From contig CAXXKM010000002.1 of NCBI GenBank assembly GCA_963664435.2, forward strand, positions 160,001 through 224,000: a stretch of 64,000 nt of DNA. The letters are read 5' to 3'. Made by a program: the position numbers and the translations under genes. The stretch comes from Longimicrobiales bacterium (GTDB taxonomy: Bacteria > Gemmatimonadota > Gemmatimonadetes > Longimicrobiales > Gaopeijiaceae). Within the stretch, counting starts at the first letter, position 1; each line of letters begins with the position of its first letter. Of the stretch, positions 1 through 64,000 are shown one piece after another. The notes below the pieces were generated by a model. The model was not told the DNA's origin. It saw only the letters and a list, made by a program, of their open reading frames with translations, and searched no databases.

Positions 1-615
1 GCGCTGCGCCTGATGAAGATGGCGGAGAAGTTCGGGCGTCCGGTCGTGACCGTCATCGACACCCCCGGGGCCTACCCCGGACTCGGCTCCGAGGAGCGCG
101 GCATCGGGGAGGCCATCGCCCGAAACCTCCGCGAGATGGCGGCACTGCGCGTCCCCACCGTCTCCATCGTCATCGGCGAGGGAATGTCCGGCGGAGCGCT
201 CGGCATCGGGGTGACCGACCGCATCCTGATGCTGGAACACGCCGTGTATTCGGTAATCTCCCCGGAAGGGTGCGCCGCCATCCTCTGGCGATCGCGGGAC
301 CACCGCGAGAAGGCCGCCGAGGCGCTGCGCCTGACCTCGAGCGATCTGCTCAGGCTGGGCGTGGCGGACGACATCATCGCGGAACCCGTCGGGGGCGCCC
401 ACTCCGACTGGGAGGCCGCCTCGAGGAGCGTGTCCGACGCCCTGAGGCGGCAACTGGACGAGTTGACCGCGCTCGATACCGACGAATTGCTTGCACGGCG
501 CTGGAGCAAGTACGAGGCGATCGGGGACTGGGCCGGAAAGGCGATCGAGGAGTCCGGATTCACGGGTCCGCGGCTCGACACGGAGAGCGGCAGAAGCATG
601 GGAGCCGGCGGCTGA
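1..615 (+). CDS. accA: Acetyl-CoA carboxylase carboxyltransferase alpha subunit (5'-truncated by window edge)
   Basis: Motifs IDTPGAYPG, EERG..EAIARNL, GEGMSGGALG and YSVISPEGCAAILW are typical of AccA. The frame is open from position 1. Confidence 0.95.
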   Translation, partial: ALRLMKMAEKFGRPVVTVIDTPGAYPGLGSEERGIGEAIARNLREMAALRVPTVSIVIGEGMSGGALGIGVTDRILMLEHAVYSVISPEGCAAILWRSRDHREKAAEALRLTSSDLLRLGVADDIIAEPVGGAHSDWEAASRSVSDALRRQLDELTALDTDELLARRWSKYEAIGDWAGKAIEESGFTGPRLDTESGRSMGAGG

Positions 616-644
616 AGACCTACCCCGCCCAGGTTCGAGAGTAG

Positions 645-1493
645 ATGCCAGAGTTCGCGGAAGTCCGGTTCAAGGGAACGCGCAAGGACTACTTCACCTG
701 CCAGCCCGGGACGCTTCAGCCGGGCAGCTGGGTGATGGTCGAAGCCGAGCGCGGCCGCGATCTCGGCCGGGTCAGCGCCCTCGGAGCCATCGCCGAACGC
801 AAGTGCGGCACCTCCGGCGGATGCGCCACGCCGGAGCCGTCCCGGAAGGTCCTTCGGCAGGCGCTCGCCGACGAGATCCGGCACGTGAGCCGGCTTCGCA
901 CCGACGAGGATCGAGTGCGCGCGCTGGCGCGCGACAAGGTGGCCGGCCACAGGCTGAAGATGAAGGTCACCGAGGCGGAGTGGCAGTTCGACCGCAAGAA
1001 GCTGATCATCTACTTCACGGCCGAGCGGCGGGTCGACTTCCGGGCCCTGGTGCGTGATCTGGCCCGCACCTTCCGCACCCGCATCGAGCTGCGCCAGATC
1101 GGCGTGCGCGACGAAGCCGCGATGCTCGGAGGCGTCGGCCGCTGCGGACGCGAACTGTGCTGCTCGACCTGGCTTCCCTCCCTGCGCCCCGTGAGCCTTC
1201 AGCTGGCAAAGGATCAGCGGCTGTCCCTCAACCCGTCGCAGATCTCCGGTTGCTGCGGCCGTCTCATGTGCTGCCTCAAGTACGAGCACGACGCGTACGT
1301 CCGGGCGCGCAGGCGGTTCCCGCGCGAGGGAAGATCGGTCAAGACCTCGCTGGGAAGGGAGAAGGTGGTCGCGGTGGACATCTGGAGCGAGACGGTCACC
1401 CTTCTTGCCAACGACGGGGCCCGCCGCAAGGTGACGCTGAAGGAGCTCAAGAAGGAAGTGTCCAGGGTTCCCCGGGGAAAACGCTCCAACTGA
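645..1493 (+). CDS. ricT: PSP1-domain protein, RicT/YaaT family (Fe-S complex subunit)
   Basis: YFTAERRVDFRALVRDLA, IELRQIGVRDEA, GRCGRELCC, ISGCCGRLMCCLKYE. Position before metG matches known yaaT context. Confidence 0.9.
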   Translation: MPEFAEVRFKGTRKDYFTCQPGTLQPGSWVMVEAERGRDLGRVSALGAIAERKCGTSGGCATPEPSRKVLRQALADEIRHVSRLRTDEDRVRALARDKVAGHRLKMKVTEAEWQFDRKKLIIYFTAERRVDFRALVRDLARTFRTRIELRQIGVRDEAAMLGGVGRCGRELCCSTWLPSLRPVSLQLAKDQRLSLNPSQISGCCGRLMCCLKYEHDAYVRARRRFPREGRSVKTSLGREKVVAVDIWSETVTLLANDGARRKVTLKELKKEVSRVPRGKRSN

Positions 1494-1501
1494 CCCGGAA
1501 C

Positions 1502-3046
1502 ATGAGCCGACGCCGCTACCTGACGACACCGATCTACTACGCGTCCGGCGAACCCCACATCGGGCACGCCTACACCACCATTCTCACCGACGTGCTCGCC
1601 CGCTTTCACCGGCAGACCGGCGCCGAGGTGAGGTTCCTCACCGGCACCGACGAACACGGTCCCAAGATCGCCGAGGAGGCGGCCCGGCGCGGCCTGACCC
1701 CGATCGAACTGTGCGACCGCATGGCGGGCCGCTTCCGCGAGGCGTGGGACGAACTCGACATTTCCTTCGACCGCTTCATCCGCACCACCGAGGCCGACCA
1801 CATCGCCGTGGTCACCGCCTTCCTGCAGCGGCTCCACGACCAGGGCCACATCTACAAGGACCACTACCTGGGGTGGTACTGCATCCACGAGGAGCGCTAC
1901 TGGACGCAGAAGGACCTGGGACCCGGCGAAACCTGTCCCGACTGCCAGCGGCCCGTACGCCAGATCGAGGAGGTCAACTACTTCTTCCGCATGAGCGCCT
2001 TCCAGGAACGGCTGGTTCGCCACATCGAGGCCAATCCCGACTGGATCATTCCGGCCGTGCGGCGCAACGAGGTGCTCGGATTCCTCCAGCAACCGCTCGA
2101 GGACCTTTCGATCTCCCGCCCCCTGAGCCGCGTGAGCTGGGGCGTTCCCCTGCCCTTCGACCCCCAACACGTCTGCTACGTGTGGGTGGACGCGCTCATC
2201 AACTACGTGACCGCATCGGGCGCCATCGTCCCCGAAGCCGCGCCGGACGAGCAGGGATTCGGCACGCCCGTCGAGTCGTGGTGGCCGGCCGACCTGCACG
2301 TGATGGGCAAGGACATCCTCACCACCCACGCGGTGTACTGGCCCACCATCCTGATGGCGTGCGGCGTCGAGTTGCCCCGGCACATCCTCGCCCACGGATG
2401 GTGGCTCGTCGGCGAAACCAAGATGTCCAAGTCGCTGCAGAACGTGGTGGACCCCCTCGCCCTCATAGCGACCCACGGGGTCGACGCGGTACGGTGGTAC
2501 CTGCTGCGCGAGATGCCCACCGGCAGCGACGCCTCGTACACGCCCGAGCGCTTCCTCACTCGCTACGACGAGCTGTCCAACGTGCTGGGGAACCTCGCCA
2601 GCCGGGTGACGTCGATGATCGCGCGCTACCGGGACGGCGCTCTGCCCGACGCCGCCGGGCGGGGACTGGCTGCCGAGACGGAAGCAGCGCTTCGGCGCTA
2701 CCGGGAGTTCATGAACAGCCTCCGCCTGCATCGTGCCCTGGCCGCGGCGATGGACCTCGCGCGGCGCGCGAACCGATACGTGGAGGAGCGGGAGCCATGG
2801 GCCCAGGCGAAGGACCCGGGACGCGCATCGGATCTCGACGAGACCCTGGTCTCGCTCGCGCGCTGCCTGACGGTGCTTGCGGCACTCCTGGAGCCGGTCA
2901 TGCCGGCGAAGATGAGCACGCTGGCGGGAACTTTGGGGCACACCCGGGTTCCCACCCTTGACCGCGCCCTCGACGCCCCTCTGACGGGACGAGCCGTGAC
3001 GCGTGGCGACCCTCTCTTCCCGCGGGTGCGGCTGCCCTCGGCTTGA
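1502..3046 (+). CDS. metG: Methionine--tRNA ligase (short form without C-terminal dimerisation domain)
   Basis: YLTTPIYY, HIGH, GTDEHG, YVWVDALINY, GKDIL, KMSKS. Start moved to ATG 1502 (MSRRRYLTT). Confidence 0.95.
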   Translation: MSRRRYLTTPIYYASGEPHIGHAYTTILTDVLARFHRQTGAEVRFLTGTDEHGPKIAEEAARRGLTPIELCDRMAGRFREAWDELDISFDRFIRTTEADHIAVVTAFLQRLHDQGHIYKDHYLGWYCIHEERYWTQKDLGPGETCPDCQRPVRQIEEVNYFFRMSAFQERLVRHIEANPDWIIPAVRRNEVLGFLQQPLEDLSISRPLSRVSWGVPLPFDPQHVCYVWVDALINYVTASGAIVPEAAPDEQGFGTPVESWWPADLHVMGKDILTTHAVYWPTILMACGVELPRHILAHGWWLVGETKMSKSLQNVVDPLALIATHGVDAVRWYLLREMPTGSDASYTPERFLTRYDELSNVLGNLASRVTSMIARYRDGALPDAAGRGLAAETEAALRRYREFMNSLRLHRALAAAMDLARRANRYVEEREPWAQAKDPGRASDLDETLVSLARCLTVLAALLEPVMPAKMSTLAGTLGHTRVPTLDRALDAPLTGRAVTRGDPLFPRVRLPSA

Positions 3047-3072
3047 CTGGCTTCAGCGGGCCGGGATAGGTT
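3043..3072 (+). promoter_or_regulatory. Possible sigma70-type promoter for the M23/M16 operon
   Basis: TTGACT (3043-3048), 18-bp spacer, TAGGTT (3067-3072), about 50 bp upstream of ATG 3121. Confidence 0.35.
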
Positions 3073-3120
3073 GAACGCCTGTTGTGCCCGTCATTGCCAG
3101 CCCTCGATCACTCCTGAGGC

Positions 3121-4059
3121 ATGCCAAACAAACCACTCGGTGCCAAGCTGAAGGCCAAGTGCTCGATCCTGGTGGTTCCGTCCGATGGCGGGCGGCACCG
3201 ACAGTTCGAAGTGTCGCCCAGGTTCGTCCTCTCAGGGGTCGGCATCATCGTCGTCCTCCTTGGGGCCGCGTTCTTCGTCTTCTCCGGTGGCGCGCACCGG
3301 ATGGAGGCGCGCCAGCTGGCCGCGAAGAACCAGGCGATGGCCGAGGAACTGGCCGGCATCCGGCATCAGGTGGCAACCCTCGAGGGCGCGGTGGAAGGCC
3401 TGGCGGAACAGAATGCGCAGGCCCGTGCTCTCGCCGGCCTGGAGTCCATCGACGCCGAGGTCCTCCAGGCGGGTGTCGGTGGTCCCGGAACCAGCACGCC
3501 CCGGTCGCACCCTCTGTGGGGCCTCGACTCGCTGTATTCCAAGGACGCCTTTGCGACGTCCTTCGATCTGACGGCGCTCCAGCGGCGGGTGCAGTTGCTC
3601 GGCACCAGCCTTACCGAGGCCGCGGATTCCCTGAGCGGGCATCAGGACTGGCTGGAGTCTCTGCCCTCCATCCTTCCCGCCCGCGGCTACATCTCCAGCC
3701 GCTTCTCCTCCTCCCGCATGCATCCGGTGCACCACCGTCCGCTCCCGCACGAGGGCATGGACATCGCGGCTCCCGCGGGCTCGCCCATCGTGGCTACGGC
3801 GAAAGGCAGGGTGACCTACACCGGCCGCCGGAACGGGTACGGTCTGACCGTGCTCATCCAGCACGGCTTCGAGTACGAGACCCTGTACGGCCATGCGAGC
3901 CAGATTCTGGTGCGAAATGGTCAGGAAGTGGAGCGCGGCGAAGTGATCGCGCTGGTGGGAAGGACGGGGATCACGACAGCTCCCCATGTCCATTATGAGG
4001 TGCGCCAGAACGGAAGACCGATCGATCCGCACCGGTTCGTAATCGACGTCATCCCCTGA
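3121..4059 (+). CDS. M23 family metallopeptidase (membrane-anchored, coiled coil)
   Basis: N-terminal TM segment, coiled coil, HEGMD (HxxxD), YGHAS, PHVHYEV (HxH). Confidence 0.92.
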   Translation: MPNKPLGAKLKAKCSILVVPSDGGRHRQFEVSPRFVLSGVGIIVVLLGAAFFVFSGGAHRMEARQLAAKNQAMAEELAGIRHQVATLEGAVEGLAEQNAQARALAGLESIDAEVLQAGVGGPGTSTPRSHPLWGLDSLYSKDAFATSFDLTALQRRVQLLGTSLTEAADSLSGHQDWLESLPSILPARGYISSRFSSSRMHPVHHRPLPHEGMDIAAPAGSPIVATAKGRVTYTGRRNGYGLTVLIQHGFEYETLYGHASQILVRNGQEVERGEVIALVGRTGITTAPHVHYEVRQNGRPIDPHRFVIDVIP

Positions 4060-4074
4060 TCCGGCCCAAGGCAG

Positions 4075-5259
4075 GTGACCACCGCGTTGCTCGCCGGCGT
4101 CGCGCTCCTGAGCGCCGTCTCCGACCCGGAGTCGCTCCGCCCCGACACGGTTCTGAGTCCGCCTGACGGCCCGACCATCGCCTTCGTCCAGGCCACCGGC
4201 TCGCCGGCGGCGGCGATCCGCATCACCGTGCCCCTCGTCGAATCCGAATCCAACGCCGGAGCCGGGTATCTCATTCAGCTTCTGGCGCTGGAGCGCGTCC
4301 GGAGAATCAGCGAGACGCTGGGTATCGAAGTCCTGGCGCACCGGACCTCGTTCGGACTCGTCTATCGTCTCAACGGCGCGGTCGCGGACTTCGACCAGCT
4401 TGCCGGCGTTGCGCGCGAACTGCTGGCTCGCCCGCAGTCGCCCGGCTTCGTGGCGGCCCGCACACGTCTCCAGAACATGAACCGGGCAGAGCGGGAAACT
4501 GCCCGCGGCGCGCTCCGGCTCCGGCTGCGCTCGCGCATGGCTTCATCGATTCCCTCGGTGACGGGCACCCTCGAGTCGCTGGCGGCGCTGAACCCGGCGC
4601 GGCTGGTGGAACGCTGGCGGATATCGCACCGCCGCGGCAACCTCTCGGTGGTCGTGGTTGCCGACCTGCCGGTGGAGGCCGCGTTCTCGGCTCTCTCGGA
4701 GCTGGGGGAGGCGGGGCCGGCGCCCGCGGGCAGGCTCCCGGAAGCGGCAACAAGGAGATCCACAGCTCCCAGCCCCGAGCGAATCCGGATCTGGTACGGA
4801 GAAGCGTATCCGTCGGGAAACGCGCGGGATCCGCGCTCCGGCCTGCTCGCGCGCATCGCGAACGACCGCCTTCGGGAGTTCGGCGGCGAGTTCGAACCCC
4901 ATCTCGAGCGATGGGACCTGGGGGAGCGGTCCTGGCTGGTGTTGACCGCGGCGGCCTTTTCCCGCAACGCGACGGCGATGCGCGCCCGCATTCGAGGCTA
5001 CATCGGCGACCTGCGGGCGGCACTGAGCCCGACCGTCGTGCGCCACGCGAGGTCATCGCTTCGCTCGGAGCTGCTCCTGGAGACCCGCTCGCCGGGGGGG
5101 CTTGCGGAGGTCATCGGCCGGCACCTGGACGCCACGGGCGATGCCGACGCCGCGCGGGACCATCTGCGGCGGCTTGAGGAGATCGATTTCGAGGACATGC
5201 TCGCCTTCCTCGACGAAATCGCGGCGGATGACGCCCTCACCGCAGAGGTGGTCAACTGA
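4075..5259 (+). CDS. Degenerate M16 (insulinase-like) fold protein, probably non-catalytic
   Basis: Signal-like N-terminus; M16-like pattern (GTLESLAAL..., LSVVVVADL, C-terminal LRRLEEIDFEDM); no HxxEH motif. Confidence 0.55.
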   Translation: MTTALLAGVALLSAVSDPESLRPDTVLSPPDGPTIAFVQATGSPAAAIRITVPLVESESNAGAGYLIQLLALERVRRISETLGIEVLAHRTSFGLVYRLNGAVADFDQLAGVARELLARPQSPGFVAARTRLQNMNRAERETARGALRLRLRSRMASSIPSVTGTLESLAALNPARLVERWRISHRRGNLSVVVVADLPVEAAFSALSELGEAGPAPAGRLPEAATRRSTAPSPERIRIWYGEAYPSGNARDPRSGLLARIANDRLREFGGEFEPHLERWDLGERSWLVLTAAAFSRNATAMRARIRGYIGDLRAALSPTVVRHARSSLRSELLLETRSPGGLAEVIGRHLDATGDADAARDHLRRLEEIDFEDMLAFLDEIAADDALTAEVVN

Positions 5260-6635
5260 TGGCGAGGTCGCGCCCTCGGACGCGGCTGCTCGCGTGGGCG
5301 GCGCTGTGGGCGATCCTGCCGCTCGCCGCTCCCGCGCCGGCTGCGCCCCATGGCCTCGGGAGCGCGAAGCAGACGGGTGCCGCGGCGACCCGCGGGGACG
5401 GCGGCCGGAACGGGCGTCCGGCCATGGCTGTCGGGCGCGCGGGCGGCCTGGCCACGGTTTCGGACACGCTGGAGCTTGTGGTGGTGAGCCAGCGGCCCTG
5501 GACGTCTGCCGTCACCGTCACCCTCTCCTTCGCGGGCGGATTCAGCGACGACGCGCCCGAGGCCGAGGGAACCGCCTGGCTCCTGGGCATGGTGCTCGAG
5601 CGGGCCGCCCACGCCAACCTGGCGGAAACGGGCGCCGTCGCGGACATCGAAGTGGAGGGCGACCGCACCTGGGTCACCCTGCTGACGACGTCGAGCGACT
5701 GGGCGTCGGCGTACGGCATCCTCACCCGCACGCTGCTCACCGACCCGCTCGATCCGGCGCTGGCCGAGGAGGCGCGCGCCGACCTGTCCGCCCAGGTATT
5801 CTTCCAGCACGACGCGCCCGTGCGCGCGTTCGAACTGGAGGCTCAGCGGATGCTTCTCGGGGCCGAGCGCGCCCGTGCTCCCATGGGAACGCCGGCCAGC
5901 GTGAGCGGCATGACGGTCGAGGCCCTGGAGGCGACGCGGGCGCGCATCTACCGGCTGGACCGGGCACGCGTGGCGGTGGTTGGCGGGGTCGAACCGGCCG
6001 AAGGAGCTTCCGTCGTCGGCGCGCACCGGACGATGGCATGGCCCGGAGAGCAAGGCTGGATGGTGGAGGGCGCGCCTCTGCCGCCGCGTGCCTCCGGGTG
6101 GACGTGGGAGACGGGCGGGCGCACTTCGGTCGCCGACGAGATCACGAACAACTGGATCCTGGCCGCCTACCCGTTCTCCGGCGAGAGCCCGCGCCGGCCG
6201 ATGGAGTTGCTGGCTCACCTGATCGCCGAGCAACTCGTCATCAATCCTCCCGCCCCGGGGCTGATCAGCTGGCGGGCTGAAGTGCGGGAGCTCCCCGGAG
6301 GGCCTGTTCTGCAGGTGACGATCGCCGCCCAGTGGCCGACCGTGCGAGCCTGGGAGCAACGGATCGTCGACACTGTGGAGCGCCTGTCCGCAAGAAACCT
6401 CCCTTCGGACGACGTGATCCTGCACCACCGGCGGTTCCGGTCGGCGAGGACGCTCGAGCTGGCGGAGCCCGAGCGCGAAGGCCGCCGGCTGCTCATCGAA
6501 GCGCAGACGGACGGCGGTCCCGGGGAACTGCTCGCGCCCTTGCAGGGTCTGTCTTCCGAGGGGGTCCGGCGGGCGGCGGCCGATCTGGGAGAACCACGCG
6601 TGCTGATCTACGGGCCAGGGGAGCCGCCGTCTTGA
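5259..6635 (+). CDS. Degenerate M16 (insulinase-like) fold protein, probably non-catalytic, secreted
   Basis: Signal peptide; GGFSDDAPEAEGTAWLL, GTPASVSGMT, VAVVGGV and C-terminal VRRAAADL resemble M16 beta-type subunits; TGA/ATG overlap with the previous gene. Confidence 0.6.
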   Translation: MARSRPRTRLLAWAALWAILPLAAPAPAAPHGLGSAKQTGAAATRGDGGRNGRPAMAVGRAGGLATVSDTLELVVVSQRPWTSAVTVTLSFAGGFSDDAPEAEGTAWLLGMVLERAAHANLAETGAVADIEVEGDRTWVTLLTTSSDWASAYGILTRTLLTDPLDPALAEEARADLSAQVFFQHDAPVRAFELEAQRMLLGAERARAPMGTPASVSGMTVEALEATRARIYRLDRARVAVVGGVEPAEGASVVGAHRTMAWPGEQGWMVEGAPLPPRASGWTWETGGRTSVADEITNNWILAAYPFSGESPRRPMELLAHLIAEQLVINPPAPGLISWRAEVRELPGGPVLQVTIAAQWPTVRAWEQRIVDTVERLSARNLPSDDVILHHRRFRSARTLELAEPEREGRRLLIEAQTDGGPGELLAPLQGLSSEGVRRAAADLGEPRVLIYGPGEPPS

Positions 6636-6748
6636 TGGACAGGCGTGGGGACAGTTACCTTGCGGCCCGAATTATATGGTAGGGATGTGCATGCGAGCAG
6701 GATGGAGCCAGCTCGGAGTTCAACGTGATAGCCTGGAGTAACTGCACC

Positions 6749-7516
6749 ATGAGGAACGGAATCCTTTTCCTCGCTCTCGCCGGCACGATCGCCTCCGCGG
6801 CATGCGGGCCGACCGAGCTCACGATCAATGCGCAGATGGAGGTCGCCGGAGCCGAGGGGACGGAGGTCCGGCCGCTGGCCGACATGGAAGTCCAGCTCCT
6901 TCCCTTCGACCGCGACGCGATCTTCGACTCGCTGGCGCGCGAGTCCGGCACTGCCGAACCGGAGATTCCCGCAGATCTGCTCGAAGCCCAGAACCAGGTC
7001 GCAGAGGCGCAGGGGGAATGGCAGAGGCTGGAAAGCGAGTGGTCGCTGCTGCGGGAGGACCTCCTCAACCTCACCGGGGAGATGGAGCGGCTCAATCCGG
7101 CCGAGGCCCAGTACCGGGTCTTGTTCATGGAGTTCGACGAGAAGGAGCAGCGGCTCGCTCAGGTAGAGCGCCAGCGCGACGCCGCCTTCGAGGAGTTCAC
7201 CACCATCCAGGGATCCATGATCGAGCAGGCCGACCAGGTCAGAATGCTCCGCGAAATGTGGGGAGACGAGGCATTCGCGGACTACGGCGTGGTCGCCGAG
7301 TTCATGATCGACGTGAGCGGCCTCGACCCGATCGTGGACACTACCGACGCCTCGGGTATCGTGGTAACGGCGGCGCCGGCAGGGCAGTACTGGGTGTACG
7401 CCCGCTGGGAGCGCTCCTTCGACGAACTCTACTGGAACGTCCCGCTCATGGTGGAAGGTGAACCGGTGACCTTCACGCTCAACGAAAGCAACGCACAGGT
7501 CCGGCCCATCCTCTGA
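6749..7516 (+). CDS. Hypothetical lipoprotein with central coiled coil
   Basis: Signal ending SAAC (lipobox-like), acidic coiled coil, C-terminal beta region (YWVYARW, LYWNVP). Start ATG 6749 after GGAG. Confidence 0.7.
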   Translation: MRNGILFLALAGTIASAACGPTELTINAQMEVAGAEGTEVRPLADMEVQLLPFDRDAIFDSLARESGTAEPEIPADLLEAQNQVAEAQGEWQRLESEWSLLREDLLNLTGEMERLNPAEAQYRVLFMEFDEKEQRLAQVERQRDAAFEEFTTIQGSMIEQADQVRMLREMWGDEAFADYGVVAEFMIDVSGLDPIVDTTDASGIVVTAAPAGQYWVYARWERSFDELYWNVPLMVEGEPVTFTLNESNAQVRPIL

Positions 7517-7565
7517 CCGTTCGGCCCGGGCGCCCGGCCGGCCACCCGGGCCGGGACCCGGTCTC

Positions 7566-8165
7566 GTGGATCGTCCATCGAGGTTGCTGGGCGTAGTGCC
7601 AGCCTGCGGACTGTCCACCCGCATGGGAAGCGCCAAGGCGCTTCTCGATGCGGGTGGACAGTCCTTTTTGGTGCGTGTCGTGTCCGCCCTGACGGCGGGC
7701 GGGTGCAGCCCGGTCGTGGTGGTGGCCAGGGAGGTGGCCGGCGCCGTGGCGGCGGAAGCGGAAGCGGCCGGCGCCGTGGCGGCGGCCAACCCCGACCCCG
7801 ACGAAGGACCCATCTCGTCCATCCGGCTCGCGCTGGCGGGGTGGGGCGCCGGGATGGACGGATGCGCCATCTGCCCGGTCGATCATCCGCTGGTGACCGG
7901 CGCCACGGTGCGGTCGCTGGCGGCCTGCTTCGATGAGGGGTCGGCCGACATCGTCATCCCGACCTGGCGTGGACGGCGCGGCCACCCGTCCATCTTCCAC
8001 CGCCGCCTGTTCCCCGAACTTCTCGACCCCGACCTTCCCGAGGGAGCCCGCACGGTGGTGCGGCGGCACCCCACCCGCGTCCGCGAGTGCGTGGTGGACG
8101 ACGCGGGCGTGATCGCCGACATCGACACGCCCTCCGAGTACCGCCGCCACTTCCAGGTGGCGTGA
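7566..8165 (+). CDS. MocA/MobA-like nucleotidyltransferase (molybdenum cofactor cytidylyltransferase-like)
   Basis: VPACGLSTRMGSAKALL, PVDHPLV, RRGHP, DIDTPSEY; adjacent to xdhC-like genes. Confidence 0.85.
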   Translation: MDRPSRLLGVVPACGLSTRMGSAKALLDAGGQSFLVRVVSALTAGGCSPVVVVAREVAGAVAAEAEAAGAVAAANPDPDEGPISSIRLALAGWGAGMDGCAICPVDHPLVTGATVRSLAACFDEGSADIVIPTWRGRRGHPSIFHRRLFPELLDPDLPEGARTVVRRHPTRVRECVVDDAGVIADIDTPSEYRRHFQVA

Positions 8166-8167
8166 CC

Positions 8168-9118
8168 ATGCCCGACCTGCCAGGATCCGCCGACGCGCCC
8201 TCCGGGTCGCCCGTCGACATCCGGGGCGCTCCCGGCGACCGCGCCGTGCCGCCCCAGCCGGTCGAGCCGGACCTGCCGGGGCCCGACGCGGCGGCCGCGG
8301 CCGGCCGCATCCTCGAGTCGCTGCGCGGGTCGCGGGGCACGGTCGAGCTGCTGGTGGTCTCGGACAGCGACGGGCGGGCGGCGGGCGCCCGCATGCTGGT
8401 GCGCCCGGACGCGGTCGAGGGGTCGCTCGGCGATCCCGAACTGGACGCGGCCGCGCTGGCCGTCGCGACCCGCGAACGGCTGGCGCGCGGGCACGGCGGA
8501 TCCCTCCACAACCTGCAGACGCCGGCGGGCCGGCGTCTGCAGGTGTACGCGGAGGGTCACCGTCCCCGCCAGGAGCTCATCGTGGTGGGCGCGGGACACA
8601 TCGCCCAGCCGCTCGCAACCCTGGGCACCCTCCTGGACTTCGAGGTCGCCGTGCTCGACGACCGCCCCGAGTTCGCCACCCGCGAGCGGTTTCCGGAGGC
8701 CGCCGCCGTGCGCACCATCGACTTCGACGATCCCCTCTCCGGCGTCGACATCCACGCCGGTTGCCATTTCGTGCTGGTGACGCGCGGGCACAAGTACGAC
8801 TACGAGTGCCTGCGCCGCCTGCTGGCGCGCCACGGCGACGCGAAACCGGCCTACATCGGCATGATCGGCAGCCGCCGCCGCGTGCGCGCCACCTTCGTGC
8901 AGCTCGAGGCGGAGGGCATCCCCCACGAGGTAATCGCTCGCGTGCGGGCTCCGGTGGGCCTGGACATCGGCGCGCAGACGCCGGCCGAGATCGCGGTGAG
9001 CGTCCTGGGGGAGATGATCCTCGAGCGGCGCGGCGGGACGGGAGCGCCGTTGCGAGGCCGGGAGCGCATCGTCGAGCGCTTCCTGGTGAAGAAACCGCCC
9101 ACAGGGAGCGTCAAATGA
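8168..9118 (+). CDS. XdhC/CoxI family molybdoenzyme maturation factor (with Rossmann domain)
   Basis: LIVVGAGHIAQPL, VLDDRPEFA, VTRGHKYD, YIGMIGSRRR, APVGLDIGAQTPAEIAVS. Start ATG 8168. Confidence 0.88.
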   Translation: MPDLPGSADAPSGSPVDIRGAPGDRAVPPQPVEPDLPGPDAAAAAGRILESLRGSRGTVELLVVSDSDGRAAGARMLVRPDAVEGSLGDPELDAAALAVATRERLARGHGGSLHNLQTPAGRRLQVYAEGHRPRQELIVVGAGHIAQPLATLGTLLDFEVAVLDDRPEFATRERFPEAAAVRTIDFDDPLSGVDIHAGCHFVLVTRGHKYDYECLRRLLARHGDAKPAYIGMIGSRRRVRATFVQLEAEGIPHEVIARVRAPVGLDIGAQTPAEIAVSVLGEMILERRGGTGAPLRGRERIVERFLVKKPPTGSVK

Positions 9119-9537
9119 GTGCACCGGGCGACCAGGACGTGTACGAAGCCGTTCTCGCGACAGTGCGGGCGGGCCGGCGGGCGGCGCTCGCGACCATCGT
9201 CTCCACGCGCGGATCGACGCCGCGCAAGGCCGGATCGCGCATGCTGGTGGACCCGGAGACCGGGCTGGTGGGCACGGTCGGCGGCGGGTGCGGGGAGGCG
9301 GAGGTCATCGAGGCGGCGCAAGAGGTGATCGAGGACGGCGTGCCGCGCCTGGTGAAGGTCGACCTGACCGAGGACCTGCTGGGATGGAGCCCGGCGGTAT
9401 GCGGCGGCATCATGGACATCTTCGTGGAGCGGGTCTGGCCGGCAAGCGCGCCGTCCGCGTCCGCCCCGAGGGAATCCGTCCACACCGTCTTGGCAGATCC
9501 CGACGCGGATGCGGACGCAGGCGACACGCCCTCATGA
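9115..9537 (+). CDS. XdhC/CoxI N-terminal domain protein (stand-alone)
   Basis: ALATIVSTRGSTPRKAGSRM, GTVGGGCGEAEV, CGGIMDIFVE; ATGA overlap with the previous gene. Confidence 0.85.
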   Translation: MSAPGDQDVYEAVLATVRAGRRAALATIVSTRGSTPRKAGSRMLVDPETGLVGTVGGGCGEAEVIEAAQEVIEDGVPRLVKVDLTEDLLGWSPAVCGGIMDIFVERVWPASAPSASAPRESVHTVLADPDADADAGDTPS

Positions 9538-10100
9538 CCGCGGAGCCGGACCCTCCCCTTCCCCGCGTCACCATCCACTATCTCCGGCCCCCGGATCACC
9601 TGCAGACCTTCCGCCAGCCGATCATCCATCAGAGCCCGGAGGCGATCGTCACCTTCTCGCGCAGCATCCGCGTCCCCTCGCCGATGGAGCTGGACGGCAA
9701 AGTCGCGCTCGAGACGGGATCCGACATCGTCTGGTTCACCTTCCCGGGCCTCTGGCACGACATCGGCCGCTTCCACGATGCCCGGGGCGCGTTCACCGGC
9801 TTCTACGCCAACCTGCTCACGCCCGTGGAGATGCTGCCCGGAAACATCTGGCGCACCACCGATCTCTTTCTCGACGTGTGGCTGAAGCCGGGGCGGGCGC
9901 CGAGGCTCCTCGACGAGGACGAACTTCAGGCCGCGCTGGACGCGGATGCGCTGGAGTCAGGGACGGCGCGGCGCGCCCGGGAGGAAGCGGACGGTATCCT
10001 GGAACGCGCGGGTGCCGGGGCGTGGCCCCCTCCGGTCGTGCACGAATGGACGCGGGAGCGGGCGCTCGCGGTGCTGGACGAAATGGGCAACTCGGAATGA
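9534..10100 (+). CDS. DUF402-domain protein (putative nucleoside di/triphosphatase fold)
   Basis: WHDIGRF, FYANLLTP, TTDLFLDVW, LLDEDEL match the DUF402 pattern; ATGA overlap. Confidence 0.75.
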   Translation: MTAEPDPPLPRVTIHYLRPPDHLQTFRQPIIHQSPEAIVTFSRSIRVPSPMELDGKVALETGSDIVWFTFPGLWHDIGRFHDARGAFTGFYANLLTPVEMLPGNIWRTTDLFLDVWLKPGRAPRLLDEDELQAALDADALESGTARRAREEADGILERAGAGAWPPPVVHEWTRERALAVLDEMGNSE

Positions 10101-10112
10101 CCCAACATCGTC

Positions 10113-10322
10113 CTATGCTCCGCCGTCTTCCACTCGGTACGCGGCGCACAGCCGCTTGAGGTCCACGTAGAGGTCGCCGAGCACCTGCGGGTCTTCCCGG
10201 AGGCAATCGATCAGGCGTTCGCTGGAGTCCAGGCCGGCGCTGGGAAGCCGGACGTCCTCGTGGTGATAGACTCCTCTGTCGACGAAGACCAGGCGCACCG
10301 TGGCCGTATCGCCTGCGCTCAT
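10113..10322 (-). CDS. Small hypothetical protein
   Basis: 69-aa globular-looking ORF; ATGA overlap with the dsbA-like gene; GGAGAG RBS. Confidence 0.65.
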   Translation of the reverse strand: MSAGDTATVRLVFVDRGVYHHEDVRLPSAGLDSSERLIDCLREDPQVLGDLYVDLKRLCAAYRVEDGGA

Positions 10323-11062
10323 GGCTCTCCTTCCGTCAACTGCTCGACCGCGTCCTCGATGGTGACGTAGTCGTTGCCGGGAAGCCTTCTCGCGGCTCCG
10401 CTGCCGCGGCTGACCAGAACGCTCGGGGTGCTGGTAAGGCTGAGCGCGGAGGCGAGACGCAGGTTCGCCGATACCCGGCGGGCGTGCCGGTCGGAGTTGA
10501 GGCAGTCGCGGAAGGCGCCTTCGTCCATCCCCAGGGCGCGCGCGTAGCCAACGAAGTTGCCGACCGGATCGCCGGATGAAGCCCAGGAGAACTGGTTTTC
10601 AAAGAGCGTGGTGTGGTAATCCCAGAACCGGTCCTGGTCGCCGGCGCAGTGAGAGGCCCGCGAAGCCAGAAACGAGTTGGAGTGCTGAGCAAGCGGCAGG
10701 TCGTAGAAGACGAACTTCGCCCGCCCCGTGTTGACCAGGTTCAATTCGATGAGGGGCTTGACGCCCGAGGCGAACATGGCGCAGCCCGGACACTGATAGT
10801 CCCCGAACTCCACGACCGAGATGGGCGCGTCGGGGTCTCCCAGTTCGCTGCCGTGCGCGAGATTGACGAGCTCCTCGTCGGAGAGGTCGCCCAGGTCCAC
10901 GGGCTCGGTGACGGCGTTGCTGAACACCGTCGAGCCGGTCGTGTACACGGCTGCCACCACTCCGATGAGCACCACTCCACCGAGAATGAGGTAGAGGCGT
11001 TTGACGCCGCCGCTCGCGGGCTTCTGCCTCTTTTCCTTTCGCTGCTGCGCTCTGCTGGACAT
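10319..11062 (-). CDS. DsbA/thioredoxin-fold disulfide oxidoreductase, membrane-anchored
   Basis: N-terminal TM segment; GDPDAPISVVEFGDYQCPGC (CxxC); cis-Pro loop STPS. Confidence 0.9.
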   Translation of the reverse strand: MSSRAQQRKEKRQKPASGGVKRLYLILGGVVLIGVVAAVYTTGSTVFSNAVTEPVDLGDLSDEELVNLAHGSELGDPDAPISVVEFGDYQCPGCAMFASGVKPLIELNLVNTGRAKFVFYDLPLAQHSNSFLASRASHCAGDQDRFWDYHTTLFENQFSWASSGDPVGNFVGYARALGMDEGAFRDCLNSDRHARRVSANLRLASALSLTSTPSVLVSRGSGAARRLPGNDYVTIEDAVEQLTEGEP

Positions 11063-11220
11063 CTCTGCACTCCGTCGCCGGTCGTTGTCGATAAACCACG
11101 CGCGTCTGTTCGCGTGATGGGGTGGCGGGCGCGACAGGCGCCCCGCACCTCCGGCCGCAGGCTAAACTTGGCGCGTCGGCGAACCCGCGCACAAGATGGG
11201 CGCCCCGCGCCGGACCCCTG

Positions 11221-11907
11221 TTACGCCATGAGCACGTCGACCACGTCCCGGGTGCGGGTCAGGTCGCGCGCGACGTGGTCCGCGCCGGTGGCCTCGAGTT
11301 CCGCCGCGCTGAAATGCCCGGTGGCCACGGCGAAGGTGCGCGCCCCGAAGTGCCGGCCGCATTCCACGTCGAGCGGGGTGTCCCCCACGACCACCACCGA
11401 CTCGGGAGGGAAGCGCACCCCCCACACCTGCTCCGCCCGCCCGACCGCGATGGCGGGCAGGTGGTTGCGGCTTTCCCGGTCGCAGCCGAAGCCGCCCGCC
11501 GGGAACGCATCCGCCGCCAGTCCGGCCGAACCCAGCTTGAGGCGCGCGCCCTCGCGGATGTTGCCGGTGACCAGGCCCATGGCGACCTCCGCGCAATCCT
11601 CCAGCGCCGCCAGAAGTTCGCGCACGCCCGCCAGGGCGGTGACCGGCTTCGCCGGCAGGCGCCGCTCGAGTTCACGCGGGTAGAGCGTCCACATTCGGGG
11701 CAGTCCCTCGTCGATGCGGGCGTCGTCCAGTCCGGCCTTGCGCAGGAGTTCGCGCGCGATCTGCGGGTCGGTCCTGCCCGCGAAGGACACCAGGTGCAGC
11801 GGGCCGGTGGTGCCGTACACCTCCATCAGCGCCGCGGTAAACGCCTCCTTGGCCGGGCCGCCCCACACCAGGGTGCCGTCGATATCGAAGAGGATGAGGC
11901 GCTTCAC
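11221..11907 (-). CDS. HAD-superfamily hydrolase
   Basis: LILFDIDGTL (motif I), LVTGN (II), VVVGDTPLD (IV). Start GTG 11907; the upstream part of the ORF-track entry is a shadow of the dehydratase. Confidence 0.88.
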   Translation of the reverse strand: MKRLILFDIDGTLVWGGPAKEAFTAALMEVYGTTGPLHLVSFAGRTDPQIARELLRKAGLDDARIDEGLPRMWTLYPRELERRLPAKPVTALAGVRELLAALEDCAEVAMGLVTGNIREGARLKLGSAGLAADAFPAGGFGCDRESRNHLPAIAVGRAEQVWGVRFPPESVVVVGDTPLDVECGRHFGARTFAVATGHFSAAELEATGADHVARDLTRTRDVVDVLMA

Positions 11908-11948
11908 GACAGCTTGGGCCGGGAGGGAACCAGGTTCATTCAGCTTGG

Positions 11949-12923
11949 TCAGGCTGCCGTTCCCGCCGACGCATCCGCGCGCGCCACCAGGGCGGCGACG
12001 TCGGCGTTGCCGCCGCTGATCACGGCCGCGACCCGGTCGCCGAAGTCGGCGGCCCCCGACCGCAGCGCCGCAACCGTGGCCGCCCCCGAGAACTCCGCGA
12101 CCAGCCTGGCGCGCTCCAGCAGGAAGACGGCCGCCTCGCGGATGGCGGCGTCGGACACGAGCACCACGTCGTCCACGAGGTCGCGCACGAGGGCGTAGGT
12201 GAGGTCGCCCACCTGCACCGGCGCCAGCCCGTCGGCGATGGTGTCGATGCGGTCGATGCGCACCACCCGGCCCGCGTCCAGCGCGGCCCGCATCGACGGC
12301 GCTCCCTCGGGCTCCACCCCGATGATGCGCACGTCGGGGCGCAGGGCCCGCAGCGCCAGCGCCGTTCCCGCCGCCAGCCCGCCGCCCCCGATGGGAACGA
12401 CCGCGGTGTCCACGTCGGGCCAGTCCGCGGCGATCTCCAGGCCCACCGTGCCCTGGCCCGAGACGATGTCCGGGTGGTCGAAGGGCGGGACGATGACCAG
12501 CCCCTCGGCGGCGGCGATCTCCTCCGCCCGCGCGCGGCGCTCCACCGAGGTGGTGCCCTCGAACACGACCTCGGCCCCGAGCCGGGCCGCGCCCCGATGC
12601 TTCACGGCCGGCGCCGTGGTCGGCATGACCACCACTGCGCGAACCCCGCGGATGCGGGCCGCCAGCGCCACCCCCTGGGCGTGGTTGCCCGAGGAGTAGG
12701 TGACCACCCCGCGCGCCACATCCTCGTCGGAGAGCTGCGCGATGAAGTTGTAGCTCCCGCGCAGCTTGAAAGCGCCGCAGCGCTGGAGCGACTCGCACTT
12801 CAGGCGCACGCTCGCGCCCACCTCTTCGGAAAGTTCGGGGGACCAGAGCAGCGGCGTGCGCACCGCAACGCCTTCCAGGCGCGCCGCCGCCGCACGTACG
12901 CTTTCGAGCGATGGAGCCGTCAC
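11949..12923 (-). CDS. PLP-dependent threonine/serine dehydratase family protein (no regulatory domain)
   Basis: [16 protein letters not shown] (PLP Lys), [20 protein letters not shown]. Confidence 0.9.
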
Positions 12924-15532
12924 CCGGTACCCTCCCGGTCGGCTCCGGCCACCACCTCCCGTTCAGCCGGGACACCGTCGTCTTCGGCCTCGACCACGGC
13001 CTCCTCTCCGTTGTCGCCCATCACCCGCGCCAGATCCACCAGCTCGTCGTTCTTGTCCAGGTTGAGCAGGCGCACGCCCTGCGTCGCCCGGCCGATCACG
13101 CGGATCTCCTCCACCCGCTGCCGGTTCACCACGCCGTTGCGCGTGATCAGCATGAGCTCGTCGGACGGGTGCACGGCCTTCACCGCCACCACCGGACCGG
13201 TCTTTCCGGTCGTCTTCATGTTGATGACCCCGAATCCCCCGCGCCGCTGCAGCCGATACTCGTCGACCGCCGACCGCTTGCCCATGCCGCCCCGGGTGGC
13301 CACCAGGATCGACGAGTCCTCGGAGGGGACCATCATGCCCACGACTTCATCGCCTTTGCGCAGGCGAATGCCGGAAACCCCGCGCGCCACCCGACCCATC
13401 GGGCGAACATCCGATTCATTGAAGCGGATGGCCTTGCCCGCGCGCGTGCCCAGGAGAACCTCGCTTGCGCCGTCCGTGATCTGAACGTCGATCAGCTCGT
13501 CGTCCTCATCGATCCGAATGGCGTGGATGCCCACCATGCGGACGTTGCCGTACGCCGACAGCGGGGTCTTCTTGACGATGCCCTTGCGGGTGCAGAACAG
13601 CAGGTAGCAGTCCGGCGCGAAGGTGCGCACCGGCACGAACGCCGCGATCCCGTCCTTCGGGTCGATGTTGCGCAGATTCACCACCGGCTTCCCGCGCGAG
13701 TAGCGTCCCGCGTCGGGCGCCTCCCAGACCTTGATCCAGTGGCACTTCCCCGACCGGGTGAAGATCATCAGGTAGTCGTGGGTGGAGGCCACGAAGAGGT
13801 GCCCGACCTCGTCCTCGTCCTTGGTGGCCATGCCCTTTAGCCCGCGTCCGCCGCGCCGCTGCGCGCGATACGTGGTCAGCGGGATGCGCTTCAGGTAGCC
13901 CTGCCGGCTGACGGTGAGCACGACCTCCTCGTCCTTGATGAGGTCCTCCATCTCCAGGTCCGCCACGCCGGTGAGGATCTCGGTCCTTCTTTCGTCCCCG
14001 AACCGCTTCGCGACTTCCCGGAGCTCCTCGACGATGATCTGCATGCGCCTGGGTCTGCTGGAGAGGATTTCATCCAGCTCCGCGATGACGGCGCGCACCT
14101 CGGTCAGTTCGCCCTCCAGCTTGTCGATCTCGAGGCCGGTGAGACGGGCCAGACGCATGTTGAGGATGGCCTCGGCCTGACGCTCGGTGAGGCGGGCGGA
14201 GGGTGCGTCGCCGGCCTCCTCCTCCAGCAGCCGGGCATCCTCGGCCAAGTCGGCGCGCCGGGCCAGCTCCTTCGCGTCCACCGGGAACGTCTCCGCCCTC
14301 AGGCGCGCCATCGCAGTGGCGGTATCGGGCGAGGAGCGGATGATGGCGATCACCCGGTCGATGTTGTCGACGGCGATCTTGAGCCCCTCGAGGATATGCT
14401 CGCGCGCCCTCGCCTTCGCGAGCCTGAACTCGCTTCGCCGCACCACCACGTCGTGCCGGTGGTCCACGAAGTGGAAGAGGATTTCGCGCAGTCCCATGAC
14501 CCGGGGCACGCCGTTCACCAGCGCGAGCAGGATGGTGCCGAAGGTCGCCTGCATCTGGGTGTGCTTGTAGAGCAGGTTGAGCACCACCTGGGGGACCGTG
14601 GCGCGCTTCAGCTCGATCACGATGCGCATGCCGTCGCGGTCCGACTCGTCGCGCAGCGCCGACACCTGGGTGAGCTTCTTCTCGCGCACCATCTGGGCGA
14701 TCTGCTCGATCAGGCGGGTCTTGTTGACCATGAAGGGGATCTCGCGCACGACGATGCGGGCGTTGCCGCGCGTGCTTGCCTCGTCCACGTCGGCGCGGGC
14801 GCGCATCACGATGCGGCCGCGGCCGGTGCGGTAGGCGTCCCGGATGCCGCGGCGGCCGCAGATGAAGGCCCCGGTCGGGAAGTCCGGCCCGGTGACGATG
14901 CTCTCCAGCGTCTCCTGCGGAAGATCCGGATTCTCGATCAGGGCGATGGTGGCGTCCACCACCTCGCGCAGGTTGTGGGGCGGAATGTTGGTGGCCATTC
15001 CCACCGCGATGCCCGAGCTGCCGTTGACGAGCAGGTTGGGCGCGCGCGCGGGAAGCACCGTGGGCTCGTCGATGCGGCCGTCGAAATTGGGGATGAAGTC
15101 AACGGTCTCTTCATCGATGTCGGTGAGCAGCTGGGTCGCCAGCGGGGTGAGCCGGGCCTCGGTATACCGGTAGGCCGCGGGGGAATCGCCATCGATGGAA
15201 CCGAAGTTGCCCTGGCCGTCCACCAGCGGGTAGCGCAGCGAGAAGTCCTGCACCATGCGCGCCATGGAATCGTAGACCGCCGAGTCGCCGTGCGGGTGGT
15301 ACTTGCCGAGCACCTCGCCGACGACGGTCGCGCTCTTCTTGTAGGGGCGTGTGGGGCCGAGCCCCAGCTCGCTCATGGCGTAGAGAATGCGACGGTGTAC
15401 GGGCTTCAGGCCGTCGCGAACGTCGGGGAGCGCGCGGCGCACGATGACGCTCATCGAGTAATCGATGAACGACTCCCGCATCTCGTCTTCAAGCAGCCGC
15501 GCGAGTATCCGTTCTCCTGGGGCCGATTCCAT
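12920..15532 (-). CDS. gyrA: DNA gyrase subunit A
   Basis: [29 protein letters not shown] (catalytic Tyr), GyrA-box QRRGGRG, C-terminal pinwheel repeats. Confidence 0.96.
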
Positions 15533-15740
15533 GCAGATTCCTCGTGGGGTTTACGCTCGTGTGGGATTGGGAAGGAGGGAAGGGAGGACGGCTGTCACCG
15601 GTGGCGGGTCGTCGGCGAGGGATGGCTTCGGACAGACCCGCGTCCGCGACTTCCTGATGCGGACAGCAGAAATGCGCTACCGGCCGCCACCGCCTTCATC
15701 CGCGACGAGGACGGGACGAAACAAACTCTCGTGTTGGGCC

Positions 15741-16097
15741 TCAGGTGCCCGGGGCCGGATAGTAGATGGCGAGCGCGTGGCCGATGAGTCCCTGGTTGCG
15801 GCCGATGTCGGCGGTCGCCTGGCTGCGCGTGGTGTCCTCGATGCGCTCGAAGATGATGGCATCCGCGCCCAGCGCCGCGGCTTCGGTGCGGAGCAGAAGC
15901 AGGATGTCTTGGTTCGATGTGCCCAGGGGGGCGCGGGCGGTTATGGGACCGATCGTCCGGTACCCGTCGCGGGCGGCCTGACCCATCGTGGGAATGATGA
16001 CTTCAACTTCTTCCGGACCCGCCTTGGGGGGCAGCTGCACGCCGGCGCACGCCGCCAGAACTCCGGAGAAAGCGAGAATGGCGAGAACTTTCCTCAT
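15741..16097 (-). CDS. Small lipoprotein, possibly YbjQ/heavy-metal-binding-like fold
   Basis: Lipobox LAAC; LRTEAAALGADAII pattern; GAGGAG RBS before ATG 16097. Confidence 0.6.
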   Translation of the reverse strand: MRKVLAILAFSGVLAACAGVQLPPKAGPEEVEVIIPTMGQAARDGYRTIGPITARAPLGTSNQDILLLLRTEAAALGADAIIFERIEDTTRSQATADIGRNQGLIGHALAIYYPAPGT

Positions 16098-16327
16098 CCC
16101 CTTCTCCTCGTGAGATGAAACCAATTGGGGCCGATTCCTCGGCGGTCCTGCGGAACCCCTTAAACTAACGGAATGGGTAGGGGAGAGCTACGTTTGCGGC
16201 ACCTCGATCACGCCCCTTTCAACAGGTCGCCAGGGACAGAACCGACCCGGGACTTCCGGCCGCCGGCAACAGGCTGCCGGGTGCCTTCGGCGAAGGGCCG
16301 ACCAGGTGAAGCGTCGTCCGTTCGCGC

Positions 16328-18460
16328 CTATCCGCCGGGGATCTCGGTCAGCTCCACGACGACCGGGGATCCCGTCGATTCGACCCGAACCAGCACATGA
16401 GGCCGCGCGGCGGTAAAGTACGCGCGCTGGTTGCCCTCCCCGCCGCTGAAGCTGACCTCGATGACCTCGAATGTCCCGCCCGGAACCGTGATCTCGGTGC
16501 TGCCCCGGACCCGAAGGGTCACCGTGCGCGCCCGGCCGCTCTGGGGCTGGACGACCGGATAGCGAAGTTCCAGCCCTTCCTCCAGCTCCGAAATCCACGC
16601 CACCAGCTCATACATCTCCCCCAGCAGAGCCCCGCGCACCACTTCACGTTCGATCTCGGTCGCTTCCCGGCCGGTCGCGGCCGCGCGGCCGCTGACGCGC
16701 TCGCCATCCATCTCCAGCTCCCAGCTCGCCTGCCCCTCCGCGGTAACCAGCCGGAAGGTATTGGCGATCGGCCGGAAGCTGCGCGGTGAAAAGAACACCT
16801 CCGATACCTGGGTGATGTTGTTGGCGCGCACCGTGCTGCTGAGAGACATTGCGCGCTCGTCGTTGCGGGTGGCGAAGCCCAGCACCCGCTCCATGTCCGC
16901 GACCTTGCGATTCTGCACCATCAACTGGTAGCGCCAGATGCCGGGCTCGAGCACCGAGGGGTCGTAGGCGATGTCGGAGTCCCTTACCTCCACGTCGTCG
17001 ATGGTGAGCTGGTTGCCTTCTGCGTCGACCATGCGCACGCGGCCGAAGCGGGTGAGGTTCGAACGGACCTGCGTGGCGTCGCCGACCACCACGACCACGG
17101 CCTGTTCCGGATCGAAGTGCTCCATCAGAGCGCCCTGGATGTCCTCCGGCGCGACCGCGGCGACCCGGTCGCGGTACGACTCCAGCTCCTCGGTGGAGCG
17201 GCCCCGCAACCGATAGGTGGCGACCTGGTTGGCGATCGCCTGGGGCGTCTCGATGGTCCGCGGGAACGACCCGATGAGGTAGTCCTGGACATCCGTCAAT
17301 TCATCGGCGGGAACCGGCTCGGATCGAATGAGGTCGACCTGGTTGAGCAGCTCCGCGAGGGCGCTGTCGGTGACCTCGCTGCGCACCTCGGCGTTGGCGA
17401 GGAAATAGCCCAGATCCCGCTTGCGCACGGCGGACGTGTACGATCCGTACGTCCAGCCCCTGTCCTCGCGCAGCACCTGGAAGAGACGGCCGGTGCTGGA
17501 GCCGCCCAGTACGCGGCTGCCCAGGTTGAGCGGCATCCAGTCCTCGTGGTCGCCCTTCATGGCGGACTTCCCGACCAGGATGGTCGACTGTACCGATTCC
17601 GGCCGGTGCACCAGGATGATCTCCTTTTCCTCGCGCACAGGAATGTCGAAGTAGGTGGGCGGGCGCGAGGGACCGGGCTCCCAGTCGGCCAGCGCCTCGT
17701 TGAGGCGGGCTTCGATGTCGTCCACGGTCACGTCGCCCGCGACGACCACGAGCGAGTTGGTGGGTTTGTAGTGGCGCAGGTGGAAGGCGATCAGGTCGGA
17801 ACGCCGGATTCTCTCGATGCTCTCGGGCGTCGGGAGGAGGCCGTAGGGATGACGTCCATACACCGCCTGCTGGAACTCGCGGCTGGCCAGGAATCCGGGC
17901 GAGCCGAGCTGCACCTGCAGGCCCGTGACCGTCTGCTGGCGGTACAGGTCGATCTCTTCATCGGGGAAGCGCGGGTTGACGACGATGTCGCCCAGGAGCT
18001 CGAGGCCGGCGTCGAGCTGGGTCGTCACGACGCCGAGAACCACGTTCGTCCAGTCGTCTCCCGCGGCCGCGGACAGGTTCGCGCCGATATGGTCGGCGGC
18101 ATCCGCGATGTCCAGCGCGGTCCGGTTGTCCGTGCCCTTGTTGAGCAGGCTGGCCACCATCCCCGCCACGCCCGCGCGGTTGCGGGGATCGGCGGCGTTG
18201 CCCGCCCGCACCACGAGGTTGACGGTGACGTACGGCAGCTCGTCGTGGGGCACCACGATCAGGTCGGCCCCGTTGGACAGCAGCCGCTCCTCGAAGGCCG
18301 GAAACGGGATGTCGTCGAACGGCAGGGGCTCGGGAGGACCCTGCTGGGCGGCGACCGGGAAAGGGCTCGCCAGCATCAGCAGCGCCGGGACCAGCGCGCC
18401 GCGCCTCGTCCGATGAGCGCAAGACCTCGTCCGACCCGCGTTCAGGCGATGTGCGTTCAT
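16328..18460 (-). CDS. M16 family zinc protease, non-catalytic subunit with extra C-terminal beta domain
   Basis: LSNGADL, LLNKGT, HPYG, VLGGSSTGRLFQVLREDRGWTYG; no HxxEH; C-terminal ITVPGGTFEV domain. Start ATG 18460. Confidence 0.85.
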   Translation of the reverse strand: MNAHRLNAGRTRSCAHRTRRGALVPALLMLASPFPVAAQQGPPEPLPFDDIPFPAFEERLLSNGADLIVVPHDELPYVTVNLVVRAGNAADPRNRAGVAGMVASLLNKGTDNRTALDIADAADHIGANLSAAAGDDWTNVVLGVVTTQLDAGLELLGDIVVNPRFPDEEIDLYRQQTVTGLQVQLGSPGFLASREFQQAVYGRHPYGLLPTPESIERIRRSDLIAFHLRHYKPTNSLVVVAGDVTVDDIEARLNEALADWEPGPSRPPTYFDIPVREEKEIILVHRPESVQSTILVGKSAMKGDHEDWMPLNLGSRVLGGSSTGRLFQVLREDRGWTYGSYTSAVRKRDLGYFLANAEVRSEVTDSALAELLNQVDLIRSEPVPADELTDVQDYLIGSFPRTIETPQAIANQVATYRLRGRSTEELESYRDRVAAVAPEDIQGALMEHFDPEQAVVVVVGDATQVRSNLTRFGRVRMVDAEGNQLTIDDVEVRDSDIAYDPSVLEPGIWRYQLMVQNRKVADMERVLGFATRNDERAMSLSSTVRANNITQVSEVFFSPRSFRPIANTFRLVTAEGQASWELEMDGERVSGRAAATGREATEIEREVVRGALLGEMYELVAWISELEEGLELRYPVVQPQSGRARTVTLRVRGSTEITVPGGTFEVIEVSFSGGEGNQRAYFTAARPHVLVRVESTGSPVVVELTEIPGG

Positions 18461-19841
18461 GGAATCACTCCTCCGGTAGGCCGGGCGACGACCACGGTTC
18501 GATTCTCGGGAACGAGGTATTTGCGCGCGACGTTCAGCACGTCGTCGAGGGTCACGGCCTCGTAGCGCGCAAGCACGTTGTTGACCTCGAAGGGATCGCC
18601 GTGCGTGAGCGCGAAGGACTGCAGGATGCTGGCCTTGGCGCTGACCGTCATGCGGCTCGCAACCTGGGCGGCGCGCTGCTGGTTGAGCGCCTTCTCCAAC
18701 TCGCGTTCGGTGATGCCTTCCGCCTTCAGCTTTTCGATCTCCTCCTCGATGACCGCGCGGATGTCTTCGATGTTGCCGCCGGCGTGCGGGAGGCTTCCGA
18801 ACAGCATGAGTCCGGACCCGAGCCGCTGCTGCAGCCCGGAGATGACGGCCGGAGCCAGCTCGTCCTGCTTGACCAGGCGCTGGTGCAGGCGGCTGCTCTC
18901 GCCCGCGCTGAAGACCTGGGAAAGCACGGCCAGCGGGTAGACGTCCGGGTGGCCGGCCTCCGGGACGTTGTATCCCATGTAAAGGAACGGCAGCCGGGCG
19001 TGCTCGTCGCTGACCGACGCCGCGCGTTCGCCGTCGGTGCGCGGCGTGACCGGCGGTTCGGGGAGCGGGGGCACGTCCTCCCCCCGGGGAATGGCGCCGA
19101 AATACTCCTCCGCCAGCGCGCGGATCTGGTCGGTGGTCACCGCACCGGCCACCGACAGAGTCGCGTTGTTGGGTACGTAGTAGCGCTCGTAGAAGTCCTT
19201 GACGTCGTCCGTGGTGGCCGCGTCGAGATCCTCCATGGAGCCGATCGGCGTATGCCGGTAGGGCTCGTAGTCGGTGGAGAGCGAATCCAGGACGATGTTC
19301 GCCTGTGCGTACGCCACGTTGTCGATGCGCAGACGGCGCTCCTCCTTCACCACTTCGCGCTGGTTCTCGAAGCCGCGTTCGCTCACCACCAGCCGGGCCA
19401 TGCGCTCCGCGTGCAGCCAGAAGGACAGGTTGACCCGGTTGGAGGGGAGGGTCTCGAAGTACGCCGTGCGGTCGGTCGAGGTGGTGCCGTTGTAGGTGCC
19501 GCCGGCGTTGTTGACCAGCCGGGCGAAGTCGCCGTTGCCCAGGTTCTCGGTCTCCTCGAACACCAGGTGCTCGAAGAAGTGCGCGAACCCCGTGCGGCCG
19601 GGGACCTCGTGCGCGCTGCCCACGTGGTACCACATGTTGACCGACACCACCGGCGCCGAGTGGTCCTCGCTCACGATCACGCGCAGTCCGTTGTCGAGCG
19701 AGAAGGTGTCGATGGGGATCGGGGGCAGTTCGAAGGCCTGGGCGTGCGCCGGCCCGGCCGTGACGGCCCAGACCAGCGCCAGGCATGCCAGGACGGCGGT
19801 CACGCAGGGTGGAAGCGCCACCGCGCCGATTCGTTTTGTGT

Positions 19842-19845
<4 letters not shown>
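18457..19845 (-). CDS. M16 (pitrilysin/insulinase) zinc protease, catalytic subunit
   Basis: WYHVGSAHE, GFAHFFEHL (HxxEH), NGTTSTDRTAY, VVKEERR, YYVPNNA; signal peptide; GTG 19845 overlaps the uvrA stop. Confidence 0.92.
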
Positions 19846-22685
<2,840 letters not shown>

Positions 22686-22712
22686 GGGGAAAGATACTAC
22701 GAGGTAGGGGGC

Positions 22713-22762
22713 GTCTGCCATTTTGGCAGAGTCTGCGGGACAAGTCTGCCATTTTGGCAGAG
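22713..22762. promoter_or_regulatory. Two tandem identical 19-bp palindromic operator-like sites upstream of uvrA
   Basis: GTCTGCCATTTTGGCAGAG at 22713-22731 and 22744-22762 (31-bp period); core TCTGCCA-N3-TGGCAGA is a perfect inverted repeat. Confidence 0.75.
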
Positions 22763-22973
22763 GTGACCCTTGCCGGTGCGGTCCACGCCCGCTTTTGCGC
22801 CTTCGCCGGCGACCGACTTCCGGCGTACAATGAATGCGATCCACTGAACGCGCCTGACGTTGGCGAGATGCCGCCGGCTGCCTTCGCATCGGAATGCTGA
22901 TCCGCCGCGTCCATGACGCCTCCGATAGCCTATGGGCGACTCACACAACCCCTTGGCGGAGGGACGGACCTGA

Positions 22974-24233
22974 ATGCCGAAGCCGACAAGAATGATGACG
23001 ACAACAACGCGACCGAGCTACCTCCCGCCGCTCCTCACTCTGGCGCTCCTGGTGGCCTGCGGTGATGCCGGGGACGGATCGGCCACCGGCGCCGCCGGCA
23101 CGCTGGACGGCCCCGACGTGATTCTGAACGCCGTGACCGAGGACGTCTTCACGGTCGGGTCGGTTATGGGCGACACGTGGGACACGTTCGGCAATGTGCG
23201 CTCGGTGCACTTCGACGCGCATGCCAACCTGCACATCTTCGATAGCCAATTCGATCACATTCTGGTGGTCGGGCCGGAGGGGTCGCTGATCCGTACCGTC
23301 GGAGGACGGGGAGAGGGACCCGGAGAGTTCGACAACGTCACCCAGGCGATCGTCGCGCGCGACGGCTCCTATACGGTGATGGGATTCACGCAGATCGACC
23401 TTCTCGAATCCGGCGGCGAGTTCGTGCGGCGCATTACCATGGACCCGATGACGACGGGTATGGCCATGGCCAGCATGGCGCTCCCCGACGGTCGCCTCGT
23501 CACCACGCAGATCGTGCGCTTCGGCGAAGACGAACAGCCGGAAGAAGCCGGTCGTCCGATCCACCTCTTCCCCTTGGATGGCACCGAGCCGGAACTCCTC
23601 TACACTGCCTGGGAGCTGCCCGAGGAGGACGAAGACGAATCCGAGCTGAGCGGGGACATGGAAACCGGCATGCGCATGCGTTTTGCCGCGGGCCGCGCCT
23701 TCGAGCCGCGCCTCGATATCGATTTGCTGACCGATGGCCGCCTCGCGTTGATCGACTCGATCGGCTACCGCGTCAAGCTCATCGGGCTCGACGGAAGTGT
23801 CACCGGAACCATCGAGCGGCCGATTGCGCCGCTTCCCGTCGATAACGGGATCAGGGAGGCCGAACGCGAGCGCTACCGCGAACGCGAGGCCGCGTCGCTT
23901 GAGAGCGCACGCAACACCAACTTGCCCATCCAGATCGAGCGGGAGGGAGTGGAGGAGCGCACCTTCGCCGACGAGGTGCCAGTCCTGTGGGGCTTGAAGG
24001 TGGACTGGGAAGACCGAATCTGGGTCGAGCGCCGGGGTCCGACGGGTGACGACGACGGCCCGACCGACATCGTGACAGCCGATGGGGACTACATCGGCAC
24101 CCTGCCGGCGGAGGGACTCCGGACGCCGGACGCCTTCGGCCCCGGTGGACTCATGGCCTACATCGAAAGCGATGACCTGGAAGTGCCGACCGTCCGCGTG
24201 GTCAGGCTGATTCCGCTGGAGCCGCAAGGCTAA
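22974..24233 (+). CDS. 6-bladed beta-propeller lipoprotein
   Basis: Lipobox LVAC; GGRGEGPGEF; C-terminal DWEDRIWV...GDYIGT and EVPTVRV patterns. Confidence 0.8.
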   Translation: MPKPTRMMTTTTRPSYLPPLLTLALLVACGDAGDGSATGAAGTLDGPDVILNAVTEDVFTVGSVMGDTWDTFGNVRSVHFDAHANLHIFDSQFDHILVVGPEGSLIRTVGGRGEGPGEFDNVTQAIVARDGSYTVMGFTQIDLLESGGEFVRRITMDPMTTGMAMASMALPDGRLVTTQIVRFGEDEQPEEAGRPIHLFPLDGTEPELLYTAWELPEEDEDESELSGDMETGMRMRFAAGRAFEPRLDIDLLTDGRLALIDSIGYRVKLIGLDGSVTGTIERPIAPLPVDNGIREAERERYREREAASLESARNTNLPIQIEREGVEERTFADEVPVLWGLKVDWEDRIWVERRGPTGDDDGPTDIVTADGDYIGTLPAEGLRTPDAFGPGGLMAYIESDDLEVPTVRVVRLIPLEPQG

Positions 24234-24257
24234 CGCAATCCGCGCCTCGGCCAAGGC

Positions 24258-25481
24258 TCAGGCCGAGCTTCGACCGGCTGGCGCGATTCGGGCACGAACT
24301 ACGTACTGCACATCGAACTCGTCGGTCACGATCAGCCATGCCAGGTCGCCCCGCACAACCGGGGCGACCTGGTCCGAGAGGCTGAGGCTCGGTCCGAAGC
24401 TTGCCGTACCGAGATAGCCGCCTTTCTCCGAGTAGACATCGAACACGGCTTCGCCGTCTGCTGCGGGGGTCCGGACCCACAGGTTGCCCTCGCCCGATTC
24501 GAAGATGGCCTCGATGGCGGGTTTGACGTTGGGAATACGGGACCAGTCGAACTGGCGATCCACACCAATGTTCGAGAGCCGTTGCCGCATTTCATCGATC
24601 ACTGAGTCGCGTTCCACCTCGGGCACGGGAACGGCGGGTCGGCGAGTCTCGACGAAGAGCGCTGTATCCCCCCCCGGCTCCCACCGCGCCAAGCGGTACT
24701 CGGGATCGCCATCCCGGGTGGACCAGACGTGGCCTCGCGAATCGTTGTACCTGACCTCGCCCGCGAAGAACGGGATCCCGTACAGCCTGTAGCCGCCGTC
24801 CCGCTCCAGGTAGAACATGCCGGGCTGACTCCTGGGGTCGTACTCTTCGTCCTCTGGTTGATCGCTGGGCAACGGCAGCGAGTCCACCAGCGTCATCGTC
24901 AAATCGTAGACCCGAATCTGTTCCCGGGTGCCGTCCGACCACGGCCGGTGGATGCGGCTCCCGTTCACCATCGCGCCGTTCCATACCCACCCGTAGTACC
25001 CGTCGGCGAACGGAAAGGACTCGAGGAAGCCGTCCACGGGATCGAAGACCGACATGCGTCCGTTCCGCGCATCCGGGACCCAGAGGCGTTCGCCGGGGCC
25101 AAGCATGAGGCCGTTCGCGTCCACGAACTCGCCGGGTCCCTGCCCCTTGCCGCCATGGGTCGCGACGTGAGCCCCATCGGGGCCGAAGACGCGCAGTTCC
25201 TGAACTTGGGAATCCAGGACGGCGAAGCCTCCATCTTCCAGCGCCACCAAGCCCTTCAGATAGGCGAACGCGTCCGGTCCGGTGCCTTCGAGGGAGCCGA
25301 TGCGAAGTTCCTCGACCAGAGTCCAGGTTGGGGATACGTTCGCCGCCGGGATGTTCGTGACGTGGACGGTGCCGGAAGGCAAGGTGTCCCGCAGCGTGGT
25401 CCAGTCGCTCGGAGAACCGCCGTCGCCGCAGCCGGCCAGGGCTACCCACGCCACGACGAGCAGCGTCCAACTCCGTTGCAT
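24258..25481 (-). CDS. 6-bladed beta-propeller lipoprotein
   Basis: Lipobox LAGC; EELRIG, GGKGQGPGEF, GNLWV, GGYLG, DEFDVQYVVR. Start ATG 25481, 2 nt after the M56 gene stop. Confidence 0.82.
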   Translation of the reverse strand: MQRSWTLLVVAWVALAGCGDGGSPSDWTTLRDTLPSGTVHVTNIPAANVSPTWTLVEELRIGSLEGTGPDAFAYLKGLVALEDGGFAVLDSQVQELRVFGPDGAHVATHGGKGQGPGEFVDANGLMLGPGERLWVPDARNGRMSVFDPVDGFLESFPFADGYYGWVWNGAMVNGSRIHRPWSDGTREQIRVYDLTMTLVDSLPLPSDQPEDEEYDPRSQPGMFYLERDGGYRLYGIPFFAGEVRYNDSRGHVWSTRDGDPEYRLARWEPGGDTALFVETRRPAVPVPEVERDSVIDEMRQRLSNIGVDRQFDWSRIPNVKPAIEAIFESGEGNLWVRTPAADGEAVFDVYSEKGGYLGTASFGPSLSLSDQVAPVVRGDLAWLIVTDEFDVQYVVRARIAPAGRSSA

Positions 25482-25483
25482 GA

Positions 25484-27670
25484 TCAGCGCCTTTGCTCGG
25501 TAGCGTGGATCAGGCGCCGCAACGCGGCGACATCGTCCTGGATCGACCGCTCGATTTCCTCGGCACGACGATCGGCGTCCCACTCCTCGATCTGCGCTTC
25601 TATTCCTCTGATCCTTCCGTCCAGATCGTACTGCTCGATCTGGGCCTCGATGTCCCGGATCTTCCCGTCCATATCGTATCGCTCGATCTGGTCTTCGATG
25701 TCTCGAACCTTCCCGTCGAGGTCGTACCGCTCGATCTGGTCTTCGATGTCTCGGACCCTCACGTCGAGGTCGTACCGCTCGATCTCCTGTCCGATCTCGC
25801 GCACTCGTTGGCCCAGATCGTATTCGCCGATGGCTTGGCGCGTGGATCGTAGCTCGCCTTCGGCACGTACCATTTCGACTTGCAACGCCTCCTGAGTCTC
25901 AGGCGATATCATCCGATCCATTCCCCGTCGGAGGCTTGCGACCTGCCGTTCGTGGCCCGCGATTTGACGGTGGAGACCCGCGACGTGTCGCTCGTGGGAC
26001 GCTATCTCGCGTTCTAGACTCGCGACGTGCCGTTCGTGGGATCCTATCTCCCGGCGCAGCCTCCCCTCCTTGGCGCGCACGTCCCACGCCTCGCGGGAGC
26101 GCGCCAACACGGTCAACATCAGGTTGCGCCAGTCGCGAGCTTCGTCGTCGAGGGGTTGGGAGCGGCCATCGATGCTCCACTCGTACACCAGGCCACCTGG
26201 ACCGGAAGTGATCGCCATCCGGTGAAGCCTCTCGGCCCGCGAAGCAAGAACCAGCCGACTGCCGGGATCCATGCTCGCGACCGCCGTACCGTCTCCGGTC
26301 ATCACGACCTCTCCGCTCGTCCGCATGCACAGCGCCATCCCGTCTACGGATACCCGCATCGTCGTCGACTCACGGTCCCGCATTATGCCGGTGAAGCTCC
26401 TCGGCTCGCACTCGATCTCCTGTGATGCGAGGGCTTCCGGCGCTGGCGGGGAGGGCGCGCTTGAGGCCGTCGCGAGGCGCTCGCCTGGCATCCTGTCAGG
26501 TGCCTGCGCTGACACCGGTTCCGGATTCCCTGGAGGTGCCGGGCTCTCGGCCGGACGCTCGTCGAGACGCGCGATCTCAGCCTGAGGCGCGGGACTCTCG
26601 CCTGGATCCCTGGGGACGGGTCTGGCACAGGCTGCAACCATGCCCACCACACCGACCAGCGCCAGCGCGGTATAGGTGCGGACTCTCGAAAAACGCGGTC
26701 GATGCAGCTTGAGAATGGACATGATTCTGCTCTCCAAATGCGGGTGTTGTACCACGGGCAGCGAGAGGACGGGCGGGCTAGGGGCGATCTCGGACGCCAG
26801 CGAGAAGAGGTGACGGGCATATGCGGAGGGGCGTAGTACGCCAAGTGCCAGGACTTCCTCGTCGCACGAGCGCTCCATCTCGGCGGCCGCGAAACGTGAT
26901 GCGAGCCAGATCAGGGGATGGAACCAGTACAGCGCCACCACGGCGCCGCCCACGAGGCGCCACAACGCATCCCGCCGACGCGCATGCACTAGTTCATGCG
27001 AAACGACCATCTCCCGCCGGCCGCACGTCCAACGCTGCGCAGACGCGGGAAGTAGAACCACGGGCCTAAGCGGACCGCCCGTCATGGGTGTGGCGACTTG
27101 AGTACTGGAGAGGATTCGAGCGCCGCCACGCACGCGCAGCCGGTGCCGGAGCGCATCCGTCGATCGGATCCAGTCCGGGTCGCGAATCGGGATTGCCCCC
27201 CGCACGAGCGTTCGGAAACGAAGGGCCCCGACGGCCAGGGAGATGAGCCCAGCCCCGCAACCGAGTGCCCAGATGAGGAACACGCCAACGGTGGGAGTCG
27301 GCGGCATTGACCGGCGGCCAGAACGGGCGACCGCACGAATCTGGTCGGGAATCGAGCTGCCGGAATGTGGCTGGCGTCCGGCGCTGAGAGGAGTGGCTGC
27401 AGATGATGGGTCGCTCGCTGTGTTTACCGGGATATGGTGCTCGATTGCCGTGGTCCGGACGGGGAGAATCGGCACCCTCCACGACGGGCCCAAGAGGGCC
27501 AGCACGGGCAGCGCGAGCAGCACTGTGAAGGTCGTGGTCCACAGGAGATGCAGGGTTCTCGCGGAACCCCGCCTCAGAAACCATGCCAGGATGAGGGCGA
27601 GCGACAGTACGAGCGTGGCCTTCGCAACCAGAGCGATGACGCTCGCGGCGGCGATGGGCAATCCGTTCAT
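25484..27670 (-). CDS. M56 family (BlaR1/MecR1-like) membrane metallopeptidase sensor with repeat-containing extracytoplasmic domain
   Basis: N-terminal TMs, HELVH zinc motif, YWFHPLIW, ERSCDE, LESRIMSIL; no penicillin-binding domain; C-terminal tandem repeats. Confidence 0.9.
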   Translation of the reverse strand: MNGLPIAAASVIALVAKATLVLSLALILAWFLRRGSARTLHLLWTTTFTVLLALPVLALLGPSWRVPILPVRTTAIEHHIPVNTASDPSSAATPLSAGRQPHSGSSIPDQIRAVARSGRRSMPPTPTVGVFLIWALGCGAGLISLAVGALRFRTLVRGAIPIRDPDWIRSTDALRHRLRVRGGARILSSTQVATPMTGGPLRPVVLLPASAQRWTCGRREMVVSHELVHARRRDALWRLVGGAVVALYWFHPLIWLASRFAAAEMERSCDEEVLALGVLRPSAYARHLFSLASEIAPSPPVLSLPVVQHPHLESRIMSILKLHRPRFSRVRTYTALALVGVVGMVAACARPVPRDPGESPAPQAEIARLDERPAESPAPPGNPEPVSAQAPDRMPGERLATASSAPSPPAPEALASQEIECEPRSFTGIMRDRESTTMRVSVDGMALCMRTSGEVVMTGDGTAVASMDPGSRLVLASRAERLHRMAITSGPGGLVYEWSIDGRSQPLDDEARDWRNLMLTVLARSREAWDVRAKEGRLRREIGSHERHVASLEREIASHERHVAGLHRQIAGHERQVASLRRGMDRMISPETQEALQVEMVRAEGELRSTRQAIGEYDLGQRVREIGQEIERYDLDVRVRDIEDQIERYDLDGKVRDIEDQIERYDMDGKIRDIEAQIEQYDLDGRIRGIEAQIEEWDADRRAEEIERSIQDDVAALRRLIHATEQRR
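25544..25831 (-). repeat. Six tandem 48-bp (16-aa) coding repeats, consensus IERYDLDG(K/R)VRDIEDQ
   Basis: Units IGEYDLGQRVREIGQE / IERYDLDVRVRDIEDQ / IERYDLDGKVRDIEDQ / IERYDMDGKIRDIEAQ / IEQYDLDGRIRGIEAQ / IEEWDADRRAEEIERS. Confidence 0.9.
25934..26059 (-). repeat. Three tandem 42-bp (14-aa) coding repeats
   Basis: LRREIGSHERHVAS / LEREIASHERHVAG / LHRQIAGHERQVAS. Confidence 0.85.
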
Positions 27671-28050
27671 CGTCCCTCCTCCGCTGCATTGTCGATCATG
27701 GCCTTGATGCGTTCGCGCTCCTCCGGCGTGAGGTCGCCTTCGCGGAGTTGCAGCAGCATGGTCACCGCGCCCTCGACGCTGCCTCCGAAGAATGTCCTCA
27801 GGACGTGGTGCATGGCGGAGCGTCGCGCTCGGGGAACGGGCATGGTGGGCGAGTAGACGTAGCGGGGGCCGTCGGGCGTTCTCGTCAGGTGGCCCTTGGC
27901 GACGAGGATGCGCAGAATCGAGCGGACGGCCGAGTCGGTCGGTGGGTCCGGCATTTGTTCCCGGATCTGAACGGCCGTGGCGCCGCTCAGCTCGTACAGG
28001 ATGTCCATCACCTGGCGCTCTCGTCTGCTAAGTGGGGGCAGTTGACTCAC
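27667..28050 (-). CDS. BlaI/MecI/CopY family transcriptional repressor
   Basis: LSRRERQVMDILY, SAVRSILRILVAKGHL, PRYVY, FFGGS; ATGA-coupled to the M56 gene. Confidence 0.92.
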   Translation of the reverse strand: MSQLPPLSRRERQVMDILYELSGATAVQIREQMPDPPTDSAVRSILRILVAKGHLTRTPDGPRYVYSPTMPVPRARRSAMHHVLRTFFGGSVEGAVTMLLQLREGDLTPEERERIKAMIDNAAEEGR

Positions 28051-28134
28051 GATGATCGCGCTCCATTCGGCGGTGTTCTCCGTCCAGCCCTCACGACTCG
28101 GAGGTTGCGGTCGAATGGGATCGTACCATCAAAC

Positions 28135-28150
28135 TGTTGAAAAAACAACA
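28135..28150. promoter_or_regulatory. Inverted repeat, candidate BlaI-family operator
   Basis: TGTTG-AAAAAA-CAACA, AT-rich, about 85 bp upstream of the blaI-like start. Confidence 0.5.
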
Positions 28151-28196
28151 TACTGGTCGCCGCGACACCTCCTCGCCGTGGTTCGCGCCACCGGGA

Positions 28197-28215
28197 CTCT
28201 GCCAGAATGGCAGAC
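28197..28215. promoter_or_regulatory. Third copy of the uvrA-upstream 19-bp palindrome
   Basis: CTCTGCCAGAATGGCAGAC; its reverse complement GTCTGCCATTCTGGCAGAG differs at 1 nt from the 22713/22744 copies. Confidence 0.65.
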
Positions 28216-28403
28216 ACTGACGATGAGCAGCGCGCACTATCCCGCAATATTTGGACGCCGGGGTTGCGGCGGTCGGGGTTCAGGGACCAGCGTCATCCAT
28301 CGGGTCGCTGTCCTGCGCATTGCCGCTGATCCATCGTCTCGGGGTCGTCGGCGAGGGAGGGAGAAGGATGAACGAAGTTCAGCTGCCACACCGGGAGCAC
28401 CCG

Positions 28404-29939
28404 ATGACGGTGCGGCGGTCGATCCGGCGGCATCAGGTCGGAATCCGGCCCACCGTCAACGCGTGCCTCTGGCTGGTTTTCGCGGGGTGCGGCGGAGAGA
28501 GCGCCGCGCCGGTCGCTCCCTCCGCCCCCGACACGGTCGTCGCCTCGATCCGGATAACGCCATCCGAACGAACCATCGGCCTCCTCGGCACCCGGTTCGG
28601 CACGGGAGCAGCGGCGCTGGCCGCGGACGGCACCACGCTGTACCACACGGGTCACGATCCCGGTCGTTTTGCGTGGTCGTCCTCCGCGCCCGAAATCGCG
28701 TCGGTGAGCGGGGACGGCAACGGCGAGTCCGCTCGTTTGATCACGGGGTTGAGCAATGGCACGGCGACCATCACTGCGACCAGTCAGGGGGTGACGGGCC
28801 GGCTGACGGTCACGGTGCGGGAGCGGGCGCGCGCTGCCTGGTCCGTTCCGCTCGACTGGTCCTTTCCAGAAGAGAGCAGGGGAGGATCGATCGACGCCGG
28901 CGCCGCAATCGGAGCCGACGGGACGATCTACGTCGGGTGGAATGACCACCCTGCCGAACGAAGTCATTTGTACGCCCTCGCGCCACAGGGAGGCATACTG
29001 TGGATCGTGGACCTCCCCGGCATCAGCTGGTCGACGCCCGCCATCGGCACCGACGGGACGCTCTATGTCGGGTTGCGTGGCTCGACCGGCCTCGTCGCCG
29101 TGGATCCGGCTGGGTCCGTACGGTGGGTACTGGACAACCTCTCCGGAATCTCGTCGTCTCCCGCTATCGGGCCGGACGGGACCATCTATGTGGCCGGTCG
29201 CCGCCACGTCCACGCGGTCGATCCCCGGGGCGAAATCCGGTGGACGTACGAGTCCTCCCACTTCACGTCGTCCCCCGCGGTCGCGAGTGACGGCACGATC
29301 TACGTTGGCGGGACGGATAACAACTTGCATGCGATCAACCGCGACGGCTCACCGCGGTGGACGTTCAAGAAGTCAGCCCTGGTCTGGTCGCCGCCGTCGA
29401 TCGGCCGCGACGGCGCGATCTATTTCGGTACGGACGCCGGTCGGCTCCACGCGGTGAATCCCGACGGGACCGAGCGATGGAACGTCTCGGTGAGAGACGG
29501 AGCGGTCCTGTCTCCGCCGTCGATCGGCCCGGACGGCGCGATCTATGTCCTGGGCAGGGGCCTGTTCGCCATCAATCCCGACGGCTCGATTCGCTGGCAC
29601 TTCCATTCAGCGACGTCCGGGTTCAGGACCACGCCGATCCTGGGGGCGAACGGCAACGTCTATCTCGGCTCGGGTGCTGCCGTCACGGCGCTGGACGCCC
29701 AGGGCAGGCTCCTGTGGGACTACCAGCCAGGTGGTGGCCACGGCTTCACGGGTGTCTGGGTCCTCGCGTCGCCCGCCATCGGTGTCGATGGCACGATCAT
29801 CGCCACCTCCTTCTCCGAAACGGACGGGGGCACCATACACGGGATCGTCGAGACGGAGTCGACGAACGGCGGCCACGCCGGCTCGCCCTGGCCGACGCAG
29901 CGCGGCAATCCAGCCAACACCGGGCGGGCCGGGAGATAA
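28404..29939 (+). CDS. Lipoprotein with Ig-like (Big_2) domain and PQQ-like beta-propeller repeats
   Basis: Lipobox FAGC; WSSSAPEIASV...GTATITATSQG (Ig-like); about 8 repeats of S(S/T)P(A/S)IGxDGTIYVG...LxA(I/V)xPDGxxRW. Start uncertain (GGGAG before ATG 28404). Confidence 0.82.
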   Translation: MTVRRSIRRHQVGIRPTVNACLWLVFAGCGGESAAPVAPSAPDTVVASIRITPSERTIGLLGTRFGTGAAALAADGTTLYHTGHDPGRFAWSSSAPEIASVSGDGNGESARLITGLSNGTATITATSQGVTGRLTVTVRERARAAWSVPLDWSFPEESRGGSIDAGAAIGADGTIYVGWNDHPAERSHLYALAPQGGILWIVDLPGISWSTPAIGTDGTLYVGLRGSTGLVAVDPAGSVRWVLDNLSGISSSPAIGPDGTIYVAGRRHVHAVDPRGEIRWTYESSHFTSSPAVASDGTIYVGGTDNNLHAINRDGSPRWTFKKSALVWSPPSIGRDGAIYFGTDAGRLHAVNPDGTERWNVSVRDGAVLSPPSIGPDGAIYVLGRGLFAINPDGSIRWHFHSATSGFRTTPILGANGNVYLGSGAAVTALDAQGRLLWDYQPGGGHGFTGVWVLASPAIGVDGTIIATSFSETDGGTIHGIVETESTNGGHAGSPWPTQRGNPANTGRAGR

Positions 29940-30152
29940 ATGGCCGGCGTTTTTCCTGCCGTCGACGGCCTCGGCGCTATTCCTGGCGGCGAGTTGCGTC
30001 CCGGGCCTCTGCGCCCGGACCGGATCATCATGGACACCGCGAGCGCCCAGCATGCGCGGCCCAACCCCCACGCCGCCAACGCCCCTGAAGCTCGGACTCG
30101 TCCCCTCCGCGGGGCCGACCCGGAGACACCAACGACACGGGTCACTCGCGCC

Positions 30153-30491
30153 ATGATGCAAGAGGTCACCGACGCCATCATCGACCAGATGGTGCAGGCG
30201 CTCGTCGCGGAGGCGGATCCCGAGCAGGTGATCCTCTTCGGCTCCCGCGCGCGGGGCGACTCCCGCGACCAGTCCGATGTGGACCTGATCGTCGTGGAAG
30301 CCGAGCCCTTCGGGCCCGAACGCAGCCGTCACCGGGAGATCGTCCGGCTCCGCCAGACCCTCCGGCCCTTCCATGTTCCGGTAGATGTCCTGGTATACTC
30401 GCAGGAGGACGTGGACTACTGGCGGGATTCGCTCAACTTCGTCCTCGCGCGGGCGTTGCGGGAAGGCCGGGTGATGTATGAGCGATCCTAA
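30153..30491 (+). CDS. Minimal nucleotidyltransferase (MNT) antitoxin
   Basis: PEQVILFGSRARGDSRDQSDVDLIVV (GSx10DxD), VDVLV, ALREG. Start probably ATG 30153; the 29940 extension is likely not translated. Confidence 0.85.
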   Translation: MMQEVTDAIIDQMVQALVAEADPEQVILFGSRARGDSRDQSDVDLIVVEAEPFGPERSRHREIVRLRQTLRPFHVPVDVLVYSQEDVDYWRDSLNFVLARALREGRVMYERS

Positions 30492-30597
30492 GTGCGCACG
30501 GGCCCTTCTCGAAGCCGCGGACCGCGACATCCTGACCCTCAGGGAGATAGGCGGGTATGCTCATCGCAGGATGCCCTCCACCTTCGGCGGGTGGTAA
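30478..30597 (+). pseudogene. Truncated HEPN toxin remnant
   Basis: Overlaps the MNT 3' end. MSDPKCARALLEAADRDILTLRE resembles HEPN N-terminal helices, then diverges and stops after 39 aa with no HEPN core. Confidence 0.55.
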
Positions 30598-30625
30598 TGA
30601 ATGCCCTCGATGACGATGGAGAGCG

Positions 30626-31330
30626 TCAGGGAGCGACCCCCACCCCCACCGAGATCGACAGCCCGCTGATATTGTACCTGTAATCGAGCCTCAGCGAACC
30701 CTGCTCGATGATCCAGTCGAGATAGGACCGCAGGTAGCGGACCCGGATGTCGACCGGCCACGCGCCGTCCAGGGTGACGCCGATGCCCGCGGTCCAGGGG
30801 ATCGTCGTGAACCTGTCGCGGTCTTCGCCCGCTTCCCCGTTTGAGGGATCGACCCCTCCGGTGGCGAACTCGCTCCACGTCCGGCGCGGCCCGCCGAAGA
30901 CGAAGCCCCGCGATCCTCCGGTTCCGAACCGGCGGCTGGCCACGAGGCTGAGACCAATGCCGTACCGGTCGGTGTAGTCCCAGCTGCCCGGCCAGACATC
31001 ATGGACGTTGCCCGCTGGAGTCGGCTGGATGGTGCCCTCGATTGCGCGCCGGACGAAGATGGTGCCCTCGAATTCGGCGCCCAGCATCCAGTTCCCGGGC
31101 AATTCCCGACGGACGCCGGCCGTCAGATGCGCGCCCAGCCTCAGGCCGGAAGCGGATGATGCGCTCGAGCTGGATCCACCGCCGATGGTCACCTTCTTGA
31201 TGTGTTCGACGGACACCCGGCCCACCTCGGGCGTCACGCGCAGGGACAGCGTGGACTGGGCGAACGACGGCGTCGGCGCCGGCAGGACGGCGCACATGGC
31301 AGCGATAATCGGCGCGGCCGGTTTCCTCAC
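30626..31330 (-). CDS. Secreted protein, probable outer-membrane beta-barrel
   Basis: Signal peptide (SFA-Q), alternating amphipathic beta strands; GTG 31330 overlaps the CocE-family gene stop. Confidence 0.6.
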   Translation of the reverse strand: MRKPAAPIIAAMCAVLPAPTPSFAQSTLSLRVTPEVGRVSVEHIKKVTIGGGSSSSASSASGLRLGAHLTAGVRRELPGNWMLGAEFEGTIFVRRAIEGTIQPTPAGNVHDVWPGSWDYTDRYGIGLSLVASRRFGTGGSRGFVFGGPRRTWSEFATGGVDPSNGEAGEDRDRFTTIPWTAGIGVTLDGAWPVDIRVRYLRSYLDWIIEQGSLRLDYRYNISGLSISVGVGVAP

Positions 31331-33258
31331 GGCAGCACCCCCAGCGTCACCCGCGACGGATGCTCCGGCGACCGGTACACCGTCTGCTCGGCGGTGATGT
31401 ACTGGTCGGGGGTCGCCCGGTAGGTATCCACGAACTGCTGCGGGTTGCGGTCGTAGGCGGGGAACCAAGAGCTCTGCACGTGAACCATGATGCGGTGGCC
31501 GGCCCGGAAGGTGTGGTAGCGGTCGCGCAGGTCGATGTGGATGGGGATCACCTCGCCTGGCACCATCGCTTCCGGGTGCTCGAAGCTATCGCGGAAGCGG
31601 CCGCGCATGACCTCGCCCGCCAGGTGCATTTGGTAGCCGCCCATGGGCACCTCGCAGAAGGGTGAGTCGGGGGCGTCCTCCGGGTGGACGTCGATCACCT
31701 TCACGATCCAGTCGGAATCCGTCCCGGTTGTCGACACGAAGATGTCCGCGAGGATGGGTCCGGCGATGGTCATGTCCTCCGCGAGCGGCTCGGACTGGTA
31801 CACCAGCACGTCCGGGCGCGCCGACGCGAAGCGCTGGTCCTCCACCTTCCACAGATGGCCGAGCGTGGTCCGCTCCTCCGCGGAGAAGGGCACGGGATCG
31901 TCGGGGTCGCTGACGAAGGTATCCGCACCCCCGGGCTCCGAGGGCGCCTCGAACGCGAGCATCCCGTCCTCCCGCAGATACAGCGACACCGGCTCGACAC
32001 CGGCGGGCGGCCAGCTCTCGTGGCGGCGCCAGACGTTGGCGCCGGTCTCGAAGACCACGGCCTCGTGCGGGGTCCAGCCCTCCGCCCCGCGCAGGTGGTG
32101 CTCGAAGAAGGGGAACTGCACCTCGCGCTGGAACGTGATCGAGGTCTCGTCCCCGAACTCGATGCACCCCAGGTGGTCGCCCAGCATGCGCCGCCATCCG
32201 CCGTGCAGCCATGGCCCGGCGGCCAGCGTGTTCTCCGTGCCCGGATTCTCGGCCTCGATCGTCCGGTAGATCGACATCGGGCCGTAGAAGTCCTCGGTGT
32301 CGAACCATCCCGCGACGTTCAGGACAGGGTGGCGGATGCCGCCGAGGTTCGCGAGCGCGTTCTGGTTCTGCCAGTACTCGTCGTAGGTGTCGTGCTCCAT
32401 GAAGTCGTTCCAGGCCGGGACTTCTCCATGGAAATAGAGGTCGTCGATGTTGGATGCGGCGCCCGCCTCGAGGAAGAAGTCGTAGCCGGAGTCGGTTCCG
32501 TAGTCGAAGGCCGTCCCCCTCGCATCGGTCGGTCCGTCGCGGCGACGCGCGTTTCCGGCGAGCCAGGAGAAGGCGTACATGATCCTGAAGGCGCCGTTGT
32601 GGTGCCAGTCGTCGCCGATGAACATGTCCGCGGGGGAAGCCTGCGGGGACGACGCCGCGAGCGCCGGATGCGCGTCGACCATGCCCATCACCGTCTGCCA
32701 GCCCGGGTAGGAGATGCCCCACTGCCCCACCCTGCCGTTGTGGCCCTCCACGTTGGCGAGCACCCACTCGATGGTGTCGTAGTTGTCGGTGCTCTCGTCG
32801 GCGGTGGTGGGCCCCCTGGGCGCCGGCGCAAGCGGCCGGATCACCTCGAAGTCGCCCTCGGACATGAACTGTCCGCGCACGTCCTGGAAGACGAAGATGT
32901 AGCCGGCGCGGTCGAACTCGGCGGAGGGGCCGAGGGGATTGCGGTAAAGGCCGGGCTCGTAGGGCCCGACCGAGTAGGGCGTGCGGAAGAGCATCACCGG
33001 GAGCGGTTCGGTGATCTCGCGCGGCCTGTAGACGATCGTGAAGAGCTCGACGCCGTCCCGCATGGGCACCGTGTGCGAGGTCTTCTCGTAGCTGGCCTCG
33101 AGCCACGCAAGGTGGGCCGCGTCGCCGCCGTGCGGGACTTCCCGGGTACGATTCGCAAAGTCTTCACCGGCTGCTTCCCGGTCCACGGGAGCGCCGCAGC
33201 CTCCCCAAAGCACCGCGAAGAGCAGGGCCGCCGCGGCCGGCAGGCCTCTCCGCATCAT
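31327..33258 (-). CDS. CocE/NonD family serine hydrolase (alpha-amino acid ester hydrolase-like), lipoprotein
   Basis: VPMRDGVELF, RTPY, QDVRG, WGISYPG (nucleophile), GWFDTED, GPWLHG, HVQSSWFP. Confidence 0.92.
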   Translation of the reverse strand: MMRRGLPAAAALLFAVLWGGCGAPVDREAAGEDFANRTREVPHGGDAAHLAWLEASYEKTSHTVPMRDGVELFTIVYRPREITEPLPVMLFRTPYSVGPYEPGLYRNPLGPSAEFDRAGYIFVFQDVRGQFMSEGDFEVIRPLAPAPRGPTTADESTDNYDTIEWVLANVEGHNGRVGQWGISYPGWQTVMGMVDAHPALAASSPQASPADMFIGDDWHHNGAFRIMYAFSWLAGNARRRDGPTDARGTAFDYGTDSGYDFFLEAGAASNIDDLYFHGEVPAWNDFMEHDTYDEYWQNQNALANLGGIRHPVLNVAGWFDTEDFYGPMSIYRTIEAENPGTENTLAAGPWLHGGWRRMLGDHLGCIEFGDETSITFQREVQFPFFEHHLRGAEGWTPHEAVVFETGANVWRRHESWPPAGVEPVSLYLREDGMLAFEAPSEPGGADTFVSDPDDPVPFSAEERTTLGHLWKVEDQRFASARPDVLVYQSEPLAEDMTIAGPILADIFVSTTGTDSDWIVKVIDVHPEDAPDSPFCEVPMGGYQMHLAGEVMRGRFRDSFEHPEAMVPGEVIPIHIDLRDRYHTFRAGHRIMVHVQSSWFPAYDRNPQQFVDTYRATPDQYITAEQTVYRSPEHPSRVTLGVLP

Positions 33259-33497
33259 CGCTCCATCCCGAGTCCGGTCCTGTCGGCGCATGCCTGCTCC
33301 GGGGTCGATTGGTTGCTCGCAAACACCGTTCGTGCCAACGTGTTTCCGGCATCCGGGCGTGTGCGGTCCTGCTCGCGCGGGCCGGAGCCGGAACCTGGTC
33401 ATGATTCCGGCATACTTCGGAGACCGTAACACCGCCCGATGAGCGGGACAAACCACGTTTGCCCCGGATGATTCCGCCGTCGACACCGGATTTCGCC

Positions 33498-34322
33498 ATG
33501 AGTCGAAACGCCATCACCATCACGCCCGTGACTCCCGTAATCGGCGCCCACGTCGACGGGATCGACCTCGGCAATCTCTCGGACTCCGGGTTCGCGGTCC
33601 TGTACGACGCCCTCATGGCCCATGGCGCCCTGTTCTTTCACGACCAGGACATCTCCATCGTGAGCCAGAAGAGGCTGGGACAGCGCTTCGGCAAGCTGGT
33701 CGCGCACCCCAACGACCCCGGGGTGGACGGTCATCCCGAGGTCATGCCGATCCACGCGGACGAGAATTCGGTGCGCGCGACCGGCGAAGAGTGGCACTCC
33801 GACGTGTCGTGCGATCCGCTGCCGCCCATGGGCTCCATCGTGCGCATGCACATCGTTCCGGAGACCGGCGGGGACACCCTGTTCGCCTCCATGTACGCCG
33901 CGTACGAGGCCCTCTCCGAGGGGATGCGGACGCTGCTCGACGGGCGGCGGGCAGTGCACGACGGCGCGCCGTACTACCAGCGCGTGAATCGATTGCTCGA
34001 CCGCGACGACGGGGGCCGCACCTACCCGCGCGCGGAACACCGGGTGATCCGCACCCATCCGGTCACCGGCCGCAAGGCCCTGTTCGTCAACAAGCTGTTC
34101 ACCCAGTACATCGTCGGCGTTTCCGCCGCGGAAAGCCGGGCCCTTCTCGACTTCCTGTTCGACCACGTCAGCCGCCCCCACTTCCAGTGCCGGTTCCGCT
34201 GGCGCCGCAATTCGGTGGCCATGTGGGACAACCGCTGCACACAGCACCACGCGATCTGGGACTACTGGCCCGCAACCCGGTCGGGATACCGCGTAACCAT
34301 CCAGGGAGAAAAGCCAGAATGA
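33498..34322 (+). CDS. TauD/TfdA family Fe(II)/2-oxoglutarate dioxygenase
   Basis: WHSDVS (HxD), GGDTLFAS, HPVTGRKALFVN, WDNRCTQH. Start ATG 33498. Confidence 0.92.
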   Translation: MSRNAITITPVTPVIGAHVDGIDLGNLSDSGFAVLYDALMAHGALFFHDQDISIVSQKRLGQRFGKLVAHPNDPGVDGHPEVMPIHADENSVRATGEEWHSDVSCDPLPPMGSIVRMHIVPETGGDTLFASMYAAYEALSEGMRTLLDGRRAVHDGAPYYQRVNRLLDRDDGGRTYPRAEHRVIRTHPVTGRKALFVNKLFTQYIVGVSAAESRALLDFLFDHVSRPHFQCRFRWRRNSVAMWDNRCTQHHAIWDYWPATRSGYRVTIQGEKPE

Positions 34323-34657
34323 AGATCCGGACCGAACACCAGGACAGGGCACTCGTCGTGAGCGTGAGCGGCCGAATCGACTCCGGCAACGCGAGCGACT
34401 TCCAGTCGGAGATGGACGGCGTCCTCGACAAGGGAGGCAGGGGCGTGATCCTGGACTGCGAGCAGCTCAGCTACGTGAGCAGCGCCGGGCTGCGCGTCCT
34501 CCTCCGGGTCACCCGGCATCTGGACCAGAAGCATGTCCCGTTCGTGGTCTGCTCGCTGTCGCCCATGATTTCCGAGGTCTTCCAGATCAGCGGCTTCGAC
34601 AGAATCATCCCGGTCGCGGCGTCCCGGGCGGAGGCCCTCGCCAGCCTTCCCCGCTAA
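34319..34657 (+). CDS. STAS-domain anti-sigma-factor antagonist
   Basis: VSGRIDS, ILDCEQLSYVSSAGLRVLL (phospho-Ser motif), EVFQISGF; ATGA overlap with the tauD-like gene. Confidence 0.9.
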   Translation: MKIRTEHQDRALVVSVSGRIDSGNASDFQSEMDGVLDKGGRGVILDCEQLSYVSSAGLRVLLRVTRHLDQKHVPFVVCSLSPMISEVFQISGFDRIIPVAASRAEALASLPR

Positions 34658-34691
34658 GCAGCTTCCTCCAGACCCGGACGGGGAGAACCGC

Positions 34692-35561
34692 GTGCCGCCC
34701 CTGAGAATCGCGCTGCCCAACAAGGGCCGCCTGTCGGAGAGCGCCCTGGCGCTTCTGCGCAAAGCGGGACTTCGCGCCCGGATGCGCAGCGACCGTTCGC
34801 TCACCGCGCCGCTCGGCAACGACCACCAGGCCATCTTCCTGCGGGCGGCCGACATACCCGAACTGGTTGCGGACGGAGCCGCAGAGGTCGGAGTGACGGG
34901 CGCGGACCTGGTCGCCGAGAGCGGCTGCGAAGTGCGGGAACTGGTGGACCTCGAGTTCGGCCGCTGCCGGCTGGTGGTGGCGGTGCAGGACGAGAGCGAC
35001 ATCCGCGGCGTCACCGACATCCCCGCCGGCACCCGCGTGGCCACCGCGTTTCCGCGGCTGACGCGATCGTATTTCAACCGTCTCGGCATCGCGGTCGAGA
35101 TCGCGTCCGTGTCGGGCGCCGCCGAAATCGCGCCCCACCTGGGGGTGGCCGAGATCATCGTGGACCTCACGGCGACCGGCTCCACGCTGCGCGTGAACGG
35201 GATGCGGGAGGTGGAAACCGTCCTGGAGTCGACGGCCCGGCTGATCGCGAGCGAGGCCGTGCTGGGCGAGGCCGACTTCGCGGACAGGATCTCGGAGCTC
35301 TGTCTGGCGCTCGAGTCGGTGCGTCTCGCGCGCGCGAAGCGATACCTGATGGCCAACGTGCCCCGCGACCAGCTGGATGCGGTCAGGAAGGTGATTCCCG
35401 GCATTTCGGGGCCGACCATCGTGGAGGTGATGGGCGGGGGGCCCTGGGTCGCCGCGCACGCGGTGGTCGACGCGGATTGCCTGTCGAGCACGATTCCGCG
35501 CCTGAAGAAGCTCGGGGCGGAAGGAATTCTGGTCACCCCGATCGAGAGGCTGATGCCTTGA
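34692..35561 (+). CDS. hisG: ATP phosphoribosyltransferase (long form)
   Basis: LRIALPNKGRL, RAADIP, GVTGADL, IVDLTATGSTL, C-terminal regulatory domain PGISGPT...GAEGIL. Confidence 0.95.
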   Translation: MPPLRIALPNKGRLSESALALLRKAGLRARMRSDRSLTAPLGNDHQAIFLRAADIPELVADGAAEVGVTGADLVAESGCEVRELVDLEFGRCRLVVAVQDESDIRGVTDIPAGTRVATAFPRLTRSYFNRLGIAVEIASVSGAAEIAPHLGVAEIIVDLTATGSTLRVNGMREVETVLESTARLIASEAVLGEADFADRISELCLALESVRLARAKRYLMANVPRDQLDAVRKVIPGISGPTIVEVMGGGPWVAAHAVVDADCLSSTIPRLKKLGAEGILVTPIERLMP

Positions 35562-36850
35562 GGCTTGCCTTCGACGCGCCTCTGGAGGCGATGAGTCCAG
35601 GTCAGCGCCGGCTGCTGCTGGAGCGCCGTCCTCCCGAGGAGGCGGGCGTGCGCGCGGCGGTCGCCGCGATCCTCGCGGATGTGCGTGCGCGTGGCGACGA
35701 AGCCCTGCGCGAGCTGGCGCGCGAGCACGATCAGGCCGAGCTGGACGCCCTGGAAGTCCCGCGCAGGCGGTGGAGGGAGGCGGCGGGCCGGCTGCCGGCC
35801 GACGTGACCGCGGCGCTCGAGCGCGCCGCGGCAAACATCGCCGCCTTCCACCGGGCGCAGCTGCCCGCCGACCGGGAGATGGAGACCGAGCCGGGCGTGG
35901 CCGTCGGGCGGCGCTGGGTGCCGCTCGCCGCGGCCGGGGTGTACGCGCCGGGCGGCCTGGCCGCCTACCCGTCCAGCGTCCTGATGGGGGTGATCCCCGC
36001 CCGCGAGGCCGGGGTCGACGAGGTGGTGGTGTGCTCCCCGCCCGGGCCGGACGGCGAGCCGCCGGAGGCGGTCATGGCGGCGTGCGCGCTGGCCGGCGCC
36101 ACCCGGCTGTTCGCGGTGGGAGGTGCGGGGGCGGTGGCCGCCATGGCATACGGCACCGAGTCGGTGCTGGCGGTCGACGCGGTGGTGGGGCCGGGGAACC
36201 GCTGGGTCACCGAAGCCAAGCGGCAGGTGGCGGGCGACGTGGTCATCGACGCGCCCGCCGGCCCCTCCGAGATCGCGGTGGTCGCCGACGACACCGCGCC
36301 CGCCCGGCTGGTCGCGCTCGAGATGGTCGCCCAGGCCGAGCACGACCCGGACGCATCGGCCGTGCTGATCACGCCCAGCGCCCGCCTCGCCGCGGAGGCG
36401 CGGCGGGAACTGGGCGTGATCGTGGCGAGGGCGGCGCGGCGGCGGGTGGTCAGCGAGGCGCTGGCCACCCGCGGTGCGATCGTCCTGACGCGCTCGCTCG
36501 ACGAAGCCACCGACTTCGCACGCGCCTACGCGCCCGAACATCTCGCCCTCTACCTCGCCGACCCGGACGCCGCCATGGAGCACGTCCCCACGGCGGGCAC
36601 GGTCTTCCTGGGGCCGGCCAGCTCGGTTGCCTTCGGAGACTACATGACCGGCGCCAACCACGTGCTTCCCACAGCGGGTCTTTCCCGGTCGTATTCGGGC
36701 CTGTCCACCGACCATTTCGTGCGCGCGTACACCTGGCAGCGCATTCTGCCCGAGGCGGCCGCGTCGCTCGCGCGGCCGGTGGCCCGCCTGGCCCGCCTCG
36801 AGGGACTCCCCGGTCACGCCGAGACCGCTCTTGCAAGGATGACCCCATGA
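35558..36850 (+). CDS. hisD: Histidinol dehydrogenase
   Basis: GVYAPGG..YPSSVLM, VGPGNRWV, PAGPSE, QAEHD, APEHL, GDYMTGANHVLPT. Start approximate (TTG overlapping the hisG stop). Confidence 0.95.
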   Translation: MRLAFDAPLEAMSPGQRRLLLERRPPEEAGVRAAVAAILADVRARGDEALRELAREHDQAELDALEVPRRRWREAAGRLPADVTAALERAAANIAAFHRAQLPADREMETEPGVAVGRRWVPLAAAGVYAPGGLAAYPSSVLMGVIPAREAGVDEVVVCSPPGPDGEPPEAVMAACALAGATRLFAVGGAGAVAAMAYGTESVLAVDAVVGPGNRWVTEAKRQVAGDVVIDAPAGPSEIAVVADDTAPARLVALEMVAQAEHDPDASAVLITPSARLAAEARRELGVIVARAARRRVVSEALATRGAIVLTRSLDEATDFARAYAPEHLALYLADPDAAMEHVPTAGTVFLGPASSVAFGDYMTGANHVLPTAGLSRSYSGLSTDHFVRAYTWQRILPEAAASLARPVARLARLEGLPGHAETALARMTP

Positions 36851-37974
36851 GCCCGTTTCCCCGCGAAGCCTTCCGCGCGCTCAAGCGCTACACCCCGATC
36901 GAGGATCCCGTCGAGATCGAGCTCTCCGACAACACCAACCTCTGGGGGTGCCATCCCGACGCCCTTTCGGTGATGCGTGGCGCGCGCTCCGGTGACATCT
37001 CCAACTACCCGCAGGCCTATTCGAGCGACCTGCGCGACGCGGTCGCCGCGAAGTTCGACGTTCCCGCCGACTGCGTCATCACCGGATGCGGCTCCGACGA
37101 CGTCCTCGACTCGACCTTCCGCGCGGTGTGCGAACCGGGTGCGCGGGTGGCGTTTCCGGACCCCACCTTCCTGATGATCCCGCACCTGCTGGTCGTCAAC
37201 AGCCTCCGGGGAGTCCCGCTGGGAGACGCGCGCCGGCCGCCCTCGCCACGGCAGCTGCTGGACGCCGATGCGGACCTCATCTACGTCTGCACCCCCAACA
37301 ACCCCACCGGCACCGCCCTCTCACGGGCCTGGATCGACGAACTCCTGGACGGAGTGGGATCCACCGGTCCGGTGGTCATCCTCGACGAGGCGTACTACGA
37401 GTTCGGGTTGGCGTCCCCCGGCTACGACCCGGGCGACGAGTCGCTCGTCGAACGCGCGCTCGCGGTTCCGCGCATCATGATCGCGCGCACCTTCTCGAAG
37501 GCATACGGCCTCGCCGGGCTGCGCGCCGGGTTCGGCATCGCACACCCGGATCTGCTGGGCGAGGTCGAAAAGGCCCGCGGTCCCTTCAAGGTCGGTCTGC
37601 TCGCGGAGCGGGCGGCGGCGGCGGCGCTGCGCGACCGGTCGGGCTGGCTCGAACCCACCGTGCGCGAGATCGTCGCCTGCCGCGAGCACCTGGTGGCCGA
37701 ACTGCGGCGGCGCGGCGGCGACCCCCTGCCCTCTTCCGCGAACTTCATCATGCTGCCGGTGCCGGCTCCCGCCGTCGAAGTGACCCGGGAGATGATCGCC
37801 CGGGGCATCGCGGTGCGCCCCTTCCCCGGCGTGCCCGGCGCGGGCGAGGCGCTGCGCGTGACGGTGGGTCCGCCACCGGTCATCGAGCGCTTCATCGAGG
37901 CATGGGAGGAGATCTGCCGCCCGGCCGCCGGGGACGCGAACCAGGAAACCCTCGCAGCCGAGGCTGCGGGATGA
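36847..37974 (+). CDS. hisC: Histidinol-phosphate aminotransferase
   Basis: LSDNTN, GCGSDD, PNNPTG, DEAYYEF, RTFSKAYGLAGLRAG. Confidence 0.93.
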   Translation: MSPFPREAFRALKRYTPIEDPVEIELSDNTNLWGCHPDALSVMRGARSGDISNYPQAYSSDLRDAVAAKFDVPADCVITGCGSDDVLDSTFRAVCEPGARVAFPDPTFLMIPHLLVVNSLRGVPLGDARRPPSPRQLLDADADLIYVCTPNNPTGTALSRAWIDELLDGVGSTGPVVILDEAYYEFGLASPGYDPGDESLVERALAVPRIMIARTFSKAYGLAGLRAGFGIAHPDLLGEVEKARGPFKVGLLAERAAAAALRDRSGWLEPTVREIVACREHLVAELRRRGGDPLPSSANFIMLPVPAPAVEVTREMIARGIAVRPFPGVPGAGEALRVTVGPPPVIERFIEAWEEICRPAAGDANQETLAAEAAG

Positions 37975-38573
37975 CGCTGCGCGTCGGCGTCTTCGACTAC
38001 GGCGCGGGCAACCTGCATTCCCTGGTCAAGGCCATCGAGGTCTCGGGCGCGGTCACGCAGGTCTTCACCGACTGCCGGGAGGCGCTCTCGGCGGATGCGC
38101 TGGTCCTTCCCGGGGTGGGTTCCTTCGCGACCGCGGCAGGCGCGCTCGACCGCGCCGGAGACGAGGTGAGGGAGGCGCTCGAGGAGGGCCTGCCGTGCCT
38201 GGGCATCTGTCTCGGCATGCAGATTCTCTTCGAGGAGAGCGACGAGGGCGGCGGCCCGGGCATCGGCTTCCTGTCCGGACGCGTGGAGCGGCTGCGGGGA
38301 GAGATCGTGCCCCACATGGGATGGAACGACGTGGCCACTGGGGGCGATCCGCTCTTCGCGGACACGCCGGACCTCGTCGCCTACTACGCCAACAGCTACG
38401 TCTGCCGCCCCCGGGACCATGGCGCGGTGACCGCCTGGACCGAGTACCAGGGCGACCGGTTCGCGGCCGGCGTGCGCCGCGGGCGCTGCTGGGGAACCCA
38501 GTTCCACCCGGAAAAGAGCTCCCGGCCCGGACTGCGCATTATCGCCAACTTCCTCGCGGAGGCGGCGCGGTGA
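37971..38573 (+). CDS. hisH: Imidazole glycerol phosphate synthase glutaminase subunit
   Basis: DYGAGNL, LPGVG, GICLGMQ, PHMGWN, QFHPEKS. Confidence 0.95.
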   Translation: MTLRVGVFDYGAGNLHSLVKAIEVSGAVTQVFTDCREALSADALVLPGVGSFATAAGALDRAGDEVREALEEGLPCLGICLGMQILFEESDEGGGPGIGFLSGRVERLRGEIVPHMGWNDVATGGDPLFADTPDLVAYYANSYVCRPRDHGAVTAWTEYQGDRFAAGVRRGRCWGTQFHPEKSSRPGLRIIANFLAEAAR

Positions 38574-38628
38574 ACCGGAGATCCGCCCGGGGGAACGGGC
38601 TCTTCGAGGCCGCAGCGGGAGCCGGCCC

Positions 38629-39342
38629 GTGATTGCCGTCCCCGCGGTCGACGTCAGCGGAGGACGCTGCGTACAGTGGGTGGGCGGGCTTCCCGAGACC
38701 GAGCGGGTCTCCCTCCCCGACCCCCCGGCGGTGGCCGCGCGCTGGTGGCGCAAGGGCTTCGGCACCCTGCACGTCGTGGATCTGGACGCCGCGCTGGGCA
38801 GGGGCGACAACCGGACCCTGGTGCGCGAGCTGATCGCCCGCACGGGTGCGGTCACCCAGTTCGGGGGCGGGGTGCGGGACCGTGAGGGCATCGAGCGGGC
38901 GCTCGCGGCGGGCGCCGACCGGGTCATCGTGGGCACCCGGGCCGTCGAGGACTTCACGTGGCTCACGCGCGCGGCGGCGGCATTCCCCGGCCAGGTCGTG
39001 GTCGCCGCCGACATGCGCGACGGAAAAGTGCTGCGCCGGGGCTGGACCCGGAGCAGCGACACGACCATCGAGGACTTTCTGGCGGCGTTGGACGATCTTC
39101 CTGTTGCGGGGGTACTGTGCACGGACGTGGCCCGCGAGGGCCGGGTGCAGGGCAGCGACCTGGAGCGGGCCGGCGCCGTCATCCGGGCGTCGCGACATTC
39201 CGTATGGATGTCCGGGGGCATCAGCGGGCTGGACGAGCTGCGCCGCCTGGGGCGGGCGGGAGCCGCGGGCGCGGTCCTGGGTATGGCCCTCTACGACGGC
39301 ACACTGTCCGTCGAGGCGGTGGCCCGCGAGTTCGGTGGATGA
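38629..39342 (+). CDS. hisA: ProFAR isomerase
   Basis: PAVDV..GRCV, LHVVDLD, QFGGGVR, TDVAREG, SGGI. Confidence 0.92.
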   Translation: MIAVPAVDVSGGRCVQWVGGLPETERVSLPDPPAVAARWWRKGFGTLHVVDLDAALGRGDNRTLVRELIARTGAVTQFGGGVRDREGIERALAAGADRVIVGTRAVEDFTWLTRAAAAFPGQVVVAADMRDGKVLRRGWTRSSDTTIEDFLAALDDLPVAGVLCTDVAREGRVQGSDLERAGAVIRASRHSVWMSGGISGLDELRRLGRAGAAGAVLGMALYDGTLSVEAVAREFGG

Positions 39343-39370
39343 TGCAACGAAAGACCGAGGAGCTGTGACG

Positions 39371-39922
39371 ATGGCCGGGATCCTGCGCGAGACCGGGGAG
39401 ACGCGGGTCCGCATCGAGGTGAAGCGGGGCGGCGGGTCCCCCCGCATCGACACCGGCGACGGCTTTCTCGATCACATGCTGGTGACCTTCGCCCGCTACT
39501 CGGGGCTGGAGCTCGCGGTCGAGGCGCGCGGCGACCTGCACCACCATCTCGTGGAGGACGTCGCGATCGCCCTGGGGATGGCGCTGGCCGACATCGTTCC
39601 CGAGCATGCGGCGCGCTACGGCCAGGCGCTGATACCGATGGACGAGGCGCTGGTCCAGGCCGCGATCGACACCGGCGGGCGCGCGTATTACGTCGGCGAT
39701 CTGCCCACGAGCCTCGCCGATCACTTCTTCCAGAGCCTGTCCACGCATCTCGCCGCGACCCTGCATATCCGCGTCATCCGGGGCCGCAACCGCCATCACG
39801 TGATCGAGGCCGCGGTGAAGGCGACGGGACTCGCCCTGCGCCAGGCGCTCGAGGAGGGGGACGGCGTCTTCAGCACCAAGGGCTCGGTGCGGGTGACGCG
39901 CGATCCCGCTCCCGGCAACTAG
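39371..39922 (+). CDS. hisB: Imidazoleglycerol-phosphate dehydratase (monofunctional)
   Basis: [45 protein letters not shown] before ATG 39371. Confidence 0.93.
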
Positions 39923-39930
39923 ATCCGGCC

Positions 39931-40716
39931 ATGTTGCGACCTCGAATCGTCGTTTGCCTTGACGTCCGGGATGGACGCGTGGTCAAGGGGACCCGCTTCG
40001 TGAACCTGCGCGACGTTGGGGATCCGGTGGAGCTGGCCGGCCGCTACGAGGCCGACGGGGCCGACGAGGTGGTCTTTCTGGACATCACCGCGTCCCACGA
40101 GGGTCGCGCCACGCTGCTCGATACGGTTCGCAGGACGGCGGAAGCGCTCTTCATCCCCTTGACCGTCGGGGGCGGGGTCCGGACCGTGGATGACGTGGGC
40201 GCGCTGCTGCGGGCGGGCGCCGACAAGGTGAGCGTCAATTCCGCCCTGGCCCGCCAGCCGGAACTCGCCGCCGAGTGCGCGGCGCGCTACGGCAGCCAGT
40301 GTCTGGTCGCCAGCATCGACGCGGCCCGCGAGGGGGATGGATGGCGCGTATACACGCACGGCGGCAGGTTGCCCAAGGACCTGGACGCGGTCGAGTGGGC
40401 CGCCGAGTGCGCCCGGCGGGGAGCGGGCGAGATCCTGCTCACGAGCATTGACCGGGACGGCTCCCGCATCGGTTATGATCTGGAGTTGACCCGGCAGGTC
40501 GCCGCGCGGGTATCGGTGCCGGTGGTGGCCTCCGGCGGCGGCGGTTCGGCGGCGGACGTGCTGGAGGTGCTTACCTCGGGAAGAGCCTCCGCGGCCCTGC
40601 TGGCCGGTATTCTGCACGACGGGGTGACTACCGTGACGAACATTAAATCCGTACTCACGGCGCGAGGAATGTCGATGCGATCGTCGAACGGCGCCGGAAG
40701 GAGCGACCCAGGATGA
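39931..40716 (+). CDS. hisF: Imidazole glycerol phosphate synthase cyclase subunit
   Basis: [41 protein letters not shown]. Confidence 0.95.
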
Positions 40717-41471
40717 CCGTCCCACCCGATGCACTGACCCGAGACGAACCGCCGGCCCTGCTTCCGGGCCGACGCATTCTGCGAACGCGCGACCTGAGCT
40801 ACGTGAGTTTCCGCGCCGACGGCCTCGTTCCCGTGATCGCGCAGGACGCCACGACCGACGAAGTCCTCATGCTGGCGTACGGCAACCGCACCTCGCTCGC
40901 CCTGACCCTGGATACGGGCCAGATGTATTACTGGTCCCGGTCCAGAAAGGAGATCTGGCGCAAGGGCGCGACCTCCGGGAACGTGCTGTCGCTGGCATCG
41001 CTGCACCTGGACTGCGACGCGGACGCGGTGCTGGCGAAAGTGCGCCCGGCCGGGCCGGTGTGCCACACGGGTGCGCGAACCTGCTTCGTCGAACCCGGGA
41101 CCGATGAACCGAAGCCGACCGTCGCCGTTCCCGGGGAAGACGATTCCGGGGGACGACCCACCTTCCGCGGAGGCGAGGTTCTGGACAACCTCTGGGTCAC
41201 GCTGCGCTCCCGCGCGAAGGAAATGCCGCCGGGCAGCAACACCGCGCTCCTGCTCGCGGACACCAACCTCCGGCTCAAGAAGCTGGGCGAGGAGCTGGTG
41301 GAGCTGACCGTCGCACTGACGCGGCGTGACCCTGCCGCGATTACCGAGGAGGCCGCCGACCTCCTGTACCATCTGATGGTCGCGCTCGTGGGCGCGGGCG
41401 TCTCGCTGCACACCGTCGGCGCCGAGCTCGCCCGCCGCGCGGGCGACAAACCACCTCGAACGGAGGAATGA
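40713..41471 (+). CDS. hisIE: Bifunctional phosphoribosyl-AMP cyclohydrolase / phosphoribosyl-ATP pyrophosphatase
   Basis: [42 protein letters not shown]. Confidence 0.93.
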
Positions 41472-41474
41472 CGC

Positions 41475-42368
41475 ATGACTTCCGCACTGCTTGCCATATT
41501 CACCATCATCGCCGGTGGAGTCATCCGCCTGTTTTCCACCACCACCGGCCGCAATCAGGGCATGACCAGGCTCATCTCCTATGGGGTGATGACGGCCGGC
41601 GTCGCCCTCCTGGCGATGAACTCCGTCATCCTGATTGACGTCGGGGAGGTGGCCGTGGAACACTTTCTGGGCCGCGTCAACCAGCGTCCCCACGCGCAGG
41701 GCGTGCACGTCGTGAATCCTTTCGCCAACATCGAGCGGATGTCGGTGCGCGAGCAGAGCTTCCCGCCGGGAGGCACGGTCGAGCGCATCGAGGCTCAGAC
41801 CAGCGAGCAGCTGAACGTGACGCTCGAGGTGTCGATTCTCTACCAGATCGAGGGCAGCAGGACCCCCACGCTGTTCCAGGAACTCGGCACCGAACGACAG
41901 ATCACCAACGCCATCGTCCTCAACTCGGTGCGCAACGGGGTGCGCGATGCGGTCGCCACGCGCTCGATCAACGAGATCTTCTCGCCGGACCGCGCCGAGC
42001 TCGCCGACAACATCGAGGGGGCCATCCAGAGCAATGCGCAGGATCGCATCCAGGTGGTGCAGGCCTTCGTGCGCGACATCCAGGCCCCGGAGGGCGTGCG
42101 CCAGGCCATCGAGGAACGCCAGCAGCGCGAGCAGCAGGTGGCGCAGGAGCGCTTCCAGACCGAGATCATCCAGGAGCGCGCCCGCCAGCAGATCGAGGAG
42201 GCGAGAGGCATCGCGGAGGCGCAGCAGATCATCTCCGAGGGGCTGACTCCGGAGTACCTGACCTTCCACTACATCGAGAAGCTGGGCGAGCTGCCCGCGG
42301 GCTCGGTGGTGTACGTGCCCACGGAGGGCGGGATTCCCCTGATGCGGTCGCTCGGCGGCGGCGGCTAG
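41475..42368 (+). CDS. SPFH/prohibitin (band 7) family membrane protein
   Basis: Two N-terminal TMs; VRNGVRDAVA, FVRDIQAP..VRQAIE; coiled coil with EARGIAEAQ. Confidence 0.88.
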   Translation: MTSALLAIFTIIAGGVIRLFSTTTGRNQGMTRLISYGVMTAGVALLAMNSVILIDVGEVAVEHFLGRVNQRPHAQGVHVVNPFANIERMSVREQSFPPGGTVERIEAQTSEQLNVTLEVSILYQIEGSRTPTLFQELGTERQITNAIVLNSVRNGVRDAVATRSINEIFSPDRAELADNIEGAIQSNAQDRIQVVQAFVRDIQAPEGVRQAIEERQQREQQVAQERFQTEIIQERARQQIEEARGIAEAQQIISEGLTPEYLTFHYIEKLGELPAGSVVYVPTEGGIPLMRSLGGGG

Positions 42369-42374
42369 CGCGCG

Positions 42375-43565
42375 ATGGGGGTCTCCCAGCCGAACGCCGG
42401 CGCACCGGGACCCCGGCAGGGCTGCCGCGCGCACGCGGCAGCCGGAAGGGAGCGCGGGAAAGAGGGCCGACCGCGCCCCGTCCGCGGGCGAACCCGCGCG
42501 CCGTGGGGGGTCGCAGCGCTCGGGCTTGCCGCCCTGGCCACCTCCTGCTCCCCCCTGTACGTCCTGCGCGCGGGATGGGAAGAGGCGCGCATCCTGACGG
42601 CCCGCCGGCCGATCGAGGACGTCATCCTCGACCCGGAGACCGACGACAGCACGCGCGGCAAGCTCACCTTCGCCCGACTGGCGCGCGCCTTCGCCATCGA
42701 GGAACTCGGGCTCGACGTCGGCGACTCCTACACGACCTACACCCGCCTCGACCGCGACACCCTGGCGATGGTGCTGTCCGCGGCCGAAAAGGACCGACTG
42801 GCGGCAAGGACCTGGTGGTTCCCCGTGGTGGGCCGGGTTCCCTACCGGGGGTTCTTCGACCTGGACGACGCTCTCGACGAACAGCGAAAGCTGGAGGAGG
42901 AGGGGTTCGACACCTGGCTGCGCCCCACCTCGGCCTTCAGCACGCTGGGGTGGTTCGCGGATCCGCTGATGTCCACCGTCCTGCGCCAGGACGAGATCGG
43001 GGTGGTCCAGACCATCCTGCACGAGGTCTCGCACGCCCACCTCTGGGTGGCGGGAAGCGTCAGCTTCAACGAGAGCTTCGCCACCTTCGTAGGCAATGCG
43101 GGCGCGGCCGCATTCTTCTGCGCCGATTCCGGCGAAATCGAGACCGTACGATGCACGCGCGCACGTCGGCGCTGGGGCGACGCGATGAAGTTCTCGGTAT
43201 TCCTGGACGGCCTGGTGGCGGACCTGGAACGCGTCTACGACGATGCCGCGCGAACCCGGGAAGAACGCCTCTCGGCGCGTGAACGGGTTTTCGCGGAGGC
43301 TCTGGCGCGCTTCACCGCCGAAGTGCAACCGACCTTCGAAGCGAGCACCTACGCGGGCTTCGTGGACACCCCGCTCAACAACGCCACGCTGCTCGCGCGC
43401 ATGCGCTATTACCACCGGTTGCCCGACTTTCAGGCGCTGCTCGACGACCACGACGGTGACCTGAGGACCGCGGTGGCCTGGATCGCGTCACGGGCTCCGG
43501 AACTCGCCGATCCGTTCGACGTGCTGCCGCGCGCTTCCGCGGCATCTACGGATGGAATATCGTAA
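42375..43565 (+). CDS. Putative zinc aminopeptidase lipoprotein
   Basis: WWFPVVGRVPYRGFF, AFSTLGWFADP, ILHEVSH (HExxH), FNESFA, LNNA. Start uncertain. Confidence 0.82.
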   Translation: MGVSQPNAGAPGPRQGCRAHAAAGRERGKEGRPRPVRGRTRAPWGVAALGLAALATSCSPLYVLRAGWEEARILTARRPIEDVILDPETDDSTRGKLTFARLARAFAIEELGLDVGDSYTTYTRLDRDTLAMVLSAAEKDRLAARTWWFPVVGRVPYRGFFDLDDALDEQRKLEEEGFDTWLRPTSAFSTLGWFADPLMSTVLRQDEIGVVQTILHEVSHAHLWVAGSVSFNESFATFVGNAGAAAFFCADSGEIETVRCTRARRRWGDAMKFSVFLDGLVADLERVYDDAARTREERLSARERVFAEALARFTAEVQPTFEASTYAGFVDTPLNNATLLARMRYYHRLPDFQALLDDHDGDLRTAVAWIASRAPELADPFDVLPRASAASTDGIS

Positions 43566-43652
43566 CTTTCTTTGTTTATTTGGGTTAGGAAATCATGTCT
43601 CCGACGGATACGGTCGGGAGTCCTACCTGAACCCTTGACGGAGGCAGGCATC

Positions 43653-44048
43653 ATGCGACGAACCGGAATGAAACTCGCGATGGCATTGTCGCTCATCATG
43701 CTTTGCTCGGCGTGCGTCTCCACGGGCAGCAGTGATGGAACTCGCCGCGACCCCGACCTGATCCTGGCCGAGGAGCTGGCGGACTATTCCACCATGAGGC
43801 TTACCGACGCGATCCGTCAGCTGCGCCCCCGCTGGATGAGCGTGCGTGGATCGGCCACGGGTAGCGCGGTGCCCGTCGTCATGGATGGCGGGGTTCCGCA
43901 GGACTGGGCGATCCTGGACTCGCTCCGCCCCGACCAGGTGCAGTCGATTCGCTTTCACAGCGCTGCCGACGCCACCATGCGCTGGGGGACAGGCTACCCC
44001 AACGGGCTGATCGAGGTGTTGACCCTGAGAGGACGGGGAGGCTGGTAG
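43653..44048 (+). CDS. Small lipoprotein with TonB-plug-like domain
   Basis: Lipobox CSAC; LILAEEL, DAIRQLRPRW, ADATMRWG...GLIEV resembles a stand-alone plug domain. Confidence 0.6.
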   Translation: MRRTGMKLAMALSLIMLCSACVSTGSSDGTRRDPDLILAEELADYSTMRLTDAIRQLRPRWMSVRGSATGSAVPVVMDGGVPQDWAILDSLRPDQVQSIRFHSAADATMRWGTGYPNGLIEVLTLRGRGGW

Positions 44049-44175
44049 CGGCGCGTCCGCCCGTCGGCGGCGTTCCCCTTCGGGAGCCGCCATCCAGTCA
44101 CGGATGACGGCGCGCGCGGACGGCCCGAACGGGGTGCCCGCGGAGGTTGCGAGAGGCTTTGCCGGGCGCGAACGT

Positions 44176-46632
44176 ATGGGTATGGAAGACACCCCCACCC
44201 ACAGCTACTCCCCCTCCCGGGTCGAAGCGAAGTGGCAGCGGATCTGGGAGGAGCGCGGCGCCAACGCGTTCTCGGCCGAAGAACTGCGTGACTGCGGGTC
44301 GCCGTTCTTCAACCTCATGATGTTCCCCTACCCCTCCGCCGAGGGGCTTCACGTCGGCAACATCTACGCCTTCACCGGCGCCGACATCCACGGGCGCTAT
44401 CAGCGGCTCCGCGGCCACGACGTCTTCGAGCCCATCGGCTTCGACGCCTTCGGCATCCACTCGGAGAACTTCGCGCTGAAGCACGGGACCCATCCGATGG
44501 ACCTGATCCCGGCCAACGTCGCCAACTTCACGCGCCAGCTGCGCCGTATCGGGGGAATGTTCGACTGGGATCACTCGGTGGACACCACCTCCCCCGACTA
44601 CTACCGCTGGACCCAGTGGATCTTTCTGAAGCTGTTCGAGGCCGGGCTCGCCGAGCGAAAGAAGGCGCCCGTCAACTGGTGCCCGTCGTGCATGACCGTG
44701 CTGGCCAACGAACAGGTCGAGGACGGCCTGTGCGAGCGCTGCGACGCCACCGTCGAACAGCGGGTGATCGCCCAGTGGTTCTTCCGCATCAGCGACTACT
44801 CCCAGCGACTGCTCGACAACCTGGACCACATTGACTGGTCGGAGTCGACGCGCAAGGCGCAGGCGAACTGGATCGGCCGCAGCGAGGGCGCCCGGCTCGT
44901 CTTCCCGGTGGCCGGCTCGGACGAGGTCATCGAGGTCTTCACGACCCGCCCGGACACCATCTTCGGGGCGACTTACATGGTGCTCGCTCCCGAGCACCCG
45001 CTGGTGGACGGCATCACCGCCCCCTCCCATCGCGACGACGTGCGCGCGTACATCAACCGCGTGGCGGCCATGGACGTGGTCAGCCGCCAGAAGACGGCCG
45101 GCGAGAAGACCGGCGTCTTTACCGGAGGGCACTGCGTGAACCCCGCCACCGGCGCGGAAATCCCGGTCTGGGTCGCGGACTACGTGCTCGCCGGATACGG
45201 CACCGGGGCGATCATGGCGGTGCCCGGCCACGACGAGCGCGACTTCGAGTTCGCGAACGAGTTCGGGCTGCCCGTGGTGCGGGTGGTGGCGGGGCCGGAA
45301 GACGGTGCCGACACCCCGCTCGAGGAGGCCTACACCGACAACGCCGCCGGGCGCATGGTCAACTCCGGGCGCTTCGACGGGCTGAGCGTGCCGGAGGGCA
45401 AGGCCGCCATCACCGCCGCCCTGGAAGAGCGGGGGCTGGGCGAGAAGCAGGTCAACTACCAGCTGCGCGACTGGTGCATCTCGCGCCAGCGCTACTGGGG
45501 CCCGCCCATCCCCATCGTGTACTGCCCGGACTGCGGCGCGGTCCCGGTGCCCGAGCGGGAGCTGCCGGTGATCCTGCCCCGCGTCGAGGACTTCAAGCCC
45601 GACGACGACGGCGTGAGCCCGCTCGCGCGCGTGGAGTCGTGGTACAGCATGGACTGTCCGGCCTGCGGGGGCGCCGCGCGCCGCGAGACTGACGTCTCCG
45701 ACACCTTCCTGGACAGCTCCTGGTACTTCCTGCGCTATCCGTCGGTGGGACGCGACGACATCGCCTTCGACCCGGACATCACCCGGCGCTGGCTCCCGGT
45801 GGACAGCTACATCGGCGGCAACGAGCACGCGGTGCTGCACCTGATGTACGCGCGCTTCATCACCATGGCGCTGCACGACATCGGGCTGCTGGACTTCGAG
45901 GAACCCTTCAGCCGCTTCCGCGCCCACGGCATCATCGTCAAGGACGGGCGCAAGATGTCGAAGACCCGCGGCAACGTGGTCACGCCCGATCCGGTCATTG
46001 AGGAGTTCGGCGCCGACACCTTCCGCCTGTACCTGATGTTCCTGGGGCCCTTCACCGAGGGCGGGGACTACCGCGACGACGGCATCCGGGGACCGCTGGG
46101 CTTCCTGAGGAGGCTCTGGGACGCCGTGCTGCGCGCCGCGGACAACGACGCCGATCCCGATCCCCGGCTGGAAGGGCGGCTGCATCGCACCATCGAACAG
46201 GTGACGCGCCAGATCGCGGATCTCCAGTACAACACCTGCATCTCGGGGATGATGGAGTACCTGAACGCGGTGCGCGCGGGGGGACGGACACCGGCGCGGG
46301 CCGAGATCGAGCCCGTCGTGCTCATGGTGGCGCCCTTCGCGCCGCACATCGCCGAGGAGCTGTGGGAGCGGCTCGGACACGAGGGCGGCCTGTTCGGGCG
46401 CGCCCGCTGGCCCGAATACGACCCGGAAAAGGCCAGGCGGCGCATCGTGAAGTTGGCGGTTCAGGTCAACGGCAAGGTGCGCGGCACCATCGAGGGTCCT
46501 TCGGAGATGAGCCAGGAGGATGCGGTGGCGCTCGCGCGCGAGCAGGAGAACGTCGCGCGCTTCCTCCGCAACGGGAGCGTGCGACGGGTGATCTACGTGC
46601 CGGGGCGGCTGATCAACCTGGTGGTCGGGTGA
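44176..46632 (+). CDS. leuS: Leucine--tRNA ligase
   Basis: MFPYPSAEGLHVGN, NWIGRSEG, FTTRPDT editing domain, DWCISRQRYWG, KMSKT, VQVNGKVR. Start approximate. Confidence 0.96.
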   Translation: MGMEDTPTHSYSPSRVEAKWQRIWEERGANAFSAEELRDCGSPFFNLMMFPYPSAEGLHVGNIYAFTGADIHGRYQRLRGHDVFEPIGFDAFGIHSENFALKHGTHPMDLIPANVANFTRQLRRIGGMFDWDHSVDTTSPDYYRWTQWIFLKLFEAGLAERKKAPVNWCPSCMTVLANEQVEDGLCERCDATVEQRVIAQWFFRISDYSQRLLDNLDHIDWSESTRKAQANWIGRSEGARLVFPVAGSDEVIEVFTTRPDTIFGATYMVLAPEHPLVDGITAPSHRDDVRAYINRVAAMDVVSRQKTAGEKTGVFTGGHCVNPATGAEIPVWVADYVLAGYGTGAIMAVPGHDERDFEFANEFGLPVVRVVAGPEDGADTPLEEAYTDNAAGRMVNSGRFDGLSVPEGKAAITAALEERGLGEKQVNYQLRDWCISRQRYWGPPIPIVYCPDCGAVPVPERELPVILPRVEDFKPDDDGVSPLARVESWYSMDCPACGGAARRETDVSDTFLDSSWYFLRYPSVGRDDIAFDPDITRRWLPVDSYIGGNEHAVLHLMYARFITMALHDIGLLDFEEPFSRFRAHGIIVKDGRKMSKTRGNVVTPDPVIEEFGADTFRLYLMFLGPFTEGGDYRDDGIRGPLGFLRRLWDAVLRAADNDADPDPRLEGRLHRTIEQVTRQIADLQYNTCISGMMEYLNAVRAGGRTPARAEIEPVVLMVAPFAPHIAEELWERLGHEGGLFGRARWPEYDPEKARRRIVKLAVQVNGKVRGTIEGPSEMSQEDAVALAREQENVARFLRNGSVRRVIYVPGRLINLVVG

Positions 46633-46796
46633 GGTTGGTTCCCCGGTACACCGCGCCGGCGTACTGCGCCCGCTCCAGCCCCGTTCTTTCCCGCCACGCG
46701 AGCGGTAGCCGCTGCTGCGCCCGTTCGCGGGCCCCACGCCCGCGTGCTGCGAACTGCATGCGCCGCCTTCACTTATCGCGGCGTCTGGATTCGCGA

Positions 46797-46832
46797 TTAC
46801 ACAATTTACGTAATTTACGCATTTTGCGTATT
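46797..46832. repeat. Four degenerate 9-bp AT-rich tandem repeats upstream of tkt
   Basis: TTACACAAT TTACGTAAT TTACGCATT TTGCGTATT; contains palindromes TTACGTAA and TACGCA-TTT-TGCGTA. Confidence 0.7.
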
Positions 46833-46899
46833 TCCGTCGCTTGTCACCTGCCCGCCGTCTCGTCCCTGCCCCGCTCCCGCACCCTGAGGAAAGGCTGAA

Positions 46900-48942
46900 A
46901 TGCCCGCTTCCCCGCTTCCGGACGCCGCACTTTCGCGCCTGGCGATTGACGCCGTGCGCGTGCTCTCGATGGACGCCGTGCAGAAGGCCAACTCCGGGCA
47001 TCCGGGGGCACCGATGGGGCTGGCGCCGGTGGGATATCTGCTCTGGACCCGACACCTGCGCCACAACCCGGCGAACCCGGAGTGGAGCAACCGGGACCGC
47101 TTCGTGCTCTCGGCCGGGCACGCGTCCATGCTCATCTATTCGCTGCTGCATCTGACCGGATACGATCTGCCGCTGGAGGAGATCCGGAGCTTCCGGCAGT
47201 GGGCATCGCGCACGCCCGGGCACCCCGAGTACGGGCACACGGCGGGGGTGGAGACCACGACGGGGCCGCTGGGTCAGGGGGTCGCCAATTCCGTGGGGAT
47301 GGCGCTGGCGGAGCGCTGGCTGGCGCACCGGTTCAACCGGCCCGGGCACGCGGTGGTGGATCACCACACCTGGGCGCTCTGCTCGGATGGCGACCTGATG
47401 GAGGGGATCTCGCACGAGGCGGCCGAGTTCGCCGGCCATCAGCGGCTGGGCAAGCTGAACTGGGTGTTCGACGACAACCGCATCACCATCGACGGCGGGA
47501 CGGATCTCTCGTGCTCCACGGACCACGAGCAGCGCTTCCGCGCGTACGGGTGGGACGTGCGCCGGGTGGAGGACGGCACCGACCTGGCCGCACTGGACGC
47601 GGCGCTGGCGGGGGCGCGGGCAGAGGTGGAGCGGCCCTCGCTGGTGGTCGTGCGCACCACGATCGGGTACGGGAGCCCGGCCAAGGCGGGGTCGTCGAGC
47701 GCGCATGGGGCGCCGCTGGGGGTGGAGGAGGTGGATGCCACCAAGCGCAACCTGGGCTACCCCTCCCGCGACCCCTTCCACGTGGAGGCGGAAGCGCTGG
47801 CGCACTGGCGGGAGACGGCGGGGCGGGGGGCGGGGCTGGAGGAGGTATGGCGGGGGCGGTGGGCGGCCTACCGGGCGGAGCATCCCGCGGCGGCCGAAGA
47901 GCTCCGCGCCGCCTTGGCGGGCGAGCTGCCGGCCGGCTGGGACGCGGACATTCCCGACCTGAGCGCGCCGCCGAAACCGCTTGCGACCCGGGTGTACTCC
48001 GGGCAGGTGCTCCAGGGGCTGGGCAGGCGCATCCCCAACCTGTTGGGCGGCTCGGCCGACCTGGCCGGCTCCAACAAGACAACCCTGCCCTGGGAGGAGA
48101 ACCTGCTGCCCGGGACGCCGGGCGGGCGCACGATGCATTTCGGCGTCCGCGAGCACGCCATGGGGGGCATCCTGAACGGGATGGCGCTGCACGGAGGCGT
48201 CCGCCCGTACGGAGGCACCTTCCTCATCTTCTCGGACTACATGCGCCCCTCGATCCGACTGGCGGCGCTCATGCATCTGGCGCCCACCTACGTGTTCACC
48301 CACGACAGCATCGGCGTCGGCGAGGACGGCCCCACCCACCAGCCCATCGAGCAGCTGGTGTCGCTGCGCGCCATCCCGGGGGTGCTCGACCTGCGCCCCG
48401 GCGACGGGCCCGAGACGGCGGAAGCGTGGCGGGCGGCGCTCGCGTACACCGACGGTCCCAGTTTTCTGGCGCTCACCCGCCAGGCGGTGGCGACCATCGA
48501 CCGGAACGTGGCCGCCCCCGCGACCGGCCTGCACCGGGGCGGCTACGTCCTTCTGGAAGCGGACGGCGGGGACCCGGAAGTGATCCTTATCGCGAGCGGC
48601 TCGGAGGTCGGCGTGGCCGTGCAGGCGCGCGCCACGCTGCAGGCGGAGGGGGTGCCGACCCGGGTGGTGTCCCTGCCCAGCTGGTTCCTCTTCTCCCGCC
48701 AACCGCAGCGCTACCGCGACGAGGTGCTTCCCCCGAGCGTCACGGCTCGCGTGTCGGTGGAAGCCGGGACCACGGCCGGCTGGACCCGCTGGACCGGCGA
48801 CCGGGGCGCTTCCGTCGGCATCGACCACTTCGGGGCGTCCGCCCCCGGCGCGGTGCTCTTCGAGCAGTTCGGGATCACCGCGGAGGCGGTGGTGGCCAGG
48901 ACGCGCCCGCTGGCGAGGGTGCCGCAGCCGGTCCGGGGATAG
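46900..48942 (+). CDS. tkt: Transketolase
   Basis: [55 protein letters not shown]. Confidence 0.97.
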
Positions 48943-49139
48943 CCTGCCACGAGCGCCGCCCCACCAACCGGTCGGGCAGGTGCTTGCGTTCGACGGACAC
49001 CCCCCGATCAGCCCTCGTCGGTCTGGACCGGGACATCAACAACGCCCTTCGCTGAAGAGGGTGGGAGTTCCTTGCGTGTTTTCGATGCGGAGCGGGATTG
49101 CGACTAATGGAATAGGCAATCTCAGACAGGAGCACCCCA

Positions 49140-49397
49140 ATGACCGCTTCAAACATCGAACAGTTCGGACGCCGCATCCCGTTCACGATCGACGGGCAAC
49201 CCTTCACAACGGACGACCTCAGTCAGCGTGCCTCGGCGCTTCTTCGTCTGGCCGGCCTGGACCCTGCCACCTTTGACCTAGGAGAACTACAAGGCAAGGA
49301 GCGTCCGCAGACGAAGCGCTTCCGCGATGACGAGATCGTCTCCATCGTCAAGGATGCCCGGTTCATTACAATCCGCCAGAGCGCACCGGTGGCCTGA
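49140..49397 (+). CDS. Ubiquitin-like (beta-grasp, multi-ubiquitin family-like) protein
   Basis: FTIDGQPF...ALLRLAGLDP.TFDL...DDEIVSI...RFITI pattern; AGGAG RBS; first gene of an E2/JAB-E1 operon. Confidence 0.75.
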   Translation: MTASNIEQFGRRIPFTIDGQPFTTDDLSQRASALLRLAGLDPATFDLGELQGKERPQTKRFRDDEIVSIVKDARFITIRQSAPVA

Positions 49398-49744
49398 TGC
49401 AAACGGGTGTCGAAGCGTTCATGCGGGAGATGGCAGAGCTCGGCTTCGGGCCGACGCTCGAGGACGAGCTCGTCATCTACAAGCTAGCGGCGGTCGGCGG
49501 TGCCCACCCAGGAACATCGCTCGCAACTGGTGTCGGAGTTCACGAACTCCAGCCGTGGCCTCAGGCACCGCCGCACTGGCTTCACTTCTCAGCTGGCTTG
49601 AGGTTCACACGCACCAATAGCAGGCCGTCTCCGAAGTCTGGGTGGCTAATGCATAGCCGTCAGATAACGGGGTGGGGTGATGCCCCACCTGGAGTGGCGT
49701 GGGCAAGCCATGTCAGGGCGGTGCTTAGTGAGACGGTCGCGTGA
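49397..49744 (+). CDS. E2-like (UBC fold) protein lacking cysteine
   Basis: WPQAPPHWLH resembles the E2 (Y/F)P.xPP motif; GWLMHSR...W; lies between the Ubl and E1 genes with TGATG/GTGA coupling. Confidence 0.6.
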   Translation: MQTGVEAFMREMAELGFGPTLEDELVIYKLAAVGGAHPGTSLATGVGVHELQPWPQAPPHWLHFSAGLRFTRTNSRPSPKSGWLMHSRQITGWGDAPPGVAWASHVRAVLSETVA

Positions 49745-51246
49745 TGCGCCGAACATCAGTGGCCATGACGGCTGCGACCGAGGAGGCGCTTCTCCGCCAG
49801 ATTGTTCGCGACGACGGGCAAGAAGACCTTTGCCTCGCCACGTATCGGCCCTCCACCGGGCTGACCCGCTTCAGCGCCTTGGTCCGGGCGGTCGTCCGAC
49901 CCATGCCTGGGGATCGACTCGTCCATGGAAACGCCACTGTCACCGCCGATTACATCTTCAGGGCCGCGGAAGCGGCGCAGAAAGACAACTGCGGCGTAGT
50001 GCTACTCCACAGCCACCCCGGCGCCAGCAACTGGCAGCAAATGAGTGGTCCAGATCGCGAGTGCGAGGCCAGTTACGCCAACCTCGTGCGTGAGCTCACA
50101 GGACTTCCACTGGTTGGTATGACGCTGGCTACACGGAACCGCACCTGGTCGGCACGTCACTGGGACACCGGAGTCGGCCGAGCGGTCGATTGCACGCACT
50201 GCACGAACGTACGGGTAATCGGCGACAAGTTAGCGGTGTCTTGGAATGACGCAGTCCAACCACCTCCCCGGCCCAATGGCAGCCAGACCAGGACCGTTAG
50301 CGCTTGGGGCGAGCAGTGCCAAGCCGATCTCGTCCGGCGAAGAGTCCTTGTCGTGGGGACCGGTAGTGTCGGGCTCGATGTCTTCGTACGCCTCGCCGCA
50401 TCTGGGCTGTACCAGTTGACGGTGATGGATCACGACATCGTCGAAGTCCACAACCTGGACCGGCTTATAGGCGCGTCATCCCGCGATGCGCACCTGAGGC
50501 GGCCCAAGATTCACGTAGCCGTGCGGGAAGCCACGGCAGCAGCTACTGCGGACAGGTGCAGTATCCAGGCTTCGGACCGGTCCATCTGTGAACCGGAAGG
50601 GCTGCGGCTGGCACTCGATCATGACCTCATTTTCAGCTGCGTCGACAGGCCATGGCCACGAGCTGTACTCAATTCACTAGCGTACTCCGACCTCATCCCG
50701 GTTATCGATGGTGGCACGGCCATAGATACCTTCGACAGCGGGGAAATGCGCAATGCCACCTGGCGATCTCACGTCGTTAGACCGGGGCGTCCGTGCATGA
50801 GTTGCAATCGCCAGCTCCAACTCGGCGAAGTTGCTCTCGAGCGCCAAGGACTGCTCGATGATCCTGCTTACATCCAAGGCGTTGGAGAGGGACCGGCGTC
50901 AGTCAGCCCGAATGTGGCTCCGCTCTCTGCAAACGTTGCTGCGACCATCCTTGCTCAGTACGTCAGCTTCAGTGTGGCTCCTGCTGGCTTCGGCGATCCG
51001 GGCCCACTCCAGTACCTATTGAGCACTCACTGTCTCGAGCATCGCAGGGATGCGACAAGCCTACACTGCGCCGTTGAAGCTGACGAAGGTGTCGGCGATC
51101 ATCGCGTCTGCCTGACGGGCCTCCATGACGTCGCCGAACGACAACGACGACTCTCAAGGTCGGTAAGAACCCGCGTTCGTTGGCTCCGCTGGGTGGACGA
51201 TCGTACGCAATTCGTTACGAGGTGGTTGGACCGTGTCGTATCATGA
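49741..51246 (+). CDS. JAB/JAMM peptidase - ThiF/E1-like adenylyltransferase fusion
   Basis: N-terminal QED...HSHP-x8-SGPD (JAMM-like); C-terminal VLVVGTGSVG, DHDIVEVHNLDRL, RPKI, CVDRPWPR, IDGG, PCMSC. Confidence 0.88.
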   Translation: MMRRTSVAMTAATEEALLRQIVRDDGQEDLCLATYRPSTGLTRFSALVRAVVRPMPGDRLVHGNATVTADYIFRAAEAAQKDNCGVVLLHSHPGASNWQQMSGPDRECEASYANLVRELTGLPLVGMTLATRNRTWSARHWDTGVGRAVDCTHCTNVRVIGDKLAVSWNDAVQPPPRPNGSQTRTVSAWGEQCQADLVRRRVLVVGTGSVGLDVFVRLAASGLYQLTVMDHDIVEVHNLDRLIGASSRDAHLRRPKIHVAVREATAAATADRCSIQASDRSICEPEGLRLALDHDLIFSCVDRPWPRAVLNSLAYSDLIPVIDGGTAIDTFDSGEMRNATWRSHVVRPGRPCMSCNRQLQLGEVALERQGLLDDPAYIQGVGEGPASVSPNVAPLSANVAATILAQYVSFSVAPAGFGDPGPLQYLLSTHCLEHRRDATSLHCAVEADEGVGDHRVCLTGLHDVAERQRRLSRSVRTRVRWLRWVDDRTQFVTRWLDRVVS

Positions 51247-51414
51247 ATCTCGAGATTCTTGGCCGCGCCGCCTCCCGCGTTGAGATGCCGCATCGAAACT
51301 CGGACGATCCGGCGGTCCGTGCGGGGCAAACCAGCGTTGCCTCGCACGCGTCTGTCTACTTGGCGGGTGTGGTCCGCTTTCGCCCTCCACGTCGTTTGCG
51401 ACGGTTGAATTGAC

Positions 51415-52137
51415 ATGGACTCACGCGCAATCGACTCCACCCACCCACTCCTGGCGGACAGGGAGCGTCTCGATGCGATCGCCGACGTCATGTACGCAAA
51501 GATCCAGAAGACTCTCTTTCCAGGGAATCCGGTACGGCGCCGCCGGGCACTGGCGAGTCAATCCAACGATACGGGCGAGGGAGAACGGATTCTGGAGGGG
51601 ACCGGAGTCAGCGCGGATGATGTTCTCTCCGAAGCGCTTGTCGGACTTCTTCAGTACCCACCAGCGCGCCTCAAGAGCACATGGGAGGGCTTGGCTGTCA
51701 CGATCGCCCGAAACAAGGCAACCAGCGCGTTGCGCGCTTCGGGGAAAGGCCTGAGAGGCACTGACCATCGACCCAAACTGCAACTGGTGTCGGGCGATGC
51801 CGAACGGGAAGGTCCGTCCGGTGAAACCCAGCCAACGCTCTTCGCATCACTTCCTAGCAACTGGGTTGATCCGGAAACCGAATACACTGTCACACAAGGT
51901 GCATTGAAGTTGCTCGACCTCGCCCGAGAGATCCTCGATGAACGAAACCAAGAGATCTTTCTTGCGATTCACTTCCGTGGCGAAAGTCGCAAGGAAGTCG
52001 GTGAACGACTTGGTTTGACCACCCAGCGGATCGGACAAATCTACAATGGCGCCCTGGGCATGCTGGAAGCCCGCCCTGATTATCCCTTCAAGCGTAGCGC
52101 ACGAGTCGACCGTATTGCAACAAAGGGAAGCCGATGA
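51415..52137 (+). CDS. Sigma-70 family (ECF-like) RNA polymerase sigma factor
   Basis: Region 2-like ADDVLSEAL...WEGLAVTIARNKATSALR; region 4 HTH LDERNQEIF...GESRKEVGERLGLTTQRIGQI. Confidence 0.8.
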   Translation: MDSRAIDSTHPLLADRERLDAIADVMYAKIQKTLFPGNPVRRRRALASQSNDTGEGERILEGTGVSADDVLSEALVGLLQYPPARLKSTWEGLAVTIARNKATSALRASGKGLRGTDHRPKLQLVSGDAEREGPSGETQPTLFASLPSNWVDPETEYTVTQGALKLLDLAREILDERNQEIFLAIHFRGESRKEVGERLGLTTQRIGQIYNGALGMLEARPDYPFKRSARVDRIATKGSR

Positions 52138-53033
52138 CCATTGAGCATGACGACCTTCGCAGATTCAAGGACTCCTACCTGGATTACCTTGAGGGCTACC
52201 GCGACGAGCCCCCCCGGCTCGAGAAGGTTTTATTAGAAGAGCGCGGAGCAGCTGCAGCGTTCATCGAATCGATTGCGGCGGCGCGCGGCATAGATCCCTA
52301 CGCTTCCAGACCGTCGATCGAGCAACTCCTGGCTCGGCGGCCCCAGACCAACGACAGCATTGCTGAACTCGGCGGCGTACTCCAGGAACATCTGCGATTC
52401 ACCGTTGATCCAGGCGCTTCGGTCACAGCGGACCTCGCTTCTGTTGCGGCCGGGCTGGCTTCTGTCTCGTTAATCCAAGCGCGTGGTATGCGTATCCGAG
52501 TAGTGCTGGAAGCAAATGCGGTGGACCTCGAATCCGCCATCGCCAGAAGAGCCCAACATATCGCCGACGTGTTCAGCGCCTTTCCCGACTCGCATGCGGT
52601 ACTCTACGCCACCACAGGGAGAGAATGTCTAGGAGTTGTGGTGGATCGGAGCGACGTCTACAGTGCCATCGAAACTCCCTCCGGCGAGAAACGGGCGCCT
52701 CGGCTGCAACGGTCGATCACCGACGCTGGAGTGGCATGCGAAGAGTGGCTAGCCGGCATGATCCCGAATTTTGAGCCCCTGAGCGCTGAACTCCTCGAAT
52801 CAGCTACTCATGAGTCGGCAGTAGATCCACTCCGCTTGGCAAGCGAGGCAGTACGGGAAGTTTCCATGGCCGGTGGACGAGCCAGGATAGGGGCCAAACG
52901 GGCCGCTTGGCGCGGCTTCGGGCTACAGGAGGCGCAACGTCTTGCTGCCATCCTTCGCGAAGCTGAACGCGGACAATTGTCAGAAGAGGTCTATAGGTCT
53001 CGCTTGGATGAATTGGTCAGGATAGCCGCATGA
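52134..53033 (+). CDS. Hypothetical protein, possible anti-sigma/partner protein
   Basis: ATGA-coupled on both sides; N-terminal SYLDYLEG helix resembles anti-sigma N-termini; no TM; no family recognised. Confidence 0.6.
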   Translation: MTIEHDDLRRFKDSYLDYLEGYRDEPPRLEKVLLEERGAAAAFIESIAAARGIDPYASRPSIEQLLARRPQTNDSIAELGGVLQEHLRFTVDPGASVTADLASVAAGLASVSLIQARGMRIRVVLEANAVDLESAIARRAQHIADVFSAFPDSHAVLYATTGRECLGVVVDRSDVYSAIETPSGEKRAPRLQRSITDAGVACEEWLAGMIPNFEPLSAELLESATHESAVDPLRLASEAVREVSMAGGRARIGAKRAAWRGFGLQEAQRLAAILREAERGQLSEEVYRSRLDELVRIAA

Positions 53034-54814
53034 TTCACAAAATACGCCTGCGAAACTGGCGATCCTACGAAGACCTCGACCTTCAGCTTGATCGGGGCAC
53101 GACATTTGTCGTGGCTCCCAACGGCGTGGGGAAAACGTCACTCGTGTACGGCCTCGCATGGGGTGTGTTTGGGCAACATAGCAGGGTCGACCCAAAAACC
53201 TGCATACGGGCGGCGGCGGCGAGTGCGGAAGTCGAGGTCGAGGTGGGTTTTCCCGACGGACGCCGGCTCACCATCAGACGAACTGCAAAGCGGCGAGGTG
53301 CTCCTACCGCTACATACGAAATGGGTGGGGCGAGGCTAACCGAGGGTGCAGCCCTGGCGAAAATGACGGAGGGATTTGGGATAGAACTCCCCGTGGCTGG
53401 TCGTTTGGCGATGATGCTGGGCGGGGGACACATCGAAGCTAGTCGCACTCTGAACCTCGAAGGCCACCTACATCATGCTTTCGGAGTTGCTCACCTTCTG
53501 GGTGCAGCCGAGACTGCACGGTCTGTTGCCAAGGAGGCTCAGAAGGCGCGAGCGGCCCTCCGGTTGACGACCAAGCAACGAATGGACAATCGCGCCGCAC
53601 TCGAGAGTGAGATCGCCCGTCTCGAATCAGAGATCAGCCAACTCACGCACCGTGGTGCCGACCTTGAGCGAATGCGGGACGCTGCTGCTATTCAAAGGTC
53701 GTTGGTCGAGCGGCACCTGGCGCTCGCGAATCAGTTCGAACGGTATGAGGGGCAACGCTCGCGCCTACTCGGCACGATCCAGGACCTGCTCGGCCGACGG
53801 GTCTCCCACGACAGCGACGAGTTAGTCCGTTCCGAGCTGCGGAGTGAGTTGGAAGCATCTGAACGCCGAATTCTCCAACTGACCGAGGGTGCTGTGTCGG
53901 CACGTTCTGCTATATCCGCTTCCAAACAGGCCGTTCGGTTGCTCGACGAACAACAGGCGACCTGTCCCACTTGCAGGCGTCCTCTTCCTCATCAGGAGTG
54001 GACCGCAGCGATATCTGCTCACAGGAGACAACAGGAAAAAGCAGAAGCGGAGGTAGAACGCCTTGAAGAGGCTCGCAGGGTGAGACAGACACACGCACTC
54101 ACGGTTTCTCGGGTGCTGGCCCGGCTAGAAGCGCTCCGGCCTCCTCGCATCCTCGTTGAGGACGACAGTCTCCCCACCCCTGCTGATGCTGACGCCCTGT
54201 ACCAACAGGCTAATGCTGATCTCGATGAACACAACCGGCGGCTTGGTGGAGTGCGTTCTCGTCTGGAATCTCTACGGACCAAGGTTGCTTCGGATGACCG
54301 GCTTCAGCAGGAGGAGCGAAGTCTTCGGTTGGCCTATCGGAGAGAGGCTGCCGCCCTTGCGGGAGAAAGGGTGTTGCGAGGGGCTGCTGATCACGTGATC
54401 GAGTCTCGCATCAAGCCGATGGCGAACGAGCTGCGAGGACGCTGGAAGCACCTGTTCACAAGCAATGGCCTCATCTTTAGGCCTGATGGGTCGATTACCA
54501 GGTTTCGGGCCGGGGAGGAGCTAGGATGGGATACGCTAAGCGGCGGTGAACAGACGTGGGCCAGAATCGTCACCCACTTGATCGTATTGAGTACTACGAC
54601 ATCCCTTCCCTTCGCATGGTTTGACGAACCGCTCGAACACCTTGACCCGCAGTTGCGTCATGCTGTCGCAGCAACCCTCGCCACAGCCACCGCTGGAGGT
54701 TCTCCCCGTCAACTCCTAGTTACGACCTACGAACACGCCATCGCGCAGCAGTTGGCTGATGACACGGATGGTGCTGGAATCATAGCCATACGGGAGTCCG
54801 GTGCCTCGCCATAG
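53030..54814 (+). CDS. Short Rad50/SbcC/SMC-like ABC ATPase with zinc hook
   Basis: IRLRNWRSY, Walker A APNGVGKTS, coiled coils, central CPTC, signature LSGGE, Walker B/D-loop WFDEPLEHLD. Confidence 0.9.
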   Translation: MIHKIRLRNWRSYEDLDLQLDRGTTFVVAPNGVGKTSLVYGLAWGVFGQHSRVDPKTCIRAAAASAEVEVEVGFPDGRRLTIRRTAKRRGAPTATYEMGGARLTEGAALAKMTEGFGIELPVAGRLAMMLGGGHIEASRTLNLEGHLHHAFGVAHLLGAAETARSVAKEAQKARAALRLTTKQRMDNRAALESEIARLESEISQLTHRGADLERMRDAAAIQRSLVERHLALANQFERYEGQRSRLLGTIQDLLGRRVSHDSDELVRSELRSELEASERRILQLTEGAVSARSAISASKQAVRLLDEQQATCPTCRRPLPHQEWTAAISAHRRQQEKAEAEVERLEEARRVRQTHALTVSRVLARLEALRPPRILVEDDSLPTPADADALYQQANADLDEHNRRLGGVRSRLESLRTKVASDDRLQQEERSLRLAYRREAAALAGERVLRGAADHVIESRIKPMANELRGRWKHLFTSNGLIFRPDGSITRFRAGEELGWDTLSGGEQTWARIVTHLIVLSTTTSLPFAWFDEPLEHLDPQLRHAVAATLATATAGGSPRQLLVTTYEHAIAQQLADDTDGAGIIAIRESGASP

Positions 54815-54920
54815 CACGAGTAATTCCGACAATGGTGTGGCGGGCCTGTTGCTAGCGGGCTGGCGAACGCGGATGCCCGGCGCGTATGTGTGGCCCGGGC
54901 TCGACCTGTCTCCGCCAAAG

Positions 54921-56300
54921 CTATTCTTGCTCTCCCGAGCGGCGCGCGATTTTGGCCATCAGGGCTTCGACTATCGCGTTCACTGTAGGGTCGTCTTCCA
55001 AGTCCCAGGACGCGAGTTCCGAATACCGAACATGTTGGATTGACAATGGGATGGGCTTCCCTTCAATGTGGGCCAAGAACGCGACTCTTCTGCCGTCCAG
55101 CACCCAGACCAGAGACAGCGCAACCGAAAACCCTCGGATTCCGCGTCCCGTGTAGCCCTTCCAATGGTAGTCTCTACGCAGCTCGATCTGCTGCTGGTCG
55201 CTCAACCGAAATCCCGGCGTCACCAAGCCCAGTTTGGTCTCTTCCCAATGTTCAATCTGGAGCAGGCTCCACGACCGCCTTACCGCGCGTTGCCCTACCG
55301 CCGCGTAGGACTCCCAAGTGCTTCCACTAAACAATCGACCTAACGATTCAAGCGCTCTATCCGCGCGGTCCAACGTCGGATTAACCCATCGCTGGAAAAC
55401 ATTATCCAGCACTTCGACATCCGCCACTCGCGGTTCACCACCCAAGTTCCGCCGGACGAAGAGTTCGACTTCCTTTTCGGCATCCCCGGCTTCGCGGATC
55501 GACTCTCCCTTCGCGACGCGAACCGCCAAGCCGATGGACCAAAAGACATTCTCAAGCATGAACCCTGCAAGCGGCTCCATCCGGCCCACATCGGCGTTCT
55601 GAAGCGCCCCGATATATCGGTCCCGCTCGGCGCTCTTGATCACCATCGGAGGCAAACCGGACCTCAGCAGGACGTAGTTGGTGAGCAGCCGCGCCGTACG
55701 TCCGTTTCCATCATCGAACGGATGAATCCGGAGGAAGCTCCAATGCGACTTGGCCAGGAAGAGGGGTAGGGGATCTGCGGTGCGCGCGAGATCCCGCTGG
55801 AAGTCCCGCGTCCAACGTTCCATCAACGCCGGCGTCTCCTCCGGCTCCGCGAATCGATGTAGTTCTCCGGTCGCAGTTCGCACGTGGTTCGGCTGCGTCT
55901 TGTACTCTCCCGGAACGATCCGCTTCCGGGTCTGCTGCCCGTCCGGAGTCTGCGCGATGTGCCAGAATGGCTCCTTCAGGAGAATCTTGTTCAGATCCCG
56001 GATGTCGCCCTCACCCAGAACGCGCTCGGCACTCGCCAGACTGCGCGTGTGGTCGATCGCTACATCGTGCGCCTTCATCTCCTCGTAGTGCCGCATCGGA
56101 TGCTCGCCAGCCGTTCGGCCATGGATGAGCAGCAGCTCGGTCTCGTGATAGGTGAGGGTGTTTCCCTCAATGTGATTGCTGTTGTAGTTCCACTCGAGGC
56201 GCAGCTTCCTCCACAGCCGCTCGTCATCTTCCTCACGCATGGTTGCCCGGCGTTCCCGCCATTCCGAGATCGCCGCCGCCAATGCCTCCGAGTCCATCAT
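54921..56300 (-). CDS. Fic-domain protein (class II-like) with unknown C-terminal domain
   Basis: HPFDDGNGRTAR Fic motif; N-terminal inhibitory motif SNHIEGN. Start approximate (56312/56300/56297). Confidence 0.92.
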   Translation of the reverse strand: MMDSEALAAAISEWRERRATMREEDDERLWRKLRLEWNYNSNHIEGNTLTYHETELLLIHGRTAGEHPMRHYEEMKAHDVAIDHTRSLASAERVLGEGDIRDLNKILLKEPFWHIAQTPDGQQTRKRIVPGEYKTQPNHVRTATGELHRFAEPEETPALMERWTRDFQRDLARTADPLPLFLAKSHWSFLRIHPFDDGNGRTARLLTNYVLLRSGLPPMVIKSAERDRYIGALQNADVGRMEPLAGFMLENVFWSIGLAVRVAKGESIREAGDAEKEVELFVRRNLGGEPRVADVEVLDNVFQRWVNPTLDRADRALESLGRLFSGSTWESYAAVGQRAVRRSWSLLQIEHWEETKLGLVTPGFRLSDQQQIELRRDYHWKGYTGRGIRGFSVALSLVWVLDGRRVAFLAHIEGKPIPLSIQHVRYSELASWDLEDDPTVNAIVEALMAKIARRSGEQE

Positions 56301-56409
56301 TCTCCCCTGCATGTTCCGCTGGCACCTGCCCGCCAGGCTCGTAGACCGTAGACCGTAAGGTATCGCGATGTCTCAACCTGGCCGCACGGGTTCCACGCCC
56401 TGCACCCCT

Positions 56410-57687
56410 TCACGGCCCCAAAACCCCCACCGGTATGACCCCCACGCCATCCGGCCGCTGGTAGCCATATCCGCTGCCGACGATGACGGCGAGTGCTGCC
56501 GGTTCACCGCTACCGGTCGTGTCCACACGATTCCCGAACTTGAGAAGCGCGGCTGCCGCTTCGTCGATTCGTCCCTGGCCCAGCGTCACTTCGAACGCGG
56601 CCCATCGGCCGGGACCGGCATCCACGATCGCGTCCACTTCGAGGCCCGTGTTGTCACGATAGTGGTATACGCGCCCGCCCATCGCCTGAGCGTACACGCG
56701 CAGGTCTCGAACGACCATGGACTCGAAGAGAAAACCGAACCACGGGATGTCCTTCATGAGGTTCCCGGGTCCGGCATTCAGCGCCGCCGTCGCGAGGGAT
56801 GGATCCGTGAAGTGTCGTTTCGGGGAGCGTCTGAGGCGTGATCGGGACCGAAGATGAGGGGCCCACGGTGGCTGCTGCTCAACCACCATGAGGCGTTCGA
56901 GCGCTGCGAGGTAGGAACGGGCAGTCTCCTTCGTGAGCGAATGGTCGGTGCCGCCTGCATCTCTCGCCATGGTCGCGACCGACGTGCAGGTAGCCGTGTT
57001 TCGCGCCAGCGTCTGGAGGAACCGGCCAACTCTCTCCGGATCCCTCACGATCCCGTCCACCCGCCTGATGTCCACCCGGCGGATTTCGTCCAGGTAGTCG
57101 CGGTTGGCCAGCAATGCGCCTTCCTCGGCCTTCCGGCGAAAATGCCCGGGCCAGCCACCGACGCAAATCAGCGTGGCCAAGTCCCGAAGGGGCAGGTCGT
57201 GAACCAGGCTGGGTACGGGCTCTCCGTCGAGGATTCGCTTCAAGGAGACCTGTCCCGTTGCGCGCCCGAGCTCGAACAGCGACATGGGACGGAGCCGAAG
57301 GCGGCTCATCCGGCCGGCTCCCGTATGCCGCGGGATGTCATCGGGTGGAACGGCTGAGCCGGTGAGGATGAAGTGGCCCAAGCCCGGGCGATCATCGACG
57401 GCGCGTCGCACGTAGTTCCAGATGTCGGGCTCGGCCTGCCACTCATCGATCAATCGCGGAGTCGCTCCTTCCAGGAGCAACCTCGGGTCGACAGCCATGG
57501 TCTGGGGCACGGCCGGATCGGCATCCATGAGCACTTCGCTCGCCGCCGCCTGCCGGGCCGTCGTGGTCTTGCCGCAGACCCTCGGCCCCTCGATCACGAC
57601 AGCTCCCGCTGCCGCGAGCCTTTCGGTCAATTCACGGTCAGCAATGCGGGGACGATAGCCTGACACGGATGTGGGATCGGGTGTCAT
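56410..57687 (-). CDS. AAA+ ATPase (AAA_14) with DUF4143 domain
   Basis: YRPRIAD, EGPRVCGKTT, LIDEWQ, FILTGS, HTGAGR, GGWP, GFLFES, EVDAIV. Start ATG 57687. Confidence 0.9.
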   Translation of the reverse strand: MTPDPTSVSGYRPRIADRELTERLAAAGAVVIEGPRVCGKTTTARQAAASEVLMDADPAVPQTMAVDPRLLLEGATPRLIDEWQAEPDIWNYVRRAVDDRPGLGHFILTGSAVPPDDIPRHTGAGRMSRLRLRPMSLFELGRATGQVSLKRILDGEPVPSLVHDLPLRDLATLICVGGWPGHFRRKAEEGALLANRDYLDEIRRVDIRRVDGIVRDPERVGRFLQTLARNTATCTSVATMARDAGGTDHSLTKETARSYLAALERLMVVEQQPPWAPHLRSRSRLRRSPKRHFTDPSLATAALNAGPGNLMKDIPWFGFLFESMVVRDLRVYAQAMGGRVYHYRDNTGLEVDAIVDAGPGRWAAFEVTLGQGRIDEAAAALLKFGNRVDTTGSGEPAALAVIVGSGYGYQRPDGVGVIPVGVLGP

Positions 57688-57694
57688 GTAGGGG

Positions 57695-57723
57695 AGTATG
57701 GCAGATCGAGCGTGGTTTTGCAA
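57695..57723 (-). promoter_or_regulatory. Sigma70-type promoter of the AAA-DUF4143 gene, probably leaderless
   Basis: Minus strand TTGCAA, 17-bp spacer, TGn-CATACT; ATG lies 7 nt after the -10; no SD. Confidence 0.6.
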
Positions 57724-57816
57724 CGATATCAGCCGTCTGTTTGCAACCTATAAGACGGTCTGTTTGCAACGCACTTGATCGTGCGTTCGCAACTTCATCA
57801 GCCATGGATTTGCAAT
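57717..57816. repeat. Five TTTGCAAC-like cores at an exact 23-bp period
   Basis: Cores start at 57717, 57740, 57763, 57786 (TTCGCAAC) and 57809 (TTTGCAAT), with partly similar 15-bp spacers. Confidence 0.85.
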
Positions 57817-57897
57817 TTGCCTGTTTGACGACCCCCCGCTGCCGCCTTGGCGATCGACCGCCATGCAGCTCCCGATCCACTCCGATCCCTCCGGGCG

Positions 57898-60800
57898 CTA
57901 CCCGCCAGCGAGGCGCCCCGCTGCGGCCAGCGCGCGGCGGACGAGGTTTCGCTCGATGGTTGCGGTGGGGGAGGGATCACCGGCGAGCGAATCGGCGCGG
58001 GCGCGCAGTGAGGCGACCGCTTCAGCATCGGCAGAATCGGTGTCGGACCCACCGCTGGCGCCCGCCCCCACGACCCCGAGCAGGAACCGCACCAGCTGCT
58101 CGTCCGGATCGAAGGGACGGCCCTGACCGAGCGATTCCGGCCATTCGAGCGCGGTTTCCAGGTGGCCGCGGGCGGCCGTGCGGCTCCCTTCATCGACTTC
58201 GTCGAGCGCGGCTCCGACATGCGCCAACTCGTAGAGGCGGTGGCTCTCGCGGGCGTTCTCCGAGGGAAGGACGTGCGTGTCCGCCAGGATCCGGATCGCC
58301 TCGCCGTGGTCGCCCGCCTGAAGAAGCGAGCGCACGTGCAGGAGATCGAGGTTGAAGTCGCCCGGGAAGAGCTCCCGACCCCGGCCGGACGCTTCGAGCG
58401 CCTCCGCCCAGCGTCCCGCTTCCTGCAGGTGCCGGACGAGGGCAACGTGGAGCAGACGGCTGCCGGGAGCCACCGCGACCGCGCGCCGGAAGTCGGGCCC
58501 CGGGTCGCCGTCCATCGCCCCCGTCAGGTGCGCGCGCGCCGCATACGCGGGTCCGTAGTCGGGCTCGTCGCCGAGGGTGGCCAGCACCTCGGCCGCCTCG
58601 GCATCGCGGTCGAGCGCCCACAGGTTCAGGCCCAGCAGGTAGCGCCAGCCCCAGTGCGGATCCTCGCCGGCTGCCCAGCGCAGGACTGGCAAGGTCTCGG
58701 CTCGGAAGGGAAAGGCGAAATTGGGATCCACCCCCGCGCTCAGCATGCCGGCATCGTCGACCAGGAAGGCGTGCCACGCCGCAGCCACGGGGCCGCCGTC
58801 CACCTCGTCCGCCAGCTCCAGCAGGTGCGCGGCATCGCTTGGCAGTCCCCGGTTCGCGTAGCTCACGGCGAGCTCCAGCAGCGTCTGCCCCGGGTACTCG
58901 CTCCGCATCGACGCGGTGAGGCGGGCAGCGGCGGACCCGCCCGCGGCCTCGGCGTCCCCGGATCCTTCGCCACGCGCCGCGAGATACCGCTCCGCCAGCG
59001 CGAAATGGTTGAGCGGGTCCAGCTCCAGCAGCTCCGCCAGCACGCCCGCCGCGCCGGCATCGTCCCCCTCCAGACGGGCCGCGATCGCCAGCACCTCGCG
59101 TGCGGGAATGCTTGCCCGGTCATGGTCGAGCGCCAGCCCGGCGTTGCGGCGCGCCTCCGCCAGGTCCCCGCCGTCGAGCGCCAGCTCCGCCAGCCGAATC
59201 CGGGCAGCGGCCCGGAAGGCCACCGAGCGGGCGGCCCAGCCGAACGCGTCGAACGCGTCGGCGCGGCGGCCGAGGGCGCGATACAGGTTCCCCGCGAGGA
59301 AGTTGGCCTCCGGGCCGTAGGTGTCCAGCTGGAGCGCGCGCCGCACGTGGTCGAGGCCCTCCTCGTAGCGGGCCGACCTCAGTGCCAGCGCGCCCAGGCC
59401 CAGCAGTGCCGCCCGGTTCCACGGTTCGGCCGCGAGCGCCTGGCCGTAGAGCGCCCGCGCCTCAGGGTAGCGGCGACCCCGCGCCAGCTCCCGCGCCTCG
59501 AACACGAGCCGATCCGTCTCCGGGAGCGCGTCCCACGCTTCGGCGCTCGTCGCAAATGGCCGGGACACGACGCGATCGCCATCGAGACCGCAAATGCCAC
59601 CGAGGCCGGCCTCGCCCGGGTTGGAACATCCCTCCAGCCCCAGTCCGGGCACCGAAACCCGCCACGGGCTGTCGGGCGCCACATCAACCTCGACCACCAC
59701 CGGCTCGAGCGGTTCGAGCGCCACGGTCCGCGCCGCGACCTGCTCACCGCCGGACCATGCCTTTACCGTGTCGGCACCAGCCCCGAACGCCTGGACCACC
59801 ACCCGAAGGCCGCCATCCTCCTGTTCAACGTGCAAGGCGCCGTAGGGGGAGGCGTCGGTGAGACCGCCCGTGCCCTCGAGCGGGAACCACACCTCGGTCC
59901 AACGGCTGGCCGAGAGCGGGTCGAACGCGGCCTGAGAGATGGGGTTGCGGTCGGCCCCGGGCTGGTACTGCACGTGCAGTCGGCCCGCCTGGAACTCGAC
60001 GTACTGCCCGTCGGTGTCGGTGAGCAGGTCCTCCCAGATGCCGCCTTCGCGCGACAGCGCCCACAGCCACATCTTGCGTCCGGGCATGTCCTCATGGCGG
60101 GCCCAATGTCCCCAGCCGTACTCCTCCTCGTGATAATAGCCGCCGAAGAAGTCGTTCAGCGCGCCCACCACGTGGTAGGACTTGCTTCCCCCGAACGCGT
60201 TGTTGCGGTAGAGGGGCAGGAAGCGCCCATCCTCGTCCACGGGCCACGGGCGCACCCGACCGGAGTGCTCCAGGTAGGCGTTGCCGGGCACGAACAGCTC
60301 CAGGTCGTCCTGGGCGAACGCCGCGGCTGTCATCCAGTTGTAGTAGGGCTGTTCCAGTGGGGTCGGGTTATGCCACAGAACACGCGTCTCGAAGGCGGCA
60401 CGGTCCGCAGGCAGGCGGATCTCGACGCGCCACGGGGTGCGCGACGGGAGGTCCGTGGCGCCGACGATGGTGCTCACGCTCCCGTCCGGGTTCTCCCGCA
60501 CCACATAGTCGACAGGCGTGGCGGTGGCCGGCGTGTGCCCGATCACCCCGAAGTTGAACTCGATACCGCCCGAGGTCCACGGCCCGCGCAGGGCGATGTC
60601 CCGGAATTTCATCACTTCGTTCCGGTAGATGAACTCGTGGCCGGTCGCCTTCACCACGGCGCCCCACACCTTGCCGCCCACTTCGGGAAGGACGAAGACC
60701 TCGATGAGATCGTTCTCCATCCTCACGACCTTCCATTCCCGGGGCTCCGGCGTCGCCGCGTATCCCTCGAAGGAGTGGTACGGGTACAGCCTCCGGTCGG

Positions 60801-60981
60801 TGGCGAGCACCGGCACCGGATTCGGGTCCGAGAACGGGTAGGTATCGAGGACGCGCTCTTCCTCCGAGATCCGGGCGCGGGGCCCGGGGGCGCACGAGGC
60901 GACGGTCAGGACGGCGCACAGAAACGCCGCTGAGACCAGCCCGCAAGATGTCGCGGCTGTTCGCCGATCGTGTGGTCTCAT
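57898..60981 (-). CDS. DUF5107-domain lipoprotein with TPR repeats
   Basis: Lipobox VASC; MENDLIEVFVLPEVGGKVW, WTSGGIEFNF, YYNWMTAA, GRKMWLW, YVEFQAG; C-terminal TPR-like helices. Confidence 0.85.
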   Translation of the reverse strand: MRPHDRRTAATSCGLVSAAFLCAVLTVASCAPGPRARISEEERVLDTYPFSDPNPVPVLATDRRLYPYHSFEGYAATPEPREWKVVRMENDLIEVFVLPEVGGKVWGAVVKATGHEFIYRNEVMKFRDIALRGPWTSGGIEFNFGVIGHTPATATPVDYVVRENPDGSVSTIVGATDLPSRTPWRVEIRLPADRAAFETRVLWHNPTPLEQPYYNWMTAAAFAQDDLELFVPGNAYLEHSGRVRPWPVDEDGRFLPLYRNNAFGGSKSYHVVGALNDFFGGYYHEEEYGWGHWARHEDMPGRKMWLWALSREGGIWEDLLTDTDGQYVEFQAGRLHVQYQPGADRNPISQAAFDPLSASRWTEVWFPLEGTGGLTDASPYGALHVEQEDGGLRVVVQAFGAGADTVKAWSGGEQVAARTVALEPLEPVVVEVDVAPDSPWRVSVPGLGLEGCSNPGEAGLGGICGLDGDRVVSRPFATSAEAWDALPETDRLVFEARELARGRRYPEARALYGQALAAEPWNRAALLGLGALALRSARYEEGLDHVRRALQLDTYGPEANFLAGNLYRALGRRADAFDAFGWAARSVAFRAAARIRLAELALDGGDLAEARRNAGLALDHDRASIPAREVLAIAARLEGDDAGAAGVLAELLELDPLNHFALAERYLAARGEGSGDAEAAGGSAAARLTASMRSEYPGQTLLELAVSYANRGLPSDAAHLLELADEVDGGPVAAAWHAFLVDDAGMLSAGVDPNFAFPFRAETLPVLRWAAGEDPHWGWRYLLGLNLWALDRDAEAAEVLATLGDEPDYGPAYAARAHLTGAMDGDPGPDFRRAVAVAPGSRLLHVALVRHLQEAGRWAEALEASGRGRELFPGDFNLDLLHVRSLLQAGDHGEAIRILADTHVLPSENARESHRLYELAHVGAALDEVDEGSRTAARGHLETALEWPESLGQGRPFDPDEQLVRFLLGVVGAGASGGSDTDSADAEAVASLRARADSLAGDPSPTATIERNLVRRALAAAGRLAGG

Positions 60982-61287
60982 CTAGGCGACCGCGTGCCGA
61001 GGCGTGACCTGTTCGGCGATCTCGCGACCCGCCTCGATCTCCGTTCGGCGAAGCTCCCAGGTCTTCTGCAGGTTCAGCCAGAGTTGCGGAGTCGTCCCGA
61101 AATATCTCGCCAGCCGCAAGGCCGTGTCGGCGGTCACGCCCCGCTGCCCGTTCAGAATCATTGTCACCCGGTTGACCGGCACGCCGAGCGCCTTCGAAAG
61201 CGCATTGGCCGACAGCCCCAGTTCGTCGAGTTCCTCGCGCAGGACTTCGCCCGGATGTACCGGCCTCATGCCGTTCCTCGCATTCAT
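60982..61287 (-). CDS. higA: HigA family antitoxin (HTH)
   Basis: PVHPGEVLREE, LSKALGVPVNRV, VTADTALRLARYFGTTPQLWLNLQ. Confidence 0.92.
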   Translation of the reverse strand: MNARNGMRPVHPGEVLREELDELGLSANALSKALGVPVNRVTMILNGQRGVTADTALRLARYFGTTPQLWLNLQKTWELRRTEIEAGREIAEQVTPRHAVA

Positions 61288-61298
61288 GCCACGTTCCC

Positions 61299-61577
61299 TC
61301 AATGATAATCCACGATCTCGACCTCGCTCGGCCCTTCGTCGGTCCAGCGGAAGCAGATACGCCATTGCGCGTTGATCCGAATGCTGTGCTGCCCGGCGCG
61401 GCCGCCTCGGAGTATCTCCAGCCGGTTACTCGGCAGCGCGGCCAAGTCGCCCAGCGTCTCCGCGCTGTCCAGCAGTGTCAGTCGGCGGACCGCCTGATCG
61501 GAGAACCCGTGAAACGCCGGGATACGCCGTCCCTCGAAGAAACGCCTCGTTTTCCGGTCCTTGAAGCTTCGGATCAT
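61299..61577 (-). CDS. higB: HigB (RelE/ParE family) toxin
   Basis: MIRSFKD, LPSNRLEIL.G.RAGQHSIRINAQWRICFRW...VEIVDYH; toxin-first gene order. Confidence 0.93.
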   Translation of the reverse strand: MIRSFKDRKTRRFFEGRRIPAFHGFSDQAVRRLTLLDSAETLGDLAALPSNRLEILRGGRAGQHSIRINAQWRICFRWTDEGPSEVEIVDYH

Positions 61578-61585
61578 GTGACCCG

Positions 61586-61614
61586 AATGTACGCCGTATT
61601 ACGGATCCCGTAAA
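61586..61614 (-). promoter_or_regulatory. higBA promoter with overlapping palindromic operators
   Basis: Minus strand TTTACG, 17-bp spacer, TACATT, 8 nt before ATG; palindromes TTACGG-ATC-CCGTAA (61599-61613) and TACG-C-CGTA (61590-61598). Confidence 0.6.
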
Positions 61615-61756
61615 GGCTGGTTTGCCGCCTGACCGTGGGCCGACGACGAGGCCAGTGAGGCGCGGCGCCTACCCGCCAGCGTCCCGCAGCATGGGTGCGC
61701 GCTCATCGGTGACCCGCCCTGCCGTCCCAATCCAGCGGGTTGTCGTCCGGACCCCC

Positions 61757-64000
61757 CTACATGTTTCGCCGGTACTGCCCCCCGACTTCGTAGAGCACGG
61801 AGGTGATCTGCCCCAGCGTGCTCACCTTGCAGGCCTCCATGAGCGCGGCGAAGGTGTTGCCGCCCGCCAGCGCCACGCGCCTCAGTTCGTCCAGCGCGGC
61901 GTCGGCGCGGCCCTGATTGCGCGCCCTGAAGGCCCGGTTTGACGCGATGGCGTAGTCCTTCTCTTCGGGGTTGGCGCGGATGACCTCCTCGGGCACCCGC
62001 GTGGGCGACCCCTCCGGCCCCAGGAAGGTGTTCACCCCCACGATCGGCAATTCCCCGCTGTGTTTGCGCGACTCGTACTCGAGCGACTCGTCCTGGATGC
62101 GGCCGCGCTGGTACATGCGCTCCATCGCCCCAAGCACGCCCCCGCGCTCTGACAGCCGCAGGAACTCGCGCATGACCGCTTCTTCCACGAGGTCCGTCAG
62201 CTCCTCGATGATGAACGAGCCCTGCAGCGGGTTCTCGTTCCTGGACAGCCCCAGCTCCCTGCTGATGACGAGCTGAATCGCCAGGGCCCGGCGCACGCTC
62301 TCCTCGGTGGGCGTGGTGATGGCTTCGTCGTAGGCGTTGGTGTGCAGCGAGTTGCAGTTGTCGCAGAGGGCGTAGAGGGCCTGCAGCGTGGTGCGGATGT
62401 CGTTGAAGGCGATCTCCTGCGCGTGCAGGCTGCGTCCCGACGTCTGGATGTGGTACTTGAGCCTCCGGGAGCGGGCGTTGGCGCCGTACACGTGCTTCAT
62501 CGCCTTCGCCCAGATGCGGCGCGCCACCCGCCCCAGCACCACGTACTCCGGGTCCATGCCGTTGGAGAAGAAGAACGACAGATTGGGCGCGAAGTCGTCG
62601 ACGCGCATCCCGCGCGAGCGGTAGTACTCGACGTAGGTGAAGCCGTTCGCGAGGGTGAGCGCGAGCTGGGTGACGGGATTGGCGCCGGCTTCCGCGATGT
62701 GGTATCCGGAGATCGACACCGAATAGAAGTTCCGCACCCCCTCGTCGATGAAGTACTGCTGGATGTCGCCCATCAGGCGAAGCGCCAGCTCGATGGAGAA
62801 GATGCAGGTGTTCTGGGCCTGGTCCTCCTTGAGGATGTCCGCCTGGACGGTGCCGCGGACCACGGCGAGAGTCTTGCGCCGGATGCGCTCGTAGACGTCG
62901 GCCGGAAGGACTTCGTCGCCGCTCACGCCCAGCAGCATGAGGCCGAGGCCGTCGTTGCCCTCCGGCAGCGCGCCCTGGTAGCGGGGACGCTCCACGCCGC
63001 GCTTGCGATAGAGGGCCTGGATGCGCTCCTCTACCTCCGCTTCGAGCCCGTTCTCGCGGATATGGAGCTCGCACTGCTGGTCGATGGCCGCGTTCAGAAA
63101 GAAGCCGAGCAGCATGGGCGCGGGCCCGTTGATGGTCATCGAGACGCTGGTGGACGGGTCCGCGAGGTTGAAGCCGGAGTAGAGCTTCTTGGCGTCGTCC
63201 ACCGAGGCCACGCTCACGCCCGAGTTGCCGACCTTTCCGTAGATGTCCATGCGCTCGTCCGGGTCCTCGCCGTAGAGCGTCACCGAGTCGAAGGCGGTGG
63301 AGAGCCGGTTGGCCAGGCTGGCGCGGCTGAGGAAGTGGAAGCGCCGGTTGGTGCGCTCGGGGCCGCCCTCGCCGGCGAACATGCGCTGCGGATGCTCCTC
63401 GAGCCGCCGCAGGGGAAAGACTGCGGCGGTGTAGGGAAACGCCCCCGGGACGTTCTCGGTGAGCCGCCAGCGCAGCACTTCCCCCCAGTCCCGGAAGCGG
63501 GGGAGCACTACCCGGGGGATGCGCGAGCCGGCGAGCGACTCGCTGAACAGGCTCCGCTCCACCTTCCGGCCACGAACCTGGTAGGCGTAGGTGCCGGCCC
63601 GGTAGCGGCGCTTCACGGCCGGCCATTCCTCGAGCAGGGCCAGGCTGCGTTGGTCGAGGCGCGCGCGCGTCCGCCGGTAGAGGTCGACCAGGCGGGCGAG
63701 CGGTTCGTCTTCGCCGGCCGCGGCGGGGAGGTCGGGCGCGACCTCCTCCGGTTCGTCCCCGGCAGGCGCGCCCGACGCTCCGGGGCCCGCCCCTCCCCCG
63801 CGCCAGCCGGAAGCCCGCGTGTCAGCGTTGGCGGGCCGGGGGGCGCTGCCGGCAGTGGCCCCTTCCCGCAGCAGCCGGATCGCTCCGTGCAGCTGGTACA
63901 GCTGGCGGGCCAGGGCGGCCTGCTCGTCGGCGCGCCGGTCGTAGTCGCGCCCCGCCTCCACGATCTCCGCCAGGTAGCGGGTGCGTTCCGGCGGAATCGG
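61757..64000 (-). CDS. icmF: Fused isobutyryl-CoA mutase / methylmalonyl-CoA mutase family protein (5'-truncated by window edge)
   Basis: [67 protein letters not shown]-terminal GGQYRRNM. No C-terminal B12-binding domain, as in IcmF. Confidence 0.88.

Follow-up and report, generated by a model that had tools for sequence, protein, structure and literature searches.

The 115-aa protein encoded between a ubiquitin-like (Ubl) gene and an E1 gene in this window (the whole stretch of 64,000 nucleotides analysed here) is probably a working serine-based E2. Our preferred reading, which we hold at about 80%, is that it acts in a Cys-free, Bub-type oxyester cascade whose tag ends in Ala and which has no BubE. 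That Ser87 is the nucleophile of this E2 is the firmest part and can be regarded as very probable. By homology of the three genes, the cassette is of the same lineage as the known Bub systems. It falls outside Type I and Type II as they are defined, because BubE, a Gly end and a helper pair were looked for and are not found. The chemistry itself is not new here: oxyester formation by a Ser-E2 is already published and defines Bub. The features are collected in Table 1.

Table 1. Positions of the cassette, its candidate active-site codons and the neighbouring island genes in the window.
Feature	Position	Strand	Basis
Stand-alone single beta-grasp Ubl (BubA-like, 85 aa), end ...SAPVA, tail without Gly	49140..49397	+	VIA-align matches, C-terminal register
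Cys-free UBC-fold E2 (BubB-like, Prok-E2_E-related), 115 aa	49397..49744	+	ORF translation, model, profiles
E2 motif WPxxPPHWxH, with candidate general base(s)	49556..49585	+	Alignment, profile
E2 His60, at the BubB Asp299 position	49574..49576	+	Profile alignment
E2 His63, invariant	49583..49585	+	A2 alignment
E2 Ser87 codon AGC, candidate nucleophile, corresponds to BubB S333	49655..49657	+	Conservation, profile alignment
JAB peptidase-E1 fusion (BubCD-like, 501 aa)	49741..51246	+	PDB match; ThiF and weak Prok-JAB Pfam matches; conservation
E1 Tyr377 codon in the crossover loop, corresponds to BubCD Y370	50869..50871	+	PDB alignment, conservation
ECF-type sigma-70 factor	51415..52137	+	TIGR02937 above cut-off
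299-aa protein, possible anti-sigma factor or sensor	52134..53033	+	Co-occurrence
SMC/Rad50-like ATPase with zinc hook	53030..54814	+	Pfam SMC_N
Fic-domain protein (PADLOC PDC-S04/SoFic-like), closes the island	54921..56312	-	PADLOC/Pfam
AAA_14 and DUF4143 protein (PDC-S01-like), closes the island	56410..57723	-	PADLOC/Pfam

The original prediction described a protein of 115 aa without Cys, carrying WPxxPP and lying between the Ubl and E1 genes, with Ser87 encoded by AGC within GWLMHSR. Translation and the order of the ORFs agree with all of this: WPQAPP corresponds to residues 54–59, and GWLMHSR to residues 82–88. The ORF list shows that the three genes overlap. The E2 start shares TGATG at 49395–49399 with the Ubl stop, and the E2 end overlaps the GTG start of JAB-E1 at 49741. 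That the TGATG junction reflects a frameshift or an assembly error was considered and rejected, since the split is common to 39/39 loci and contigs cross it without indels. Contigs from 3/3 public runs cover the Ser87 codon with no differing letters; one of the runs matching this stretch is labelled as a sponge metagenome, and one may be the window's own source. No RNA data set for the stretch is present among the public sequencing runs listed. The separation of Ubl and E2 genes was considered as a novelty and dropped, as split BubA/BubB are already seen in at least 31 rows of Table S1 of Ye et al. (PMC11601596).

The search for E2 homologues yielded 127 matches among 135 candidates at E ≤ 0.001. 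The close-homologue alignment has 121 rows (the query and 120 listed homologues, 55–91% identity). Besides Ser87, its invariant residues are W54, P59, H60, W61, N74, W83, H86, R88, W93, and H105. Cys is absent from 85/121 of these rows, and no column contains Cys in more than 7/121. Among 104 unique E2s collected from loci, 38 have no Cys, and the commonest Cys column (21/104) is far from the active site. The absence of Cys is a family trait, though it is uninformative by itself in a protein of 115 aa.

A profile search of representatives at 50% identity gave 92 matches. The resulting alignment, A2, contains 41 rows (the query, 33 near-full-length representatives, and 7 closer homologues) and reaches down to 25% identity. 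It leaves out 59 representatives that are fragments, fusions, apparent frameshifts or false matches to repeat proteins. In A2, H63 and S87 are the only invariant columns, while H60 and R88 are conserved in at least 90%. Distant members have W, Y or M where the query has H86, and His86 is therefore probably not a general base. Five of the 59 omitted representatives (P0127, P0162, P0178, P0182, and P0194) cover the site without Ser; most of them seem frameshifted at the protein level, and P0162 has HAR.

A less biased set consists of 80 metagenome loci seeded on PPHWxH and 4 profile matches, which become 71 after removal of 12 duplicates and 1 unscored locus. R88 is present in 71/71 and H86 in 70/71 of them, and position 89, the +2 position from Ser87, is His in 0/71. 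The seed itself requires H60 and H63, so that their conservation is uncountable in those seeded loci. The Ser87 codon belongs to AGY in 41 and to TCN in 55 of 96 unique genes. The use of both codon families indicates that selection acts on the residue itself.

The AlphaFold2 model of E2 (pLDDT 92.8) consists of a helix, a beta-meander, and one C-terminal helix. Its top VIA-align match among 48,161 chains is Citrobacter BubB (9eav_D; Z 7.5, rmsd 3.8 over 111), although ranks 1 and 2 are tied and this Z is in the range that the tool calls common (<8, weak alone). Below BubB are the Tsg101 UEV domain (6.8) and E2 enzymes, and nearly all of the list are UBC, UEV or RWD folds. Foldseek returns no match at E ≤ 0.001 with this model; its weak rows include E2s, and BubB is at rank 14. 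The model stops after one C-terminal helix, and so represents a diverged UBC fold without the C-terminal helix pair, which is a trait of BubB. Neither E2 nor Ubl matches any family of Pfam, NCBIfam or PADLOC, and neither has a significant PDB match by sequence or profile. Prok-E2_E is matched by 4/41 members of A2, and a score of 0.91 is obtained with an Atlas cluster of which 45% is Prok-E2_E.

The Type I BubB profile was built from the E2 of Oscillatoria PCC 7112, together with 55 of its relatives in the database and the E2 halves of two plasmid BubABs. Oscillatoria PCC 7112 is among the species listed by Ye et al. (bioRxiv 10.1101/2024.11.21.623953, the preprint of PMC11601596). In hhalign, A2 matches this profile at 93.1% (E 3.2e-7). 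The Ser in the profile's W-S-R-H is paired with S87, the His of the same motif with Q89, and the Asp in P-P-D with H60. As counted in Table S2 of Ye et al., these BubB positions are S333, H335, and D299 of Citrobacter. The close-homologue profile alone reaches 2.6% in the same register. The placement of Ser87 at the catalytic-Ser position thus comes from profile alignment, not from atomic superposition. Citrobacter BubB and BubCD were compared through PDB search output, Table S2 by eye, and database relatives, not as rows of the alignments or the tree. Complex prediction with the E1 domain dimer and E2 scored 0.00, which gives no answer either way.

These results bear out the central proposal of the original prediction, that Ser87 is a candidate oxyester nucleophile: it is invariant and falls on the Ser that is catalytic in Type I BubB. 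The UBC-like fold that it expected is predicted, with BubB on top in VIA-align. The conservation of Ser87 that it expected is seen in the query and all listed close homologues (121/121), and also in 71/71 loci whose selection did not involve Ser87. The oxyester intermediates of Bub-type pathways, which it named, are in print. In the portions of Ye et al. (PMC11601596) available to us, both the E1 Tyr and the E2 Ser are required for conjugation, which is abolished by Y370F or S333A/H335A.

JAB-E1 has Citrobacter BubCD as its best PDB match (E 3.4e-19), with Y377 aligned on Y370. This Tyr is kept in 38/38, 40/40, and 52/52 E1s, the first two sets overlapping. The JAB site (E28, H90, H92, and D105) is intact, and all four residues are present in 37/37 rows covering them, where one split E1 was entered by its C-terminal half and one locus was omitted. 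The JAB-E1 gene is split in 2/38 genome loci (L018 and L024).

The Ubl model finds bacterial multi-ubiquitin or BubA chains as its top four VIA-align matches (Z 11.2–8.6). Against 9d5b, Z is 11.2 with rmsd 2.2 over 78. Against 9eav_C, Z is 8.6, and the aligned range ends at residue 85 against 75, which is G229. Ala is the last Ubl residue in 38/39 genome loci. Among 94 unique tags, 93 end at position +10 from the Phe of the last strand (85 Ala, 7 Glu, and 1 Val), and the remaining one (VAKQ, L084) is two residues longer. None of the 94 ends in Gly, whereas Type I reference tags have Gly at the same Phe+10 in 3/3. More distant Ubl relatives end in VA, VS or VV. The Glu (7/94) and Val (1/94) ends are odd for an adenylation pocket.

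Glu-ended tags (SAPVE) are seen at L037 and at six metagenome loci (L112, L114, L128, L149, L152, and L158). These six pair with E2s having HSRP(P/A); a single lineage may account for all of them, so that the pairing does not establish covariation.

Could Ser87 be structural, in a catalytically dead UBC/RWD-like adaptor that binds only E1 or a target? E2-like domains of this operon class were read as inactive by Iyer et al. 2006 (PMC1779556, accessible portion), and the His/Asp helpers of Type I are missing here. However, the exact catalytic position holds an invariant Ser despite the switching of codon families, the partner E1 retains the matching Tyr, and the homologous Ser is essential in both Bub types in the available text of Ye et al. 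(PMC11601596). A dead adaptor is thus very unlikely. The same low probability applies to a mixed cascade. There, an E1 Cys (C443 or C300) would form a thioester of the sort used by Bil or ThiF-type sulfur transfer, with the tag then passing to Ser87 or E2 being bypassed. C352, C355, and C443 are indeed invariant in 40/40 E1s and C300 in 38/38. However, C352 and C355 form a CxxC before the crossover loop, and together with C443 (and H430) they are a putative Zn site. In distant members, the C443 site reads CxxxC or CxxC, which we take to match the Zn-site pattern of ThiF/MoeB. C300 lies within a core strand common to BubCD (FCCVD), and the loop after C355 contains Tyr377 and no Cys.

The cascade could also be the same oxyester cascade with the tag made as a precursor, JAB trimming the last residue(s) so that Ala85 is not the conjugated end. 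This is unlikely as well, if slightly less so. It would account for an intact JAB site without a fused precursor and for the variable last residue (A, E or V, and one VAKQ). In Type II Bil, the terminal Ala98 after Gly97 blocks adenylation until it is removed, according to the consulted part of PMC10557695. Two rare, natural-looking Ubl-E2 fusions (P0124 and P0192), in which a short linker comes after the VA motif, point in the same direction. Nevertheless, there is no Gly to expose here: the last four residues are free of Gly in 79/93 tags of standard register. Ala85 takes the Phe+10 place of the reactive Gly of Type I and, judged from the range ends, sits structurally on G229. The fusions and the VA-KQ tag are equally consistent with cutting after the same Ala, and they suggest that JAB may cut there.

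With a Ser-based oxyester cascade as the preferred reading, the pathway can be sketched as follows. By homology to the Citrobacter and E. coli systems, which have been characterised biochemically, the JAB-E1 dimer would adenylate the free C-terminal Ala85 of Ubl, and no trimming would be needed. Tyr377 of E1 would receive the tag as an oxyester. The tag would then move to Ser87 of E2, activated by His60 and/or His63 instead of the His/Asp pair of Type I. The role of His60 as base is hypothetical, because the match to the Type II profile is 6%; His63 is the other candidate. E2 would discharge the tag onto target lysines without an E3, as homologous systems suggest. As there is neither BubE nor a precursor to cut, tag removal most likely falls to the intact JAB domain.

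According to the consulted part of Ye et al. (PMC11601596), BubE is present in all catalogued Bub operons, which were collected by DUF6527. DUF6527/BubE is not found in the own genome of the window, which is 96% complete. It is also seen in 0/75 loci where E1 is complete and the sequence downstream spans at least 1.5 kb, a subset, not dereplicated, of 101 loci with E1. As a positive control, the same local BubE model is positive beside 4/4 Type I plasmid loci, one of them unannotated. BubE acting in trans was considered and rejected: the own genome has none, and 0 of the 10 matches examined in relatives, out of 13, overlap cassette loci. BubE is present elsewhere in 10/38 related genomes, and several of these matches are parts of separate Type II operons.

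In a quick IQ-TREE run of 80 E1s with a midpoint root, 70 rows from loci of the BubE-less type form one branch (SH-aLRT 99, length 1.31). This branch is apart from 5 BubE-linked rows and 4 rows of unknown BubE status, and a long haloarchaeal branch lies between. The role of BubE as a defining Bub feature is partly an artefact of the DUF6527-based catalogue. These facts indicate that a catalogue anchored on DUF6527 misses a branch spread over many phyla. A full-text literature search, limited mainly to freely accessible papers, found no Bub branch that lacks BubE or has a tag ending in Ala. The accessible text of Gong et al. (10.1101/2024.11.21.623966) contains no mention of alanine.

The genome of the window contains a second, diverged BubE-less cassette (G000:C1:737000-739500; L066:4150-6572, minus strand). 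Its tag ends in PKGVS, its E2 has PHVH...WSRP and matches Prok-E2_E over the cut-off, its JAB-E1 has DDPTY, and an ImmA-like gene is upstream. On the Salinirubellus plasmid NZ_CP104004.1 (L061), a cassette of Ubl (end GSGRS), E2-like protein (PHW...WSH), and JAB-E1 adjoins a Piwi-domain gene. Such E1s are seen on several haloarchaeal plasmids. Viral contigs gave 3 pattern matches and 0 relatives.

The cassette begins directly after a transketolase gene, where GC drops from 0.73 to about 0.60 for 7 kb. It is patchy in relatives (7/41 genomes), and it occurs in many phyla and on plasmids. These facts indicate that it is mobile. Homologues of the downstream genes are seen among 126 loci: the sigma factor in 40, the 299-aa protein in 49, and the SMC ATPase in 36, although many metagenome loci are short and end before any neighbouring genes. 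The three genes are mostly located upstream in divergent orientation; here and at L020 and L097, they are downstream on the same strand. The 299-aa protein has no match in Pfam, NCBIfam or PADLOC, and its cluster includes plasmid proteins annotated as ImmA/IrrE. Pairs of HTH and ImmA/IrrE genes are seen at other loci. A complete Type II Bub operon (TDKS, E2-E1, and BubE; L071:3358-7695, G028:C8) has a homologue of the same SMC ATPase directly upstream. This ATPase may thus go along with different types of Bub system.

The likely role of the cassette is in a regulated stress or anti-phage response of the mobile island. The defence part would follow from the genomic context and from a suggestion in the consulted part of Ye et al. 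(PMC11601596). It can be speculated, only tentatively, that this is a third type of Bub. Such a type would be a minimal oxyester cascade with an Ala tag (Glu or Val in some lineages), a Ser-His site in E2, and JAB as the sole true deconjugase. It would be wired to its own module of ECF sigma factor, 299-aa sensor, and SMC ATPase, which may serve as its sensor or even its target. If so, ubiquitin-like ligation can proceed without Cys and without Gly at the tag's end, and a Bub pathway is placed in a transcription or DNA-sensing circuit.

The branch makes three questions on Bub testable with a set of just three genes. One is which residues activate the Ser of E2, as it has His at the Asp position and no +2 helper. 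Another is whether E1 accepts C-termini bearing side chains (Ala, even Glu). A third is deconjugation by the JAB domain of BubC, which Ye et al. (PMC11601596, consulted part) suggested might only mature the precursor; here, JAB is conserved with neither precursor nor BubE.

Comparison with known systems places the cassette nearest to Bub. In Type I Bub (6E.1; BubAB/BubCD/BubE of Citrobacter sp. RHBSTW-00271, with structures 9EA4, 9EAE, and 9EAV in PDB; Ye et al., bioRxiv 10.1101/2024.11.21.623953), the gene order Ubl-E2-JAB:E1 is the same as here. The UBC-fold E2 with a catalytic Ser, the E1 with a crossover-loop Tyr, and the intact JAB are also shared, and regulators of the ImmA/HTH kind are near many loci in both. 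The Ser of E2 is accompanied by His and Asp in Type I and by Lys and His in Type II, according to the accessible text of Ye et al. (PMC11601596). Type I has BubE, the Asp299/His335 helpers, and a tag ending in Gly, whereas the branch described here has no BubE, has His60 at the Asp position and no +2 His, and has a tag ending in Ala. Its E1s are on a separate long branch, and the sigma, 299-aa protein, and SMC module is often along.

Type II Bub (6E.2; BubA/BubBD/BubE of E. coli ZDHYS365) shares the Ser E2, the Tyr E1, and a tag end other than Gly. By eye, an invariant His in six Type II E2 domains is at about the His60 position, although the profile match is 5–6% only. In contrast to the cassette here, which has a separate E2, a JAB-E1, and no BubE, Type II has an E2-E1 fusion, no JAB, and BubE. 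Type II also has Lys at +2, and here there is no Lys at that position. In the consulted part of Ye et al. (PMC11601596), S106A abolishes Type II conjugation, the +2 helper K108 can be dispensed with, and TDKS forms the end of the tag. These facts indicate that conjugation can do without a +2 helper and without a Gly end.

The Bil systems of Types I and II (BilABCD; Chambers et al., PMC10557695, accessible part) resemble the cassette in having separate Ubl and E2 and no E3. They differ in using Cys thioesters (E1 C417 and E2 C138), a Gly-ended tag, and separate genes for JAB and E1. Prok-E2_E (PF14462) and canonical UBC E2s share the fold and a YPxxPP-like motif, and distant members of the family match PF14462, while the Pfam model does not detect the query. 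The catalytic Cys of Bil and canonical E2s is seen in neither the E2 nor the E1 of the cassette, which has Ser87 and Tyr377 at the Bub positions.
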